Source of the DNA: a virus
DNA length: 50,946 bases
Strand: one strand, 5' to 3'
IMG/VR virus record: IMGVR_UViG_3300039098_000131
Location: 1-50,946 of that record
Shown: piece after piece, positions 1-50,946 of the stretch
Layout of the letters: every line of letters starts with the position of its first letter
Position numbering within the stretch: the stretch's first letter is position 1
Made by a program: the position numbers and the translations under genes
Notes under the pieces: model-generated
Told to the model about the DNA's origin: nothing
The model's database searches: none
The model's input: only the letters and a program-made list of their open reading frames with translations

Positions 1-99
1 GTCTTGGGCATAGATGTTAGCAAGTTTTGAAGTAGGCATTTTAACCTCTAAAGTAATTTTAGGAAAAAAATAGGCGGGTAAGCATTCGTCCCACCTGTG
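1..99. repeat. 99-bp exact direct repeat of the window end (50848..50946), taken as a circular-assembly overlap
   Basis: Read base by base: 1..99 is identical to 50848..50946. Positions 1..39 duplicate the first 13 codons of the capsid ORF on the minus strand. Confidence 0.95.
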
Positions 100-235
100 A
101 ACAAATCCTTCCCGCCTAACGGTAACGAGGTTCGGCCTTACCGAGATCCTCTAAAGGGTCAATCACAAAGCTCGCTTATCTCGGCATAACCGTTAAGCCC
201 CGGCCTTACCGGAACAAGATAAACAATGCTTCAGA
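40..235 (-). promoter_or_regulatory. 196-bp structured non-coding leader between the 161-aa ORF and the major capsid gene
   Basis: No ORF. There are several 6-8 bp stems (120..143, 141..184, 71..118) and the 11-mer CGGCCTTACCG occurs twice (134..144, 201..211). A GAGG RBS lies 7 nt before the capsid ATG at 39..37, which is the copy of 50886..50884. Confidence 0.4.
64..118 (-). terminator. Terminator-like hairpin plus U7 just upstream of the capsid gene RBS
   Basis: On the minus strand TAGGCGGG (118..111) pairs with CCCGCCTA (78..71) and is followed by TTTTTTT (70..64). The 32-nt loop is atypically long for an intrinsic terminator. Confidence 0.3.
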
Positions 236-721
236 TCAATCTACTGCTAGTACTACTTTTGTTTCAACTCTCCTGTGCTTGTTTTGTCGTTTGACATTAG
301 TCAAGAAGTGGAACGCCTCACGCCCACTCATTCTTTTTTCGTATATTGCTATATAATGCGGGGGCTTGCTCAGGCCATACCGTACTCTGGCATGCCCTAT
401 GCGCCAACCGTATACTGTAACCGAAGGAAGTTTTCTCATACCTGGGTTTATAAAATCTCGTCCAGGATTGACCGGCCCTCCCTCCGTTCTTCCAGATCCG
501 CTAATTGCTTCCGAAGGCGCTGCATTCTCCTGTTCAGGTTGTTCAGCTCCTTTACTTTCCTTCTCAGTGTCGCCCGTTCCTTTCGTGTCAATTGATTGCT
601 CGGGCTCAGCATTTTCATTTTCATCGGCAGGCTCCTTGTACTCGCAACTCTCACAGAAAAGCCCGTCCTCAACCTCGGTTAGTATGTCATCGCATACCGG
701 GCACTTATTCTGTTCAGCCAT
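236..721 (-). CDS. Hypothetical protein with an N-terminal zinc ribbon and an acidic linker, in the head module
   Basis: 161-aa ORF. It has CPVC..(x13)..CESC near the N-terminus. Its ATG overlaps the scaffold stop as TAATG, which suggests translational coupling. Confidence 0.6.
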   Translation of the reverse strand: MAEQNKCPVCDDILTEVEDGLFCESCEYKEPADENENAEPEQSIDTKGTGDTEKESKGAEQPEQENAAPSEAISGSGRTEGGPVNPGRDFINPGMRKLPSVTVYGWRIGHARVRYGLSKPPHYIAIYEKRMSGREAFHFLTNVKRQNKHRRVETKVVLAVD

Positions 722-1446
722 TACATGACGCCTCTTACGCTAGTGGGTGTTGTCGTTTGAAGCGGATACTTTTTCCGCATCTCATTGTACTTCTCAGGGT
801 CGGAAAGCCTAAGCTCATTTTGCTTGGACTGATTAGCAGTCTCAGGTTTGAAATGAGCCTCCCAGTCCCCTGCACCACCTGAACTCTCACCGCCAGAACC
901 TCCGCCAGAACTGCCGTTAGCAATAAAAGCTTTGCCTTTACCTTCTTTCCAACCTTCAAAGAATTCCTTGACTGGTTGCCCTGCAATCTGGACGGTCTGC
1001 TCACCGTCGTTCTCACCGTCAATAATCTCAGCGGTGGGATTAATCATTGCAGCAGCAGCTTCGAGTAATACAGGATCAGTAACGCCAGCCTCAACTAATT
1101 GCTTGCTAATCTCATTGTCCACCATGACAACACGAAGAGTCTTGGTGCTGGTTATCAATGACGCCTCTGCTGTCTCGGCGCGTTTCCTAAGATTATCAAT
1201 CTCAGTTTCGGAGTTCTTTCGGACACGATCCAAAACCTCTGCGTGCTTTCCTTCAGCAGTCAAAGCATCTTGCGTGGCCTTCTCGGTTGCCCGGGTAGCG
1301 GCCAATTGCTCGGCTTCCACCTTGTCTTGGGCCTTTTTCATTTTGCCCAGTAGCTCAGTGTTTTTGCCTTTGAGATCCGTGGTGGCAGCTGCGATAGCAT
1401 CGGCGATCTTTTGGTCAAGTTCTGCTTGGGTCATTTCAATCGACAT
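721..1446 (-). CDS. Putative capsid scaffolding protein
   Basis: Ala/Glu/Lys-rich sequence predicted to be a helical coiled coil, with a G/S-rich segment, positioned between head morphogenesis and capsid genes. I prefer the start at 1446 (AAGGA 8 nt upstream) over the ORF-track start at 1455. Confidence 0.55.
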   Translation of the reverse strand: MSIEMTQAELDQKIADAIAAATTDLKGKNTELLGKMKKAQDKVEAEQLAATRATEKATQDALTAEGKHAEVLDRVRKNSETEIDNLRKRAETAEASLITSTKTLRVVMVDNEISKQLVEAGVTDPVLLEAAAAMINPTAEIIDGENDGEQTVQIAGQPVKEFFEGWKEGKGKAFIANGSSGGGSGGESSGGAGDWEAHFKPETANQSKQNELRLSDPEKYNEMRKKYPLQTTTPTSVRGVM

Positions 1447-1681
1447 TTGTAGCATCCTTTTCAGTTATGGGCTGAGCCTCAGCCTCTTTAATAAAAACAT
1501 CAAGTTCAGAAACGAGTACAGTTATCTGAGCCTGGATGATTTGGTTTTTCTTCATTGGGAGGATCGTTATTCCAGTTATCCCGGTAAGGACAGCACCACA
1601 TTCCGTGGTTACCTTTACGTGATTGGCTATCCCATTTTCTGAGACAATCCGCACACCCCTTGAAAGCATTTTCCCGCTCAT
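1436..1681 (-). CDS. Hypothetical head-module protein
   Basis: 81-aa ORF translationally coupled on both sides. No motif recognised. Confidence 0.45.
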   Translation of the reverse strand: MSGKMLSRGVRIVSENGIANHVKVTTECGAVLTGITGITILPMKKNQIIQAQITVLVSELDVFIKEAEAQPITEKDATNVD

Positions 1682-2688
1682 TTGTAATGCTCCTCTATGC
1701 TTTGCACAGTGCGACGTTTACCCGCCTGAGTGTACATTTTATCAAATGTTATCTTGCCATCCCGCAATAACTTAGCCCGCTTTTTACCGAGCACTTCTTC
1801 CTGGAACTTCTTGGGCTGTGTCAAGATCCATTCACCGAATGTCTCATATTTTCCAAGAGTCTGTGAGCGCCCGCTTGGCCCTCTTGCAACCCTTCCAAGA
1901 GAACTCTTAGCTTCGGAGCAAGACATATCAGGAGGCAAGTACAATCTTGCACACCTGCAATTGGGATGAGCCAACAATGGGAACTTCCCTTTGTCCTTGC
2001 ATTTACCATCCAATCCCTGACAATAGTTACAGGTCTTGGTGTCTAACGTGGCAAGCCATATTTCTTTTTCCGAGCCGACAGAATCAGCAACATCTTGCCT
2101 TGCCTGATTTGCTACTGCTTGGATGGATGTCCTAGCAATGGTCTCTGCCTGCCTCATTTGAAGCCCGGTTGAGTTGCGTACCATTTCGGTTATTGCTGCA
2201 ACTGGCAACCCCTCCCGGTATGCTCTAAGCGCTATATTCTTAGAATCGTTTACCCCATTGCCCACAAATCGTGAGATCATGTCTCCCACTGTTGTTTGGT
2301 GTCCTCCACCAAGCCCGGGCATAACCGAAGCATAAGCACTATCAATTACAAGGCTAGTCGCCCTAGCTTCAGCAAATGAAGAAGCCGGCAAACCAAGCGA
2401 CGCATAACCCCGTACTTCCGAGGAGTGGGCGGCAGCAGCTGTTGTAGACTCGTGATTGAATACGATTTCTTCAATTTCTTCGTACCTCGCTAATGAGATT
2501 TGTCTTACTTCCTTCTGCACCCTGGTCAGGATGTTTCTAGTTGTAATCTTATCCGCAAGCATAGCACCCAGTATTTCCTTCTGCATTTTCCGAAGGACTT
2601 TCTGCATGTCGTAACTCGCTCCCCTAGAGAGCTGTTCTAGGCGAACCGTTAATCTGAGTGCTTGGTCTGCGTAATCTTGCATGCTCAT
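1678..2688 (-). CDS. Head morphogenesis / minor capsid protein (Mu F / SPP1 gp7-like)
   Basis: Lies directly after the portal. The C-terminal region has CNYCQGLDGK ... HPNCRC, which is typical of the Mu F-like domain. Confidence 0.75.
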   Translation of the reverse strand: MSMQDYADQALRLTVRLEQLSRGASYDMQKVLRKMQKEILGAMLADKITTRNILTRVQKEVRQISLARYEEIEEIVFNHESTTAAAAHSSEVRGYASLGLPASSFAEARATSLVIDSAYASVMPGLGGGHQTTVGDMISRFVGNGVNDSKNIALRAYREGLPVAAITEMVRNSTGLQMRQAETIARTSIQAVANQARQDVADSVGSEKEIWLATLDTKTCNYCQGLDGKCKDKGKFPLLAHPNCRCARLYLPPDMSCSEAKSSLGRVARGPSGRSQTLGKYETFGEWILTQPKKFQEEVLGKKRAKLLRDGKITFDKMYTQAGKRRTVQSIEEHYK

Positions 2689-2891
2689 ATCCAGGTTACT
2701 GGTGGCTCTTCAGTTTCGAGCTTTATCAATGCCGCCCTTGTTATATAAAGGGTAGCAGTCTCAGTGGCTCCGATCCGAATGGTAAAAGCAAAAGTCTCAG
2801 GTTCGAGTTCAACCGTTGTCTCGGTGTCTTCGCCCTTGAGCCCTTTGGGAATTACTATCGTCTTATTTAGATCACGACCCGCCATTGTCAT
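2685..2891 (-). CDS. Small hypothetical protein between portal and Mu-F-like gene
   Basis: This is the internal ATG at 2891 (AGGA 5 nt upstream) of the 126-aa ORF. The longer version would overlap the portal C-terminus by about 190 nt. Confidence 0.35.
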   Translation of the reverse strand: MTMAGRDLNKTIVIPKGLKGEDTETTVELEPETFAFTIRIGATETATLYITRAALIKLETEEPPVTWI

Positions 2892-4308
2892 CCCCGTCCT
2901 GGTTATCATTGTTGTTGTCATCACCACCAACATCATCCATGGTACCAAGACCTGGAGGCAATGAATCTTCGATCTCGTCAAGCTCCGCTTGTGGGTCTTT
3001 GTGGGGATCGGTGATCTCGCCCTGTGCCAATGCCTTGTAGTATGTGCCATAAGATATGGTGGCACTCATGTAGGCTTGGAGCAACGCTTGCAACATCTGA
3101 GGAGTCATGGATGCCGGGATGAAATCCTTATTCAAAACTAAGGCGACCTTGTCGGGATTTTTTCCGCCCCATTCGACCAGGATTTTCAACACAACAGTCA
3201 ACTCCTCAGACAGCAAATTCACCACCCCTGCCAGTGAGGATGTAGCACTTCCGTAATCAATGTTGGCCCCTGTAGCAGTTTGCTGGATTGCATCGGTGAT
3301 CATCTGGACGGAAAGAGCGGCAATGGTTTCTTCATAGCGCTTTAACTTTGCCGCCACTTTGTCCAGCCCTGCACCCGAGAACTCCAGGTAACCAATTTTG
3401 CAGTTCGGATCATCTGAACCGATCATGCGTGTTGGTCCCAGAAACTTAGGGAAATTCTTACCCTGTGGATCTTCACCAAAAAAGTACGGGGTAGGTAATG
3501 CTGTCATCCTGAGCCCGTGGATCTCGTCAGCGCTCAACTGGTAGTGGTGAAGGTTTAAATCCACAACCTGATCTAACGGTGGTGTCCGCCCTTCAATCCC
3601 GCCGTGAATAACAATTGGTATATAAGTCAACTGCTTGTTTTTCATCTTCGGGATTATGTCACCGCCTATCTGTTCCTCGGACTCATTAAAGAGGCGCTGC
3701 TGATACTTGCCATCCTTCAATTCGAGCACTCGGTATTGGTAGGAATCGGTCCAAGAAAACTCATCCCCTGAGTCATCCTCTGAGATTGATTCTCTCAACA
3801 CCACCATGGTTAGCACATCAACATTACTAATCCGTTCCACTCTCCAATTCAGGATATCCTTTTCACAGTAGTACACCCAGCGAGGTCTTACGCCCTGCTC
3901 TTCAGCCTTTGCCACTGTCATATCCGGGGACACATTGGGAACGTCAACTAGGGTAGCGCCACGCCCTGTAGTCAGGAAACTTGTAAGCAATTGACTTATG
4001 TAAATGTGTATACTTTGTTGCTTGGAATCGATCTTGGTAATAAGCTCTTCTACCTGATCCGCTTCCTCGATATAAGCGTCCTTCCTGGTAACCATTCCGG
4101 TCATTGCTTTATTGGCTTTCTGGGCAAGCATTGAAACTGCAGTACGGTACTTGTATGCCAAGTACTCGTCGTCTTCCTGCTCGGCTAAACGTGGCAAGTA
4201 CTGTTCGGCCCTGAACTTAACCGCAGTCTCGGATTCCATGAAATCTACACACTTTGTCCAAGTGGTGTCCAATAGTGTGTAGTCTCTGTGTGTATTCTTG
4301 ACGCCCAT
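2872..4308 (-). CDS. Portal protein
   Basis: 478 aa, immediately downstream of TerL, with an acidic D/N/G-rich C-terminal tail. Size and position are typical of a portal. Confidence 0.8.
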   Translation of the reverse strand: MGVKNTHRDYTLLDTTWTKCVDFMESETAVKFRAEQYLPRLAEQEDDEYLAYKYRTAVSMLAQKANKAMTGMVTRKDAYIEEADQVEELITKIDSKQQSIHIYISQLLTSFLTTGRGATLVDVPNVSPDMTVAKAEEQGVRPRWVYYCEKDILNWRVERISNVDVLTMVVLRESISEDDSGDEFSWTDSYQYRVLELKDGKYQQRLFNESEEQIGGDIIPKMKNKQLTYIPIVIHGGIEGRTPPLDQVVDLNLHHYQLSADEIHGLRMTALPTPYFFGEDPQGKNFPKFLGPTRMIGSDDPNCKIGYLEFSGAGLDKVAAKLKRYEETIAALSVQMITDAIQQTATGANIDYGSATSSLAGVVNLLSEELTVVLKILVEWGGKNPDKVALVLNKDFIPASMTPQMLQALLQAYMSATISYGTYYKALAQGEITDPHKDPQAELDEIEDSLPPGLGTMDDVGGDDNNNDNQDGDDNGGS

Positions 4309-4317
4309 TCTTTCCCC

Positions 4318-5610
4318 CTAGATTGCCACTCGTCTTATTTTAGCCCTGCCACCCTTGATTGGAAATAGCTTCGCAATCGGGTAAGTGCCGGCGTCTGTTA
4401 TATCATCAAATTTGCCAACGCCCTTTTCTGGCATGCCGTTGTCATCATAGGCTTGCTGTTCAAGAGCTTCAGCGAAGTGCGGTGCCTCGAAGTCATTTAC
4501 CAGCAACCGACGCTGATCCATACCGTTGCAAAGCATGGCGTTTGTTGCTGTCACCCTGTCTTTTATATTAGGGTTAGACTCATTCCTCACAACATGAAAG
4601 CCCGCTAATTGCAGGAGCTTAATATCTGAGGTCGTGGCATTAATCGATTTCCTGTTCTTACCCGTTGCGTCTGGGATTACTGTTATTCCGTGGTCACCCC
4701 ATCTTTCCTGGACCGCCCTTATGCTCCCGGGTGTGTCAATGGTATTGACTAATTCTCCTACCGCGCAAAACCCCTGTGGTCTCCGAACATAAGCAACGAC
4801 GCAGCCGCGCCCGACGTTGAAGTCCATTCCCAATATGAGGTGGTCGCCTTTACGAATAGTCTCCCGGGTACGATTGAGTGTCCGATCATACGAGGTCCAC
4901 ACCCTGCCAGATGTTAAGTTCGTGAACTCTCCATTTATATATGCCTGTATGAGCTGTGGCGGATAGTTGGCCTTTAGTTCGTCAATATAATCATCTGGCA
5001 GGTTGTGAATGTTCGAGTAAGTACTCATTTGAATTAGCAACGATTTCTTTAACGGCTCTTGCTTAAACATTTGATATGTAGCACGGTAACCCTCTGGCGT
5101 AGTAAATGCCGCCATCTGGTTTTTCTTTCTAATTTTCTTTGTCTTGCCGCCGCCCGGTAATTTCATCTTCTTAGCTGGGAATTTGTATCGGCAACGAGCT
5201 TTGCACTTTCGCCAGCCCTCAAGAGCAATATCCGTTTTGAGAATGTCCATTTCATCGAGCAGGAAATCCCCTACTTCGAAACCAACAATCTTACCAGGAT
5301 TGGACAATGATCGGCAAACGATCTTCCCAAGGCCAGCAACAGTAACCACATGATCCCCTCTTGATACATGAATCCGGTAGTTGTGGGTTTCGGCGTACTC
5401 TTCTAGCGCTGGGTACCAAATATCTTTAATCAGGCCATAAGTTGGTGCCGCATATCCGACAGGGACACCCGGGAAGTCTCGTAACAATTTGAAAGCCTTA
5501 ATAACAGCGGTATAGGTCTTGCCTGAACCGAAGCCGGCAACCACAGCCGTTGACTTAGCGCGTGACCAATAGGCCGCGCTCTGAGGGTTAGATAGCTCAA
5601 TCCGTCCCAT
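4318..5610 (-). CDS. terL: Terminase large subunit
   Basis: Walker A-like VVAGFGSGKT near the N-terminus, Walker B-like FLLDEMD, and a C-terminal nuclease-sized domain. 430 aa, upstream of the portal. Confidence 0.88.
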   Translation of the reverse strand: MGRIELSNPQSAAYWSRAKSTAVVAGFGSGKTYTAVIKAFKLLRDFPGVPVGYAAPTYGLIKDIWYPALEEYAETHNYRIHVSRGDHVVTVAGLGKIVCRSLSNPGKIVGFEVGDFLLDEMDILKTDIALEGWRKCKARCRYKFPAKKMKLPGGGKTKKIRKKNQMAAFTTPEGYRATYQMFKQEPLKKSLLIQMSTYSNIHNLPDDYIDELKANYPPQLIQAYINGEFTNLTSGRVWTSYDRTLNRTRETIRKGDHLILGMDFNVGRGCVVAYVRRPQGFCAVGELVNTIDTPGSIRAVQERWGDHGITVIPDATGKNRKSINATTSDIKLLQLAGFHVVRNESNPNIKDRVTATNAMLCNGMDQRRLLVNDFEAPHFAEALEQQAYDDNGMPEKGVGKFDDITDAGTYPIAKLFPIKGGRAKIRRVAI

Positions 5611-6040
5611 CGAGATTATACTCCTTCTCAGGGTTAGAGGTGACTACCTCATGATATTCTGTTAATCTAGTGGTACCGGCCTCGCCGGCTAACCGTTTGA
5701 TCTCAGCAATGACTTTGGCGTTCTGGTGGAACCCATAATGATTCAACAGTTTATCATGTACCTGATTATCAAACCAGGCCTTGGCTAAATTGTATACCTT
5801 TATAAATGATTTCTTTTCTTTTTTCTTGAGATCATCTAAATCCAGAAACAACACATGGCCACATGCTGTATCTGGACTTGATGATTTACGTGCTTGGAAG
5901 AACACTTGAGCAAGTGCCTTTTTACATAATCGCCCCGTGGCCAGGGTGGTTAGTCGCATACGCAGAGCCCGGTCTTTCGCCTCGTCCTTGTCGAGGTGAT
6001 CCCAATACTCTTTATCTGTGCATAACGATCTTTTGGCCAC
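5597..6040 (-). CDS. Putative terminase small subunit
   Basis: 147-aa ORF that overlaps the terL start. GTG start with AAGGA upstream. The call rests on position only. Confidence 0.45.
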   Translation of the reverse strand: MAKRSLCTDKEYWDHLDKDEAKDRALRMRLTTLATGRLCKKALAQVFFQARKSSSPDTACGHVLFLDLDDLKKKEKKSFIKVYNLAKAWFDNQVHDKLLNHYGFHQNAKVIAEIKRLAGEAGTTRLTEYHEVVTSNPEKEYNLDGTD

Positions 6041-6076
6041 TGTTTTTCCTTGATTACGTATTCTTAAGTTATTGTA

Positions 6077-6105
6077 ATCATATCAAACAGTTATACCCAT
6101 TGCAA
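6077..6105 (-). promoter_or_regulatory. Sigma70-like promoter candidate upstream of the packaging/structural operon
   Basis: The minus strand reads TTGCAA (6105..6100), a 17-nt spacer, then TATGAT (6082..6077), about 37 nt upstream of the TerS start. Confidence 0.3.
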
Positions 6106-6108
6106 CCC

Positions 6109-6534
6109 TTATTTTTTCTTTAAGTATTTCAAGTAGTTAGAGCCTCTTATAACTGCAAGAAATACTTCAGGGCTCATAGTAACAGTATCATCCCGGCCCA
6201 GCTTGTACTTCTTTTTCTTTGTAAGTGCCTTGAGCGGCATCATGATTTGCCACTTTTGATGGTTCTTCCTATATGCAAGCACTGGGATTGGATTGCGATC
6301 TGTTACTTGGCTTTTAGCCTGTCGCCACCATGTGTTTATTGTTTGCTGCTCCTGTCGTTTTACTTCAATGGCAAATGGGCGGAGGCCAACAATGTCAGCC
6401 CCGCCAAATTTAACTTGGTCAATATTGCGGCTGAGTTCATCCTGTAAACCGAGACCCGTAGTTATCAGTTTACAGAATTCCCTTTCGCCAGAATGCCCTT
6501 TACTGCGGACACCCTTGTGACTTACTTTCCTCAT
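6109..6534 (-). CDS. PD-(D/E)XK nuclease, putative Holliday-junction resolvase-like
   Basis: GHSGEREF ... GGADIVG ... FAIEVKR gives an E..D..ExK arrangement typical of small archaeal-Hjc-like or PDDEXK resolvases. Confidence 0.55.
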   Translation of the reverse strand: MRKVSHKGVRSKGHSGEREFCKLITTGLGLQDELSRNIDQVKFGGADIVGLRPFAIEVKRQEQQTINTWWRQAKSQVTDRNPIPVLAYRKNHQKWQIMMPLKALTKKKKYKLGRDDTVTMSPEVFLAVIRGSNYLKYLKKK

Positions 6535-6943
6535 TTATATCACTCCGTTCTAGCACTATATCAAAGTCGCCTTGGTATTGTCCCGATACTTCAGCACACT
6601 CGAACTTCTCATGGAGCGTGCCACTATGCCCCTTGTGGATAGCACCGCTATGCTCAAGCCAACATTTCTCGTTATACTTTCGATAAAGCACTTCTATTCT
6701 GTTATTAATTCTCCGTACCCGCAAGTATTCGGTGTCCTTATGTATCGCTTCCCCGCAATAGTCGGTTCCCCTAGTTGCTGGATAAAGTGGGATAGTGTGG
6801 AAATTACCACTTGGCGACCCTGCAATATAAGGTTGGACTCTGGTAGGTAATTCCTTCCTACAATGTCCAATTTTATGCCCATCAAACAACTGGCGTTCTT
6901 TTTTAAAAGCCATACAATCCTTACAATAAATAGGGTTAAGCAT
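6500..6943 (-). CDS. Cys-rich protein, paralogue of 7026..7487 (4-Cys module)
   Basis: CKDC ... GHCRKELPT ... LYPATRGTDYCGE aligns with identical spacing to the upstream gene. I prefer the start at 6943 (GGAG 6 nt upstream) over the GTG at 7054. Confidence 0.5.
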   Translation of the reverse strand: MLNPIYCKDCMAFKKERQLFDGHKIGHCRKELPTRVQPYIAGSPSGNFHTIPLYPATRGTDYCGEAIHKDTEYLRVRRINNRIEVLYRKYNEKCWLEHSGAIHKGHSGTLHEKFECAEVSGQYQGDFDIVLERSDINEESKSQGCPQ

Positions 6944-7025
6944 TTTCATCTCCTTGTATGTTTGGATTGAACCAGATGGGCTGGTAGGCCCCAGCAACAT
7001 CCAGTTCAACCATTGATTATCTATT

Positions 7026-7487
7026 CTAACCTTTTTTAGCCTCGATTTCACCACATGTATCGTTATCGTTTGTCCTGGGATGCAGGTACCTTACTTCACT
7101 ATGCACCCTATCATTGACGGATCGGACCTCAACATGTACGGTGGGCGGATACCGCCGGCATCGACCATACGGTCTGATATTTGGGTACTCAGGGCCACAA
7201 CCACCCTCTGGCAACCAGTACTCACAATTCTTGCATAACCCGCACTCCTCTTTGTCCTCTATAATACCTCCAAGCGATGGGTCATATTCAAGCAGGATAT
7301 GCTTCTTCAAGTACGCTACCCTTTCCTCATGCCACCCATGGTCGAACTGCTGTACCTCTTCGCTTCGTGCCTCTAGGTTGTGGTGATCCATTAGGGCGTG
7401 CTTCTCGTCCGAGAAAACCTTGCAAAAGGAATAAGCCTTTTTCCCCATGTCTCGGAATCTTAACATGCGCTTATTGTATTCAGTCAT
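7026..7487 (-). CDS. Cys-rich protein with C-terminal 4-Cys module
   Basis: CKNCEYW ... GRCRRYPPT ... LHPRTNDNDTCGE. 153-aa ORF. Confidence 0.55.
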   Translation of the reverse strand: MTEYNKRMLRFRDMGKKAYSFCKVFSDEKHALMDHHNLEARSEEVQQFDHGWHEERVAYLKKHILLEYDPSLGGIIEDKEECGLCKNCEYWLPEGGCGPEYPNIRPYGRCRRYPPTVHVEVRSVNDRVHSEVRYLHPRTNDNDTCGEIEAKKG

Positions 7488-7684
7488 GCTGTCTGCCTCA
7501 GTATTTCACGTTTAATAAATGTATTCCCGCAATGTGGACACCCCCTGTAGTATACTGTATCAACACACATCGGACAACGTTGGTCAACCGGGATTGGTGT
7601 TAACACCTTAAACTTTGGCGGTTTAAACTGCTCCCGCAATTGGTTAAACTCTTCCTCACTAAAATATATCCTGGACACAGCCAT
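7484..7684 (-). CDS. Small zinc-ribbon protein
   Basis: CPMC-x9-CPHC. ATGA-type coupling to its neighbours. Confidence 0.5.
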   Translation of the reverse strand: MAVSRIYFSEEEFNQLREQFKPPKFKVLTPIPVDQRCPMCVDTVYYRGCPHCGNTFIKREILRQTA

Positions 7685-7917
7685 TAATCTGGTCTCCCAT
7701 GTGAATATTCCAAATGATCATCCCGGTCTACCTGTATGATTTCAGCACCATGTATCGGGGGAAGTTTTCCATTCTTTATCATGTCCACTGATATGAAGCG
7801 AGCCTTGGATTCCTTCTTTAATTGCATGTATTGATTCTTGCCCACGTACACATAAGCAGGGACATAATTCATCCGCTTAAATGTCTCAATAATTATAGTG
7901 ATTAATGAACTTGGCAT
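7684..7917 (-). CDS. Hypothetical protein
   Basis: 77-aa ORF in a tightly packed co-directional series. Confidence 0.45.
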   Translation of the reverse strand: MPSSLITIIIETFKRMNYVPAYVYVGKNQYMQLKKESKARFISVDMIKNGKLPPIHGAEIIQVDRDDHLEYSHGRPD

Positions 7918-7918
7918 G

Positions 7919-8101
7919 TTATTCCCTGGCTTCTACCTGAAGCCCGTAGTTACTTTTTTTCCTGATTTCCGCTATAGTGGGTCTTGCGTCTTCATCGAAG
8001 TACCAGTCATCTAAGGCGTTAGAAGCCCCACAATTCAGACACCGGTCAGGTGTCCAGGACCCACCACGTACATTATCGCTACCACATATCCCACAAATCA
8101 T
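7919..8101 (-). CDS. Small zinc-ribbon protein
   Basis: CGICG-x14-CLNCG. Confidence 0.5.
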   Translation of the reverse strand: MICGICGSDNVRGGSWTPDRCLNCGASNALDDWYFDEDARPTIAEIRKKSNYGLQVEARE

Positions 8102-8298
8102 TAGCCCACCTCTAACGGGATAAGCCTAGCTGTAATCCCACTATAAATGTAGTGGAAATCCGAAACATTGAAGGTGCCAATAATCCCTTCAGCACCATCA
8201 AGTTTAATGGGCTCACACTTAACGGCAGCATTAACAACCTCGGCCATCAATGCGGGACAAGTAGACGCTGGAATTGTTACTACAATAGACTCTACCAT
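8101..8298 (-). CDS. Hypothetical protein
   Basis: 65-aa ORF coupled to its neighbours. Confidence 0.45.
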   Translation of the reverse strand: MVESIVVTIPASTCPALMAEVVNAAVKCEPIKLDGAEGIIGTFNVSDFHYIYSGITARLIPLEVG

Positions 8299-8301
8299 TT
8301 C

Positions 8302-8529
8302 TTATTTCCTCTTGCGGAGTTTCTTTAGTTTCTTCAACTGTTTCTTTGGTTTCTCATGGTATTTCTTGAACTCAAGGTAAGACTCTTTTTCACATAACGG
8401 GCAAGGTTCATACAGACACCTGCCTTTATGTACAGCCACATCTGAACCATTCGCCTTAAATGCACCTGCTCTTGTACACATAACACATTTAACGGGAATT
8501 TCACCGCATTTTGGACAAAATCTTATCAT
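8302..8529 (-). CDS. Small zinc-ribbon protein with a lysine-rich tail
   Basis: CPKC..CVMC ... CPLC, with a C-terminal KKQLKKLKKLRKRK. It is the first gene after the AT-rich gap. Confidence 0.55.
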   Translation of the reverse strand: MIRFCPKCGEIPVKCVMCTRAGAFKANGSDVAVHKGRCLYEPCPLCEKESYLEFKKYHEKPKKQLKKLKKLRKRK

Positions 8530-8927
8530 TTTATTTGTCCCCTGTTTTTGACTGCGTTTTGTTACTTCCGTTTACTTCCATTTTGACCCTTGTTTAATTT
8601 TAATGGTAATACTTTATCATACACCACTAAAACAATAAAATCACTCAAACCTGCGGTCAAACCACAGGAGAGAGGGACGTTTTGTTTTATTATTTATATA
8701 TTTATATTGTTTATCATTGTAATACATTTTTAGTCAAATTGACTCGTGTTTATTCTAGGTTTTTCTATAGTGCATTTGACTGGGAAAATCCGTGTGTATA
8801 TAGGGAAGACCCATAAATTTATTAATTAAATCTAACTTGTTGAAATCATTACATTTAATTTAAAGTTATATAAATACAATCAAAAAAACCTATTAATGAC
8901 TAACGCTCGCTAAACCGTCATGAACCG
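8530..8927. other. 398-bp AT-rich non-coding region (candidate promoter and/or replication origin)
   Basis: No credible ORF. It holds long A/T runs, a 13-bp palindrome AGTCAAATTGACT (8732..8744), a hairpin at 8650..8668 and a 10-bp tandem duplication AACCGTCATG x2 (8913..8932). Confidence 0.4.
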
Positions 8928-9290
8928 TCATGAGAGTGACACCACTACCTTAATTAGTCCTATAGATACCGCTGCTGATAACAAGACCAACACTATCCCA
9001 AGGACATTCCACCACTTGATCCTAACCCACCCTAGTATGATTATTGCAACTACTATATCCCACAATCCCCAGTCCTTTTTTCCAGGATCAATCATTTCGT
9101 TTTCCTCTTCATTTGATTCAGCAAGGATGTACATGTCACCGTTTGCTATATCTTTTGCGGTTGTTATTGAGTGCCCATTAAACACTGAGCTCTCAATGCG
9201 TACTGTTTTCCCTGTTAAGTCCTCAAGTTGAAAGCGCTTGATATCCCCGTCTTTTAGAAATGTATTGTTCATGTTGCTGACCTCATTCAT
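8928..9290 (-). CDS. Membrane protein (two C-terminal TM helices)
   Basis: Hydrophobic stretches WDIVVAIIILGWV and VLGIVLVLLSAAVSIGLIKVVV. Confidence 0.55.
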   Translation of the reverse strand: MNEVSNMNNTFLKDGDIKRFQLEDLTGKTVRIESSVFNGHSITTAKDIANGDMYILAESNEEENEMIDPGKKDWGLWDIVVAIIILGWVRIKWWNVLGIVLVLLSAAVSIGLIKVVVSLS

Positions 9291-10686
9291 AAGAGTATGG
9301 TGCTTTATCTGTTATGCCTTCTGAGACCTTGACCTTCAGTGTCTGAATCGTGTTCTGTTTAAGGGCATAGATCTTTTTGACCCTGGTTGCTTTGTTCTTT
9401 TTACAATACATTGCTCCAGGACGCCCACGTCCCGGCTTTTTTAATCGGACTAATTCGAAATCACCAGCATAGCGTTCCTCGAATTGATCATCCAGGTCTA
9501 ACCGCTTTGCCTTTGTTGCAAGTGCATAACTAGGTATAGCGTAAAAACAACTTGCCATCATGCCCGACTTAGCGCTGATATACTTTTCTGCTAACTCATT
9601 CATGGACACCATGATCCTTTTCATATTATCATCCACGATGTTGCTCCGCAATAGTTCAACCATAATGTCATTACAATACAGCACCACTTCGATGGCACGC
9701 TGTGCTATGTACTCCGTTATCACTGGTTTCTTTGGTTTGTGGGACACTGCCATACATATTGCCAACTTTTTAGCATGCATGGCAACCCTGATCTTGAAAG
9801 CACGGTCCATGGTAGATTTCTCAAACATCCTGATCTCGTTGTCAACCTCATGGAATCGGTCAAGTGCCTCTTCGGTGTAGGTCACAAAGGTAAACTTGGT
9901 GTCCGTGTCGCCCTCGATTTCCTTTATCCCTCTTGTTGCTATCTTGAATATCTTTTTCAAGGTGGGAATTGCTAACGGTTGCAGTTCAAGTTTCCGACGC
10001 CCGGGCTCCATGCTCTTTTCGAGATCAAAGAATAGGAAACGGTTGAGGAAACCATCATAAACCTGCTCGATCATAATACCATTAGTCAGCGACTCGAGAT
10101 TGGTTGCCCCGAGTGCAGTTATTGAGAAATCATCTATGACCGTTGACTTCATTGTCCCTTCCTGACCCTTACCCTGAGTCGCCAACTTACGGCGAACAAA
10201 CCGACGCTTGCCATACACCTCAGTCAACATGGTAGCAATTGCTTTTGCCTTCTCGCCCTTGCCCATTATGCCTTCCTGAGCAAACTTCCCGAGTTCATCC
10301 AACTGGATTAACAAATCTTTTCGGTGCGCCTGACCACTTAGCGTATCTTCGATACCCTCCCGGCTGGACGCCTTTGCAATCGTGCTGGCTTCGAGATCAT
10401 TAAGTGTGGCATTTTTGTCGCCGCCATACTTAACCAGTTCGTGAACTAGATCGTCCACTGCCGAAAAGGCGACATCCTTTCCACAACCAGTTGGCCCCAC
10501 TAACCCGAGATATAATCCCCCTGAAAGTCCGTCCGGGGTTTTGTACCTGGCCCCTATAATTAAGTTCATGAACGCCACGGCGGCGCAGTAAGCGGAAATT
10601 CTGTTTGGCACAAATGAATTATTATATACATGATCCGCAATGTCACCAAGAACCCCGTCTGGGCTGTTGATTTCGTCAGGAATCAT
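9283..10686 (-). CDS. P-loop NTPase, putative replicative helicase partner of prim-pol (DUF3987/D5-like)
   Basis: Walker A GLVGPTGCGKD and Walker B-like LLIQLDELGKF. 467 aa, overlapping the prim-pol gene end. Confidence 0.55.
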   Translation of the reverse strand: MIPDEINSPDGVLGDIADHVYNNSFVPNRISAYCAAVAFMNLIIGARYKTPDGLSGGLYLGLVGPTGCGKDVAFSAVDDLVHELVKYGGDKNATLNDLEASTIAKASSREGIEDTLSGQAHRKDLLIQLDELGKFAQEGIMGKGEKAKAIATMLTEVYGKRRFVRRKLATQGKGQEGTMKSTVIDDFSITALGATNLESLTNGIMIEQVYDGFLNRFLFFDLEKSMEPGRRKLELQPLAIPTLKKIFKIATRGIKEIEGDTDTKFTFVTYTEEALDRFHEVDNEIRMFEKSTMDRAFKIRVAMHAKKLAICMAVSHKPKKPVITEYIAQRAIEVVLYCNDIMVELLRSNIVDDNMKRIMVSMNELAEKYISAKSGMMASCFYAIPSYALATKAKRLDLDDQFEERYAGDFELVRLKKPGRGRPGAMYCKKNKATRVKKIYALKQNTIQTLKVKVSEGITDKAPYSYE

Positions 10687-11603
10687 GCTTTAATCTCCAC
10701 ACTGTAGTTTTTGCCGTCCTTGTATACATCATCTACCTCCTTCCTGAGTGTATTACACACCCATTTCCTGGCTTGCTCTTCGTCACCATCGTGCCTAGCA
10801 ATAACGTAGAGGTTATATAAATCTAGTGGACCCGTTCTAATTGCCTGTTCCTCGGTTGTGCTAAAGTTGAAAGCGTCAATTGAGGAATACACCTTGATTG
10901 CAAGTGGGTTGGCACTACCGTTTCGACGCCATCCCCCTAGTACAGGTGTGTAACCACCAATCTCATGGATTAACATGTCGGCGGTCATTTCGTTTGCAGC
11001 CCAGTCGTTGAAAACCTGGACATACTTTGCTTTATGTTCGGATGATTTACTTCGGTCAGTGGTAAAATAGGTCATAACCATTTCTTCCAAAGCGTGGGGC
11101 AGCTTGGGGATGGTTGGCATGTCGCTGAATGGGACCCAGTTTTTGAACTCTGGACTTAGCCACTGATATCTGGTTCCTTCCGGATGCAGGCTTGGCGGCA
11201 ACACATCTTGCATTGTCAAACCAGTTTCCGTTGCACACCTGAACTGCCCACAATCGAAACCAAGCGGGATAGTCGGCAACGGGTCACACCTGAATATGAT
11301 TTTTAATCGATTTTTCTTACCGGATGTAAACTGGACACCCTGTTTGATTAGTTTCCAGTAGCCACCCTGCTTGGTTATTTTCTTGAACTGCTTTAGGTTA
11401 TCAATATCGAAGCAACACAAATCAGAGTAGGATAATTTCACCCCTATATTGCCATACTGGGTGAGTTTTTCCGACTTACGTTTCTTATTCCATTTTTTCT
11501 TGGTGGGGCGCTTACCGCTGAGGTTTATTAGTTTGAATCCTAGTTTTCGGTACAACTCCGTACTGATAGACCATTGGAATTCTAGTTCGTCTTTAGTTAA
11601 CAT
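10683..11603 (-). CDS. Bifunctional primase-polymerase (prim-pol) domain protein
   Basis: The N-terminal region has GNIGVKL..(x9)..CFDIDN, a DxD catalytic motif typical of AEP prim-pol. AGGAG RBS. Followed by the helicase-like gene. Confidence 0.65.
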   Translation of the reverse strand: MLTKDELEFQWSISTELYRKLGFKLINLSGKRPTKKKWNKKRKSEKLTQYGNIGVKLSYSDLCCFDIDNLKQFKKITKQGGYWKLIKQGVQFTSGKKNRLKIIFRCDPLPTIPLGFDCGQFRCATETGLTMQDVLPPSLHPEGTRYQWLSPEFKNWVPFSDMPTIPKLPHALEEMVMTYFTTDRSKSSEHKAKYVQVFNDWAANEMTADMLIHEIGGYTPVLGGWRRNGSANPLAIKVYSSIDAFNFSTTEEQAIRTGPLDLYNLYVIARHDGDEEQARKWVCNTLRKEVDDVYKDGKNYSVEIKA

Positions 11604-11714
11604 TTGATCTCCTGGTTAATATGCCACCTGACTGATAGGAAAGGGGACCGGGGTCGACACCCAGCCCCCCAGCCAGGAGACACGCATTGCGGACTATCAC
11701 GTCCATTAAGCAAT

Positions 11715-11743
11715 ATAATATAGGGAAACATTAAATAAGTCAA
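11715..11743 (-). promoter_or_regulatory. Sigma70-like leftward promoter for the prim-pol operon
   Basis: The minus strand reads TTGACT (11743..11738), a 17-nt spacer, then TATTAT (11720..11715). A leader of about 100 nt with a GC-rich segment (11641..11680) precedes the AGGAG RBS. Confidence 0.4.
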
Positions 11744-11827
11744 TCATTTTTTTAAGGATAATAAAATCAATGAGTTATGCATTTAGAGCCCGCCGTTCGG
11801 TTTCCACAGTAAAAAATGCGTTTTGTT

Positions 11828-11880
11828 AGTGCGGTAAATCGTCGAGTGGGATAATATGTATTCATCAATGAGGGACAACA
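11828..11880 (+). promoter_or_regulatory. Repeated plus-strand promoter-like element, copy P1
   Basis: AGTGC-N15-GGGATAATATGT followed by ATTCATCAATGAGGGACAACA. Shares its architecture with five other copies. Confidence 0.55.
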
Positions 11881-11903
11881 CAGAAACAAAACGGAGAAGA
11901 AAA

Positions 11904-12077
11904 ATGAGACACCAATTCAGAATCGAAGTAATCGACACCGAAGACGGAACAATCATTTGCAAGAAAAACCTCTCCTTAAGAAATCGCACCTATAACGAAG
12001 CATACAACGTAGCCATGAAAGAAGCGAACTACCTTGGTTCAGTGTATGTCGGAAAAGCAAATATAATCACCTTATAA
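11904..12077 (+). CDS. Hypothetical early protein
   Basis: ATG at 11904 with GGAG 8 nt upstream. The ORF-track ATG at 11856 lies inside the conserved -10-like box of P1. Confidence 0.45.
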   Translation: MRHQFRIEVIDTEDGTIICKKNLSLRNRTYNEAYNVAMKEANYLGSVYVGKANIITL

Positions 12078-12090
12078 TAGGAACAGCAAC

Positions 12091-12186
12091 ATGACCACTC
12101 CAGAAATTATCAAAATGATCCACGACCTGAAAGTACTCGGACTCAATGACGAAGAAATCAGATACTTTGTAAAAGCAGCAAAATAG
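12091..12186 (+). CDS. Possible 31-aa micro-ORF
   Basis: ATG with AGGAA 8 nt upstream, translating to MTTPEIIKMIHDLKVLGLNDEEIRYFVKAAK. Its TAG overlaps the next GTG start. It is below the ORF-track length cutoff. Confidence 0.3.
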   Translation: MTTPEIIKMIHDLKVLGLNDEEIRYFVKAAK

Positions 12187-12398
12187 TGAGACTCCCAACA
12201 GTCGCAGATAAGCAAACCTGCGCTAAGTGTCATTACCTACAAATCGTACCGAATAAAGATTGCCCGCTAACCTCAGTTTGGACCGACTGCATTTGTTTTT
12301 GCAGGAAAGGAGTCTGGGGTCCGAAGCGCGGGATGTACGCCGAGATTCATGAAACTACGCTGTGTGAGGAATTTTCCAGGAATAAAAACATTGGTTGA
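12186..12398 (+). CDS. Small Cys-rich protein (4-Cys module family)
   Basis: CAKCHY ... CFCRKG ... HETTLCEEF. GTG start. Confidence 0.45.
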   Translation: MRLPTVADKQTCAKCHYLQIVPNKDCPLTSVWTDCICFCRKGVWGPKRGMYAEIHETTLCEEFSRNKNIG

Positions 12399-12411
12399 GT
12401 AATAAACCTAG

Positions 12412-12464
12412 TGCAGTCAAACCGTAACCGGGCTATTATATATTCAACATAAGGGAACACAACA
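12412..12464 (+). promoter_or_regulatory. Repeated promoter-like element, copy P2
   Basis: AGTGC-N15-GGGCTATTATAT followed by ATTCAACATAAGGGAACACAA. Confidence 0.55.
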
Positions 12465-12486
12465 AATCACAAACCTGGAGCACACA

Positions 12487-12696
12487 ATGAATCAAGACGA
12501 AATCAAAATCCAAATGATCAAAGTAGCAAAAGAATGGAAAGCAGCTCACGACGCATACAAAGCCAAGACTGGTAAGTACAGCGCGGTTTGTGAGGCCTTC
12601 AACCGTTTCGATAGCCTTAAAAGCCACGTTGCCCAGTACGCTTACCTTCCTGCAACTCAGGTTAAAGCGCTCGCAATGAGAATGGCAGAAAAATAA
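12487..12696 (+). CDS. Hypothetical early protein
   Basis: 69-aa ORF with a GGAG RBS, followed by a hairpin at 12712..12736. Confidence 0.55.
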   Translation: MNQDEIKIQMIKVAKEWKAAHDAYKAKTGKYSAVCEAFNRFDSLKSHVAQYAYLPATQVKALAMRMAEK

Positions 12697-12713
12697 AATA
12701 AGTCAAAATATGG

Positions 12714-12766
12714 GGTGCGGTATCCTCCTGCACCCTGTATATTAAGTACAACAAATGAGGGAAACG
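12714..12766 (+). promoter_or_regulatory. Repeated promoter-like element, copy P3
   Basis: GGTGC-N15-CCTGTATATTAA followed by GTACAACAAATGAGGGAAACG. The upstream half overlaps a hairpin (GGGTGC/GCACCC). Confidence 0.5.
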
Positions 12767-12787
12767 AACTTAACCACGGAGCAAAAA

Positions 12788-13105
12788 ATGATACAGTCAA
12801 AAAGAAGTTGGGTCAAAGAAGAAAGCGCAGTTAAAAACGGTCAGCAAAAGCATGGCAAAGCATATACCGGAACCCACCAACTTCCATCTGGTCGTTTTTG
12901 CTTTACATTCACCGACGAACTTATTCTCACTGACGCTCAACGATTCATTGCCAAGGCAGCTGAATTGATGCCACACCAAGACGAACTTCAGGACATCGAC
13001 CCGAGTATAGATAGCCATTCGGAAATAGATGAAATCATGTTCCGCAAGGGTGAGTATCTTGGTGGCATGGCGGCAGTAATACTTTCACTTTTAGCCTCGG
13101 AGTAA
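12788..13105 (+). CDS. Hypothetical early protein
   Basis: ATG at 12788 with GGAG 8 nt upstream. The ORF-track ATG at 12755 sits inside the conserved leader box of P3. Confidence 0.5.
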   Translation: MIQSKRSWVKEESAVKNGQQKHGKAYTGTHQLPSGRFCFTFTDELILTDAQRFIAKAAELMPHQDELQDIDPSIDSHSEIDEIMFRKGEYLGGMAAVILSLLASE

Positions 13106-13110
13106 TCGCA

Positions 13111-13392
13111 ATGACAATACAAGCAAAGTCCGAATTGAGGGCAACACTTATAAGTATAGTAAAAAATAAGATGATGGGCCACGGTATTACGTATGGCCGT
13201 TTCTACAGTGACAAAAGAAAACTAAACGGGGTAGACGGTAGAGCACTTCGCTTTTGGAACGTTAGTGAACTTCCACCTGATTTCTTGAAATTCTTGAACA
13301 ATGAGTTGGCACCTTTTAATGTTGTTGCTGAACTCGTTGAACCAACACGCAGTTTTCACCGCCACAAAAGCATAAATATCCACAGCGTTTAG
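13111..13392 (+). CDS. Hypothetical protein
   Basis: 93-aa ORF in a co-directional series. Confidence 0.5.
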   Translation: MTIQAKSELRATLISIVKNKMMGHGITYGRFYSDKRKLNGVDGRALRFWNVSELPPDFLKFLNNELAPFNVVAELVEPTRSFHRHKSINIHSV

Positions 13393-13394
13393 AT

Positions 13395-13431
13395 TTCAAC
13401 CACTTCAACCACTTCAACCAAAGGTCAACCA
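13395..13431 (+). repeat. Short tandem repeat TTCAACCAC x3, plus a fourth TCAACCA, abutting the next start codon
   Basis: Read directly: copies at 13395..13403, 13404..13412 and 13413..13421, then GGTCAACCA before the ATG at 13432. Confidence 0.8.
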
Positions 13432-13704
13432 ATGATCGATGCAGAACATCTCCAGGATGAAAAACCCGTTGAGTACAAAGCCACTTGCAAAAAGACATTT
13501 TTGAAAGCGCTGGACTTAGCCAATTATGAAACACGCGACACAGTGGTTAAGATTGGAAGGTTTAGCGTTTTTCTTCGCGCTCTCCCCCCAACCAATGACC
13601 CGTGGCACGAAGCATGCAAGAAAATAAGGAACCAGACTTTGAAAAAGGTTTGTCTGGCAGTAAAAAAGTCAAGGATTTCCCTCTGGAGGGAGCATAAAGC
13701 ATGA
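13432..13704 (+). CDS. Hypothetical protein
   Basis: 90-aa ORF with an ATGA overlap onto the next gene. Confidence 0.5.
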   Translation: MIDAEHLQDEKPVEYKATCKKTFLKALDLANYETRDTVVKIGRFSVFLRALPPTNDPWHEACKKIRNQTLKKVCLAVKKSRISLWREHKA

Positions 13705-14090
13705 GCGATGACTTCAATTGTACACAATGCCAGTACTTTGACGGGAGTTATTACTGCCCGGGTGTGAAAGGAGCTCCTTGCCTCCCGGATTTGCCCGAAG
13801 AAAAACCATCCCGGTTGACACTAAGTAAACCGTTTGTGTGTAGAAAGCCAGTGGCAGAATTCGTTTCAGCCATGGAAAACAAGCTTAAAGGAGCAGACCA
13901 CAAGCCCCACTGGTCGACTTGCAGCGTCGATTATTTATTTGGTCGCCTTCTAGACGAGGTCGAGGAATTAACTGAAGCATTCGACACCGGCCAGTCGCCT
14001 GAGGAAATCAGGGACGAGTGTGCCGACGTTGCCAACTTCGCTATGATGATAGCAGACAACATAATGAAGAAAAAAGATTCCAAAGTGTAG
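13701..14090 (+). CDS. MazG-like nucleoside triphosphate pyrophosphohydrolase with an N-terminal Cys module
   Basis: LLDEVEELTEA ... EIRDECADVANFAMMIAD gives the ExxE...ExxD all-alpha NTP-PPase signature. The N-terminus has CTQCQYF..C..C. Confidence 0.7.
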   Translation: MSDDFNCTQCQYFDGSYYCPGVKGAPCLPDLPEEKPSRLTLSKPFVCRKPVAEFVSAMENKLKGADHKPHWSTCSVDYLFGRLLDEVEELTEAFDTGQSPEEIRDECADVANFAMMIADNIMKKKDSKV

Positions 14091-14097
14091 TTTTCCT

Positions 14098-14150
14098 AGT
14101 GCCGGTTTGACCGGGATAGGCTATTATATATACAACAAATGAGGAAAACG
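14098..14150 (+). promoter_or_regulatory. Repeated promoter-like element, copy P4
   Basis: AGTGC-N15-AGGCTATTATAT followed by ATACAACAAATGAGGAAAACG. Confidence 0.55.
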
Positions 14151-14190
14151 ACCTCACAGGGTCACAAACAAACCTAACCGGGAGAACATC

Positions 14191-14694
14191 ATGTCAGCAT
14201 TCGATCAAGCACAAGAAAACAAAGCAAACGGAAATCCAGTATGGTTCGTATCTTACAAGATCGAAGTAACCAAGATTGGTACCCGTAAGTTTCGCGCTCA
14301 AGTAATACGCTTGATGGACGGCCAGGTAATGTGGAGTTCGTTGGCACCCAGTGGTCGCAACACCAAGAGCGGCGTTCAAAGCGACGCACTCGAAGTGCTC
14401 GAAGAATTGAAAGCAAAGGACAAGGCCGAGTTCGAAACAGCAACAGTAAAAGACGAACCAGCCAAGGAAGCCAAGCCTAAAAAGAAGAATGACTGGTCGG
14501 CACGCAATCGTGTAGTAAACACCGAGACCAATGAATGTCAGTGTACCAAATGTGGTGAGATTAGTACATTTGGCGATTTTTACTCTGACAAAACAAACAA
14601 GGCAGGCGTTATGAATTGGTGCAAAAGTTGCTTAAAGGATCACAGAGCAGCTAAAAAAGCAGCGAAAGAGTTGGCAGCAGCCGACTCAGAATAA
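14191..14694 (+). CDS. Hypothetical protein with a C-terminal zinc-ribbon-like motif
   Basis: CQCTKCGE..F..FYSDK..AG..NWCKSC. Lys/Ala-rich linker and tail. Confidence 0.55.
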   Translation: MSAFDQAQENKANGNPVWFVSYKIEVTKIGTRKFRAQVIRLMDGQVMWSSLAPSGRNTKSGVQSDALEVLEELKAKDKAEFETATVKDEPAKEAKPKKKNDWSARNRVVNTETNECQCTKCGEISTFGDFYSDKTNKAGVMNWCKSCLKDHRAAKKAAKELAAADSE

Positions 14695-14700
14695 CCAATC

Positions 14701-14716
14701 GGGGGCTACGGCCCCC
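14701..14716 (+). terminator. Short GC hairpin after 14191..14694
   Basis: GGGGGC-TACG-GCCCCC, a 6-bp stem with a tetraloop. No U-tract follows, so terminator function is uncertain. Confidence 0.25.
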
Positions 14717-14733
14717 AAATAAAGGAGGCAATT

Positions 14734-14889
14734 TTGGAAACTCGAATAGTTATCACCTTTTCCTCAGAACATGATAATGCAAAGGATAACGTGGATGACG
14801 TTCACCAGTTATTCATGAGGCGTAATCCTATGGACGAACCCATAATAATAACCGAAGGAAAGGTTGACGGTTTCTGGATAAAGGATTAA
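14734..14889 (+). CDS. Possible 51-aa protein (TTG start)
   Basis: AGGAGG lies 7 nt upstream of the TTG. The ORF fills the gap exactly, up to 2 nt before the next ATG. It is below the ORF-track cutoff. Confidence 0.35.
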   Translation: METRIVITFSSEHDNAKDNVDDVHQLFMRRNPMDEPIIITEGKVDGFWIKD

Positions 14890-14891
14890 TT

Positions 14892-15134
14892 ATGTCCGTA
14901 AAAAGGTATCTTAACAACGTAGTCGGTAAACCTAAAAAGAAGGGCAAGTACCCACTTGATGGAAAAACCGAGTTTGCTAAGTACGGAACATATCGGGTAA
15001 AAATTACTGGTGAAAAATGGGAAGTTCAGTTCACTTTCCATGATAAACCATGGACAACATTTCAGAGCGGTGAAGGCGTAAACGGTTTTCTTGCCTCAGC
15101 CCTTTCTGTGTATCACCTTGGAGAACGTGAGTAA
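14892..15134 (+). CDS. Hypothetical protein
   Basis: 80-aa ORF. Confidence 0.5.
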   Translation: MSVKRYLNNVVGKPKKKGKYPLDGKTEFAKYGTYRVKITGEKWEVQFTFHDKPWTTFQSGEGVNGFLASALSVYHLGERE

Positions 15135-15496
15135 TGAAATCTTATGAAAAATGGGAAAAGGCCAAACGCAAACTTGAACGAGCCAAAGCCCTCGAATTTG
15201 AAACACGGAAGAAACTTGGCGATGCACAAATCCAAGGGGAAGAAACAAGAATTACTTTTCTACACGGTGATAATAAGGTTGCCATCGCTCGAAAGGTCGG
15301 ATATACTGTTCCGAAAGCTTCAATTGAGAAGTTAAGAAAAAAGCTTGGGCAAGAAACATTCGACAAACTGTTTTATGTTAGCCACAGTCTGAGGGAGGGC
15401 GCTTACAAGGGTCTTACCCCAAAGCAGAAAAAAATTGCAGATAAGTTTATTAGCGAGTACGAAGCACCGTACCAAATAACAATAACGGAAAGATAG
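15134..15496 (+). CDS. Hypothetical protein
   Basis: 120-aa ORF, start coupled to the previous stop (TAATG). Confidence 0.5.
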   Translation: MKSYEKWEKAKRKLERAKALEFETRKKLGDAQIQGEETRITFLHGDNKVAIARKVGYTVPKASIEKLRKKLGQETFDKLFYVSHSLREGAYKGLTPKQKKIADKFISEYEAPYQITITER

Positions 15497-15498
15497 AA

Positions 15499-16419
15499 AT
15501 GACCAACACGCTAGGTGGTTGGGCAAACATTATCCTAAAAGGGAGAAACGAAATGGCATTACCAAAAGGTTACACCAAGAAAACATTACTCGTAGCAGTT
15601 GAAGCATTGAACGCAGCCACAGGCTCCGAGTTAAAGGTTGCCAGCAAATCGGCACAGATCATCGTGGATACTGTTGCTGACGCATTGGCAGAAATAGCAG
15701 TTGTAGAAGTTGCACAGTTTGACACCAAAATGCTTGACACATTCTCAGCATTTGGTATATTGGAGGGAATGGCGGAACTCAGCGACGAAGCTGCCACCGC
15801 AATCTCATCCAGAACCGGTACCACAGTTTGGGCAAAGAGTACTGTAACTCTTCCCAAAGTTAAGGACCAAAAGAAAAACAAAAAGGACAAAAAAATGGGT
15901 AAAAAAGACAAGGGCGACAAAGCAGCAAAGGGAAAACCAGGTATCGCACAAAAAGCGGAATCTGCCGACGGTCTCGGAATCATCGCTTCAATTCCTGACT
16001 TCATCCAAAAGGCTAAGAAAAAGGGAATCACCTACGGTAAGTTGCTCAAAGCCCTCCAGGACAAGTTCCCGGATCGTGATCCTGAAGCCCTTGGCAAAAC
16101 CCTCCGAGTTCAGGTTGGCACCAAGAATCCACCACTTCGTGTTGAAAAAGACCGCAAGGTTCGGATTGACTTTAAAGGCGAAAAAATTGAAGACCGTACC
16201 TTCATCTTTGTAGGCGAAGCCTCTGAAGAGCAGGTTGCCGAGTGGAAGGACGCAGCAAAGAAGGCGAAAGATGCCCGCGCTGCCAAAAAGGCAGAAAAGG
16301 AAGCGCCTGCTGAGACTGCGGTTGAAGAGACCGAAGAGGTTGAGACCGAGGTCGAAACCAAGAAGGACAAAAAAGACAAGAAGAAAAAGAAAAAGAAAGG
16401 TAAGAAGTCAAAAAAGTAA
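15499..16419 (+). CDS. Lysine-rich protein (possible DNA-binding, histone-H1-like tails)
   Basis: Internal KKNKKDKKMGKKDKGDKAAKGK and C-terminal KKDKKDKKKKKKKGKKSKK. An alternative start is at 15553 (GGGAG 8 nt upstream). Confidence 0.55.
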   Translation: MTNTLGGWANIILKGRNEMALPKGYTKKTLLVAVEALNAATGSELKVASKSAQIIVDTVADALAEIAVVEVAQFDTKMLDTFSAFGILEGMAELSDEAATAISSRTGTTVWAKSTVTLPKVKDQKKNKKDKKMGKKDKGDKAAKGKPGIAQKAESADGLGIIASIPDFIQKAKKKGITYGKLLKALQDKFPDRDPEALGKTLRVQVGTKNPPLRVEKDRKVRIDFKGEKIEDRTFIFVGEASEEQVAEWKDAAKKAKDARAAKKAEKEAPAETAVEETEEVETEVETKKDKKDKKKKKKKGKKSKK

Positions 16420-16459
16420 TTGACGAATACCTAGAAGGTATTATGAACCGATAGTAAAA

Positions 16460-16489
16460 GGCGGGGCTACAAACGGTCCCGCCTTTTTT
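16460..16489 (+). terminator. Rho-independent terminator
   Basis: GGCGGG (16460..16465) pairs with CCCGCC (16478..16483) and is followed by TTTTTT (16484..16489). Confidence 0.6.
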
Positions 16490-16512
16490 GTACCTTTAAT
16501 TCTGGAGGCACC

Positions 16513-17232
16513 ATGGCCGATATACTCACACTTCAAAATCGACTTAATTATGTTCTGCTATCAGGTGGAATTGATTCAGCAACAGTACTTGCCAAACTCA
16601 TAAACGCTGCCAAAGTTTGCCAGGGCGCCCAAATAGTGGCGGTTATTATAAAATACCCGTCAAAGCACAACGCATGGGAAAGGGCCGCTGCTAAAAACAT
16701 AGCAAAGCACTACGGGGTTACCTCAATGGAGATTGATCTTACTGGTGTATTCGATGCCTTTGGATCTGCCCTGCTTACCAATTCCTCGGCCGAAATTCCA
16801 GAGGGCCATTACGAAGCCGAGTCCATGAAAGCAACGGTGGTCCCACTTCGAAACATTATTTTCTCGGCAATTGTTGCTGGAAAGCTCACCACCGTTGCAG
16901 GGCCTATGCCTTTCTCGCTCTGGTTGGGCGTGCATGCCGGCGACCATGCTATTTACCCGGATTGCAGGTTCGGCACAATCCGCTCTTTGGCTCAATGCTT
17001 ATTTGAGGGTACCGACAATCAATGCTTAATCCAGGCACCACTTATCAACGTGGATAAAACCACTATCGTAAACATTGGACTTGAAATAGATGTCCCGTAT
17101 GAACTCACTCGAACCTGTTATACCTCAAGAGGTTTGCCATGTGGAAAATGTGGCTCCTGCACCGAGCGGTTAGAGGCATTCGAGAAGAACGGTGTTACTG
17201 ATCCAGTAACGTATCAAAATAGTAAAGGTTGA
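16513..17232 (+). CDS. queC: 7-cyano-7-deazaguanine (preQ0) synthase QueC
   Basis: PP-loop LLSGGIDSAT and a C-terminal zinc site, CYTSRGLPCGKCGSCTERLEAF. 239 aa. Confidence 0.88.
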   Translation: MADILTLQNRLNYVLLSGGIDSATVLAKLINAAKVCQGAQIVAVIIKYPSKHNAWERAAAKNIAKHYGVTSMEIDLTGVFDAFGSALLTNSSAEIPEGHYEAESMKATVVPLRNIIFSAIVAGKLTTVAGPMPFSLWLGVHAGDHAIYPDCRFGTIRSLAQCLFEGTDNQCLIQAPLINVDKTTIVNIGLEIDVPYELTRTCYTSRGLPCGKCGSCTERLEAFEKNGVTDPVTYQNSKG

Positions 17233-17279
17233 TTTCCAGGTTAATCCCTATTATTATATAATCATTAAATGAAACCCAG
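17227..17279 (+). promoter_or_regulatory. Repeated promoter-like element, copy P5 (more divergent)
   Basis: GGTTG-N15-CCTATTATTATA followed by TAATCATTAAATGAAACCCAG. It overlaps the queC stop codon. Confidence 0.4.
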
Positions 17280-17393
17280 TTCACAGGCTGGCAAGTAACA
17301 ATCAGTAATTTACCTGGATAGTAATCGAAGCCCACCCTGGTTTGGGCACCTGTGAATCGGTTACTATCCGGGTATCTTTTTCCAGGAGTAATT

Positions 17394-18104
17394 ATGGCGG
17401 TTGAATACACGACAACCCGTGATAGTATCAAGTCGGTTAATACCTTAGTGTATGGCCCGTCCGGTGTCGGGAAAACTAAACTCATAAAAACACTCCCGAA
17501 ACCAGTTATTATCAGTTCCGAAAAGAAAAACATAGTCATAGCCAAGTACGACATTCCGGTTATGCTAATTAAAACACTTGAGGACCTACAGCAGGCAATC
17601 AAGGATATCCAGGCTAACACGCATGGGTTCACTGAATGTTGCTTGGACTCAGCAACAGATATTGCCAAGACCTGTTTATCAGAGAAGAAGAGGAACGCCA
17701 AGGACGCCCGGAAAGCGTTTTATGATACTCAAGACGAGATTATGGATTGCATTCGTAAGTTACGGGATTTGAAAATTCACACTTATGTAATTGCTCAACA
17801 CTCACTAATGATGGATGCGGCTGGCCTGAGGATCAACATGCCCTCCATGCCCTCAAAAGCGATGACCGAAGAATTGCCGTTTATGTTTGATGTGGTAATG
17901 GCAATGCAAGTCGATAAAGCGGATAAGCGTTGGTTGCAGACTTCGCTATCATCTACATGGTACGCCAAGGATAGTTCTGAGGCCCTTAACCCTGTGGAAA
18001 AACCTGATCTAGGAAAGATATTTCAAAAGATCGCAAACTCTTTGGAGAGAAACAATGGCAAAAAAGGACAAAAAGGGAAAAAAGGAAAAAAAGCAAAAAA
18101 ATGA
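17394..18104 (+). CDS. Sak4-like / AAA_24 RecA-fold ATPase (recombination)
   Basis: Walker A VYGPSGVGKT 20 residues from the start, 236 aa, with a K-rich tail. The start at 17394 (AGGAG upstream) is preferred to the GTG at 17352. Confidence 0.7.
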   Translation: MAVEYTTTRDSIKSVNTLVYGPSGVGKTKLIKTLPKPVIISSEKKNIVIAKYDIPVMLIKTLEDLQQAIKDIQANTHGFTECCLDSATDIAKTCLSEKKRNAKDARKAFYDTQDEIMDCIRKLRDLKIHTYVIAQHSLMMDAAGLRINMPSMPSKAMTEELPFMFDVVMAMQVDKADKRWLQTSLSSTWYAKDSSEALNPVEKPDLGKIFQKIANSLERNNGKKGQKGKKGKKAKK

Positions 18105-18621
18105 TGCCTTTGACCAACCCGTAAATGGTGAGGGACCAATAACTGCTGGTGATTCCACACCCAAAACTTTTGAAGCGCTTCCAACCAGTGTTCAACCAGC
18201 CCAGCTGGTGAAATGCGAAAGAAAGCCAACCCGGGATGGGAACGGGGAGTTGATGAATGCACAGTTCAAAATCATTGATGGCGAGTTCAAGGGTCGGACC
18301 ATTTTCAATAACGCGAACCTGGAAAACCCAAATGAGCAAACGGTTGAGATTGCTATTGAGCAGCTGAAAAACCACGTAGCCGCTGCCGGGCTGGAAAGCA
18401 TCGATTCCAAGTGGGATTGGACCCCGTTGCTGAATGTCCCAGTAATGATCCATGTCAAGTTCGAAAAAGGGGACGACCAATACCCAGACAAGAACAGTGT
18501 TAACGGTTTTTCCCCTTACGAGCAACACAATGGCAGTGTTGACAAGGCCGCGAAAAAGAAGGGTAAGAAAAAAGGCAATGGGAAAAAGGATAAAGGCAAG
18601 CCAGGGTGGTCTAAAAAATAA
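18055..18621 (+). CDS. DUF669-like protein (SSB-like partner of Sak4)
   Basis: Lies directly after the AAA_24 gene. The core reads FKIIDGEFKGRTIF.N.NL.N. K-rich N- and C-termini, with GGAG 7 nt upstream of the ATG. Confidence 0.5.
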   Translation: MAKKDKKGKKEKKQKNDAFDQPVNGEGPITAGDSTPKTFEALPTSVQPAQLVKCERKPTRDGNGELMNAQFKIIDGEFKGRTIFNNANLENPNEQTVEIAIEQLKNHVAAAGLESIDSKWDWTPLLNVPVMIHVKFEKGDDQYPDKNSVNGFSPYEQHNGSVDKAAKKKGKKKGNGKKDKGKPGWSKK

Positions 18622-19451
18622 TGCTTTTAACCGGCCCAGCGATACAAAATGAAATTAACCGCACTCTGGAGGTGAGCGAAATCGAGTTCCCAAGGACATA
18701 TCTCGGTATGTCCTCAATGGGACATCCTTGTATGAGAAAGTCATGGTTCAACTGGCGGTGGTATACACCGGAGGCTTTCTCGTCAAGGATGAAGCGGTTA
18801 TTCAAGCGTGGTCATAACGAAGAAGAACGGTTTATTGATCACCTAAGATTAATTGGCATAAAGGTTGAGGAAATCGACCCGGCCACAGGCGAGCAGTTCG
18901 AGTTCATTTCCAGCGATGGTCATTGCATGGGTCATTGCGACGGAAAAGCATCTTACAGGGGCTTCCGGTATTGTGCGGAGTTCAAAACACACAACAAAGC
19001 ATCCTACAACCAAGTACGTAAAATCCAGGATGTCAAGCTTTCTTTTCCCACTCATTATTACCAAGGTCAAAGGTACATGCATGAGATGGGAGTTGACTAT
19101 TGCATATATGGTGCTGTATGCAAGGACAACGATTCTTTACACTGGGAAGTTTTCAAAAAGGATATGGCTTCGGTTCGTTGGTTGCAGGACCGGGAAAAGT
19201 CACTCATTTTCGCAACAACAGTACCACCAAAGTTATCACAGCGACCGACTTACTATCAGTGCACTTGGTGTTGGTTTAAGGGTATTTGCCACGGGGGCCA
19301 AGAGCCTTGGCGTACCTGTCGGAGCTGCATTAGTGGCGCGCTCGTTGATAACGGGGGATGGGTATGTCTAAAAAGAAAAAAGGAAAGAAAACTAAGTCTA
19401 AACGAGCAGCTAAGGGGCTGCAAGAAACACAGCTTTATCTCAGGCCTTTAA
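18621..19451 (+). CDS. Cas4-like PD-(D/E)XK exonuclease with an Fe-S cluster motif
   Basis: Nuclease core GHCDG ... AEFKT. An N-terminal Cys (GHPCMRK) plus CTWCWFKGIC (CX2CX5C) matches the Cas4/AddB 4Fe-4S pattern. There is an extra C-terminal CRSC..C..C module. Confidence 0.7.
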   Translation: MLLTGPAIQNEINRTLEVSEIEFPRTYLGMSSMGHPCMRKSWFNWRWYTPEAFSSRMKRLFKRGHNEEERFIDHLRLIGIKVEEIDPATGEQFEFISSDGHCMGHCDGKASYRGFRYCAEFKTHNKASYNQVRKIQDVKLSFPTHYYQGQRYMHEMGVDYCIYGAVCKDNDSLHWEVFKKDMASVRWLQDREKSLIFATTVPPKLSQRPTYYQCTWCWFKGICHGGQEPWRTCRSCISGALVDNGGWVCLKRKKERKLSLNEQLRGCKKHSFISGL

Positions 19452-19585
19452 AAAAGATTAAAGGGTGCGGAACCTGTCTGCACTATGTACAATACTATTG
19501 TGCGTTTTGTCCGGGGGAGGATATCCCGGCAAAGGTTTTCAAAAAGGGTTGCGAGTACCGCAGCAAAGTAAAAATATTTTTCTAG
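19358..19585 (+). CDS. Small K-rich, Cys-rich protein (4-Cys module family)
   Basis: MGMSKKKKGKKTKSKR ... CGTCLHY..CAFC..GCEY. It overlaps the nuclease gene by 94 nt in another frame, so its reality and start are uncertain. Confidence 0.4.
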   Translation: MGMSKKKKGKKTKSKRAAKGLQETQLYLRPLKKIKGCGTCLHYVQYYCAFCPGEDIPAKVFKKGCEYRSKVKIFF

Positions 19586-19593
19586 GTGAAAAA

Positions 19594-20013
19594 ATGCAAA
19601 CAGCAAGTAAGGACTTCACTTTCGAAGCCGCCCACCGTCTCCAAAAGCATGCAGGCGAATGCCGAAACCTACACGGCCACACCTACAAAGTACGGGTAAC
19701 AATCACGGCCGGGTGCCTTGACGCCATGGACATGATTATGGATTTCAGCCATATCAAAAAGATAGTGTGGAATGAGGTGCTTTCTGGCTACGATCATTGT
19801 ACAATACTCGAGATAAGCGACCCACTTTATGACCTGCTGAAGGGTGAGGACATAAAGGTCATGCCTTACAACTGCTCCCCGACTGCCGAGGCAATGAGCA
19901 TGTACATTTTCAACCAGATTACTTTTGCTTTAAAAGGTTGCGGTGTGCAACTCGTTTCGGTAATAGTTTGGGAAACTCCCGATAATTTTGCCACTATGGA
20001 AGCCACCAAATGA
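19594..20013 (+). CDS. queD: 6-carboxy-5,6,7,8-tetrahydropterin synthase QueD
   Basis: FTFEAAHRL ... CRNLHGHTYKV, the PTPS/QueD signature. ATG at 19594. 139 aa. Confidence 0.88.
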   Translation: MQTASKDFTFEAAHRLQKHAGECRNLHGHTYKVRVTITAGCLDAMDMIMDFSHIKKIVWNEVLSGYDHCTILEISDPLYDLLKGEDIKVMPYNCSPTAEAMSMYIFNQITFALKGCGVQLVSVIVWETPDNFATMEATK

Positions 20014-20723
20014 AATCGAAAGGACTCAAGCCTTTTTACAGCAACAGAAATGCCGGGAAGAAGTTAAAAACCGGGGAAACGCTTTACATTGACGAGATTT
20101 TTGGTTCGATACAAACGGAGGGGCCATTCAGTGGAAACCCTGCAATCTTTGTCCGTCTTTTCGGGTGTAGCCTGAACTGTGGTTTCTGTGACACACCGCA
20201 AGAAGACGAAGCCAAGAAAATGAAGGTAAAGGAAATAGTCATGCGGGTTGAGTCAATAGCGGATGACTATGACAACGGTGCCAATACCAATTTGGTTGTT
20301 ATTACCGGAGGAGAACCGTTCCTGTATAACATGGGGCCGTTGGTAGGTGAGTTACTGGCCAAGAAATTCTGGGTTCAATTCGAAACCAGCGGTTCAGTTG
20401 CACCAAAGGGATTGACATTACCCATGGAAGGGGTTAGAATAATCACATCCCCAAAAACTGCTAAAATAGACAAGCAGATTGAGAAAAACACCCTTGCTTT
20501 CAAGTATGTTGTTGACGTAAAACACTGCTCTAAAAAAGACGGGTTACCGGAGGGTGTTTACAGACCGAAGGAAAAGGACTCAGGGCGGGTGATGGTATCA
20601 CCTAAATTTGTAGAAAAAAGCAAACAGAAAACGGAGGATAATATAGCCAATGCGGTAAAGGTCTGCAAGCGGTACGGGTATTGGTTCACGCTTCAGTATC
20701 ACAAATTAATCAACATTGAATAG
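20010..20723 (+). CDS. queE: 7-carboxy-7-deazaguanine synthase QueE (radical SAM)
   Basis: FGSIQTEGPFSG ... FVRLFGCSLNCGFCDT (CX3CX2C cluster motif). ATGA overlap with queD. Confidence 0.85.
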   Translation: MKSKGLKPFYSNRNAGKKLKTGETLYIDEIFGSIQTEGPFSGNPAIFVRLFGCSLNCGFCDTPQEDEAKKMKVKEIVMRVESIADDYDNGANTNLVVITGGEPFLYNMGPLVGELLAKKFWVQFETSGSVAPKGLTLPMEGVRIITSPKTAKIDKQIEKNTLAFKYVVDVKHCSKKDGLPEGVYRPKEKDSGRVMVSPKFVEKSKQKTEDNIANAVKVCKRYGYWFTLQYHKLINIE

Positions 20724-20730
20724 GTGCAAA

Positions 20731-20910
20731 ATGAAAATTGGCAATCTGGTGGAACAGGCTCAGGCAGAATTGAAGGCCGAAAAAGTACGGAAAGGCGTCG
20801 ATCTTTTAAAAGGCCGAATAAAGGAGCTCGACTCACTCAAGGCAGCGATAGCCGTCGCTGAGTCCCAACTTGAAGACCTTGTAGACAAGGACTTGGACGA
20901 TGTTTTTTAG
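20731..20910 (+). CDS. Small coiled-coil protein, unknown function
   Basis: 59 aa from the ATG at 20731 (AGGTG upstream). Lies within the que/dpdA cluster. Confidence 0.4.
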   Translation: MKIGNLVEQAQAELKAEKVRKGVDLLKGRIKELDSLKAAIAVAESQLEDLVDKDLDDVF

Positions 20911-21259
20911 TAGCATTAAGGATTTCCAATTAATTGGTGGGGGGGACAAACTCGTCCTCCTCTGGAAGGATGACGACGGGGTGGAGCATGGGTGCGTTAT
21001 TAATGAGCCTTTCCTGGAATCCTTGTCTCAACAAATGGAATACGTTGAAATAAGCTGTATGGGTTTGCGTGAACCACAAAGCATCCCAGCCGGGTTATCC
21101 ACAGCAACAGTATCCTTGATCTCAAACCAACTCGAATACGTTACCGGGAAAGACCTGGCCAAGCGTTTCGACCCTGCACTTAAAAAGTCGGTTCAGGAAT
21201 TGACCGACATAATCCTTGACAAATTGAAGGAACGAGATGAAAATCCGAAAGATATCTAA
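20900..21259 (+). CDS. Hypothetical protein within the deazaguanine cluster
   Basis: 119-aa ORF overlapping both neighbours. No motif recognised. Confidence 0.5.
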   Translation: MFFSSIKDFQLIGGGDKLVLLWKDDDGVEHGCVINEPFLESLSQQMEYVEISCMGLREPQSIPAGLSTATVSLISNQLEYVTGKDLAKRFDPALKKSVQELTDIILDKLKERDENPKDI

Positions 21260-22112
21260 CGATGAAGTAACAATTAGATGCGCTGAGATTGCCAACAGCC
21301 TCCCAAAGCACCAGCTATTTTATGGTGTTCCCCGTGGAGGAATAGCACCCGCCTATAGCATTGCGGCAATGTCCGAAGGCGGGGTGGTGGATTCGCCAAA
21401 TCTTGCCGACTACATTGTAGACGACTTGATTGATTCAGGAGCAACACGGTCCGAGTACATTTCCAGGTATCCGCATAAAAAATTTATTGCCTTATTCGAA
21501 AAAGAGGATAACACTGAGTGGTTCGTTTTTCCTTGGGAAGTAACCAAAGATAATAAGGATGAATCCGGCGAAGACATTTTCCTCCGTTTGCTTCAATTTG
21601 TTGGTGAAGACACTAACCGGGAGGGACTGGTTGAGACACCAGCTAGGATGGCTAGGATGTACAGGGAAATTACTTCTGGTTACGCTGAAGACCCATCCAG
21701 TTATTTCAAAACATTTAGTGAAAATGCTGAAGGGTATGACGAAATGATAATTCTCAGCCCTATTCCATTTTTCTCAATGTGCGAACACCACATGGCCCCG
21801 TTCTTCGGGACTGCTACCATAGGTTACATCCCGGACAAGCGTTTTGCTGGTCTTAGCAAGTTCGCCCGGGTAGTAGAAACGTTTTCCAAACGTCTTCAGA
21901 TTCAGGAAAGACTAACCCACCAAATTGCTGAGTGCATCGATGATTATGTGGCACCATCCGGTGTTGCTGTTGTTGTCAAAGCGCGCCACCTCTGTATGGA
22001 AATGAGAGGGGTCCGTACCCACGATGTGTATACAACCACGTCCGCATTGAAGGGTGTTTTCCTGGATCAGCAAGAAACAAGAAACGAGTTTTTGCACCTG
22101 ATAAAGGACTGA
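21237..22112 (+). CDS. folE: Fusion protein: N-terminal type-I phosphoribosyltransferase-like domain plus GTP cyclohydrolase I (FolE)
   Basis: The N-terminal part has GVPRGGIAPAY, YIVDDLIDSGATR (PRPP-binding motif) and WFVFPWE, which resembles Gpt. The C-terminal part has GLVETPARMARMY, CEHHMAPF, GLSKFARVVE, QIQERLT and HLCMEMRGV (FolE). Confidence 0.85.
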   Translation: MKIRKISNDEVTIRCAEIANSLPKHQLFYGVPRGGIAPAYSIAAMSEGGVVDSPNLADYIVDDLIDSGATRSEYISRYPHKKFIALFEKEDNTEWFVFPWEVTKDNKDESGEDIFLRLLQFVGEDTNREGLVETPARMARMYREITSGYAEDPSSYFKTFSENAEGYDEMIILSPIPFFSMCEHHMAPFFGTATIGYIPDKRFAGLSKFARVVETFSKRLQIQERLTHQIAECIDDYVAPSGVAVVVKARHLCMEMRGVRTHDVYTTTSALKGVFLDQQETRNEFLHLIKD

Positions 22113-22114
22113 AA

Positions 22115-23038
22115 ATGAAAATCTACATGGCGGGCGGATATTCGATGGGCCTCCATGGTTACCTCTCAAACCCGGCTTATATTGACCGCGAGATTTACAA
22201 GCGCCATTATAAGTCGGTACCAATTCTCGAGTCGTATCATTACATCCAGAATGAGAAAATATTCCCCTCTGTCAGGAAAAACAAAGATTCCATATTTCTT
22301 GATTCAGGGGCTTTTTCTATGTTCACTCAGGGGATTGAGGTTAACCTCCAGGCTTATGCAGACTTCATCCGAAAGAACAGTAAACTGATACACATAGCAT
22401 CCAACCTGGATGTTATCGGCAAGGGTAACGAAAAAGCAACCTATAAAAATCAGAAAACGCTTGAGAGCATGGGTGCAAAAATTGCTCCTGTACATCATGC
22501 AAGGGACAAGGACAAGTGGCTTGAGCGCTACTTAAATGACGGGTACGAGGACATCTTTTTAGGTGGCATGGTTCCTGAATCTGCGGTATATTTAAAGGAG
22601 TGGTTAGATCGAGTATGGGACCGATATCTTACGGACAAGAATGGGCATCCGTTAGTCCGGGTGCATGGGTTTGGCTTAACTACAGAATCATTGATGACAA
22701 GGTATCCTTGGTATTCGGTCGACTCCACAAAGTGGGCAATCGCTGCCGGAATGGGATCAATTTTAGTACCCCTCAATCGACCGGACAGGTTCTTTTGGCA
22801 GATCACTTTCTCAAGTCAGTCCCCGGCCAGGAAAAAGAGGAACCAACATATCCTGACCATAAGCGAGGACGAGAGGCGCTTGGTGAACAAATTTGTAAGG
22901 GACTTTGGCTTCAAACCGAAACAGCTCAGGAACAGCGCAGCGGTCCGGAGGATGTTCAATCTACTGGCTTTCCGGGAAATGCAACATAATTATCCCTGGC
23001 CTAAAACTTTCAGCAACAGTCATAGAGGACTTTTCTAG
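22115..23038 (+). CDS. dpdA: DpdA-family DNA transglycosylase (TGT-like, inserts 7-deazaguanine into DNA)
   Basis: IFLDSGAFSMF, VHGFGLT and YSVDSTKW, in a que gene context. 307 aa. Confidence 0.78.
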   Translation: MKIYMAGGYSMGLHGYLSNPAYIDREIYKRHYKSVPILESYHYIQNEKIFPSVRKNKDSIFLDSGAFSMFTQGIEVNLQAYADFIRKNSKLIHIASNLDVIGKGNEKATYKNQKTLESMGAKIAPVHHARDKDKWLERYLNDGYEDIFLGGMVPESAVYLKEWLDRVWDRYLTDKNGHPLVRVHGFGLTTESLMTRYPWYSVDSTKWAIAAGMGSILVPLNRPDRFFWQITFSSQSPARKKRNQHILTISEDERRLVNKFVRDFGFKPKQLRNSAAVRRMFNLLAFREMQHNYPWPKTFSNSHRGLF

Positions 23039-23325
23039 TGTTCAAATTATACAAAATAGATATTGGTAGGTGGGGGGATGTCGGTGCTAAGATACACACG
23101 GTTACCGCATCCAGCAGGACGGCACAGTATGCAAACCTAGTGCTCCCTAAAATTAGGGTTCGCCTTAAAACCAAGACCGAGGAATACCACCCTACTCGGT
23201 TAAAGGCCAAGGAAAGGCAGGTGGAACTTCAACTTGCGCGGTACAACATGGTCAGAAAAATGTATAACGCATCGAAAAGAAGACTCAAGACCGTTAAAGA
23301 GGGTTTAAAAAAGGAGCAGAAGTAA
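23038..23325 (+). CDS. Basic hypothetical protein
   Basis: 95-aa ORF. GTG start overlaps the dpdA stop. Confidence 0.4.
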   Translation: MFKLYKIDIGRWGDVGAKIHTVTASSRTAQYANLVLPKIRVRLKTKTEEYHPTRLKAKERQVELQLARYNMVRKMYNASKRRLKTVKEGLKKEQK

Positions 23326-24239
23326 TGATGAAACAAGCGTTCTCATTCATTAAGCATGCAATAAACAAGAAAGAAATTGACGACAGGTTGTCTGCCATTC
23401 ACTGTGTCGGGGATAAGGTTCAATCCTACAACGGGTGGATAACCATGGAGCACCCTTTGAAAGGAATGGGCACTTTTTCTGTTGCTCAGGCCGGGCTATT
23501 CCGAGCTGTTGAGGCGTGTAGCTGGGAACCAGACATAAAGGTTACAGAAAAAAACGTGATTCTAAAAAATGGTAGGGTCCGGCTTCAGCTCCCAATAACC
23601 AGTGATTTTATAGCGCAAAAACCGCAACGAAAAAACATCCAAAACTGTCCAGAAGATTTGCTGGATCAGCTGGCCCGGGTGAGACCGTTTATTTCGGAGG
23701 ATGCTTCGCGTGGTTGGTCCACCTCCGTCCACATCAAGAATGGTTATATCCATGCAACAAATAATATGACCATAGTTCGCTCCCCCTCAACCATTGCCGA
23801 ATGCACAATACCAGTTGAGGTGGTGGATGTCTTGTTGAAATTAAAAGTACCACCTGTAAAGTATAGCATGGGGATGCGTACCGTATACTTCGAGTGGGGA
23901 AACGGATCGTGGATGCAGGGCAACTTGATAATTGAAAAATGGCCTGACTTCAAAGAGTTATTTGATAAACGAGCCAAAGTAAAAAGAATTCCTCCAAACC
24001 TTCTGGAGGCCGTCCAGAAACTCAAGTACTTTTGCCCGGATGATATACTGTATATCCGAGATAAAGTAGCATTTACTGACACATGCAAGATAAGTGGCAT
24101 CAAGTTACCCGACACAACTATTAGTTGTAGAAATATCGAAATGGCATTACAATGTTTTGACAAGGGAAATTTTAAGAAACCACTTATTCACTTAACCGGG
24201 GATGGCATTGAAGGCGTTATGGCATCAATAAGCGCATGA
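23325..24239 (+). CDS. Putative DnaN-like sliding clamp
   Basis: Two segments resemble beta-clamp domain starts: FSFIKHAINKK...LSAIHC and VRPFISEDASRGWSTSVHIKNGYIHATNNMTIVR (compare the ..ATDGHRL. pattern). Lies immediately upstream of the polymerase. Confidence 0.45.
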   Translation: MMKQAFSFIKHAINKKEIDDRLSAIHCVGDKVQSYNGWITMEHPLKGMGTFSVAQAGLFRAVEACSWEPDIKVTEKNVILKNGRVRLQLPITSDFIAQKPQRKNIQNCPEDLLDQLARVRPFISEDASRGWSTSVHIKNGYIHATNNMTIVRSPSTIAECTIPVEVVDVLLKLKVPPVKYSMGMRTVYFEWGNGSWMQGNLIIEKWPDFKELFDKRAKVKRIPPNLLEAVQKLKYFCPDDILYIRDKVAFTDTCKISGIKLPDTTISCRNIEMALQCFDKGNFKKPLIHLTGDGIEGVMASISA

Positions 24240-26236
24240 GCAGAACAGATAATGTTGGGTTGTTTTGGCAGGATGTGGCACCAAAAAAGGGTGGTGCAGT
24301 CAGGGAAATGCCCAAAATTCCGAAAACTGGTTGGAAGGCTCCTAAGGAGTTTCCCAACCTTTCGTCGTGTAAAATACTGGCGCTCGATACTGAGACAAAG
24401 GACCCAAATTTACTCACACATGGCCCGGGCTGGGCTCGCGGTGATGGGCATATAGTAGGGGTCTCAATTGCTGCGGATGAGAAAAATGCCTGGTACTTTC
24501 CAATGAGGCATGAGGTTCAACCAAAGCACAACATGAAACCGAAAAAAGTGCTGGCCTGGCTAAAGACCGTTCTGGAAAAACCAGGTGTTAAAAAGCTAGG
24601 CGCCAATTTACAATACGACTTGGGTTGGCTGTGGTATGAGGGTGTGAAAGTAGCCGGCCCGTTTATAGATGTTTTGTTCGCTGAGGCATTAATAAATGAG
24701 TCCAAGTTCAAGTACGACCTTGACACAACGGCAAAAGATTACTTGCATGTCGGTAAAGAAACAAACAAACTTTACAGGTGGTGCGCCCGTTTTTACGGGG
24801 GGAAGATCGATCAATCACAAAGGGCGAACATTTACAGGTCCCCCCCTCGATTAGTAGGCCCTTATGCTGAAGGAGATACGACGTTACCTTTCGAAATTTG
24901 GAAACAACAACGTAAGATATTGAAAAATGAAAAACTCAAGGAGGTCTTCAATCTAGAGGCAAGATTAATACCCTTAATGCTTGACATAAGAAAACGTGGC
25001 GTCCGTGTCGATATTGACAAGGCTGAGCGTGCAAGTAAAATGTTACTTAAACGTGAGGAGGATTTCCAGCAACAGATTAAAGCAATTTGTGGATCATACA
25101 TAAATGTAAATGCATCCGAGTCAATCAAAACCGCTTTCGAATACCTTGGCCTGAGTTATAACAAAACGGAAAAGGGGAACCCATCGTTCACAGCGGCGTT
25201 CCTCAAAGATCATCCCCACCCTGTAGCGCAGTTAATAGTCAAGTCCAGGCAAGTAGCCAAAGCACGGTCTACATTTCTTGAGGGTTACATCCTCGATAAA
25301 AATATAAACGGGAGGATTTATTGTGAGTTCCCACAGCTCAAGGGGGACGGAGGCGGTACAGTTAGCGGCCGCTTTTCGTCACGCAACCCAAATCTTCAAA
25401 ACATTCCAGCGCGAGACCCGGAATCTAAACGAATCATTAGAGGCTGCTTCTTGCCAGACGAAGGATTCGACCTCTGGGGAAGTTCGGATCTTAGCCAAAT
25501 CGAATACCGATTCCTCGCCCACTTCGCCATGGGGCAAGGAGCAAAAATAGTCCGGGAGATGTACCGGAAAGACCCTGAGACCGATTTCCATGAAGCAATC
25601 AAGATAATGATCCATGAGATTGTCAATGTGTTGCTGTCAAGGAAAAACACCAAAAGCATTAACTTTGGTTTAGTATACGGAATGGGGAAAGCGACACTAG
25701 CAGGAAACCTTGGCGTTGGCCGTGGTAAAGCAAATGCCCTAATGAGTGCATACCATACGGCGGTACCATTCGTCCGGGCTACATTCAATCACTATATGGA
25801 ACAAGCACAGATCCATGGTGTTGTCACCACAATTCTTGGCAGGCGTTCAAGATTCAAGTTGTGGGAAAGTGCTCATGATTACGGTTCACCAGCGCTTCCT
25901 TACAATGTGGCATACAAAATTTATGGTCCCGGGGATATGAAACGGGCCTACACCCACAAAACTCTTAATCGCCTGCTCCAAGGTAGCGCTGCCGATTACA
26001 TGAAAATGGCAATGCTCAAGATGTACGAGTCCGGGGTTTTTGATGCAATGGGAGGCGTTCCTCACCTAACGGTTCACGATGAAATAGACTTTTCCTTTAA
26101 TGAGGGGGACACAGAAGCGCTCCTGGAAATGCGTCATATAATGAATAATGCAATGAAATTAAAGGTACCAATCCTTTCCGATTTCAAAGCTGGTCACAAT
26201 TGGGGTGAGATAGAAGATTATGCAATCGCGGCTTAG
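24236..26236 (+). CDS. Family A DNA polymerase with 3'-5' exonuclease domain
   Basis: Exo I LALDTETKD. Polymerase motifs RNPNLQNIP, DLSQIEYRFLAHF (motif A), RKNTKSINFGLVYGMG (motif B) and LTVHDEIDF (motif C). Confidence 0.93.
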   Translation: MSRTDNVGLFWQDVAPKKGGAVREMPKIPKTGWKAPKEFPNLSSCKILALDTETKDPNLLTHGPGWARGDGHIVGVSIAADEKNAWYFPMRHEVQPKHNMKPKKVLAWLKTVLEKPGVKKLGANLQYDLGWLWYEGVKVAGPFIDVLFAEALINESKFKYDLDTTAKDYLHVGKETNKLYRWCARFYGGKIDQSQRANIYRSPPRLVGPYAEGDTTLPFEIWKQQRKILKNEKLKEVFNLEARLIPLMLDIRKRGVRVDIDKAERASKMLLKREEDFQQQIKAICGSYINVNASESIKTAFEYLGLSYNKTEKGNPSFTAAFLKDHPHPVAQLIVKSRQVAKARSTFLEGYILDKNINGRIYCEFPQLKGDGGGTVSGRFSSRNPNLQNIPARDPESKRIIRGCFLPDEGFDLWGSSDLSQIEYRFLAHFAMGQGAKIVREMYRKDPETDFHEAIKIMIHEIVNVLLSRKNTKSINFGLVYGMGKATLAGNLGVGRGKANALMSAYHTAVPFVRATFNHYMEQAQIHGVVTTILGRRSRFKLWESAHDYGSPALPYNVAYKIYGPGDMKRAYTHKTLNRLLQGSAADYMKMAMLKMYESGVFDAMGGVPHLTVHDEIDFSFNEGDTEALLEMRHIMNNAMKLKVPILSDFKAGHNWGEIEDYAIAA

Positions 26237-26429
26237 TTCAGCATTTGAAGTGTTCCTAAACTACGTCACCGGGATATTGGTGGCGTGGGTAATAACTATT
26301 TTCCTATTGCCACTTTTCGGGTTTCAGGTTACAGCAACACAAGCATGGGAAATAACCCTAATCTTTACCTTTACCAGCGTTATTCGGTCATACATTTTCC
26401 GCCGAATATTTAATAAACTAGCAAAGTAA
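26220..26429 (+). CDS. Small two-TM membrane protein
   Basis: Hydrophobic helices GILVAWVITIFLLPLFGF and AWEITLIFTFTSVI, with a basic tail. Confidence 0.55.
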   Translation: MQSRLSSAFEVFLNYVTGILVAWVITIFLLPLFGFQVTATQAWEITLIFTFTSVIRSYIFRRIFNKLAK

Positions 26430-26431
26430 TT

Positions 26432-26484
26432 GGTGCAGCATAACCGTTCTCGGGATAATATGTAGTCATCAAATCGAGAACAAA
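26432..26484 (+). promoter_or_regulatory. Repeated promoter-like element, copy P6
   Basis: GGTGC-N15-GGGATAATATGT (12-mer identical to P1) followed by AGTCATCAAATCGAGAACAAA. Confidence 0.55.
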
Positions 26485-26497
26485 TAAACAAGAGGAC

Positions 26498-26854
26498 ATG
26501 ATGGCTACTTATCGTAAAGACCGGGAAGAAAGAGAAAAGCGTTTTTCAAGTGATAAAAAATACTTTCGCTTTGTTTATCTTGGGACAAAGAAAATAGATA
26601 ACGGCTGTGGTATGTTGGTCGCTGGGCACTTCGGGACTCTTATCAACGAGCGCCTTGAAATGAAGAAGGAACAGGACGCCAGAGCAAACCGTCACTGGTG
26701 CCACACATATCCTGCCCATGAATTTGAGGCACGAACAAAGGAACAGCTTTGGGAAGGCATAGGTGAGTACATCAAGAATTATAGGACACCGACTAAAGGG
26801 GCTATCCTAACCTGCAATGGGAGACAATACAGCATACCGGGGGTAACCGAATAA
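26498..26854 (+). CDS. Hypothetical protein
   Basis: 118-aa ORF with a GAGGA RBS. Confidence 0.55.
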   Translation: MMATYRKDREEREKRFSSDKKYFRFVYLGTKKIDNGCGMLVAGHFGTLINERLEMKKEQDARANRHWCHTYPAHEFEARTKEQLWEGIGEYIKNYRTPTKGAILTCNGRQYSIPGVTE

Positions 26855-27081
26855 TGGATAACTACCGAGCGATTGAGCAGTTTATAAAAAAGGAGCAACC
26901 TAGGTTAGTTCGGGTGACCTTTACACGGGGAACGTTTATAATACACATTATGGAATTTCCCGTTGAAGAAACTGCCACGCACTACGCAGGCGTAAACAAA
27001 GAAGGAAGACTTACCCCTTTCATTATCAGTGCAATAGACAAAGTAAATTTTGCAGACTACACATTAGAGGCAATAAGATGA
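26854..27081 (+). CDS. Hypothetical protein
   Basis: 75-aa ORF, TAATG coupling. Confidence 0.5.
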   Translation: MDNYRAIEQFIKKEQPRLVRVTFTRGTFIIHIMEFPVEETATHYAGVNKEGRLTPFIISAIDKVNFADYTLEAIR

Positions 27082-27470
27082 TTTATCCAGAGGCTACAGT
27101 AATTTGTCAGAAATGCGACGAAGTGATCTATACCACACTGAAAAAGGAAACCATTAAGTGCCCATGTGGTGAAAAAATCCAAGTTCGTGAGCCAGGGGAC
27201 GAAAATATAATCCGTGCATATAATGCAAATAGTGTTGGTGAAGCTGTGGCTGAGGCCATCAAAAAGGTAACGCCTGTAAAGGCTGCGCCAAAGAAACGCA
27301 AAGCAGGTGCAACAACGATAGCCCGTGAATACTACGAGCGATGCTACAAAGATTTCAAAAAGGGTAAACTTGATCGTAAAGAAATAGTTAACCACGTTAT
27401 AAACGAACTCGGGGTAAATAAAGGCACAGCCGGGGTTCAGTGGAGCAAATTCATAAAATCAAAGGGGTAA
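27078..27470 (+). CDS. Zinc-ribbon protein with a helical C-terminal domain (possible regulator)
   Basis: CQKC-x15-CPCG, a K-rich linker, then a helix-rich C-terminus. A regulatory role is speculative. Confidence 0.45.
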   Translation: MIYPEATVICQKCDEVIYTTLKKETIKCPCGEKIQVREPGDENIIRAYNANSVGEAVAEAIKKVTPVKAAPKKRKAGATTIAREYYERCYKDFKKGKLDRKEIVNHVINELGVNKGTAGVQWSKFIKSKG

Positions 27471-27474
27471 TACC

Positions 27475-27726
27475 ATGGCCAGCAAAGCACAAAAAGCGAA
27501 AGCAGAAAGCATTGAGTTAATGACCGAACTTTTCGGCGAACCGGACAGGTGGGGTCATTTTAAAATGGATGTACTGGGTGACCTCCGAAGAATTAAGTGC
27601 CAGAAAATCTCGTGGCGATATGAAACCAAGATTGGAAAAAACTGGGTGCGTAGCCTGAGCTCCAACTATACCGCCAAGAATTCCAACGACTTGCTTCAAA
27701 CCATAAAACGGGGGACGCTGTTATGA
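27475..27726 (+). CDS. Hypothetical protein
   Basis: 83-aa ORF. Confidence 0.5.
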   Translation: MASKAQKAKAESIELMTELFGEPDRWGHFKMDVLGDLRRIKCQKISWRYETKIGKNWVRSLSSNYTAKNSNDLLQTIKRGTLL

Positions 27727-27935
27727 GGAAGCATTTTAGGGCACTTTTCCTTTTGTTTGGATTCACCACCGCTTTGCTTTTCGCTGGGTGGCTTGAGTTG
27801 AAGGACATGGTCGAGGGGGCTAAGACAGTAATTGAAAATGCCGAGTGTGATAACTCCCGGGTAAACGAATTGCTAGACCTGGGATATGACGAAACCCAAT
27901 TAAAAAGAGTATGTGGAGAAAACCCAAATGACTAG
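27723..27935 (+). CDS. Small membrane-anchored protein
   Basis: N-terminal hydrophobic segment ALFLLFGFTTALLFAGWL. Confidence 0.5.
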   Translation: MRKHFRALFLLFGFTTALLFAGWLELKDMVEGAKTVIENAECDNSRVNELLDLGYDETQLKRVCGENPND

Positions 27936-28254
27936 CAAAGAATTAGTAATCGAGTTAATGACTAAAACCCGGGATGAGTTTGCAAAAAATGCTAACGAGG
28001 TTACCGGGATTCCTGAGGAGGTATTCAGCACCTCGGATAAGATGTTAGTTGACGTTATTTTAAGCCAAATGCCCGAAGAGGTCATGGACAAGGCTGTTAC
28101 TCACCTAGGGCTACGGCTCAGGACCATTCTAAATATCGCTGCAAAGGAGGGGCTCAAGGGTTCAAGGCCTAGCCCAAAGGCATCAGATGGAATGGATGAT
28201 GAAATGATGGTGAGAATACTTTCTAATATGGATGACGAAACACCGGTTCAATAA
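27928..28254 (+). CDS. Hypothetical protein (last gene of the plus arm)
   Basis: ATG at 27928 with GGAG upstream. 108 aa. Confidence 0.5.
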   Translation: MTSKELVIELMTKTRDEFAKNANEVTGIPEEVFSTSDKMLVDVILSQMPEEVMDKAVTHLGLRLRTILNIAAKEGLKGSRPSPKASDGMDDEMMVRILSNMDDETPVQ

Positions 28255-28260
28255 AACAAA

Positions 28261-28289
28261 GGGGTGAACCTAATTGCTAGGAACACCCC
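28261..28289. terminator. Hairpin at the convergence point of the two arms (bidirectional terminator candidate)
   Basis: GGGGTG (28261..28266) pairs with CACCCC (28284..28289), with an inner CCTA/TAGG pairing. It lies between the stops at 28254 (+) and 28296 (-). Confidence 0.45.
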
Positions 28290-28295
28290 AAACTC

Positions 28296-28712
28296 CTATC
28301 CCCGCCAGCCGCCTCCTCCCCTGCTGTCCAAGTGAATAAAATTTTTATAAAGCTTTATACCTAAATGCCCACGATACTTATTGGCAAGGTAGGTATACGC
28401 CTCATGTAACCCAACGTGGGTGGCGCCAACCTGAAAGTCAGCAGCCCTACCAATAAGATGCTGCGACTTTGAGGAATATGGGACGTAGAACGGGTTGCTC
28501 CTTTTCTGTACCTCTTCGTTGTATTCTACACAACGATTACCACTAGTAATGTTTATGAGCACCGGTTGCCCTGTCTCGGCTCTTTGGATTTTACTTAAAT
28601 ACTCATGTAGGTCAACGAGAACGTCCATTAACTTACAATCCACGGTGTCCTGACCGCACCCGCACTTACACTCAAACTCCCAGCGACTGAACTTAGCTGC
28701 TAGATCACCCAT
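28296..28712 (-). CDS. Endolysin, peptidase M15 family (zinc D-Ala-D-Ala carboxypeptidase-like)
   Basis: SQHLIGRAADF ... FIHLD gives the H..D...H zinc ligands of M15A/YcbK-like enzymes. The N-terminus has a CKCGCG motif typical of the family. Confidence 0.78.
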   Translation of the reverse strand: MGDLAAKFSRWEFECKCGCGQDTVDCKLMDVLVDLHEYLSKIQRAETGQPVLINITSGNRCVEYNEEVQKRSNPFYVPYSSKSQHLIGRAADFQVGATHVGLHEAYTYLANKYRGHLGIKLYKNFIHLDSRGGGGWRG

Positions 28713-29061
28713 TGACTACCTCCGGTGGTTTGTTCGCCTCTTCGGCAACTTTAACTTTTGCAGCACCATTATCCCTGACAGCTTTTACCAACGACCGCCC
28801 TGCTGTATACAGGCCACCAAGAGCGGTTACATAAAAGGCCAGATCCTTTGACCCGCTTTGTGCAACGGCTGCAACGTTTTTCCCAGCTGTAACGGCATCC
28901 CCTGCTGAGTTAAGCACAACCTTGTTACCTAGCATTCCGCCAATGGTGTCAAGGTCTAGGCCTAACGCCTGTGCCGCTACCACTGCAACACAAATGTAAA
29001 TTACTTTAAGTTCGGATTTTGTTTCACCCATTTCTTCCTCCTGTAGTTTTCCTTTGTTCAT
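28705..29061 (-). CDS. Membrane protein, holin candidate
   Basis: Hydrophobic segments VIYICVAVVAAQALGL and LAFYVTALGGLYTAG. Immediately upstream of the endolysin. Confidence 0.4.
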   Translation of the reverse strand: MNKGKLQEEEMGETKSELKVIYICVAVVAAQALGLDLDTIGGMLGNKVVLNSAGDAVTAGKNVAAVAQSGSKDLAFYVTALGGLYTAGRSLVKAVRDNGAAKVKVAEEANKPPEVVNG

Positions 29062-29497
29062 TATCTTGGTGCTGACTTAGCATTTTAACAAGCTGCGTTA
29101 ACTGCCCTTTCAATTCTCCGAGGTCTGAAAGGACCCGCATGTAACGGTCATCCATTACCCGGATGTCACCTCGCATTGTAGACAACTTGCCCGTGTTTTC
29201 ATTAACCAAGCGGTGTAGTTTATTGTGCTCATCAATGTTGGTCAACTTTAGATCCGCTATCTTATCAGACTCGACTTTAACCACAGCCGGAATCATTTTA
29301 GAAGCGGATGCAATGTGCATACTGGTAAACATGAAACTAGCACCAAGAATAGCGAGGGCTACTAACCCTGCTATTTTGGCCTGACCTCTGAATGCAATTG
29401 ATTGATCTCGTTCCAGGAAAAGGAGGGTAATCTCATCCTTGTTAACACAAGCACAATTTTCCCTCCTTTCTGGCCCGTTGTATTCCCCGGGCATCAA
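29024..29497 (-). CDS. Single-pass membrane protein with a coiled-coil ectodomain (i-spanin-like)
   Basis: TM helix IAGLVALAILGASFMFTSMHIA followed by a heptad-like region. Lies in the lysis cassette. Confidence 0.4.
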   Translation of the reverse strand: MMPGEYNGPERRENCACVNKDEITLLFLERDQSIAFRGQAKIAGLVALAILGASFMFTSMHIASASKMIPAVVKVESDKIADLKLTNIDEHNKLHRLVNENTGKLSTMRGDIRVMDDRYMRVLSDLGELKGQLTQLVKMLSQHQDNEQRKTTGGRNG

Positions 29498-29503
29498 GCC
29501 TCC

Positions 29504-30037
29504 TTACTCAGCTGTTACCTCCATAGGTGGGGCGTATGGAATTTCGGTAGTTGTAGTTGTTGTTGGATTATAGGATTTATAAGGCCCGTGGTACTGAGTC
29601 TGAGCAGTATCCAAAGAATGCTTTCCGTAATCGGTCAGGAAGTAAGCGCCAAGGCCAAAGGTAACAGCATCAATAACCTTGTCAGCTGTATTCCAACCAC
29701 GATGATCCGGTGGCCTTGTTTCCAGGTCTTGCTTGAACTCAAGTTCAGGCCTGAAAGTAATCTTTTTAGGAAGCAAAGCTGAAAGAGTTGGGGACAATTT
29801 GACCATCTCCATTTCCATGTTAAAACCTGAATCCTTATAGGAAGCTTTCTTTGCTTTTGCCCTTGCCAAGTGCGGTTGCATATAAATCCAATCCCTCTGT
29901 ACTGCTGCACCTGTTAGCTCGGTAGTGAGCTTGCCTGCTGTATCATACAGTTTCAGGGTACTGGTCTCAGTTCCGCCTAGACAACCCGTCAAAACCACTG
30001 GCGCCATAGCCATACATATTGCTGCTCTAATTCCCAT
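29504..30037 (-). CDS. Lipoprotein (o-spanin or surface-exclusion candidate)
   Basis: The signal peptide ends in the lipobox VLTGC. The T-rich, P-rich C-terminus reads PTTTTTTEIPYAPP. Confidence 0.55.
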   Translation of the reverse strand: MGIRAAICMAMAPVVLTGCLGGTETSTLKLYDTAGKLTTELTGAAVQRDWIYMQPHLARAKAKKASYKDSGFNMEMEMVKLSPTLSALLPKKITFRPELEFKQDLETRPPDHRGWNTADKVIDAVTFGLGAYFLTDYGKHSLDTAQTQYHGPYKSYNPTTTTTTEIPYAPPMEVTAE

Positions 30038-30072
30038 CTTTTCTTCCTCTAGTTATGGTTATTGAATAGTGC

Positions 30073-30471
30073 TTACAGCACCTTGAAAGCCCTTATCCTT
30101 ACCGTTCCAGTAAAACCGCTAAACCCAACAATGCCACACTTGGTGAAATTAAGGGTATCCGTAATTATCTCAGTGTAAGGTCCTGGAACCGTGTATTGAA
30201 CAGATCCAACGGTACCCATTACCCTTGGCTTAACATTTCCGGCTGTTCTTTCCAGCAACATAATGGATACCTTTACCGTATCGCCTACGCTGACGAGTGA
30301 GTTTATAGTAACGCCAGTATTGTTAACGGCAGTGGCTGTCCAGGTTCCGTCCCCGTTATACACCCAACCCGCTTCCCCGGTTGCGTCGGCATCGACCCAC
30401 AAGTTATTGATCTCCTCATACCGAGCTTTTCTTTTCTTTTGTCGAAACCAATTCCAAAATCGTAGTCCCAT
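30073..30471 (-). CDS. Hypothetical small beta-rich protein (tail accessory?)
   Basis: 132-aa ORF downstream of the tail fibre genes. Confidence 0.45.
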   Translation of the reverse strand: MGLRFWNWFRQKKRKARYEEINNLWVDADATGEAGWVYNGDGTWTATAVNNTGVTINSLVSVGDTVKVSIMLLERTAGNVKPRVMGTVGSVQYTVPGPYTEIITDTLNFTKCGIVGFSGFTGTVRIRAFKVL

Positions 30472-30483
30472 TGATTACTCCAG

Positions 30484-31380
30484 TTAGTATTCCACAATGT
30501 GGCCTTCCAGGACGACGGTCAGGTTAACTAGGTCGGTCAAGTCGTCCTGCACTATCATTCCTAGTTGCCCAAATTGGTCAATCCTTATTGCCACGCCCAT
30601 TTTATTTTGCCCGTTGAAAGTGAGCCTCCAAGCAAAACCGTTTATTCCCTGATTAGGGTGACTAGCGGAGTAAGCAGCCCAGTCGTACCCCAATAAGGCA
30701 AGATCGCTGTTTTTCTTTAACCCGAAAAGGTTATCAATCCTATCAGTTGTTTGGTGTCTGAACAGCAGGCCTCTTTCCAGGCCTCCAATAATATCACCAA
30801 ATTTGTTCAAATCAACTGCTCCGCTACACTCGCAGACCATCATTAGTCGGGTAATATCAATGGAGGACGGAACTGACGGGCTTCCGGTCCTGAGGTGAAA
30901 GTGTACCGGGGTGATGCTCCCGTCCACCGCCATGTTTATGTTGCTAACGGTAACCTCACTTCCAAGTTCATAAGCGTAATCTATGGCGTAGTCCAAGGTG
31001 ATAACGTTACCGGCATCTATGTTAAGCACAGTCCCTGAATAATAGGCGTTGTGGGCTGCGTTTATTATCCGGATATGATCGCCAACGGTAATGCCCACAA
31101 CTGAGTCCACAACTATTACATATCCGTTTACTATTGCAACGGCTGAAAGCGCGGTTGTAGCTAAGAGTTGCGCTAGCGGGAGTATCAACAGATCAGACGT
31201 TTGGTCCTGGATGTAAACGTCGAAGCTTTCGTTGGTCACATTTACATCCGCTTCGTTGGTAACAGTGACATCTAGGTTGTCGTTTAATACAGTGACATCC
31301 TTCTGCTTTCCTGTACCTCTGGATACCACGGGAGGTCTTACTATGTTTGGTTTTACGGGTGGTCCGTCCTTTGCCATCAT
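30484..31380 (-). CDS. Hypothetical structural protein
   Basis: 298-aa ORF. The N-terminus has the repetitive segment DVTVLNDNLDVTVTNEADVNVTNESFDV. Confidence 0.5.
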   Translation of the reverse strand: MMAKDGPPVKPNIVRPPVVSRGTGKQKDVTVLNDNLDVTVTNEADVNVTNESFDVYIQDQTSDLLILPLAQLLATTALSAVAIVNGYVIVVDSVVGITVGDHIRIINAAHNAYYSGTVLNIDAGNVITLDYAIDYAYELGSEVTVSNINMAVDGSITPVHFHLRTGSPSVPSSIDITRLMMVCECSGAVDLNKFGDIIGGLERGLLFRHQTTDRIDNLFGLKKNSDLALLGYDWAAYSASHPNQGINGFAWRLTFNGQNKMGVAIRIDQFGQLGMIVQDDLTDLVNLTVVLEGHIVEY

Positions 31381-31386
31381 TCCCCC

Positions 31387-31575
31387 TTATACGTTTACTA
31401 CTCTAATATCTTTTGGTGTTTCAGCTCGGCGTTGGACTATATTTGCCTCCACCATTACCGATGCTCCGACACCGAACCCTTTGTCGCAATAAACCAAGCG
31501 CTCCTTTCCGCTTGCAGATTTAACTTTTACGTGGGTCTCAGATATAACTCTCGAAATTGTTAGTATCTCAGCCAT
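31387..31575 (-). CDS. Hypothetical protein
   Basis: 62-aa ORF. Confidence 0.4.
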   Translation of the reverse strand: MAEILTISRVISETHVKVKSASGKERLVYCDKGFGVGASVMVEANIVQRRAETPKDIRVVNV

Positions 31576-31882
31576 CGCTTAGCCTCTCAGTCTCAATGCT
31601 AGTTTGAATTTGAAGGGAGTCAGGAGTCAGCAACATATTGAACTCAATCCCTGTCAGGATACCACCGACTATTTCGCCCTCCCTTGTATTCACCAGGATA
31701 GGAACGTTGTAGTCTGGGATACTTTTCTTAACAAGGGTAGCGGTTGACAAAGCCCGGTCTGAGTCGTTGGCGTTTATAAACTGCGTCCCCCTATGGATTT
31801 TAGAAATATCATCTGTGAGTATTGCACTCACGATTCCATCCGCTGGCCTGTCCCCGGGAAGTCGTTGAACTATTAAAGACAT
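31568..31882 (-). CDS. Hypothetical protein
   Basis: 104-aa ORF. Confidence 0.45.
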   Translation of the reverse strand: MSLIVQRLPGDRPADGIVSAILTDDISKIHRGTQFINANDSDRALSTATLVKKSIPDYNVPILVNTREGEIVGGILTGIEFNMLLTPDSLQIQTSIETERLSDG

Positions 31883-31890
31883 GTTCCCCC

Positions 31891-32427
31891 CTATGATACC
31901 GTGATATAGAATACCACGTTAAAAGTGTAGCCGCCGTCAACAAGCATGTTGCTGTCAATGGTGACTTTGAAAAGCTTTACCGTGTGATCTATCGACACTG
32001 CCGCCCTGAAAGGAACGTAGTTTACGTCCCCGGTTAATGTGGTTATACCTTTACTGTCAGTCTCACCCGTCGCCACTCCTGAATACCCAATGGTATTATA
32101 AGTGTAAGAACCAACAACCGGAAGTTGCAGGGTGGTGGGCTTATCCGGATCGTTGCTTTTGAATAATTGCTCAATTTCTCGGGTCCTGGACGAAGTCCCT
32201 GCTTCTGAGATTGTTCCTGCGGTTGACCTTACGTCGTCAATCACTACGTTGTTAGAATGGTTGATTGCTATGTAGACTGTGTCACCCTTCAACCATTTTG
32301 CCTTGTCAACCCCATATAGGCTTATTTTCAAATCTTCGTCTATCTGGGAATCGAAGAGGTAGGAGGCCCCCTCCTGGGAGCCACTATTAAGGTGAACTAC
32401 TACTGTTTCTTCGCTCATGTTATACAA
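31891..32427 (-). CDS. Hypothetical tail-associated protein
   Basis: 178-aa ORF overlapping the end of the giant tail gene. Confidence 0.45.
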   Translation of the reverse strand: MYNMSEETVVVHLNSGSQEGASYLFDSQIDEDLKISLYGVDKAKWLKGDTVYIAINHSNNVVIDDVRSTAGTISEAGTSSRTREIEQLFKSNDPDKPTTLQLPVVGSYTYNTIGYSGVATGETDSKGITTLTGDVNYVPFRAAVSIDHTVKLFKVTIDSNMLVDGGYTFNVVFYITVS

Positions 32428-35400
32428 GCTCCAATGATAATTGAACCGCTTCTTCGTCGGTTCCGCTTAAAGTCCAACTCCAATACTTTGTATAATAAGT
32501 TATATTGCATAAAGAATCACCAGAAATTGCGGTTGTTACTGTGCCGTTTTCTTCTGGTGTTACTGTACCCAGATTAGTCCTAGTCCCATACTCGGAGGAT
32601 ACCAAACCATAACAGGGCTTGGTCAATTTTCCTTCCCCATTATGGAATTCCAAGTCCTCGTCCGTTACCTCCTCAACCACTAGGCCATTACTTATCAAAC
32701 TAACATTTGTGAGTTCGGAGGTGACCAAGCGAACTGCTACCCCAGACCATGGCACCCTGTAAACCTTTATAATGAAGGAACCGTCTTCTTGTTCTTCGGG
32801 AACAATCGTATGCCCTGAAGCGTTGAGAACCGTTCCCACCTCGACCCTATTCCATCCGTCCTTTTTCTCAATTGCAGTACGGAGGGAGCTGAAGTCGTCA
32901 CCCTCAGAAAAGGTGTAGGTGGGTGTTGTTATTTGGTCGAACTTATCGGAGTCAACAACATAATGAGGAACCGCTATTATATCGCCGGCATACAAGGAGT
33001 TTATTTTACCGCCTAACTCGTTAACTATGTTCCTGATTACCGAAAGTGGGGAATCACCTATCGCAGTAACATTGCTTTCAGTAAGGACTGGGTCCGTTGG
33101 GAGCATCCAGGTTACCGTTTCCCCCTCAAGAGCGGCAAGGGCGTTAACTATTTGGCTTGCCTTTCCACTGACTACAAATGATTCCGGTACCTTTGACGCA
33201 TAGGGGAAATCCAGGAGCACAGCTTTTGACATAAACTGTACTGAGTACTGATACCTTCCTGCTGCCTCATTTCGCTCCTTGCCAGTAACAACAAAGTTAA
33301 ATGTCCTCCCCATTGCGGTTACTGTCACATCCGCCCCAATTGGGATGCTCCGGTAAACGGCCTTCTTTATTACTGTTGCATTACATGACCCAACATACTG
33401 TTCCCGTGTAAACCTGAGCTGGGAAACGGAATTTACTTGAACTTCGGTACCGTCAATTTCGACCATAGCTGCACTTTCGTCGGAACTGGATTCTGGCAAC
33501 ATTGCATACGGTTGGGTGAAATCCTTTGTTAAAGACGTAGTCTCTTTGATTCCGTAGCCCTGAGCAAAGTCCTTTACAAGGTAACCTCCGCTTATTGTGT
33601 ACTTTTGTAAAAATTCCTTGACAAGCAGCGGATTCATTTTATATGTCTGAACCATATCGACAACCAGCTTGCTTGCCTCTCCGTAATCCTGAACAAAGTC
33701 GACAACATGGTACCTGCTTTGGGTGTAGTGTTGCAGCAGTTCGACTAACATCTCAGGGCTTTCACCATATTGCTGTACCATTTCCAACAGCATCTCGATT
33801 CCGTAATACTGAACCATGTCGGTAACTAGGGAAGCCGCACCGATCCCGTATTCCTGTACCATGTCAACCACAAACTTATCCACAAGCGCATAATTCTGGA
33901 CCAGGTCTACGTAGAGCACCCCGGCAAGTATCTCTGGTATTGATGCGGTAAAAAGGGAGTCAGTAAACGACTTAGCAACAACATCTATTTCCGTTGAGGA
34001 CATAACGCTATTGGATATTCTCTCAAAGCCTATCGCACCTCTCAGGTGAAGGGTTGAGTCCCCTATTTCCCCAGTACCAGCTAACATGTCAGAGGTGGCC
34101 CCGGCCATGGCTTCAATGGTATCGTTGCTGAGAGTTTCTATGCCACCGGTCCCTGCTGTAGTGTCATAGATATACATTAAGCCGACATTTCCTGAGGAGC
34201 TATAAGTTGCTGCAACGTAGTACTCATGCCCTGCTTCCCAGTCCGTTACTGTTGATTTTATGTTCCCACCAAAAGTACCAAGCTGTAACGTACCAGCATT
34301 GTTTACCGCCAATGCGTATGAGTCATTAAGCCCTTGCTGCCTGTCTATTAAGTAATGATACCTATCGGTAGGATTTCCAATGTCGTCTGTGGGTGAAAAC
34401 AAACATTCTACAGTCAACAAGTCTGTTATATTATGGTCTTCATGGTAACCAAAATTGATGTAATCATCTGTGGCGTCAAACTCTATTAGTTTGCCAGTTG
34501 CTCCATCTATCAGATCGCCTGATAGCATAGTGCCATTAGAAGTCCCATGTTTTGCCCTACTAGTGGAATCTAATACTTGAGGTGCAGTACCGGATGGGTC
34601 AGTGGCAAAGTGTGACACAAAAACCTCCTGGTCTTTGTACACTTTTGTAGCAGGAAAAGAACCGGTTTCGCCCACGTAGCCGGTTATTCCTTCAGCATAG
34701 TTAACTACGAAGTTGTCAAAGCTGCCTCCTAATGTAACTGAGGCCCACCAAACTCTTGCCCATAAGGTTATGTACACGTCTTCTACTGTGTAGCTTGTTT
34801 CTGTGGTCAATGCAACAAAAGAAGCGCCATCCAAGTAGTAACAGGTAATTGTAGTGCCGACTCTTGAAATCCTAAGGGTACCAGACAAATCACGGGAGCC
34901 TCCAGCCACGCCAGTGCTCCCAGATATAAAGCTCCTATAAGGTCCGTATGCTGTATTATATACTGCTGATGCAGCGTAATTTTCACATGCGTGCGGGGGA
35001 TCATCTTGGGCTGTTCCACACACAATTCCGAAAGCCCAAGCATTGTCATTAGACGGCACTTCATCTAGTATAAAATCTACCTGTACGTCAAAGTCACCAG
35101 ACAACTTAAACAAGGATCTAATATACGGATAAGATATGGCAGCAGCGTCAAACCGTAGGCTGTCATTCTGTACGCTTATCGTTCCGCTTGTGTCCCCGCC
35201 ATCTGCTGAACTGTGTATAACGTCAGTCCACAAAGCACTACTAGGTGTGTCACCATTAGCGCCTGTAAAATCGTCAGCAATTGGCGAGTATTTTAAAATA
35301 GTGTCTGCTGAGTTTACTACAAAGTTATCAAAATTTGTAGTTGATGTAATTGAAGCCCCTGTTTCTGCTTTTAGTTCTATAAAAACGGGGCCGGTGTAAC

Positions 35401-38155
35401 ATCCGGATGAAGAATAAAGGGCAACAAATCCAGACCCGGTATTATAGGATATCGTAACAACGTCAGAAGCTCTTGTAATTTTAAATGATCCACTTGTGGC
35501 TGTTACTGCGTCAAAGTCACTTCCCGCATCAATAAAATCTATGAATATTCCTGCTGTCACTCTGTGCAATCCAGAAACGTACCTTCTATCAATATAAAAA
35601 AGCTGATCATTTACGTCAAGATTGTTCTTTATTGATAGTCTTGCTAGCCAAAAATGAACGTCAGGAGCACTTACATCCCAATCAACACTTATCGAAAAGT
35701 CGCCAAGGAAGGATGAGTGACTGATTAAAGTATTCCTATCCAAGGAAGCACTTATAGAGCAGTTTAACTTGTTGCTTAGTATTCTAAACCCTTGCAGCCC
35801 TAAATAGTTATACCATAATAACTCATTAGGTGAATCACCGCTTGTTCCTGTAAAATCGTCACTAGCTTCCGCCGGAGTCACTGTCGTGGGGACAGTGTCA
35901 TTGTCATGAGCATCTTTATCGTAATAAAAAGCAAGCTCAGCTCCGTACTTTTCAAACCCCTCTGGGTAAACGACAGAATCCGCTTCTAAGGTAAAATTAT
36001 CAAAGCTTACATCTACGGTAGGCCCAGCGGCCACCCATTCCCTAGTACGCAAACGGATGTAAGCTGTACCAAGACCAAAATTCGTTCCAGAAAGAAGGAC
36101 AACCCACCCACCATCGTAATACTCGCAGTAGATGGTTGCTCCGACACGCCTCACGCGAAGCTGGCCAGAAATGTCAGCAGAGCCTCCTAGTGCAGTAGTT
36201 GGAGCGATAGCTGCACGATACGGCCCACGGGAGGCGTTTTCTCTGTTTAAATAAATGTATGATGTTGCTGATTCCCCATAGGGGCTGTCAGATATATAAA
36301 GGCCAAACTGCCAGTTGGTGTCTGGGCTAGGAGCGTAAGCCAAGGCGAAATCAACGGCAACCGTAAAGTCTCCATCCACCGTGTATATACTGTGTACCAT
36401 GGGAGCTGCTACTTCACCAGGAACAACCATTCTAAGCTTGTTATTCCTTATTTCAACTGTTCCGTTTGTGCTTCCGCCGTCAACAGAATCATGTCCTGCT
36501 AACCAAAGGTTGGTATCAGGGACTGAGCCGTCAACACCTGTGAACTGATCACTAGCCCCGTGTTCGTTTATCTTTGGGACTCTTACCATGAGCTTTGCGT
36601 AATCTGTTTCCCATGTAACCCTTTCAATAAAGCATTGATTTTCAGTCACCGTGTCTTCTAACGCTATCCTATTTAGGTAGTAGTCAGGATCAACGCGTAT
36701 GTACATCTCTGTTTCTGGTTTTCTAAACCTAGTTGTATAAACAGCAACACCTTTTGTATAAACGATATTGCTCACTGTTCCTGAGTAATAGCGATTTGTG
36801 CTTCCCGTATACAGAACGCCTATAGACAATTGCCTTGTGCCAGATAGATTTTCACCTGTGAATATGTCACTTCTGAATATTCCGTTTATCCAAAGCTCTA
36901 GTGTATCCCCATCCCTGACTTGGAATACCACATGATCAACTTGTCCTGGTACCCTACTGATAGCGAATGATTTAAATACCCCTCCAGAATCACTTTGGTG
37001 ATTTAACTGATAGGTCACAGAGGTGTCAGAGGACGCTGCTGCGGAAATACAGCCACGGCTATAGTAACTTCCGGCGGTTGCGAACCCAAATATCCCAGCG
37101 TTAGCAGCCCCGTTATCAGGACAGCACATACACTCTAGGGTAAAGGAACCACCTGCTGGGCCATCAACATCGGTTTTGTAGTAACCGTCACCATTCATCC
37201 TGAGGCAAGACCCGCCTAGGTGTGTTGTTGATTCTTGTATGCTACCGGTTCCACTTGCCCGGGTCATTGCCGTTCCTTTCAGTGTTGCAAAGGTCGTGGC
37301 ACCGACAGCCCCATTAACCGGGGATGCATAGACCACGCTTGTGTCGAAATACGGAATAATATCTTCAACCAATAGGTCCTCGAAAACAACTGAGCAATCT
37401 AGGGATTCTGTCCCTGTTCCGTTTGGTATTTCTGGTGGCCAATAAAAATCATCGGAGGTAACCGAAATATTACTGTATAGCAGCTCCGATGTTCCTCCAA
37501 AATCACCGGAGGTCCTAAGCAAAATCTGAACTGGATCACTGAATGTATGGGTAAAAGTAAAACCTGAGGTGCTTCCGTCCCACTCCCACCTATCGTTATC
37601 CCATACATAGGCAGTCATTACACTACCTACTCTCTTAATCCTTAACTTGGTGTTTGTCAGGGATGTGCTATAAACAGGGCTATCAACGGTGGAGTTAGCG
37701 AAGAATCTTGTACCAACGTTGTATGGTAACTGTAAGTTCAGTTCGCAGTAGGTATTATTCAATGGCTGGATGCGAAGCTTAGCCAGGTAGGAGTAGCTGC
37801 TGCTTGGGGAAACTGCTGAAACCACCTCTATGTCTGTGGATACATCAAAATCACCAGTCAGGAAAAACTTTGATGTAACTTGACCGTAGGAATCATCCGT
37901 AGAGTTGATTATATTAATCCGCAATGCATTTCCTGCTATTGTGGCTGCGTCCAAAGAGTTGTATTTATACTCCTCCCAAAAAATGGTGCTTGGCGGAAAG
38001 TAGTCGTCACCGTTGAATAATCCAGTTAGGTCGTCAGATGTACGAACTTTTTTTAGTATGAGAGGAATGGCTTGGGTTACCAATTCCGTACTTTGGGTTG
38101 GTACCTTAAGATCAATTTTTTTGTTTACGTTAAAGCCAGGAATCATTTCAATCAC
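32420..38155 (-). CDS. Giant (1911 aa) multi-domain tail fibre / host-recognition protein
   Basis: Single uninterrupted ORF. It has four copies of a module of about 190 aa, two further ConA/LamG-like regions, a short-repeat array and a C-terminal domain of about 360 aa. It lies at the distal end of the tail module. Confidence 0.75.
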   Translation of the reverse strand: MIEMIPGFNVNKKIDLKVPTQSTELVTQAIPLILKKVRTSDDLTGLFNGDDYFPPSTIFWEEYKYNSLDAATIAGNALRINIINSTDDSYGQVTSKFFLTGDFDVSTDIEVVSAVSPSSSYSYLAKLRIQPLNNTYCELNLQLPYNVGTRFFANSTVDSPVYSTSLTNTKLRIKRVGSVMTAYVWDNDRWEWDGSTSGFTFTHTFSDPVQILLRTSGDFGGTSELLYSNISVTSDDFYWPPEIPNGTGTESLDCSVVFEDLLVEDIIPYFDTSVVYASPVNGAVGATTFATLKGTAMTRASGTGSIQESTTHLGGSCLRMNGDGYYKTDVDGPAGGSFTLECMCCPDNGAANAGIFGFATAGSYYSRGCISAAASSDTSVTYQLNHQSDSGGVFKSFAISRVPGQVDHVVFQVRDGDTLELWINGIFRSDIFTGENLSGTRQLSIGVLYTGSTNRYYSGTVSNIVYTKGVAVYTTRFRKPETEMYIRVDPDYYLNRIALEDTVTENQCFIERVTWETDYAKLMVRVPKINEHGASDQFTGVDGSVPDTNLWLAGHDSVDGGSTNGTVEIRNNKLRMVVPGEVAAPMVHSIYTVDGDFTVAVDFALAYAPSPDTNWQFGLYISDSPYGESATSYIYLNRENASRGPYRAAIAPTTALGGSADISGQLRVRRVGATIYCEYYDGGWVVLLSGTNFGLGTAYIRLRTREWVAAGPTVDVSFDNFTLEADSVVYPEGFEKYGAELAFYYDKDAHDNDTVPTTVTPAEASDDFTGTSGDSPNELLWYNYLGLQGFRILSNKLNCSISASLDRNTLISHSSFLGDFSISVDWDVSAPDVHFWLARLSIKNNLDVNDQLFYIDRRYVSGLHRVTAGIFIDFIDAGSDFDAVTATSGSFKITRASDVVTISYNTGSGFVALYSSSGCYTGPVFIELKAETGASITSTTNFDNFVVNSADTILKYSPIADDFTGANGDTPSSALWTDVIHSSADGGDTSGTISVQNDSLRFDAAAISYPYIRSLFKLSGDFDVQVDFILDEVPSNDNAWAFGIVCGTAQDDPPHACENYAASAVYNTAYGPYRSFISGSTGVAGGSRDLSGTLRISRVGTTITCYYLDGASFVALTTETSYTVEDVYITLWARVWWASVTLGGSFDNFVVNYAEGITGYVGETGSFPATKVYKDQEVFVSHFATDPSGTAPQVLDSTSRAKHGTSNGTMLSGDLIDGATGKLIEFDATDDYINFGYHEDHNITDLLTVECLFSPTDDIGNPTDRYHYLIDRQQGLNDSYALAVNNAGTLQLGTFGGNIKSTVTDWEAGHEYYVAATYSSSGNVGLMYIYDTTAGTGGIETLSNDTIEAMAGATSDMLAGTGEIGDSTLHLRGAIGFERISNSVMSSTEIDVVAKSFTDSLFTASIPEILAGVLYVDLVQNYALVDKFVVDMVQEYGIGAASLVTDMVQYYGIEMLLEMVQQYGESPEMLVELLQHYTQSRYHVVDFVQDYGEASKLVVDMVQTYKMNPLLVKEFLQKYTISGGYLVKDFAQGYGIKETTSLTKDFTQPYAMLPESSSDESAAMVEIDGTEVQVNSVSQLRFTREQYVGSCNATVIKKAVYRSIPIGADVTVTAMGRTFNFVVTGKERNEAAGRYQYSVQFMSKAVLLDFPYASKVPESFVVSGKASQIVNALAALEGETVTWMLPTDPVLTESNVTAIGDSPLSVIRNIVNELGGKINSLYAGDIIAVPHYVVDSDKFDQITTPTYTFSEGDDFSSLRTAIEKKDGWNRVEVGTVLNASGHTIVPEEQEDGSFIIKVYRVPWSGVAVRLVTSELTNVSLISNGLVVEEVTDEDLEFHNGEGKLTKPCYGLVSSEYGTRTNLGTVTPEENGTVTTAISGDSLCNITYYTKYWSWTLSGTDEEAVQLSLELV
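33500..33928 (-). repeat. About ten degenerate 13-15-aa coding repeats, LVxDxVQxYG-like
   Basis: aa ~1410-1552 read VDLVQNYA, VVDMVQEYG, VTDMVQYYG, LLEMVQQYG, LVELLQHYT, VVDFVQDYG, VVDMVQTYK, VKEFLQKYT, VKDFAQGYG, TKDFTQPYA. Confidence 0.85.
34697..36553 (-). repeat. Three tandem copies of a lectin-like coding module of about 190 aa (aa ~535-1153 of the giant protein)
   Basis: Each copy starts [SA]D[DQ]FTG..G..P...LW, contains GDF.[VI].VD[FW] and [LF][RK][IV].R[VA], and ends FDNF[TV][LV]. A fourth, more divergent copy lies at aa ~40-235 (37451..38038). Confidence 0.8.
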
Positions 38156-38517
38156 CTATCAATGGGTACATTTTTTAGATCTGCAATATCAGCGCCAGTG
38201 TAAAACTCGTCATAGTGACACGATAAACACAGCGAGGAATAAACAAAGTCACCGCCAACCATAGTCTCGGGTTTATCGTTAACATTAAGCAGCAACATTG
38301 GTTGCCTACATTCCGGACATTTTAAACGGTGCTTTTCTGCCTTCTTCTGGTTTTCCCTGGCCTTCCTGGATACCTCGTTTTGCTTTTCCATGTTTGCGTC
38401 TAGGCGCTCTTTTACGAGCGTTGTAAGATGCCCGATAGAAACAAGCTTTCTTTCGGCTTGCTTTAACAAAGAAAAGAAATCAGCCAGTTGCCTAGTTGTA
38501 TATGCGTCAAGTCTCAT
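38152..38517 (-). CDS. Zinc-ribbon protein within the tail module
   Basis: CPEC ... CLSC. 121 aa. Confidence 0.5.
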   Translation of the reverse strand: MRLDAYTTRQLADFFSLLKQAERKLVSIGHLTTLVKERLDANMEKQNEVSRKARENQKKAEKHRLKCPECRQPMLLLNVNDKPETMVGGDFVYSSLCLSCHYDEFYTGADIADLKNVPIDR

Positions 38518-38518
38518 A

Positions 38519-40510
38519 TCAGCACCTCCATTCGTGCCATGTTCTTCGGTCTATCCGATAGCCTACTGCTGTCCTTCTGGTACCACAAACACTTACGCCA
38601 TACCTATCCAAATATGTGTAATAATCAGGACTGCAAAGAGCACACCCGTTGTTAACGTTACAGGAATAGGTATCGTACCAATCGCAACTGAGAGGATTAA
38701 CCTCAGCAGGGATTGCCAAGCAGTTTGGATACCCATCGTAAGTGTATAACCTTTCGCCGCACAGTGTAACGGGGTTGGTGGAGTACTCCCCGTCAGACCG
38801 GACAAGCCCTATTTTCCCATATTCAGTAAATAGTAAAGACCCGTCAATGGTCTGTACTGTCCAGCTTCTCCCATCCTCTGCCACTGTAACGCTATGAACT
38901 GGGTCAAACTCATCCTGAGGAAGGCCAGATCCGTTTGGGTTGTCATACGAGCAACTTCTATCTTCGTCATTGTAACAAGTTCCACCCGGATAACACTGCT
39001 CTGACCAGCGCCTGCTCTCAACCAGGACCCAGGAACCGTCCACTGCCCTGAAAGTGTAGGTGTACTCCGTTGCACAGGCATCCGCCACCGAGATAAAAAG
39101 GGTTCCACAAATGTCCTCAGAGTGCAAAGTAATATATCCTGCCTTTGTGGTTATGCTTTGGGTCTTGCTTCCGTTATCATCCAGGAAATGAGTCTCGGCC
39201 TGTCCGCTCATGTACGTGAAAGGAGCAAGCCCACCGTTTATGTAAAAGATACCACTGCTGTAATCAGCCATGACGGACGGGGAAGTAATTTCATCGAAAG
39301 TCACCGGGGTAGCCTTTTCGCAGCAATCCAAACCTGCAAGCTGCTGCCTAACCGTTGTAGTCCCACAGTTCGGCCCCTTTGGCCCTACTGGCACTATCCT
39401 GGTATTGTCACCATAAATATCTTTATACTTTTGTGCACCTCCTTTTATCCCAACACCGCCACGATAGATGGTGGTAGTCTCAGCACATTTAGGCAGAGGC
39501 ATCCCGGGCGGGTGGCAGCATTTCTGCTCATAAAATTCAGGGTCGGAAATGTCCCCGGTGGTTTCGTCGCAGTCTACATAGCCCTCCACATAGGTTTCCG
39601 AGCCAATAAGTTTTCTACATGAACTTTGATTCTGAGGACAAAACAAATCACCGTCTCCGCAATCCGCTGATTGCTCAACTGTCCTCCGGTCAACCGTTTC
39701 ACCTGAGCATTTACATTTTGTCAAGTAGTTAACCAGTTTATAGCACGAAACGTTGTCTGGTGTTACGTTTAAGTCCTGGCCATAACTGCAAAACCTTTGC
39801 GGATCATCAATTGTCTCGTCTACCGGAGGAGTCTCAAGTTCGGTGTCGTCCACCATACCCTCGAAAAAACCAACGGCCATTACCGTGTCCTCAGTCGAGT
39901 CAATGGACACTTCATATTGGGCGTAAGTAATGGTCCCTGTAATACGAACCGAACCACTAACCGAAGTCCCGAGGTAGGCAACACTGTTGCTGAAAGATTC
40001 CTCCACGTTCCCAGCGCTTACAAAGCCATGCATGGTTATTGACGGTGTTCCGGTAAAACGCCTCTCCGTGAAAATTGAGGATTCCCCATCTAGCGAATAC
40101 GTTTGGTCAAACTCCTCGGTTATTATAATGGGGCCAGAAACCACATCCCCGCCAAATATCTTTAGGACTGTTTCTGCGTCGTGGGAGGTGTGAACATTAA
40201 CCTGGATGGAGCAGTTGTCCCCGTTATATGAGCATACCGAGTAGTTTAGTTTCTTGACCTCTTCATCGAATTCCGCCAAAGTTAAAGGTGGCTCAGCGTT
40301 TCCGCTTTCGTCAAGTTCGACTTCGTTTGATTCCTCCGACTCTGGGTTTATACATGGGTCGGTATCAAAAACGGAGTCTATAAAAGCGGCTGTCTCAGCA
40401 GGGCTTACTTGGTCAACTGTGAATGCCGCCTGCTCGACCAATATCCAGGCAGCACCATAATCATCTTCCAGGATTCCAACTGCTATTGCTTTGTCTTCAT
40501 ATTTTTTCAT
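38519..40510 (-). CDS. Cysteine-dense 663-aa tail-tip/baseplate protein
   Basis: About 30 Cys by hand count, 27 of them in the C-terminal ~430 aa. The N-terminus shares a motif with the two upstream genes. Confidence 0.6.
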   Translation of the reverse strand: MKKYEDKAIAVGILEDDYGAAWILVEQAAFTVDQVSPAETAAFIDSVFDTDPCINPESEESNEVELDESGNAEPPLTLAEFDEEVKKLNYSVCSYNGDNCSIQVNVHTSHDAETVLKIFGGDVVSGPIIITEEFDQTYSLDGESSIFTERRFTGTPSITMHGFVSAGNVEESFSNSVAYLGTSVSGSVRITGTITYAQYEVSIDSTEDTVMAVGFFEGMVDDTELETPPVDETIDDPQRFCSYGQDLNVTPDNVSCYKLVNYLTKCKCSGETVDRRTVEQSADCGDGDLFCPQNQSSCRKLIGSETYVEGYVDCDETTGDISDPEFYEQKCCHPPGMPLPKCAETTTIYRGGVGIKGGAQKYKDIYGDNTRIVPVGPKGPNCGTTTVRQQLAGLDCCEKATPVTFDEITSPSVMADYSSGIFYINGGLAPFTYMSGQAETHFLDDNGSKTQSITTKAGYITLHSEDICGTLFISVADACATEYTYTFRAVDGSWVLVESRRWSEQCYPGGTCYNDEDRSCSYDNPNGSGLPQDEFDPVHSVTVAEDGRSWTVQTIDGSLLFTEYGKIGLVRSDGEYSTNPVTLCGERLYTYDGYPNCLAIPAEVNPLSCDWYDTYSCNVNNGCALCSPDYYTYLDRYGVSVCGTRRTAVGYRIDRRTWHEWRC

Positions 40511-41327
40511 AATCTACCAGTATTACTGCTCCCGTACAGGTTGCATAGTAAACTACCGCCCTCTTTTCGTCGTCCCCAATTGCGCTCCCAACAATCCGGA
40601 GGTCATCGGTACCGGGACAAGTCTCCAAGAGGTAGGCCACGCAAGGCGGGATCTCCAAGGGCTCACTCACAGTTTCCGTGGTTCCGTCTTCCGCCTGAAA
40701 TGTTACCAACGCTGATTCCTCAACATTGGTAATGGCGTTTTTAGAATCGAGGTCAAAATTGTAAGTGTCGTCAAAGGAGATTAGGTCTTTACAATAAAAA
40801 CCATGCGCCGTTGCCGAAATGGTTAGGATTGAGAAATGAGCCTCTTCAAACTCAATTCCGGTAGGTGTTATGGTATACCCAACTTCTGGGATAACATTCC
40901 CAACGGCGTCATAGCAAGGGCTCCTGGAAATAACTGCCGCTCCTGAACAATAAAAAGGAAACGGCATAAAGGTAGCCTGTGCCACTATTATGTCGAAATT
41001 CCTTTTCCTGGCTACAACTGTTTTTTCCACCACATCGCCAATGCTTGCACCAATGGTCATTTCCAACGCTGGATCACTAGGCCATACATAAAAGTTGACA
41101 AATGTTTCCACCGTTCCGTCCGTTGATACTGTTACGTTGCACCCGTCCTCTAGGTAGGACCTTGCCGATACCCCTGAAAGGGCCAGGCTGTACATCTGGA
41201 CTAGGTCGTTTGTGTTTACCGAGGCTGCTTTTACCTTCTCGGGTTCGATAAAAACCCAGACACTCCCCCGAGTGTCCGAGTCTTCCGAGACCGAAATAGT
41301 AACGTCCTCGTAATTGTTAGTAGGCAT
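40497..41327 (-). CDS. Tail-tip module protein (paralogous N-terminus)
   Basis: 276 aa. The N-terminus reads VTISVSEDSDTRGSVWVFIEPEKV. Confidence 0.55.
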   Translation of the reverse strand: MPTNNYEDVTISVSEDSDTRGSVWVFIEPEKVKAASVNTNDLVQMYSLALSGVSARSYLEDGCNVTVSTDGTVETFVNFYVWPSDPALEMTIGASIGDVVEKTVVARKRNFDIIVAQATFMPFPFYCSGAAVISRSPCYDAVGNVIPEVGYTITPTGIEFEEAHFSILTISATAHGFYCKDLISFDDTYNFDLDSKNAITNVEESALVTFQAEDGTTETVSEPLEIPPCVAYLLETCPGTDDLRIVGSAIGDDEKRAVVYYATCTGAVILVDYEKI

Positions 41328-42108
41328 AAATCTCGTCCGTTATTGTTTCCTGAGCGCAGTAGTCAACCACTATCACTCGGTTTGCGTTTCGGTGGAGGTC
41401 TTCAGGTAAGTCGTCTTCATCCTGTGAGACTGAGCCGTTAATTGACACCCCTCCGATACACCCGGCGTCACCGTCATACGATTCCGAGTTGGGTGGTGGG
41501 TCTAGGACCTTATGTACCACCCCGCCCTGATAAACTGCGTATGCCACACTATTATACAAGTTTTCGTCAGCTTCCGCTCTAGGTTCCACCACTACCGAAT
41601 AGGAATAGCGAGTCACATTATACTTGATAATGGCAGTCCCATATACAGCAACATCTGAGTAAGCGTACCCATTCGAAACTGAAAGGGTAGCGTTGACATC
41701 TGCTCCCTTGGAATCTAGGGGACTGGTCAACCATTCCGTGTGAACAATGTCCCTTCCTGGATACTTAAGTTTTTTGCTATCGGTAAGCTTGAAAAACACG
41801 GATTCGGTTTCAACGTAGTCTTCCCGGATAGCGCCGCTGAGTGTTCCCCTGCTTAGATGCAACTCAAAGGCAAGGTCCTCAACAAGTGGGTAAACGTAAA
41901 GAATAGTTGCCATGTTGCCGTCAACCATTCCGCAATTGACGGTAGCGCCGAAATCCTCGTTGTAGAGGTACGACGCTATCGTCCGGACCATGTTGGCCGT
42001 GGTGACATACCCGGTATACGGTGCCCAATCTTCCTGCTCGATTAGGACACCAGTAAAACCAGATACATCCCCGACGCCAACGCTTATGCTAGTATCATGA
42101 ACTTTCAC
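41317..42108 (-). CDS. Tail-tip module protein (paralogous N-terminus)
   Basis: 263 aa. The N-terminus reads TSISVGVGDVSGFTGVLIEQEDW. Confidence 0.55.
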   Translation of the reverse strand: MKVHDTSISVGVGDVSGFTGVLIEQEDWAPYTGYVTTANMVRTIASYLYNEDFGATVNCGMVDGNMATILYVYPLVEDLAFELHLSRGTLSGAIREDYVETESVFFKLTDSKKLKYPGRDIVHTEWLTSPLDSKGADVNATLSVSNGYAYSDVAVYGTAIIKYNVTRYSYSVVVEPRAEADENLYNSVAYAVYQGGVVHKVLDPPPNSESYDGDAGCIGGVSINGSVSQDEDDLPEDLHRNANRVIVVDYCAQETITDEIYAY

Positions 42109-43090
42109 AAGACCAGGCCAAATGGATTTTATTTGAGCTTACCGATCCGCACAGTGCAGGAATTATTCTGTTTTCGAAAACTGCGAAATAAGCCCCAATT
42201 AGCACAATCTCAATGGTATCACCATTTACATAGGCACCACCGAAAGCGGTGGTTGGTATCGTGGCAAGGACAGATCCGTTAGTTGGATTAGTAGGTGCGT
42301 ACTCCGCAACCGTGCTCCCTGCTGCTAACGCCCCCGAGATACTTCCAACGGCGGTAAAGGCCGTGGCTGAGGACATGGTGAGTGTCAGGGTCTCAGAGGT
42401 GCAGCCGATATTATTCAAGGTAACCTTTGTGTCGTCAAATGTTCCGGCAGTGGAGGTTACGGTTGAGCCTGAAACGGAAGCTGAAATAGTTCCTGGCTCG
42501 TATATCGAACTTACCATTGACCCAGCGGCGAAAGCCTTAGTTAGTGGCTCGTCAAAGGTAATAGTAACTTGCGTCCCAACAGCCCCAGGTACTGCATTAG
42601 CTGTCCTCTTTTCGGCGTTGTTAGTGGTGGAAGATGCAAATTCCTTATTGCTAATTATGAATTTTTCCCCATTCCTGAAGATACCACTTAGGGAGGAGTC
42701 CTCTACCGTGATTACTACTTGGGTGGCACCAATGGACACGCTAGACGCAAGGACGCCAGCTCCATACGGTGTGGTCTTTGCAACCGTGGCCGCTGTGTCG
42801 AGAACCGTTGCAGGGTAGAACACGGCCCAGTCCTCACCCGGGGTCGGAACGTGTAACCAAACGTGGTTGCTCATGGTAGAGCCATTGTTGTTACTTTGAA
42901 CAGCGAGGAAAACTTTCCGGTCCTTGTCTGAACCAGTTTCCCTTTCATCGCTTGGAACGTCGTCAAAGGTAGATTCCAAAGCCCCAGAAATAAGTTGATC
43001 TGTTAAATCGATATGGCCACCATTGTTGCCTTGGTCATTAACGACCAATGGTGAGTACATTTTTAAGTCTTGCAAAGCAACGTCTGCCAT
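42095..43090 (-). CDS. Tail structural protein
   Basis: 331 aa, Thr/Ser/Ala/Gly-rich and probably beta-rich, two genes after the tape measure. Confidence 0.5.
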   Translation of the reverse strand: MADVALQDLKMYSPLVVNDQGNNGGHIDLTDQLISGALESTFDDVPSDERETGSDKDRKVFLAVQSNNNGSTMSNHVWLHVPTPGEDWAVFYPATVLDTAATVAKTTPYGAGVLASSVSIGATQVVITVEDSSLSGIFRNGEKFIISNKEFASSTTNNAEKRTANAVPGAVGTQVTITFDEPLTKAFAAGSMVSSIYEPGTISASVSGSTVTSTAGTFDDTKVTLNNIGCTSETLTLTMSSATAFTAVGSISGALAAGSTVAEYAPTNPTNGSVLATIPTTAFGGAYVNGDTIEIVLIGAYFAVFENRIIPALCGSVSSNKIHLAWSCESS

Positions 43091-43091
43091 T

Positions 43092-43472
43092 TTAGTCCTC
43101 CGTGATAGTTATATGACCCAGATACTTTTTATCAGGTCCTTCCAATTCAAAATGATACAGAGGATCCATTTTCGGAACCTCCACAATCAAAACTGCTGGG
43201 TAAATAATCCCACGGTAGTTAAGGGGAACAGCAACACCAGCCGATTCCAACACTTTTACTTGATCAAGAACGGAGGAGCACCAAATGCCCATTATACTAC
43301 CGTTAGCATTTGTGGTTCCGAGGGTATACGTCTTTCCCCCGTTTATTTTCTGAACCGTCAAATGAGAACCGCCATTCAGGCTCCTGTCCTGCTGAACCAA
43401 CACTTCAGGTGAAGTATGCACCCCTTTCAGGTACATATTGTCACTTATGGTAACTCCTCCGAGCGTTATCAT
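43092..43472 (-). CDS. Minor tail protein (in the lambda gpM-like position)
   Basis: 126 aa, immediately after the tape measure with an ATGA overlap. Confidence 0.45.
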   Translation of the reverse strand: MITLGGVTISDNMYLKGVHTSPEVLVQQDRSLNGGSHLTVQKINGGKTYTLGTTNANGSIMGIWCSSVLDQVKVLESAGVAVPLNYRGIIYPAVLIVEVPKMDPLYHFELEGPDKKYLGHITITED

Positions 43473-45892
43473 GAGGTGTACCTCTCTTTGTCTGCTATTT
43501 GGCGTTGTAGGGCATCGATGTTGGTTTGATCACCCTGTAACTTGATTGTCTCACCACCAAGATTCAGGTTTATATCAATCATGCCTCTGCTACTGTCGCC
43601 TCCTAGTTTATTGTTTGGGGTTATGAATCCGGAGGTTGAGGGTGTAAACTTTTCACGGCCCCTCTCACCCACCCAATATTCTTTCCCAGCTTCAACCGGG
43701 CCACCGAATGCCCTTGCCCCACTAGTCCCAGTGTCTGAGCCTGAGGATTGAACGCCGGCGTCTAGCTCATTCATTTTACCGATTGCTGTGTCCAGCTCAG
43801 CGGAAATATTTTGAACCTGGTCGATAATATCATTGGAAACCAATTCCCAAGTATCCCCGACCTCGACCCATGTCTGCCCTACTTCGGCAGCGCCGTCGTT
43901 TAATTCCGAAGTTGCGTCCGTTGCACCGGATGCCATTTCCTTGTAGTCTGCCAACTGCTTTTCAAGACTCTGCTTTTCCTCGGCCGTTGTCTCAAGCTGC
44001 TGCTTTTTGTTTTCAAGGATATCTTCGTTTACTTGTCTCATTTCCTCAATCTTTTGCTTGAGGACCTCTTCCTGGGAGAGGACTTCACGTTGCCCGTCCT
44101 TTTGCGCTGCCAGCAATGACTCATATTCCTTTTTAGCCTCCTGGAATGGACCTGCTGCATCGCCAACCGCAGATCGACCACCTCTGGTAATCCTGAGTTG
44201 ATAGTCATAAATTTTCCGGGCTCGCTCCACGTCTTCAGGGGATACGGTTTCGGTAACTTCGTCCGGCATACTTTGAATGAGCTCCTTGATACGCTCAAGG
44301 TAATCCGCTTGCTCACCCCACTGCCCTGCTTTTGCAGCGTCGGCAGCTTTCGTTTTGAACTCAGAGATTTCTTTGTTCAGGTCTTTCCAAGCGCCTTCAT
44401 CCGTCATCCCCTCCCGCTGCAACTCTCGAAGCTCGGAAGCGAAGTCTTTGGTGGAGTCGGCTATGTCGTCCTGAAGATCGGTTATTTCCTTGGACAACTT
44501 TTTAATCATCTTTTCAGTTGCTTTTTCATTTTCCTTGACCCAATCTCTTGCGCTGTTTTGTTGCAAGCGATCAAGCTCAGCAAGTGAATCCTTTGCCTGG
44601 CTTGTATCAAGGTCAAGCTCAACTGTTGCTGTCTCAGGTGCTTTCCACGTTTCAGCGGCTCGCTTGAGTTCGTCAGACCCGTCCGTCAATGCACCGGTGT
44701 TGAAATCCCTTTTCCCGGTTATGACATCCCACATGTTTTCAAACGCACCACCAAATTCTTGGGACGTTGATACAAGACTTCCTAGGTGAAGGTTATAGTT
44801 CTCAAGTGCACTATTTACAACAACAAGACCAGCAAGCAATCCGTTGTAACCCTTTGGCCCTTTCAAAAGGATAGCGCCGACTAAGCCCCATTCCAAAGCC
44901 CCGGGTCCTCCAATAGATTTAACTGTTGAATACACATCCGAAACGATTCCACCAAAGGCTAACATCTCGCTGCCAATGGAACCGATCCCTGACACAACAC
45001 TTGGTATGCTGTCGAGGATTCCCACAAAAACTTCCGTGATTTCTTCCCGATTTTCTTCAACCGTATCGGCAAGATCCGAAATGGCCAAGGCGACTGTTCT
45101 GCTTCCGCCCGCTGCCTGCTCTGCGTCGGTGAATAACCGTTTCCAAGATTCGTTCAACTTATTTACTGCCTTTTCAATGGTGATCGGAATTTGACCAAAA
45201 TCGTCTTCGACAGATGCGGATATTTCAGTCAGGGCTTTGGCGAACACTTCCCGCGTTAAAGTGCCGGCGGCCCCCATCTCTTTCAGTCCCCGTATATTGG
45301 TACCAATATGAGTTGCTAACTTACCCATCAAATAGGAGTTCGCTTCGACCATGGATCTAAGCTCGTCCCCGTTGATTACTGCCGATCCCATGGCTTGCCC
45401 GAACTGCAACATAAACGATGCTGATTCCTGGGTACCTGCACCAGCGACGGTAAGTGATTGGTTAACGGTTTCGAGATACCCCACAATTTCCGACCGCTCA
45501 ACTTCTTGCATCCCATGAGCAAGCTTGGCAAACGCCTGAGCATTAACCTCAAGTACGGTCCCTGTATCTCGACCTTGTTGGTAAAGACTTTCAAAAATTG
45601 CTTCGAATTCCTTGGCGTCCTCAGTGACCAATTTTATTTTTGAATCAATCTTAGTGTAATCATCTGAAAGGTTGGCGAGCTCTTTACCAAATTCCACCGC
45701 CTCCCTAACCGCAAAAAATCCACCGACAGCAAGCCCGGCACGTTTAAGATCCTTGGCTATGTTGTCACTGAATTTTTTTGTGGTGCGTTCAGATTTTTTG
45801 ACTTGACTTTCAAAGTCGATCAAATCCCGTTCTAGCAGATCCAATGCCCTCGAAGCGTCTTTAGCGTCAATTTCTATCTGGAGCCTGGCCAT
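43469..45892 (-). CDS. Tail tape measure protein
   Basis: 807 aa, helical and coiled-coil rich with Gly-rich hydrophobic segments. Lies downstream of the chaperone pair. Confidence 0.85.
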   Translation of the reverse strand: MARLQIEIDAKDASRALDLLERDLIDFESQVKKSERTTKKFSDNIAKDLKRAGLAVGGFFAVREAVEFGKELANLSDDYTKIDSKIKLVTEDAKEFEAIFESLYQQGRDTGTVLEVNAQAFAKLAHGMQEVERSEIVGYLETVNQSLTVAGAGTQESASFMLQFGQAMGSAVINGDELRSMVEANSYLMGKLATHIGTNIRGLKEMGAAGTLTREVFAKALTEISASVEDDFGQIPITIEKAVNKLNESWKRLFTDAEQAAGGSRTVALAISDLADTVEENREEITEVFVGILDSIPSVVSGIGSIGSEMLAFGGIVSDVYSTVKSIGGPGALEWGLVGAILLKGPKGYNGLLAGLVVVNSALENYNLHLGSLVSTSQEFGGAFENMWDVITGKRDFNTGALTDGSDELKRAAETWKAPETATVELDLDTSQAKDSLAELDRLQQNSARDWVKENEKATEKMIKKLSKEITDLQDDIADSTKDFASELRELQREGMTDEGAWKDLNKEISEFKTKAADAAKAGQWGEQADYLERIKELIQSMPDEVTETVSPEDVERARKIYDYQLRITRGGRSAVGDAAGPFQEAKKEYESLLAAQKDGQREVLSQEEVLKQKIEEMRQVNEDILENKKQQLETTAEEKQSLEKQLADYKEMASGATDATSELNDGAAEVGQTWVEVGDTWELVSNDIIDQVQNISAELDTAIGKMNELDAGVQSSGSDTGTSGARAFGGPVEAGKEYWVGERGREKFTPSTSGFITPNNKLGGDSSRGMIDINLNLGGETIKLQGDQTNIDALQRQIADKERYTS

Positions 45893-46638
45893 TTACTTTC
45901 CCTCTAACTTTCGTAATCGCTTTTCCTCTTCTGCCTTTTCAACACACTGAGCAATCAAGGTGCCAACGATTACTTTTACCTTAGTCCAAATCTCCTGCCT
46001 TTCTTCTTCGATGATACCGTGCCATTCACAAGCTATCTCAAATGCTTCGAGGCTGAGCCCAACAATGTGACCATTGATCTCAACATACTGGTTCTCGCAT
46101 TCTTTGTATACAGCAACAGCTGCTGTATTCCACCTGTGTACTCCGGGAAAACATGTCTCACAAGGAGGCTCCTTCTTAATAGCAAGGTGTACCTCCTCAC
46201 ATTTGGCGCAAGGGATACGGCCGACACCCGAAAACCATTCCCCTAGCGCCACTAATTTCCCTGTTCTTCCTCCGCTCCGTCTTCAACTTCAATAATGTAA
46301 GCTTCGGACTCTTCCTGGAGCCATTCGTAAAGGTCGCCAAGCTCTTCGTCAAAAGACATAATGTTTTTAAGAGTCGGCTTAACCTGGTTCCCTTTCCTGT
46401 CGAAAAAGTTACCCCATTTAACAATTATATTTTCGTAGAACAGGCGTCGCTTTTTCGTTTGGTTCAGGGCGATGGTGGTTGCCATCTCACCGCTGTCACC
46501 GGTTGCCGTCACATCGTTGCTGAGTGCGGAGATCCGATTCCTGACCCCTTTCTTCAAATACTTGATTTCTACCCATGCTCCATCTTCATCATCTGGGCGA
46601 AATACTTTTTTCGTTTTCTGTGAAGTTAACCTTGCCAT
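45893..46638 (-). CDS. Tail assembly chaperone GT-like fusion product (via a -1 frameshift at 46261..46255)
   Basis: The downstream ORF (45893..46252) is in the -1 frame relative to the upstream one. That frame is open from about 11 codons before the upstream stop. A GGGAAAT slip site lies 2 codons before the stop. Confidence 0.55.
46252..46638 (-). CDS. Tail assembly chaperone (gpG-like)
   Basis: 128 aa with an acidic C-terminus, directly upstream of the T-like ORF and the tape measure. Confidence 0.6.
   Translation of the reverse strand: MARLTSQKTKKVFRPDDEDGAWVEIKYLKKGVRNRISALSNDVTATGDSGEMATTIALNQTKKRRLFYENIIVKWGNFFDRKGNQVKPTLKNIMSFDEELGDLYEWLQEESEAYIIEVEDGAEEEQGN
46255..46261 (-). other. 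Programmed -1 ribosomal frameshift slippery heptamer G GGA AAT
   Basis: The minus strand reads CAG GGA AAT TAG. The X XXY YYZ pattern matches the lambda G/GT site G GGA AAG except for the last base. Confidence 0.55.
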
Positions 46639-46666
46639 TATATTCTCCTTTGGTGGGGATTACTTA

Positions 46667-47242
46667 TTAAAGCGCTGAGTGTGCTATTTTGCGCCAGGTT
46701 TGTGCAAGCATGCCATTGGTACCAGTACAGATGTAAATGTTGGTGGCATCAATCCGCATAGACCCTGGCTCAACGTCTGGCGTATAAGTTCCGGCGCCTG
46801 CCTGAGTGGTTCCGAGTGTGGCAGCATCGAAAACGTTGGTCACTGCGGTGAATGTCTCAGTGGTAGCAATCGCGTTGCCAGCTGTTCCACCGACCCTTGC
46901 CTCAATCTCAAGGTCATCCGCTCCCCCAAACGCAGCGGCACAAGTTACAGTAGGATGCAAAACGTTGTACCCGTCCGTACCTTTAAGCGCCTTTACTATA
47001 TTTTCCTGAGTCCCTGCCAAGTCGGCTCCGAGGTTGATTTCCCCGGCAGCATCTGCGGTGCCAGCAGCAACAAAAGTATAATCAGTGGTATCAACGGTCA
47101 TGGTATCATCTGCCGTTACCTGAGCATCCACAGTAAGCGTACCCTGAGCTACCACCAAATCTGTTGGTGTCCCTGTTTGAAGGATGCGCTTGTTAATGCT
47201 CTTGGTACCATTTCTTCCAAGATCGAGTTTTTCAATTGCCAT
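46667..47242 (-). CDS. Tail-associated structural protein (second tube-like or decoration protein)
   Basis: 191 aa, Thr/Ala/Gly-rich, between the major tail gene and the chaperone. Confidence 0.45.
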   Translation of the reverse strand: MAIEKLDLGRNGTKSINKRILQTGTPTDLVVAQGTLTVDAQVTADDTMTVDTTDYTFVAAGTADAAGEINLGADLAGTQENIVKALKGTDGYNVLHPTVTCAAAFGGADDLEIEARVGGTAGNAIATTETFTAVTNVFDAATLGTTQAGAGTYTPDVEPGSMRIDATNIYICTGTNGMLAQTWRKIAHSAL

Positions 47243-47316
47243 TTTATTCTCTCCTTAACATGTCCCATCCACCTAGACTCCCCACCAAGAGAGAATAGGT
47301 TTCAGGGACAATTTGG

Positions 47317-48105
47317 TTAGTTGCAGGTTACCGCAAGACCGGTTACTTCGATAGCCGTTGCACCATGCAACTGAGTTGCCGCTGCTCCAGTGGCATCCGG
47401 GATGGTCGCCGAATCCCCTGTGCTTTCGGTAAAGGTCATGATCTCGTCACCTGTACCAGTGATAGTCTCTACCTGGAGGTAAAGAGGATCATTACTTCCT
47501 ACCTTGTCAGCAAGCACAACGTCCCCGACTTCAAAGCCGAAAACTGACCATGAACCAGCGGACAATGTTGCTGTTGCCCCTGCGCCAGTTGTTGTTTCGG
47601 AAACAAAAGTAATATTGGTTCCGAGACTTGGTGCTGAGTGTGCAATAAACAGAACGCTTGATCCAGCAGGCAGAATAGAAATTGTATTCTGGTACAGGGC
47701 GTTCTTGCTTGCAGCAGTGGGTGGTGAGTACGTACCAATAAGGTAGGCACCTGGAGCATCGTTGATAAGATCAAGCGCTGCAAAGTCACAGCCCTGCTTG
47801 AGGTAAAAACGGAGGGTGGTAAGCTTTGTTGAGTTCAAAGCCGCTGCTTGCAAGATCGCGTGAATAGGGTCGCCGGCATAAAAGTTAGCAACAATATCAA
47901 TCGAAGTGTAAGCGCCACCAGAGGGTACAACGAGGTCAATCCGTCGTCCCATTTCCGATACCGTAATTGTGGACATCTCAAAACCCAATGGTAGGGTCAG
48001 TCCAGTAAGACCGCTAATGTTCGCTTCGGTAGTCATTGCTGCGTCATAAATAAGCGCAGATGCCTGAGCGACCAAAAAGTTAGCGGCAGTTTGTTTGACA
48101 GCCAT
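47317..48105 (-). CDS. Putative major tail (tube) protein
   Basis: 262 aa. The call rests on position, after the terminator-like gene and before the chaperones. Confidence 0.55.
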   Translation of the reverse strand: MAVKQTAANFLVAQASALIYDAAMTTEANISGLTGLTLPLGFEMSTITVSEMGRRIDLVVPSGGAYTSIDIVANFYAGDPIHAILQAAALNSTKLTTLRFYLKQGCDFAALDLINDAPGAYLIGTYSPPTAASKNALYQNTISILPAGSSVLFIAHSAPSLGTNITFVSETTTGAGATATLSAGSWSVFGFEVGDVVLADKVGSNDPLYLQVETITGTGDEIMTFTESTGDSATIPDATGAAATQLHGATAIEVTGLAVTCN

Positions 48106-48118
48106 ATCTAGCCTCCTG

Positions 48119-48526
48119 TTAACAGGTTATTTCCTGGCCCATTATCGCTAGGTAAGGGACCTGGAGGTTCTTTTGATGCCAGCTTTCGTTGTTCGGAACG
48201 CTGTGTAATTCCGGGGTTAATAGCGCAACACCGGAGATGGATTCTTCACCGAAGAGGGAAACAAGCTCATTGGCAATCTCCCTTGCACGCTGCGTACCAG
48301 TACCGCGAGGTGTAAATATCTGAAACACAAGCACACCTCCCGTCAACGCAGATTGCATACCAAGGCCCGTTGATTCTGAGAATGTTGGTTTGTCGAATAC
48401 CGCTATCCATTCATCCAACTTCGATGTATCCAAAGGAACATTCTCATATTTTACTTGACATAAAGTAAAATTGTCGTGTAAGTAACTTTCAACTATTTCC
48501 CTCAACACAGTAAAATCCAGTATCAT
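48119..48526 (-). CDS. Putative tail terminator protein
   Basis: 135 aa. Position only. Confidence 0.4.
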   Translation of the reverse strand: MILDFTVLREIVESYLHDNFTLCQVKYENVPLDTSKLDEWIAVFDKPTFSESTGLGMQSALTGGVLVFQIFTPRGTGTQRAREIANELVSLFGEESISGVALLTPELHSVPNNESWHQKNLQVPYLAIMGQEITC

Positions 48527-48957
48527 TTTATTTTCTTTAACCTCCTTTTGAGAACGTTTTCTATTCGAGGGGTAGCTGTTGCAACCATTGCAAACGCCGT
48601 TCTTTTGTCGGAACCGTGTTCTAAATCTTCAATGTATTCAACGTTGTTAGATATGACAATCGCTTGATTCCGCTCAAGGTCAAAGCTTATTGATGGTCTT
48701 TTTGGATCATCGTAAAACCTTTCTTTTGTATCAACCTTGGCAACCGTCGTATCGGGGGCCACATCAACGTTAAGTAACCACGAAGCCCTGGCCCTGCCAG
48801 TAAGAACTGGTGTTAGGGAAGTAACCAAATTCCAACCATAAAGGCCGGTATGGGTAATCGCGTTTGCCACGCTCCCCGTTAACTTGGCGAACTCGGCATT
48901 CATTTCTTTTGAAAACTTATCCGAATGGTTCACTCTGGCTTCCTCGCTATATAACAA
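48523..48957 (-). CDS. HK97 gp10-like neck / tail-completion protein
   Basis: TPVLTGRARASW and ISNNVEYIEDLEHGS resemble the gp10-family motifs (tPv.TG.lr.s; n..YA..vE.G). Confidence 0.6.
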   Translation of the reverse strand: MLYSEEARVNHSDKFSKEMNAEFAKLTGSVANAITHTGLYGWNLVTSLTPVLTGRARASWLLNVDVAPDTTVAKVDTKERFYDDPKRPSISFDLERNQAIVISNNVEYIEDLEHGSDKRTAFAMVATATPRIENVLKRRLKKIK

Positions 48958-49334
48958 GTGTAAAGGGCACCATACATATCGGTCTCAACCTTTGCTATCC
49001 TGAACTTCCCAGTGCCTCCAGCCGGGGTTACAAAACCACCTTCCTCTGGTGTCACTGTCAAATCAGCACCAGCAATTAATGCAAGCCGATGATTAGCAAA
49101 GAACTCAGGGTCGACAACTGCGGCCGCTGCTGTAGGCATCAACCCTGCCATAAGAACATCAAATGCCATGTAGCAAGTATGCTCAACTAACACCGGGGTA
49201 TCCGTTCCGGTGGATGGGTTGTATGAGGTGGCGGGTAAACTCGTAACCTCATGATATGTACTAAGCCCGTTCTCTTCAGCAAACTTCTTAATAATTGCAC
49301 TAGCTTTGGTGCGAAACTTTTCTCCCTTTGTCAT
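48930..49334 (-). CDS. Head-closure / head-tail adaptor protein
   Basis: 134 aa. Position only. Confidence 0.4.
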   Translation of the reverse strand: MTKGEKFRTKASAIIKKFAEENGLSTYHEVTSLPATSYNPSTGTDTPVLVEHTCYMAFDVLMAGLMPTAAAAVVDPEFFANHRLALIAGADLTVTPEEGGFVTPAGGTGKFRIAKVETDMYGALYTCYIARKPE

Positions 49335-49335
49335 G

Positions 49336-49779
49336 TTAGCACCTTTGCAGTTTAACTGACCCCGTTCCGCTTGAAGCGTTACACCAAACTCCCATCAAAG
49401 CATTGGGATACTGCAAGAGGTCGTAATTATCCACAACCCCTTTATCACAGCAATACTTTACCGTTGATGCCAAAGATCCGACTTTGTCGGTTTCCTCGGA
49501 TATGAGCCCTTTGCCCGTTACTTCATCCTTTGGATCTGCATACAGATTTCCATTAGAATCGGCGAGGGCAAAGTAGGCGCATGCTTCTTTTACTTCTTCG
49601 GGGATGGTCGAGTCGTCGCTCCAATCAATATCGGTACATTCCCAAACGGTCTGAATGTATACCGAAGCCTTGGCAATGTGGCTCTCCTTCACCGTGTCGG
49701 TTAACAATAACCAAGCGGCTTCAAGGGCCAGGGTTGTGTCGGCTTCGACTACCGTTATGATTGCTTTATTTAGGGCCAT
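49336..49779 (-). CDS. Head-tail connector (gp6-like position)
   Basis: 147 aa, first gene after the capsid. Confidence 0.4.
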   Translation of the reverse strand: MALNKAIITVVEADTTLALEAAWLLLTDTVKESHIAKASVYIQTVWECTDIDWSDDSTIPEEVKEACAYFALADSNGNLYADPKDEVTGKGLISEETDKVGSLASTVKYCCDKGVVDNYDLLQYPNALMGVWCNASSGTGSVKLQRC

Positions 49780-49803
49780 TCCTTACCTCCAGTCAGCGGT
49801 TAA

Positions 49804-50886
49804 TTAAGCAGGCTTCTCGGAGGTGTGAACAAAAGCAATCTTGATTTTCTTACGATCAAGAACACGGTCCCAGTTAGCAGCAACACGTTGATCCGCGATT
49901 GATGGGAAAAGCTTGGTACCAGTATCAAGGCCACCAATAGCACCAGCTGCAACGGAACCGGTAACAGTGTCATCTTCCCAAGAAAATCCGGTAATGCCCA
50001 TGGAGAATAGCTGACGGGTGATAAGCATTTCTTCACCGCCACCGACACCAGAACGTGGGTCACGCCATGTCTCGGATGGGATAATACCGTTAGTGGATTG
50101 ACCGAACTCCATGGTGCCAGGCTGTGCCAAGATTGACAAACAAGTGTCATCCGCGCCATTGGTGTACAGAGGGGTCTGATCAGAAACCAGCATCCGAGCG
50201 CCTTGGAAATACTCAAAATTAACATGAGGATTATCCGCGCTAGCGATTGTATCAATCAACTGCTGCTTTCGGAGGGACTTGGCTACCATGCTGTGACAAA
50301 TGAAGATACCGGAACCGAGTTCAGCGGCATCACCCATTGTACCCCAACCTTCAATAAGCAGGGTTTCATCTACAGGGTCGGTACCATCACCGTAGACCAT
50401 GTCCAGACCGTCGTTGGCAACGTTATCAGCAAAGACTCCCATGAGCATGGCAATTGCATACATATCGAAGAACTTAGCCCAGTAAGTTGAGACCCGGGTG
50501 TTAAGTGCAGCAACGGGATCAGGCAACCAGTTACAGGTCTTAATGATCTGCTTTTCACCAAGGGCATACGCTGTGGCACACTTAACATTGGTGTATTCCC
50601 AAGTATCGGTGTTGTTTGGTACCAGCAAGGTGTCGCTGTCGTCCATGTAACCAGGATTGTGGACACCCGCCTGAACAGTGTTTCCACCTTCAACTGGCTC
50701 GGTCAAATCGTTGTAACCAACACGATTGATTTTCCGGCCTTCACCAGTGGCCACAAGCTGTGACAGTTCAGGATCAGTGGCGACCATGCCGCTGTTCCAT
50801 ACTACGGACTTTCTTACAGCTTCGTTGATAAGTGCCTGATTAAGCAGGTCTTGGGCATAGATGTTAGCAAGTTTTGAAGTAGGCAT
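49804..50886 (-). CDS. Major capsid protein
   Basis: 360 aa with a strong GAGG RBS and a long structured leader. In the circular map it follows the scaffold. Confidence 0.72.
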   Translation of the reverse strand: MPTSKLANIYAQDLLNQALINEAVRKSVVWNSGMVATDPELSQLVATGEGRKINRVGYNDLTEPVEGGNTVQAGVHNPGYMDDSDTLLVPNNTDTWEYTNVKCATAYALGEKQIIKTCNWLPDPVAALNTRVSTYWAKFFDMYAIAMLMGVFADNVANDGLDMVYGDGTDPVDETLLIEGWGTMGDAAELGSGIFICHSMVAKSLRKQQLIDTIASADNPHVNFEYFQGARMLVSDQTPLYTNGADDTCLSILAQPGTMEFGQSTNGIIPSETWRDPRSGVGGGEEMLITRQLFSMGITGFSWEDDTVTGSVAAGAIGGLDTGTKLFPSIADQRVAANWDRVLDRKKIKIAFVHTSEKPA

Positions 50887-50946
50887 TTTAACCTCTAAAG
50901 TAATTTTAGGAAAAAAATAGGCGGGTAAGCATTCGTCCCACCTGTG
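50848..50946. repeat. Second copy of the 99-bp terminal overlap
   Basis: Identical to 1..99. Confidence 0.95.

What the first reader, a model, noticed from the sequence alone, without database searches (positions are those of the whole stretch)
21237..22112. Phosphoribosyltransferase-like domain fused to GTP cyclohydrolase I, directly upstream of dpdA
The first ~115 aa carry type-I PRTase hallmarks in the right order: GVPRGGIAPAY, the PRPP-binding motif YIVDDLIDSGATR, and WFVFPWE. This closely parallels the layout of E. coli Gpt (VSRGGLVPGA / VIDDLVDTGGT / WIEQPWD). The remaining ~175 aa are an unambiguous FolE, with CEHHMAPF, QIQERLT and HLCMEMRGV. The gene ends 2 nt before dpdA.

DpdA-type base exchange releases one free guanine for each deazaguanine inserted. 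A guanine PRTase fused to the first enzyme of preQ0 synthesis would therefore close a salvage loop: guanine to GMP, to GTP, to preQ0. That is inference. The domain could instead act on preQ0 or another 7-deazapurine base, or be a regulatory PRPP or purine sensor. I do not know of a described PRT-FolE fusion in the phage 7-deazaguanine literature.
Basis: partly seen in the sequence, partly recalled or inferred. Interest (0 to 1): 0.78.

Follow-up and report, generated by a model that had tools for sequence, protein, structure and literature searches.

The report
Mini guanine-PRTase domain fused to FolE
A phage gene joins a stripped-down purine-salvage (phosphoribosyltransferase) domain to the first enzyme of 7-deazaguanine synthesis; the pairing is common in phages that swap guanine for deazaguanine in their DNA, and I found no paper that discusses it.

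Summary
ORF 21237-22112 (+) encodes 291 aa. Residues ~108-291 are a canonical GTP cyclohydrolase I (FolE). Residues 1-~103 are a type-I phosphoribosyltransferase (PRT) fold whose closest relative by sequence and structure is E. coli Gpt/XGPRT. dpdA starts 2 nt after the stop codon, and QueC, QueD and QueE lie upstream.

- The domain is a "mini-PRT". The PPi loop (PRGG), the PRPP loop (DDLIDSGAT) and the Lys/Trp that align with Gpt's base contacts are invariant or nearly so. The catalytic flexible loop II hairpin and a hood segment are missing across the whole family.
- This is a large, essentially viral family: 1460 clusters at E≤1e-10. In all 45 informative viral loci it sits with DpdA. Stand-alone relatives occur in the two phages shown experimentally to replace all G (Cellulophaga phiST and Flavobacterium immuto_2-6A), yet the searchable literature never mentions them.

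Best reading (about 0.42): a Gpt-derived guanine/6-oxopurine PRT that captures the guanine DpdA releases and returns it to the GTP pool that FolE draws on. Rivals are a non-catalytic ligand-binding domain and a TubE-like deazapurine PRT. Activity is untested. I class it as a new variant of known kinds, of moderate to high interest.

The parts
21237..21545 (+). N-terminal mini type-I PRTase domain (aa 1-103), Gpt/XGPRT-like
   Evidence: AF2 pLDDT 91.2, pTM 0.83. Foldseek PDB best hit E. coli XGPRT, TM 0.71-0.75, E 3e-7. NCBIfam NF006613 E 8.5e-7 and phrog_8995 E 6e-5. dN/dS 0.29.
21330..21341 (+). PPi-binding loop P32-R33-G34-G35 (Gpt S36-R37-G38-G39 equivalent)
   Evidence: Invariant in 120/120 fusion homologues. 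Aligns with Gpt SRGG.
21417..21446 (+). PRPP-binding loop V61-D62-D63-L-I-D66-S67-G68-A-T70
   Evidence: D62, D63, G68 and T70 are 120/120; D66 117/120; S67 114/120. Aligns with Gpt IDDLVDTGGT. The roles of this motif are described for HPRT loop III in PMC6783271.
21501..21539 (+). Purine-platform segment: K89 ... W95-F-V-F98-P99-W100-E101 (Gpt K115 ... W134-IEQPW-D140 equivalent)
   Evidence: W95, P99, W100 and E101 are 120/120; F98 119/120; K89 87/120 in the metagenome set and 37/38 in the viral-locus set. Alignment to Gpt.
21384..21410 (+). Short connector (aa 50-58, VVDSPNLAD) standing in for Gpt's beta-hairpin and flexible loop II (~25 residues absent)
   Evidence: The PRGG-to-DD spacer is 23-33 aa (mode 26) in 115/120 homologues against 48 in Gpt. 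Alignment with phiST, MaInes and Gpt, which keep the hairpin. The PRT HMM splits at this point on the MaInes protein.
21558..22112 (+). FolE (GTP cyclohydrolase I, short type IA) domain, aa ~108-291, plus stop codon
   Evidence: PF01227 3.6e-70; TIGR00063 226.3 bits, above the 181.6 cut-off; phrog_2197 4e-70. C182-E183-H184-H185, H251, C253, Q221 and E224 are invariant in 120 homologues. Full-length AF2 pLDDT 94.6.
22115..23038 (+). DpdA-type DNA guanine transglycosylase, 2 nt downstream
   Evidence: phrog_887 3.8e-62. My DpdA HMM gives 266 bits. Weak NCBIfam DpdA hit.
20010..20723 (+). QueE (CDG synthase)
   Evidence: phrog_2076 3.2e-42; TIGR04322 1.9e-22; radical SAM PF04055.
19594..20013 (+). 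QueD (CPH4 synthase)
   Evidence: PF01242 7.6e-33; TIGR03367 93.2 bits, above the 89.25 cut-off. The gene call on the identical contig maps to these coordinates.
16513..17232 (+). QueC (preQ0 synthase), separated from the rest of the cluster by a recombination module
   Evidence: PF06508 7e-46; phrog_1550 1.4e-50.
20900..21259 (+). orf119, unknown function, overlaps the start of PRT-folE by 23 nt
   Evidence: No Pfam or PHROG hit. Also called as a gene on independent contigs carrying the same protein.

Best explanation
The gene encodes a two-domain protein. The C-terminal two thirds are a catalytically intact GTP cyclohydrolase I (FolE), the first enzyme of preQ0 synthesis. The N-terminal ~103 residues are a minimal type-I PRTase derived from the Gpt/XGPRT lineage of 6-oxopurine PRTases. 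It keeps the pyrophosphate loop, the PRPP/5'-phosphate loop with its acidic pair, the Asp that aligns with the N7-directed general base, and the Lys and Trp that align with Gpt's purine O6 contact and stacking platform. It has lost the mobile loop II hairpin and most of the hood.

Proposed mechanism (inferred): DpdA frees one guanine for each 7-deazaguanine it inserts into DNA. The PRT domain binds that guanine with PRPP and makes GMP. This removes the competing product of the exchange, and after host Gmk and Ndk it refills the GTP pool that FolE consumes. The fusion, with 2-nt coupling to dpdA, ensures co-expression in fixed stoichiometry. It does not provide substrate channelling.

What is shown: fold, motifs, purifying selection, and strict genomic linkage to DpdA clusters. 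What is inferred: substrate identity, catalytic competence and physiological role. Confidence that it is a Gpt-like PRT fold fused to FolE is about 0.97. Confidence in the guanine-salvage function is the figure given below.
For: Fold and ancestry:
- AF2 pLDDT 91.2. The 47 Foldseek PDB hits with E<=1e-3 are all purine PRTs, with E. coli XGPRT best at TM 0.71-0.75.
- Gpt model NF006613 is the top NCBIfam hit for the window domain and for every relative tested: MaInes 94 bits, phiST 69, P0011 63, immuto 60.

Active-site conservation:
- P32 R33 G34 G35, D62 D63, G68, T70, W95, P99 W100 E101 are invariant in 120/120 fusions averaging ~42-45% identity. D66 is 117/120 and S67 114/120.
- dN/dS is 0.29 for the domain and 0.13 for FolE.

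Linkage to base exchange:
- 45/45 viral loci with at least 3 kb on both sides encode DpdA on the same strand.

Independence from the end product:
- D66, K89, W95, F98 and E101 do not change between QueC+, QueC- and QueF+ clusters. This fits a ligand common to all of them.

Separate-gene counterparts of the fusion:
- A separate PRT gene lies immediately upstream of folE in Flavobacterium phage immuto_2-6A.
- folE is followed by a PRT gene in Brevundimonas phage MaInes.
- A stand-alone PRT lies between QueC and a possible DpdA in L100.

Demand argument:
- phiST and immuto, which replace all G (302,000 and 345,000 modified bases per 1e6 nt; PMC10516641), both carry a stand-alone homologue.
- For this 51 kb, 45.8% GC genome, 15-30% replacement and a burst of 50-100 would free ~0.3-1.2 mM guanine per fL of cell (the replacement and burst values are assumptions).
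Against: - Loop II is absent in the whole fusion family. It is described as common to all HPRTs and as covering the active site during catalysis (PMC6783271). From general knowledge of 6-oxopurine PRTs, losing it should cost orders of magnitude in kcat unless another element compensates.
- The hood segment that shapes base specificity is also missing.
- The window domain does not reach the Pfam PF00156 threshold or the Gpt equivalog threshold.
- GMP is two kinase steps away from FolE's substrate, so salvage chemistry does not explain the fusion.
- Hosts normally already have Gpt or Hpt.
- K89 is replaced by Y, H or F in about a quarter of the metagenomic homologues.
- One phage contig (L090) has PRT-FolE but no detectable DpdA within 10 kb.
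- No biochemical data exist for any family member.
Confidence: 0.42

Rival explanations
1. Non-catalytic ligand-binding or scaffolding domain. The mini-PRT keeps the PRPP/nucleotide-binding loops but, lacking loop II and the hood, no longer turns over. Instead it senses a purine metabolite (guanine, GMP, PRPP or (p)ppGpp) and tunes FolE activity, or it mediates assembly of the FolE oligomer or docking to DpdA.
For: - Loop II and the hood are lost family-wide, and loop II is needed to cover the active site in HPRTs.
- The type-I PRT fold has been recruited as a regulator elsewhere: PyrR and PurR appear among the weak NCBIfam hits, and a Neisseria PRT-like protein with bound ppGpp (5vog) is among the Foldseek hits.
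- (p)ppGpp binds the same loops I and III in HPRT.
- A direct fusion to FolE is what an allosteric module would look like, whereas salvage gains nothing from fusion.
- The full-length model is rigid across the linker (pTM 0.82, linker pLDDT ~78).
- Stand-alone forms keep a helix that resembles FolE's first helix.
Against: - The residues conserved are the catalytic ones, not only the binding ones: the Asp aligned with the general base (D66, 117/120) and the acidic pair.
- The domain also exists as a separate gene, sometimes with no folE nearby (L100), which is odd for a FolE-specific regulator.
- Full-size relatives with loop II (phiST, MaInes) sit in the same kinds of phages. This suggests an enzymatic ancestor with the same role.
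Confidence: 0.27
2. 7-deazapurine phosphoribosyltransferase. The domain couples PRPP to CDG, preQ0 or another 7-deazaguanine base, as TubE/ToyH do in tubercidin and toyocamycin biosynthesis. The resulting deazaguanine nucleotides could be incorporated during replication, could serve as the real substrate for later tailoring, or could act as a buffer pool.
For: - Precedent: TubE is a CDG-specific PRT encoded with FolE, QueD and QueE homologues (PMC6112128).
- CDG is made in all clusters that carry the domain (FolE and QueE in 45/45, QueD in 44/45), so one search does not exclude it.
- In phiST and MaInes the full-size PRT lies next to a dNMP-kinase-like gene and ribonucleotide reductase, and the immuto cluster contains a thymidylate-kinase-like gene. 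That is the gene set a nucleotide-level route would need.
- phiST and immuto replace 100% of G, and DpdA3 could not be validated in E. coli (PMC10516641).
Against: - DpdA is present in 45/45 informative loci, and published work attributes insertion to post-replicative base exchange.
- Phages of the same subfamily as the fusion-carrying PaMx25 and NP1, such as iggy, show partial, motif-specific modification typical of DpdA (PMC10484667). Iggy itself was not among my N-domain hits.
- The Asp aligned with the N7-directed general base is conserved. By inference it has no obvious role with a C7-substituted base.
- The nearest curated relative is always Gpt.
- No sequence comparison with TubE or ToyH was possible.
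Confidence: 0.2
3. (p)ppGpp-insensitive salvage variant. The chemistry is the same as in the best explanation, but loss of loop II is adaptive. It frees the phage enzyme from the alarmone inhibition that shuts down host HPRT during infection stress.
For: Complete loop II deletion in B. subtilis HPRT abolishes tetramerisation and strongly ablates pppGpp binding (PMC6783271). Host HPRT and GMK are (p)ppGpp targets (same paper).
Against: Entirely inferential. E. coli XGPRT, the closest relative, is already only weakly inhibited. The activity of loop-deleted enzymes was not reported there.
Confidence: 0.08

Closest known systems
E. coli / Yersinia xanthine-guanine phosphoribosyltransferase (Gpt, XGPRT; PDB 1A95, 4JLS, 5XTK; NCBIfam NF006613)
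   Same: Same fold (TM 0.71-0.75) and the same order of elements: N-terminal strand and helix, SRGG/PRGG pyrophosphate loop, acidic pair plus D-[ST]-G-x-T PRPP loop, F-x-K strand, and the W-x-x-x-P-W-[DE] platform. It is the top curated sequence relative.
   Different: 103 aa against 152 aa. It lacks the beta-hairpin carrying flexible loop II (Gpt ~58-83), the Lys115-Trp134 segment and the C-terminal tail. It scores 24-29 bits against a 138-bit equivalog cut-off. It is fused to FolE and essentially confined to viruses.
Stand-alone phage PRTs of Cellulophaga phage phiST (gp064), Brevundimonas phage MaInes and Flavobacterium phage immuto_2-6A (gp211)
   Same: Same family by HMM (E 6.5e-19, 1.1e-17 and 1.8e-24) and the same W-I-V-[FY]-P-W-E motif. 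All are in phages with FolE/QueD/QueE-based 7-deazaguanine pathways. The best BFVD structural match is the phiST protein.
   Different: They are separate genes. phiST and MaInes keep both Gpt segments that the window domain lacks, and immuto lacks only loop II. phiST's copy lies in a nucleotide-metabolism module more than 8 kb from the CDG genes.
TubE / ToyH, PRPP-dependent 7-deazapurine PRTs of tubercidin and toyocamycin biosynthesis
   Same: A purine-type PRT encoded together with FolE, QueD and QueE homologues. It acts in a pathway that starts from GTP and passes through CDG (PMC6112128).
   Different: Actinomycete secondary-metabolite clusters without a transglycosylase. TubE is 194 aa and stand-alone. 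Its substrate is CDG, not guanine.
Canonical phage FolE in DpdA clusters (e.g. phages 9g, CAjan, iggy) and other domain fusions in the pathway (Gat-QueC)
   Same: The FolE domain is orthologous, and the cluster order QueE/QueC/QueD/FolE/DpdA is the one described for Queuovirinae (PMC10484667). Like Gat-QueC, an accessory domain is fused N-terminally to a core pathway enzyme.
   Different: Only about 10% of phage records with FolE carry the PRT domain (38 of 391). Other phage FolEs have no extension or an unrelated one (PSTCR7, Vid5). The PRT partner is not mentioned in these papers.

Membership tests
Type-I phosphoribosyltransferase superfamily (PF00156 fold) | Core alpha/beta fold with a parallel sheet | tested here: met
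   AF2 model pLDDT 91.2. The 47 Foldseek PDB hits with E<=1e-3 are all purine PRTs, TM up to 0.75, probability 1.0.
Type-I phosphoribosyltransferase superfamily (PF00156 fold) | PRPP-binding loop: hydrophobic strand, two acidic residues, then [ST]-G-x-T | tested here: met
   IVDDLIDSGAT at aa 60-70. D62, D63, G68 and T70 are invariant in 120/120.
Type-I phosphoribosyltransferase superfamily (PF00156 fold) | Pyrophosphate (loop I) motif after the first core strand | tested here: met
   P32-R33-G34-G35 is invariant and aligns to Gpt S-R-G-G.
Type-I phosphoribosyltransferase superfamily (PF00156 fold) | Pfam PF00156 profile match at gathering threshold | tested here: not met
   No Pfam hit at E<=1 for aa 1-115. 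Some homologues (P0011, P0086, PA5oct gp163) do carry PF00156.
6-oxopurine PRTs (HPRT/XGPRT) | Mobile loop II that closes over the active site during catalysis | tested here: not met
   The spacer is 23-33 aa against 48 in Gpt. The hairpin is absent in the alignment with Gpt, phiST and MaInes. The role of loop II is taken from PMC6783271.
6-oxopurine PRTs (HPRT/XGPRT) | General-base Asp in the PRPP loop, Lys contacting O6, aromatic platform stacking the base | tested here: inconclusive
   D66 (117/120), K89 (87/120; 37/38 in viral loci) and W95 (120/120) align with Gpt D92, K115 and W134.
Gpt / XGPRT equivalog (NCBIfam NF006613) | Whole-protein score at or above 138 bits | tested here: not met
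   23.8-28.6 bits, covering only aa 60-91. Full-size phage relatives reach 69-94 bits.
Any PRTase | PRPP-dependent nucleotide formation | not testable with these tools
   Needs an enzyme assay.
GTP cyclohydrolase I, FolE type IA (PF01227, TIGR00063) | Profile scores above curated cut-offs | tested here: met
   PF01227 235.5 bits (cut-off 27); TIGR00063 226.3 (181.6); NF006825 233.6 (174).
GTP cyclohydrolase I, FolE type IA (PF01227, TIGR00063) | Zinc and catalytic residues (Cys-x-His-His ... His-x-Cys, Gln/Glu) | tested here: met
   C182 E183 H184 H185, H251, C253, Q221 and E224 are present and invariant in 120 homologues. The assignment of roles is from established FolE knowledge.
Phage DpdA-type 7-deazaguanine DNA modification cluster | DpdA transglycosylase plus preQ0 synthesis genes (FolE, QueD, QueE, QueC) | tested here: met
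   DpdA 22115-23038 (phrog_887 3.8e-62); QueE, QueD and QueC identified.
Phage DpdA-type 7-deazaguanine DNA modification cluster | Modified base present in virion DNA | not testable with these tools
   Needs LC-MS of phage DNA. The window is a metagenomic contig.
TubE/ToyH deazapurine PRTs | Sequence relatedness and CDG/preQ0 specificity | not tested
   Sequences were not retrievable with the tools. Only the published function was consulted.

The most novel reading that the evidence does not exclude
The phage PRT family (mini-domain fused to FolE, and full-size stand-alone forms in phiST and MaInes) phosphoribosylates a 7-deazaguanine base such as CDG or preQ0. This would open a nucleotide-level, pre-replicative route to deazaguanine DNA that runs alongside or instead of DpdA exchange. 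It would explain how phiST- and immuto-type phages reach 100% replacement, and it would revise the current view that all 7-deazaguanine DNA modifications are post-replicative.
Probability: 0.15. Interest if true: 0.88.

Novelty: new variant of a known kind. Interest (0 to 1): 0.62.

Why it matters
7-deazaguanine DNA hypermodification is an actively studied way for phages to evade restriction and CRISPR. The published pathway has FolE, QueD, QueE, QueC, tailoring enzymes and DpdA. It does not account for the fate of the guanine released, or for the doubled demand on GTP.

A conserved, virus-specific PRT module was found with DpdA in every informative fused locus. It is also present in both phages I examined that replace all G. 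That makes it a candidate missing accessory step.
- If it salvages guanine, it adds a metabolic-economy layer to DNA hypermodification, and a way to pull a reversible base exchange forward.
- If it acts on deazapurines, it changes the accepted order of events.
- Either way, a naturally loop-less PRTase is a useful test case for what loop II contributes to catalysis.

There is a practical point too. Hundreds of database entries, and the PaMx25 reference annotation, label this protein only as GTP cyclohydrolase I or truncate it.

Tried and rejected
- **Chance motif resemblance:** rejected by structure prediction, Foldseek and family-wide conservation.
- **A degenerate PRT remnant in all long phage FolEs:** the Providencia PSTCR7 (338 aa) and Pantoea Vid5 (271 aa) FolE extensions partly aligned in tblastn. 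They have no PRT HMM hit and no motifs, so they are unrelated extensions.
- **PA5oct-type jumbo-phage 'Gpt' next to a QueE-like gene as a fourth clean example:** it is a PF00156 protein but lacks the W..FPWE motif and scores only 33.6 bits, so it is only distantly related.
- **HMM drift as the cause of the DpdA co-occurrence:** checked and excluded. The odd distances came from stop-to-stop ORF coordinates.
- **A cellular (non-viral) home for the family:** a scan of one genome for each of 185,579 species gave 8 loci, all MAG contigs, and at least one of those is clearly phage. The scan used one exact peptide pattern, so absence elsewhere is not proven.
- **Literature:** the combinations DpdA/deazaguanine/Queuovirinae with phosphoribosyltransferase/PRTase returned nothing relevant. 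Hutinet 2019 and 2023 and the iggy paper contain no 'phosphoribosyl', and the Hutinet 2023 supplements are not held.
- **Active-site geometry from the model:** coordinates are not exposed.
- **Identity of the 402-aa gene after the stand-alone PRT in L100 and of the ORFs around L090:** DpdA similarity was inconclusive or absent.
- **Rfam scan of the window, for example for preQ1 riboswitches:** nothing found.
Full report
**1. The observation**

The window has an ATG-initiated ORF at 21237-22112 (+) of 291 aa, and every quoted motif is in place. An AAGGA Shine-Dalgarno-like motif precedes the ATG. The TGA stop at 22110-22112 is followed 2 nt later by the ATG of the next gene, which has its own AAGGA inside the last folE codons.

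That next gene (22115-23038) is a phage DpdA-type transglycosylase (phrog_887 E 3.8e-62). Upstream on the same strand lie QueE (20010-20723), QueD (19594-20013) and QueC (16513-17232). QueC is separated from the others by a Sak4 / DUF669 / Cas4-exonuclease recombination module. Downstream are a sliding-clamp-like gene and a family A DNA polymerase. So the window carries a complete preQ0 pathway plus DpdA.

The window is a metagenomic phage genome with no close relative among 50,697 phage records. The identical protein is seen on seven contigs, up to 50.9 kb.

**2. The C-terminal domain**

Residues ~108-291 are FolE above all curated thresholds (PF01227 235.5 bits; TIGR00063 226.3 against a cut-off of 181.6). 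The CEHH, HxC and QxQE catalytic and zinc residues are invariant across 120 homologues. The full-length AlphaFold model is confident (pLDDT 94.6, pTM 0.82).

**3. The N-terminal domain is a PRTase fold of the Gpt lineage**

Sequence profiles give only weak, partial hits:
- NCBIfam Gpt model NF006613, E 8.5e-7, covering aa 60-91 only.
- phrog_8995 'phosphoribosyl transferase', E 6e-5.
- PDB XGPRT chains, E 0.003-0.02.
- No Pfam hit at all.

Structure settles it. With a 131-sequence alignment the domain models at pLDDT 91.2 / pTM 0.83. The 47 Foldseek PDB matches with E≤1e-3 are all purine PRTases. E. coli XGPRT is best (TM 0.71-0.75, probability 1.0), followed by Yersinia XGPRT, the Pyrococcus purine PRT, and the Sulfolobus and Helicobacter HGXPRTs.

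**4. Conservation**

In 120 full-length fusions from metagenomes (45-69% identical to the query), these N-domain positions are invariant: P32 R33 G34 G35 (pyrophosphate loop), D62 D63 G68 T70 (PRPP loop), and W95 P99 W100 E101. D66 is 117/120, S67 114/120, F98 119/120 and K89 87/120.

In codon alignments of 68 fused genes, the median dN/dS is 0.29 for the N-domain and 0.13 for FolE (dS is high, so the values are rough). The domain is under purifying selection, though less tightly than FolE.

**5. It is a stripped-down PRT**

I aligned the domain with E. coli Gpt and three phage relatives. The window domain lacks about 25 residues between helix 2 and the PRPP strand, which is the beta-hairpin carrying flexible loop II. 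It also lacks about 14 residues between the conserved Lys and Trp, which is part of the hood, and it lacks the C-terminal tail.

The short PRGG-to-DD spacer (23-33 aa against 48 in Gpt) holds for 115 of the 120 fusions.

The relatives form a graded series. The phiST and MaInes PRTs keep both segments. Immuto gp211 lacks loop II only. The fusions lack both.

Loop II is described as common to all HPRTs and as covering the active site during catalysis (PMC6783271). Its absence is the main reason for caution about activity.

**6. Distribution**

An exhaustive profile search of 1.84 billion representatives found 4627 clusters at E≤1e-3, 1460 at ≤1e-10 and 73 at ≤1e-30. Among the top 150, lengths are bimodal: about 125-175 aa and about 275-325 aa.
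- Many short ones are contig-end fragments.
- Genuine stand-alone forms exist, for example P0003 (118 aa, on 23 contigs).
- A few fusions carry an intein with an HNH nuclease inside FolE.

Among isolate phages, 38 records carry the domain: Pseudomonas Nipunavirus-type phages (PaMx25, NP1, JG012, JG054 and others), Vibrio VpKK5-type, and Stenotrophomonas, Xanthomonas, Sphingomonas, Variovorax and Flavobacterium phages. That compares with 391 records carrying a FolE.

The fusions among them are annotated simply as GTP cyclohydrolase, or carry no annotation. In PaMx25 the folE start is annotated too far downstream and an overlapping 'hypothetical protein' is called in another frame. The real ORF has an intact PRT domain (114 bits).

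A pattern scan of one genome for each of 185,579 species gave only 8 loci. All are MAG contigs, and at least one is clearly phage.

**7. Genomic context**

I fetched 80 IMG/VR loci (all fused) and built HMMs for DpdA, FolE, QueC, QueD, QueE and PRT by iterating from window, immuto and PaMx25 seeds. I checked the HMMs for drift.

Of the 45 loci with at least 3 kb on both sides of the gene:

| Gene | Loci with it (of 45) |
|---|---|
| DpdA (same strand) | 45 |
| QueE | 45 |
| QueD | 44 |
| QueC | 27 |
| QueF | 4 |

The residues expected to touch the base or catalyse (D66, K89, W95, F98, E101) are the same in QueC+, QueC- and QueF+ clusters. So the domain's ligand is probably something common to all these pathways, such as guanine, PRPP/GMP or CDG, and not the variable end product.

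Separate-gene counterparts of the fusion:
- **Flavobacterium phage immuto_2-6A:** a separate PRT gene (gp211) lies immediately upstream of folE within QueD-QueE-PRT-FolE-DpdA-DpdN-QueF.
- **Brevundimonas phage MaInes:** the order is RNR-RNR-dNMP kinase-FolE-PRT, with QueC/D/E 8 kb away. A 265-aa ORF next to QueE is a probable distant DpdA (hhalign 69.5%, E 4e-5, against 99.6% for a control).
- **L100:** a stand-alone mini-PRT sits between QueC and a 402-aa possible DpdA (hhalign 28.5%), with no FolE within 8 kb.
- **Cellulophaga phage phiST:** the PRT (gp064) is the best BFVD structural match. It lies beside a dNMP-kinase-like gene and RNR.

One exception: phage contig L090 has PRT-FolE, QueD and QueE but no detectable DpdA within 10 kb, and 12 kb of that contig was not examined.

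**8. Link to experiment**

Hutinet et al. 2023 report 302,000 dDG and 345,000 fdPreQ1 per 1e6 nt in phiST and immuto_2-6A. That is complete replacement of G, which they attribute to DpdA3, although DpdA3 could not be validated in E. coli (PMC10516641). Both phages carry a stand-alone member of this PRT family. The main text of that paper, of Hutinet 2019 and of the iggy paper never mentions a phosphoribosyl enzyme.

**9. Mechanism**

- **Shown:** fold, motifs, purifying selection, and linkage to DpdA clusters.
- **Established knowledge:** DpdA/TGT enzymes exchange a base and release free guanine. Each 7-deazaguanine costs one GTP through FolE. Gpt converts guanine plus PRPP into GMP.
- **Inferred:** the domain captures the released guanine.

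A rough estimate for this genome (23,343 G per duplex) gives 0.3-1.2 mM guanine per fL of cell at 15-30% replacement and a burst of 50-100, and about 2-4 mM at full replacement (the replacement and burst values are assumptions). That is comparable with nucleotide pools, so removing guanine and recycling it is a sensible job.

The weak points are these:
- Loop II is missing.
- GMP needs two kinase steps to reach GTP, so the fusion gives no channelling.
- Hosts already have Gpt or Hpt.

I therefore give the salvage function about 0.42. The rivals are a non-catalytic sensor or scaffold (0.27), a TubE-like deazapurine PRT (0.20; TubE is CDG-specific, PMC6112128), and a speculative sub-variant of salvage in which loop loss confers (p)ppGpp insensitivity (loop II deletion ablates pppGpp binding in HPRT).

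**10. Comparison and membership**

The domain works like, and descends from, Gpt-type 6-oxopurine PRTs. It is not a Gpt equivalog: it scores 24-29 bits against a 138-bit cut-off, and it lacks loop II and the hood. It belongs to the type-I PRT superfamily by fold and motifs, but it falls below the Pfam sequence threshold. The FolE half is a full member of its family.

**11. Novelty**

Both domains are known kinds, and so is the DpdA system. What is new is the architecture and the recurrent, virus-specific association of a Gpt-derived PRT with deazaguanine DNA modification. I found no description of this in 7.7 million PMC papers plus bioRxiv; subscription-only literature was not searchable. I class it as a new variant of a known kind, with interest 0.62.

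Noticed in passing
Proteins P0150, P0181, P0204 (homologues): Some PRT-FolE fusion proteins (349-583 aa) carry an intein, two of them with an HNH homing endonuclease, inserted in the FolE domain next to the catalytic region.
   Followed up: partly
L002 (Pseudomonas phage PaMx25, NC_041953) 4914-5816: The reference annotation starts folE at an internal codon and calls an overlapping 'hypothetical protein' (gp38) in another frame. The real ORF is ~297 aa with an intact PRT domain (114 bits to my PRT HMM).
   Followed up: yes
Viral loci L003-L082 (census): 18 of 45 informative PRT-FolE/DpdA loci have QueD and QueE but no recognisable QueC and no second QueD-like (DpdL) gene. The base these phages insert is therefore unclear: CDG, a host-completed preQ0, or something else.
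   Followed up: no
L096 3665-4681 (Providencia phage PSTCR7) and L097 3974-4789 (Pantoea phage Vid5): These phage FolE proteins have other N-terminal extensions (~150 and ~85 aa) that are not PRT-like and have no obvious family. Phage FolEs in DpdA clusters appear to acquire N-terminal domains repeatedly.
   Followed up: partly
L083 7989-12085 (phiST) and L084 1672-6486 (MaInes): The full-size phage PRTs sit beside a dNMP-kinase-like gene and ribonucleotide reductase. The immuto deazaguanine cluster also contains a thymidylate-kinase-like gene. This gene set would fit nucleotide-level handling of guanine or deazaguanine.
   Followed up: partly
L086 13861-14661 (-) (Brevundimonas phage MaInes, MAINES_00850): A hypothetical protein next to QueE is a probable unannotated, divergent DpdA (hhalign probability 69.5%, E 4e-5 over 113 columns).
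   Followed up: partly
Stand-alone homologues such as P0149, P0152, P0160, P0170: Stand-alone mini-PRTs of ~130-160 aa keep, after WxxFPWE, a helix resembling the first helix of FolE ('D..RLLQ') and then end in unrelated sequence. This suggests they arose by fission of the fusion, or that the helix packs on the PRT domain.
   Followed up: no
window 17352-19451: A Sak4-like annealase (17352-18104), a DUF669 SSB-like protein (18055-18621) and a Cas4-domain exonuclease (18621-19451) lie between QueC and QueD. The deazaguanine cluster is therefore interrupted by a recombination module.
   Followed up: no
window 20731-21259: Two small ORFs of unknown function (59 aa at 20731-20910, 119 aa at 20900-21259) lie between QueE and PRT-folE. 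The second overlaps the PRT-folE start by 23 nt. Both are called on independent contigs and have no Pfam or PHROG hit.
   Followed up: partly
L090 (phage contig binned in an Abditibacteriota MAG): PRT-FolE, QueD and QueE are scattered among structural genes (terminase, major head protein), with no detectable DpdA within 10 kb. This is the only such case seen.
   Followed up: partly
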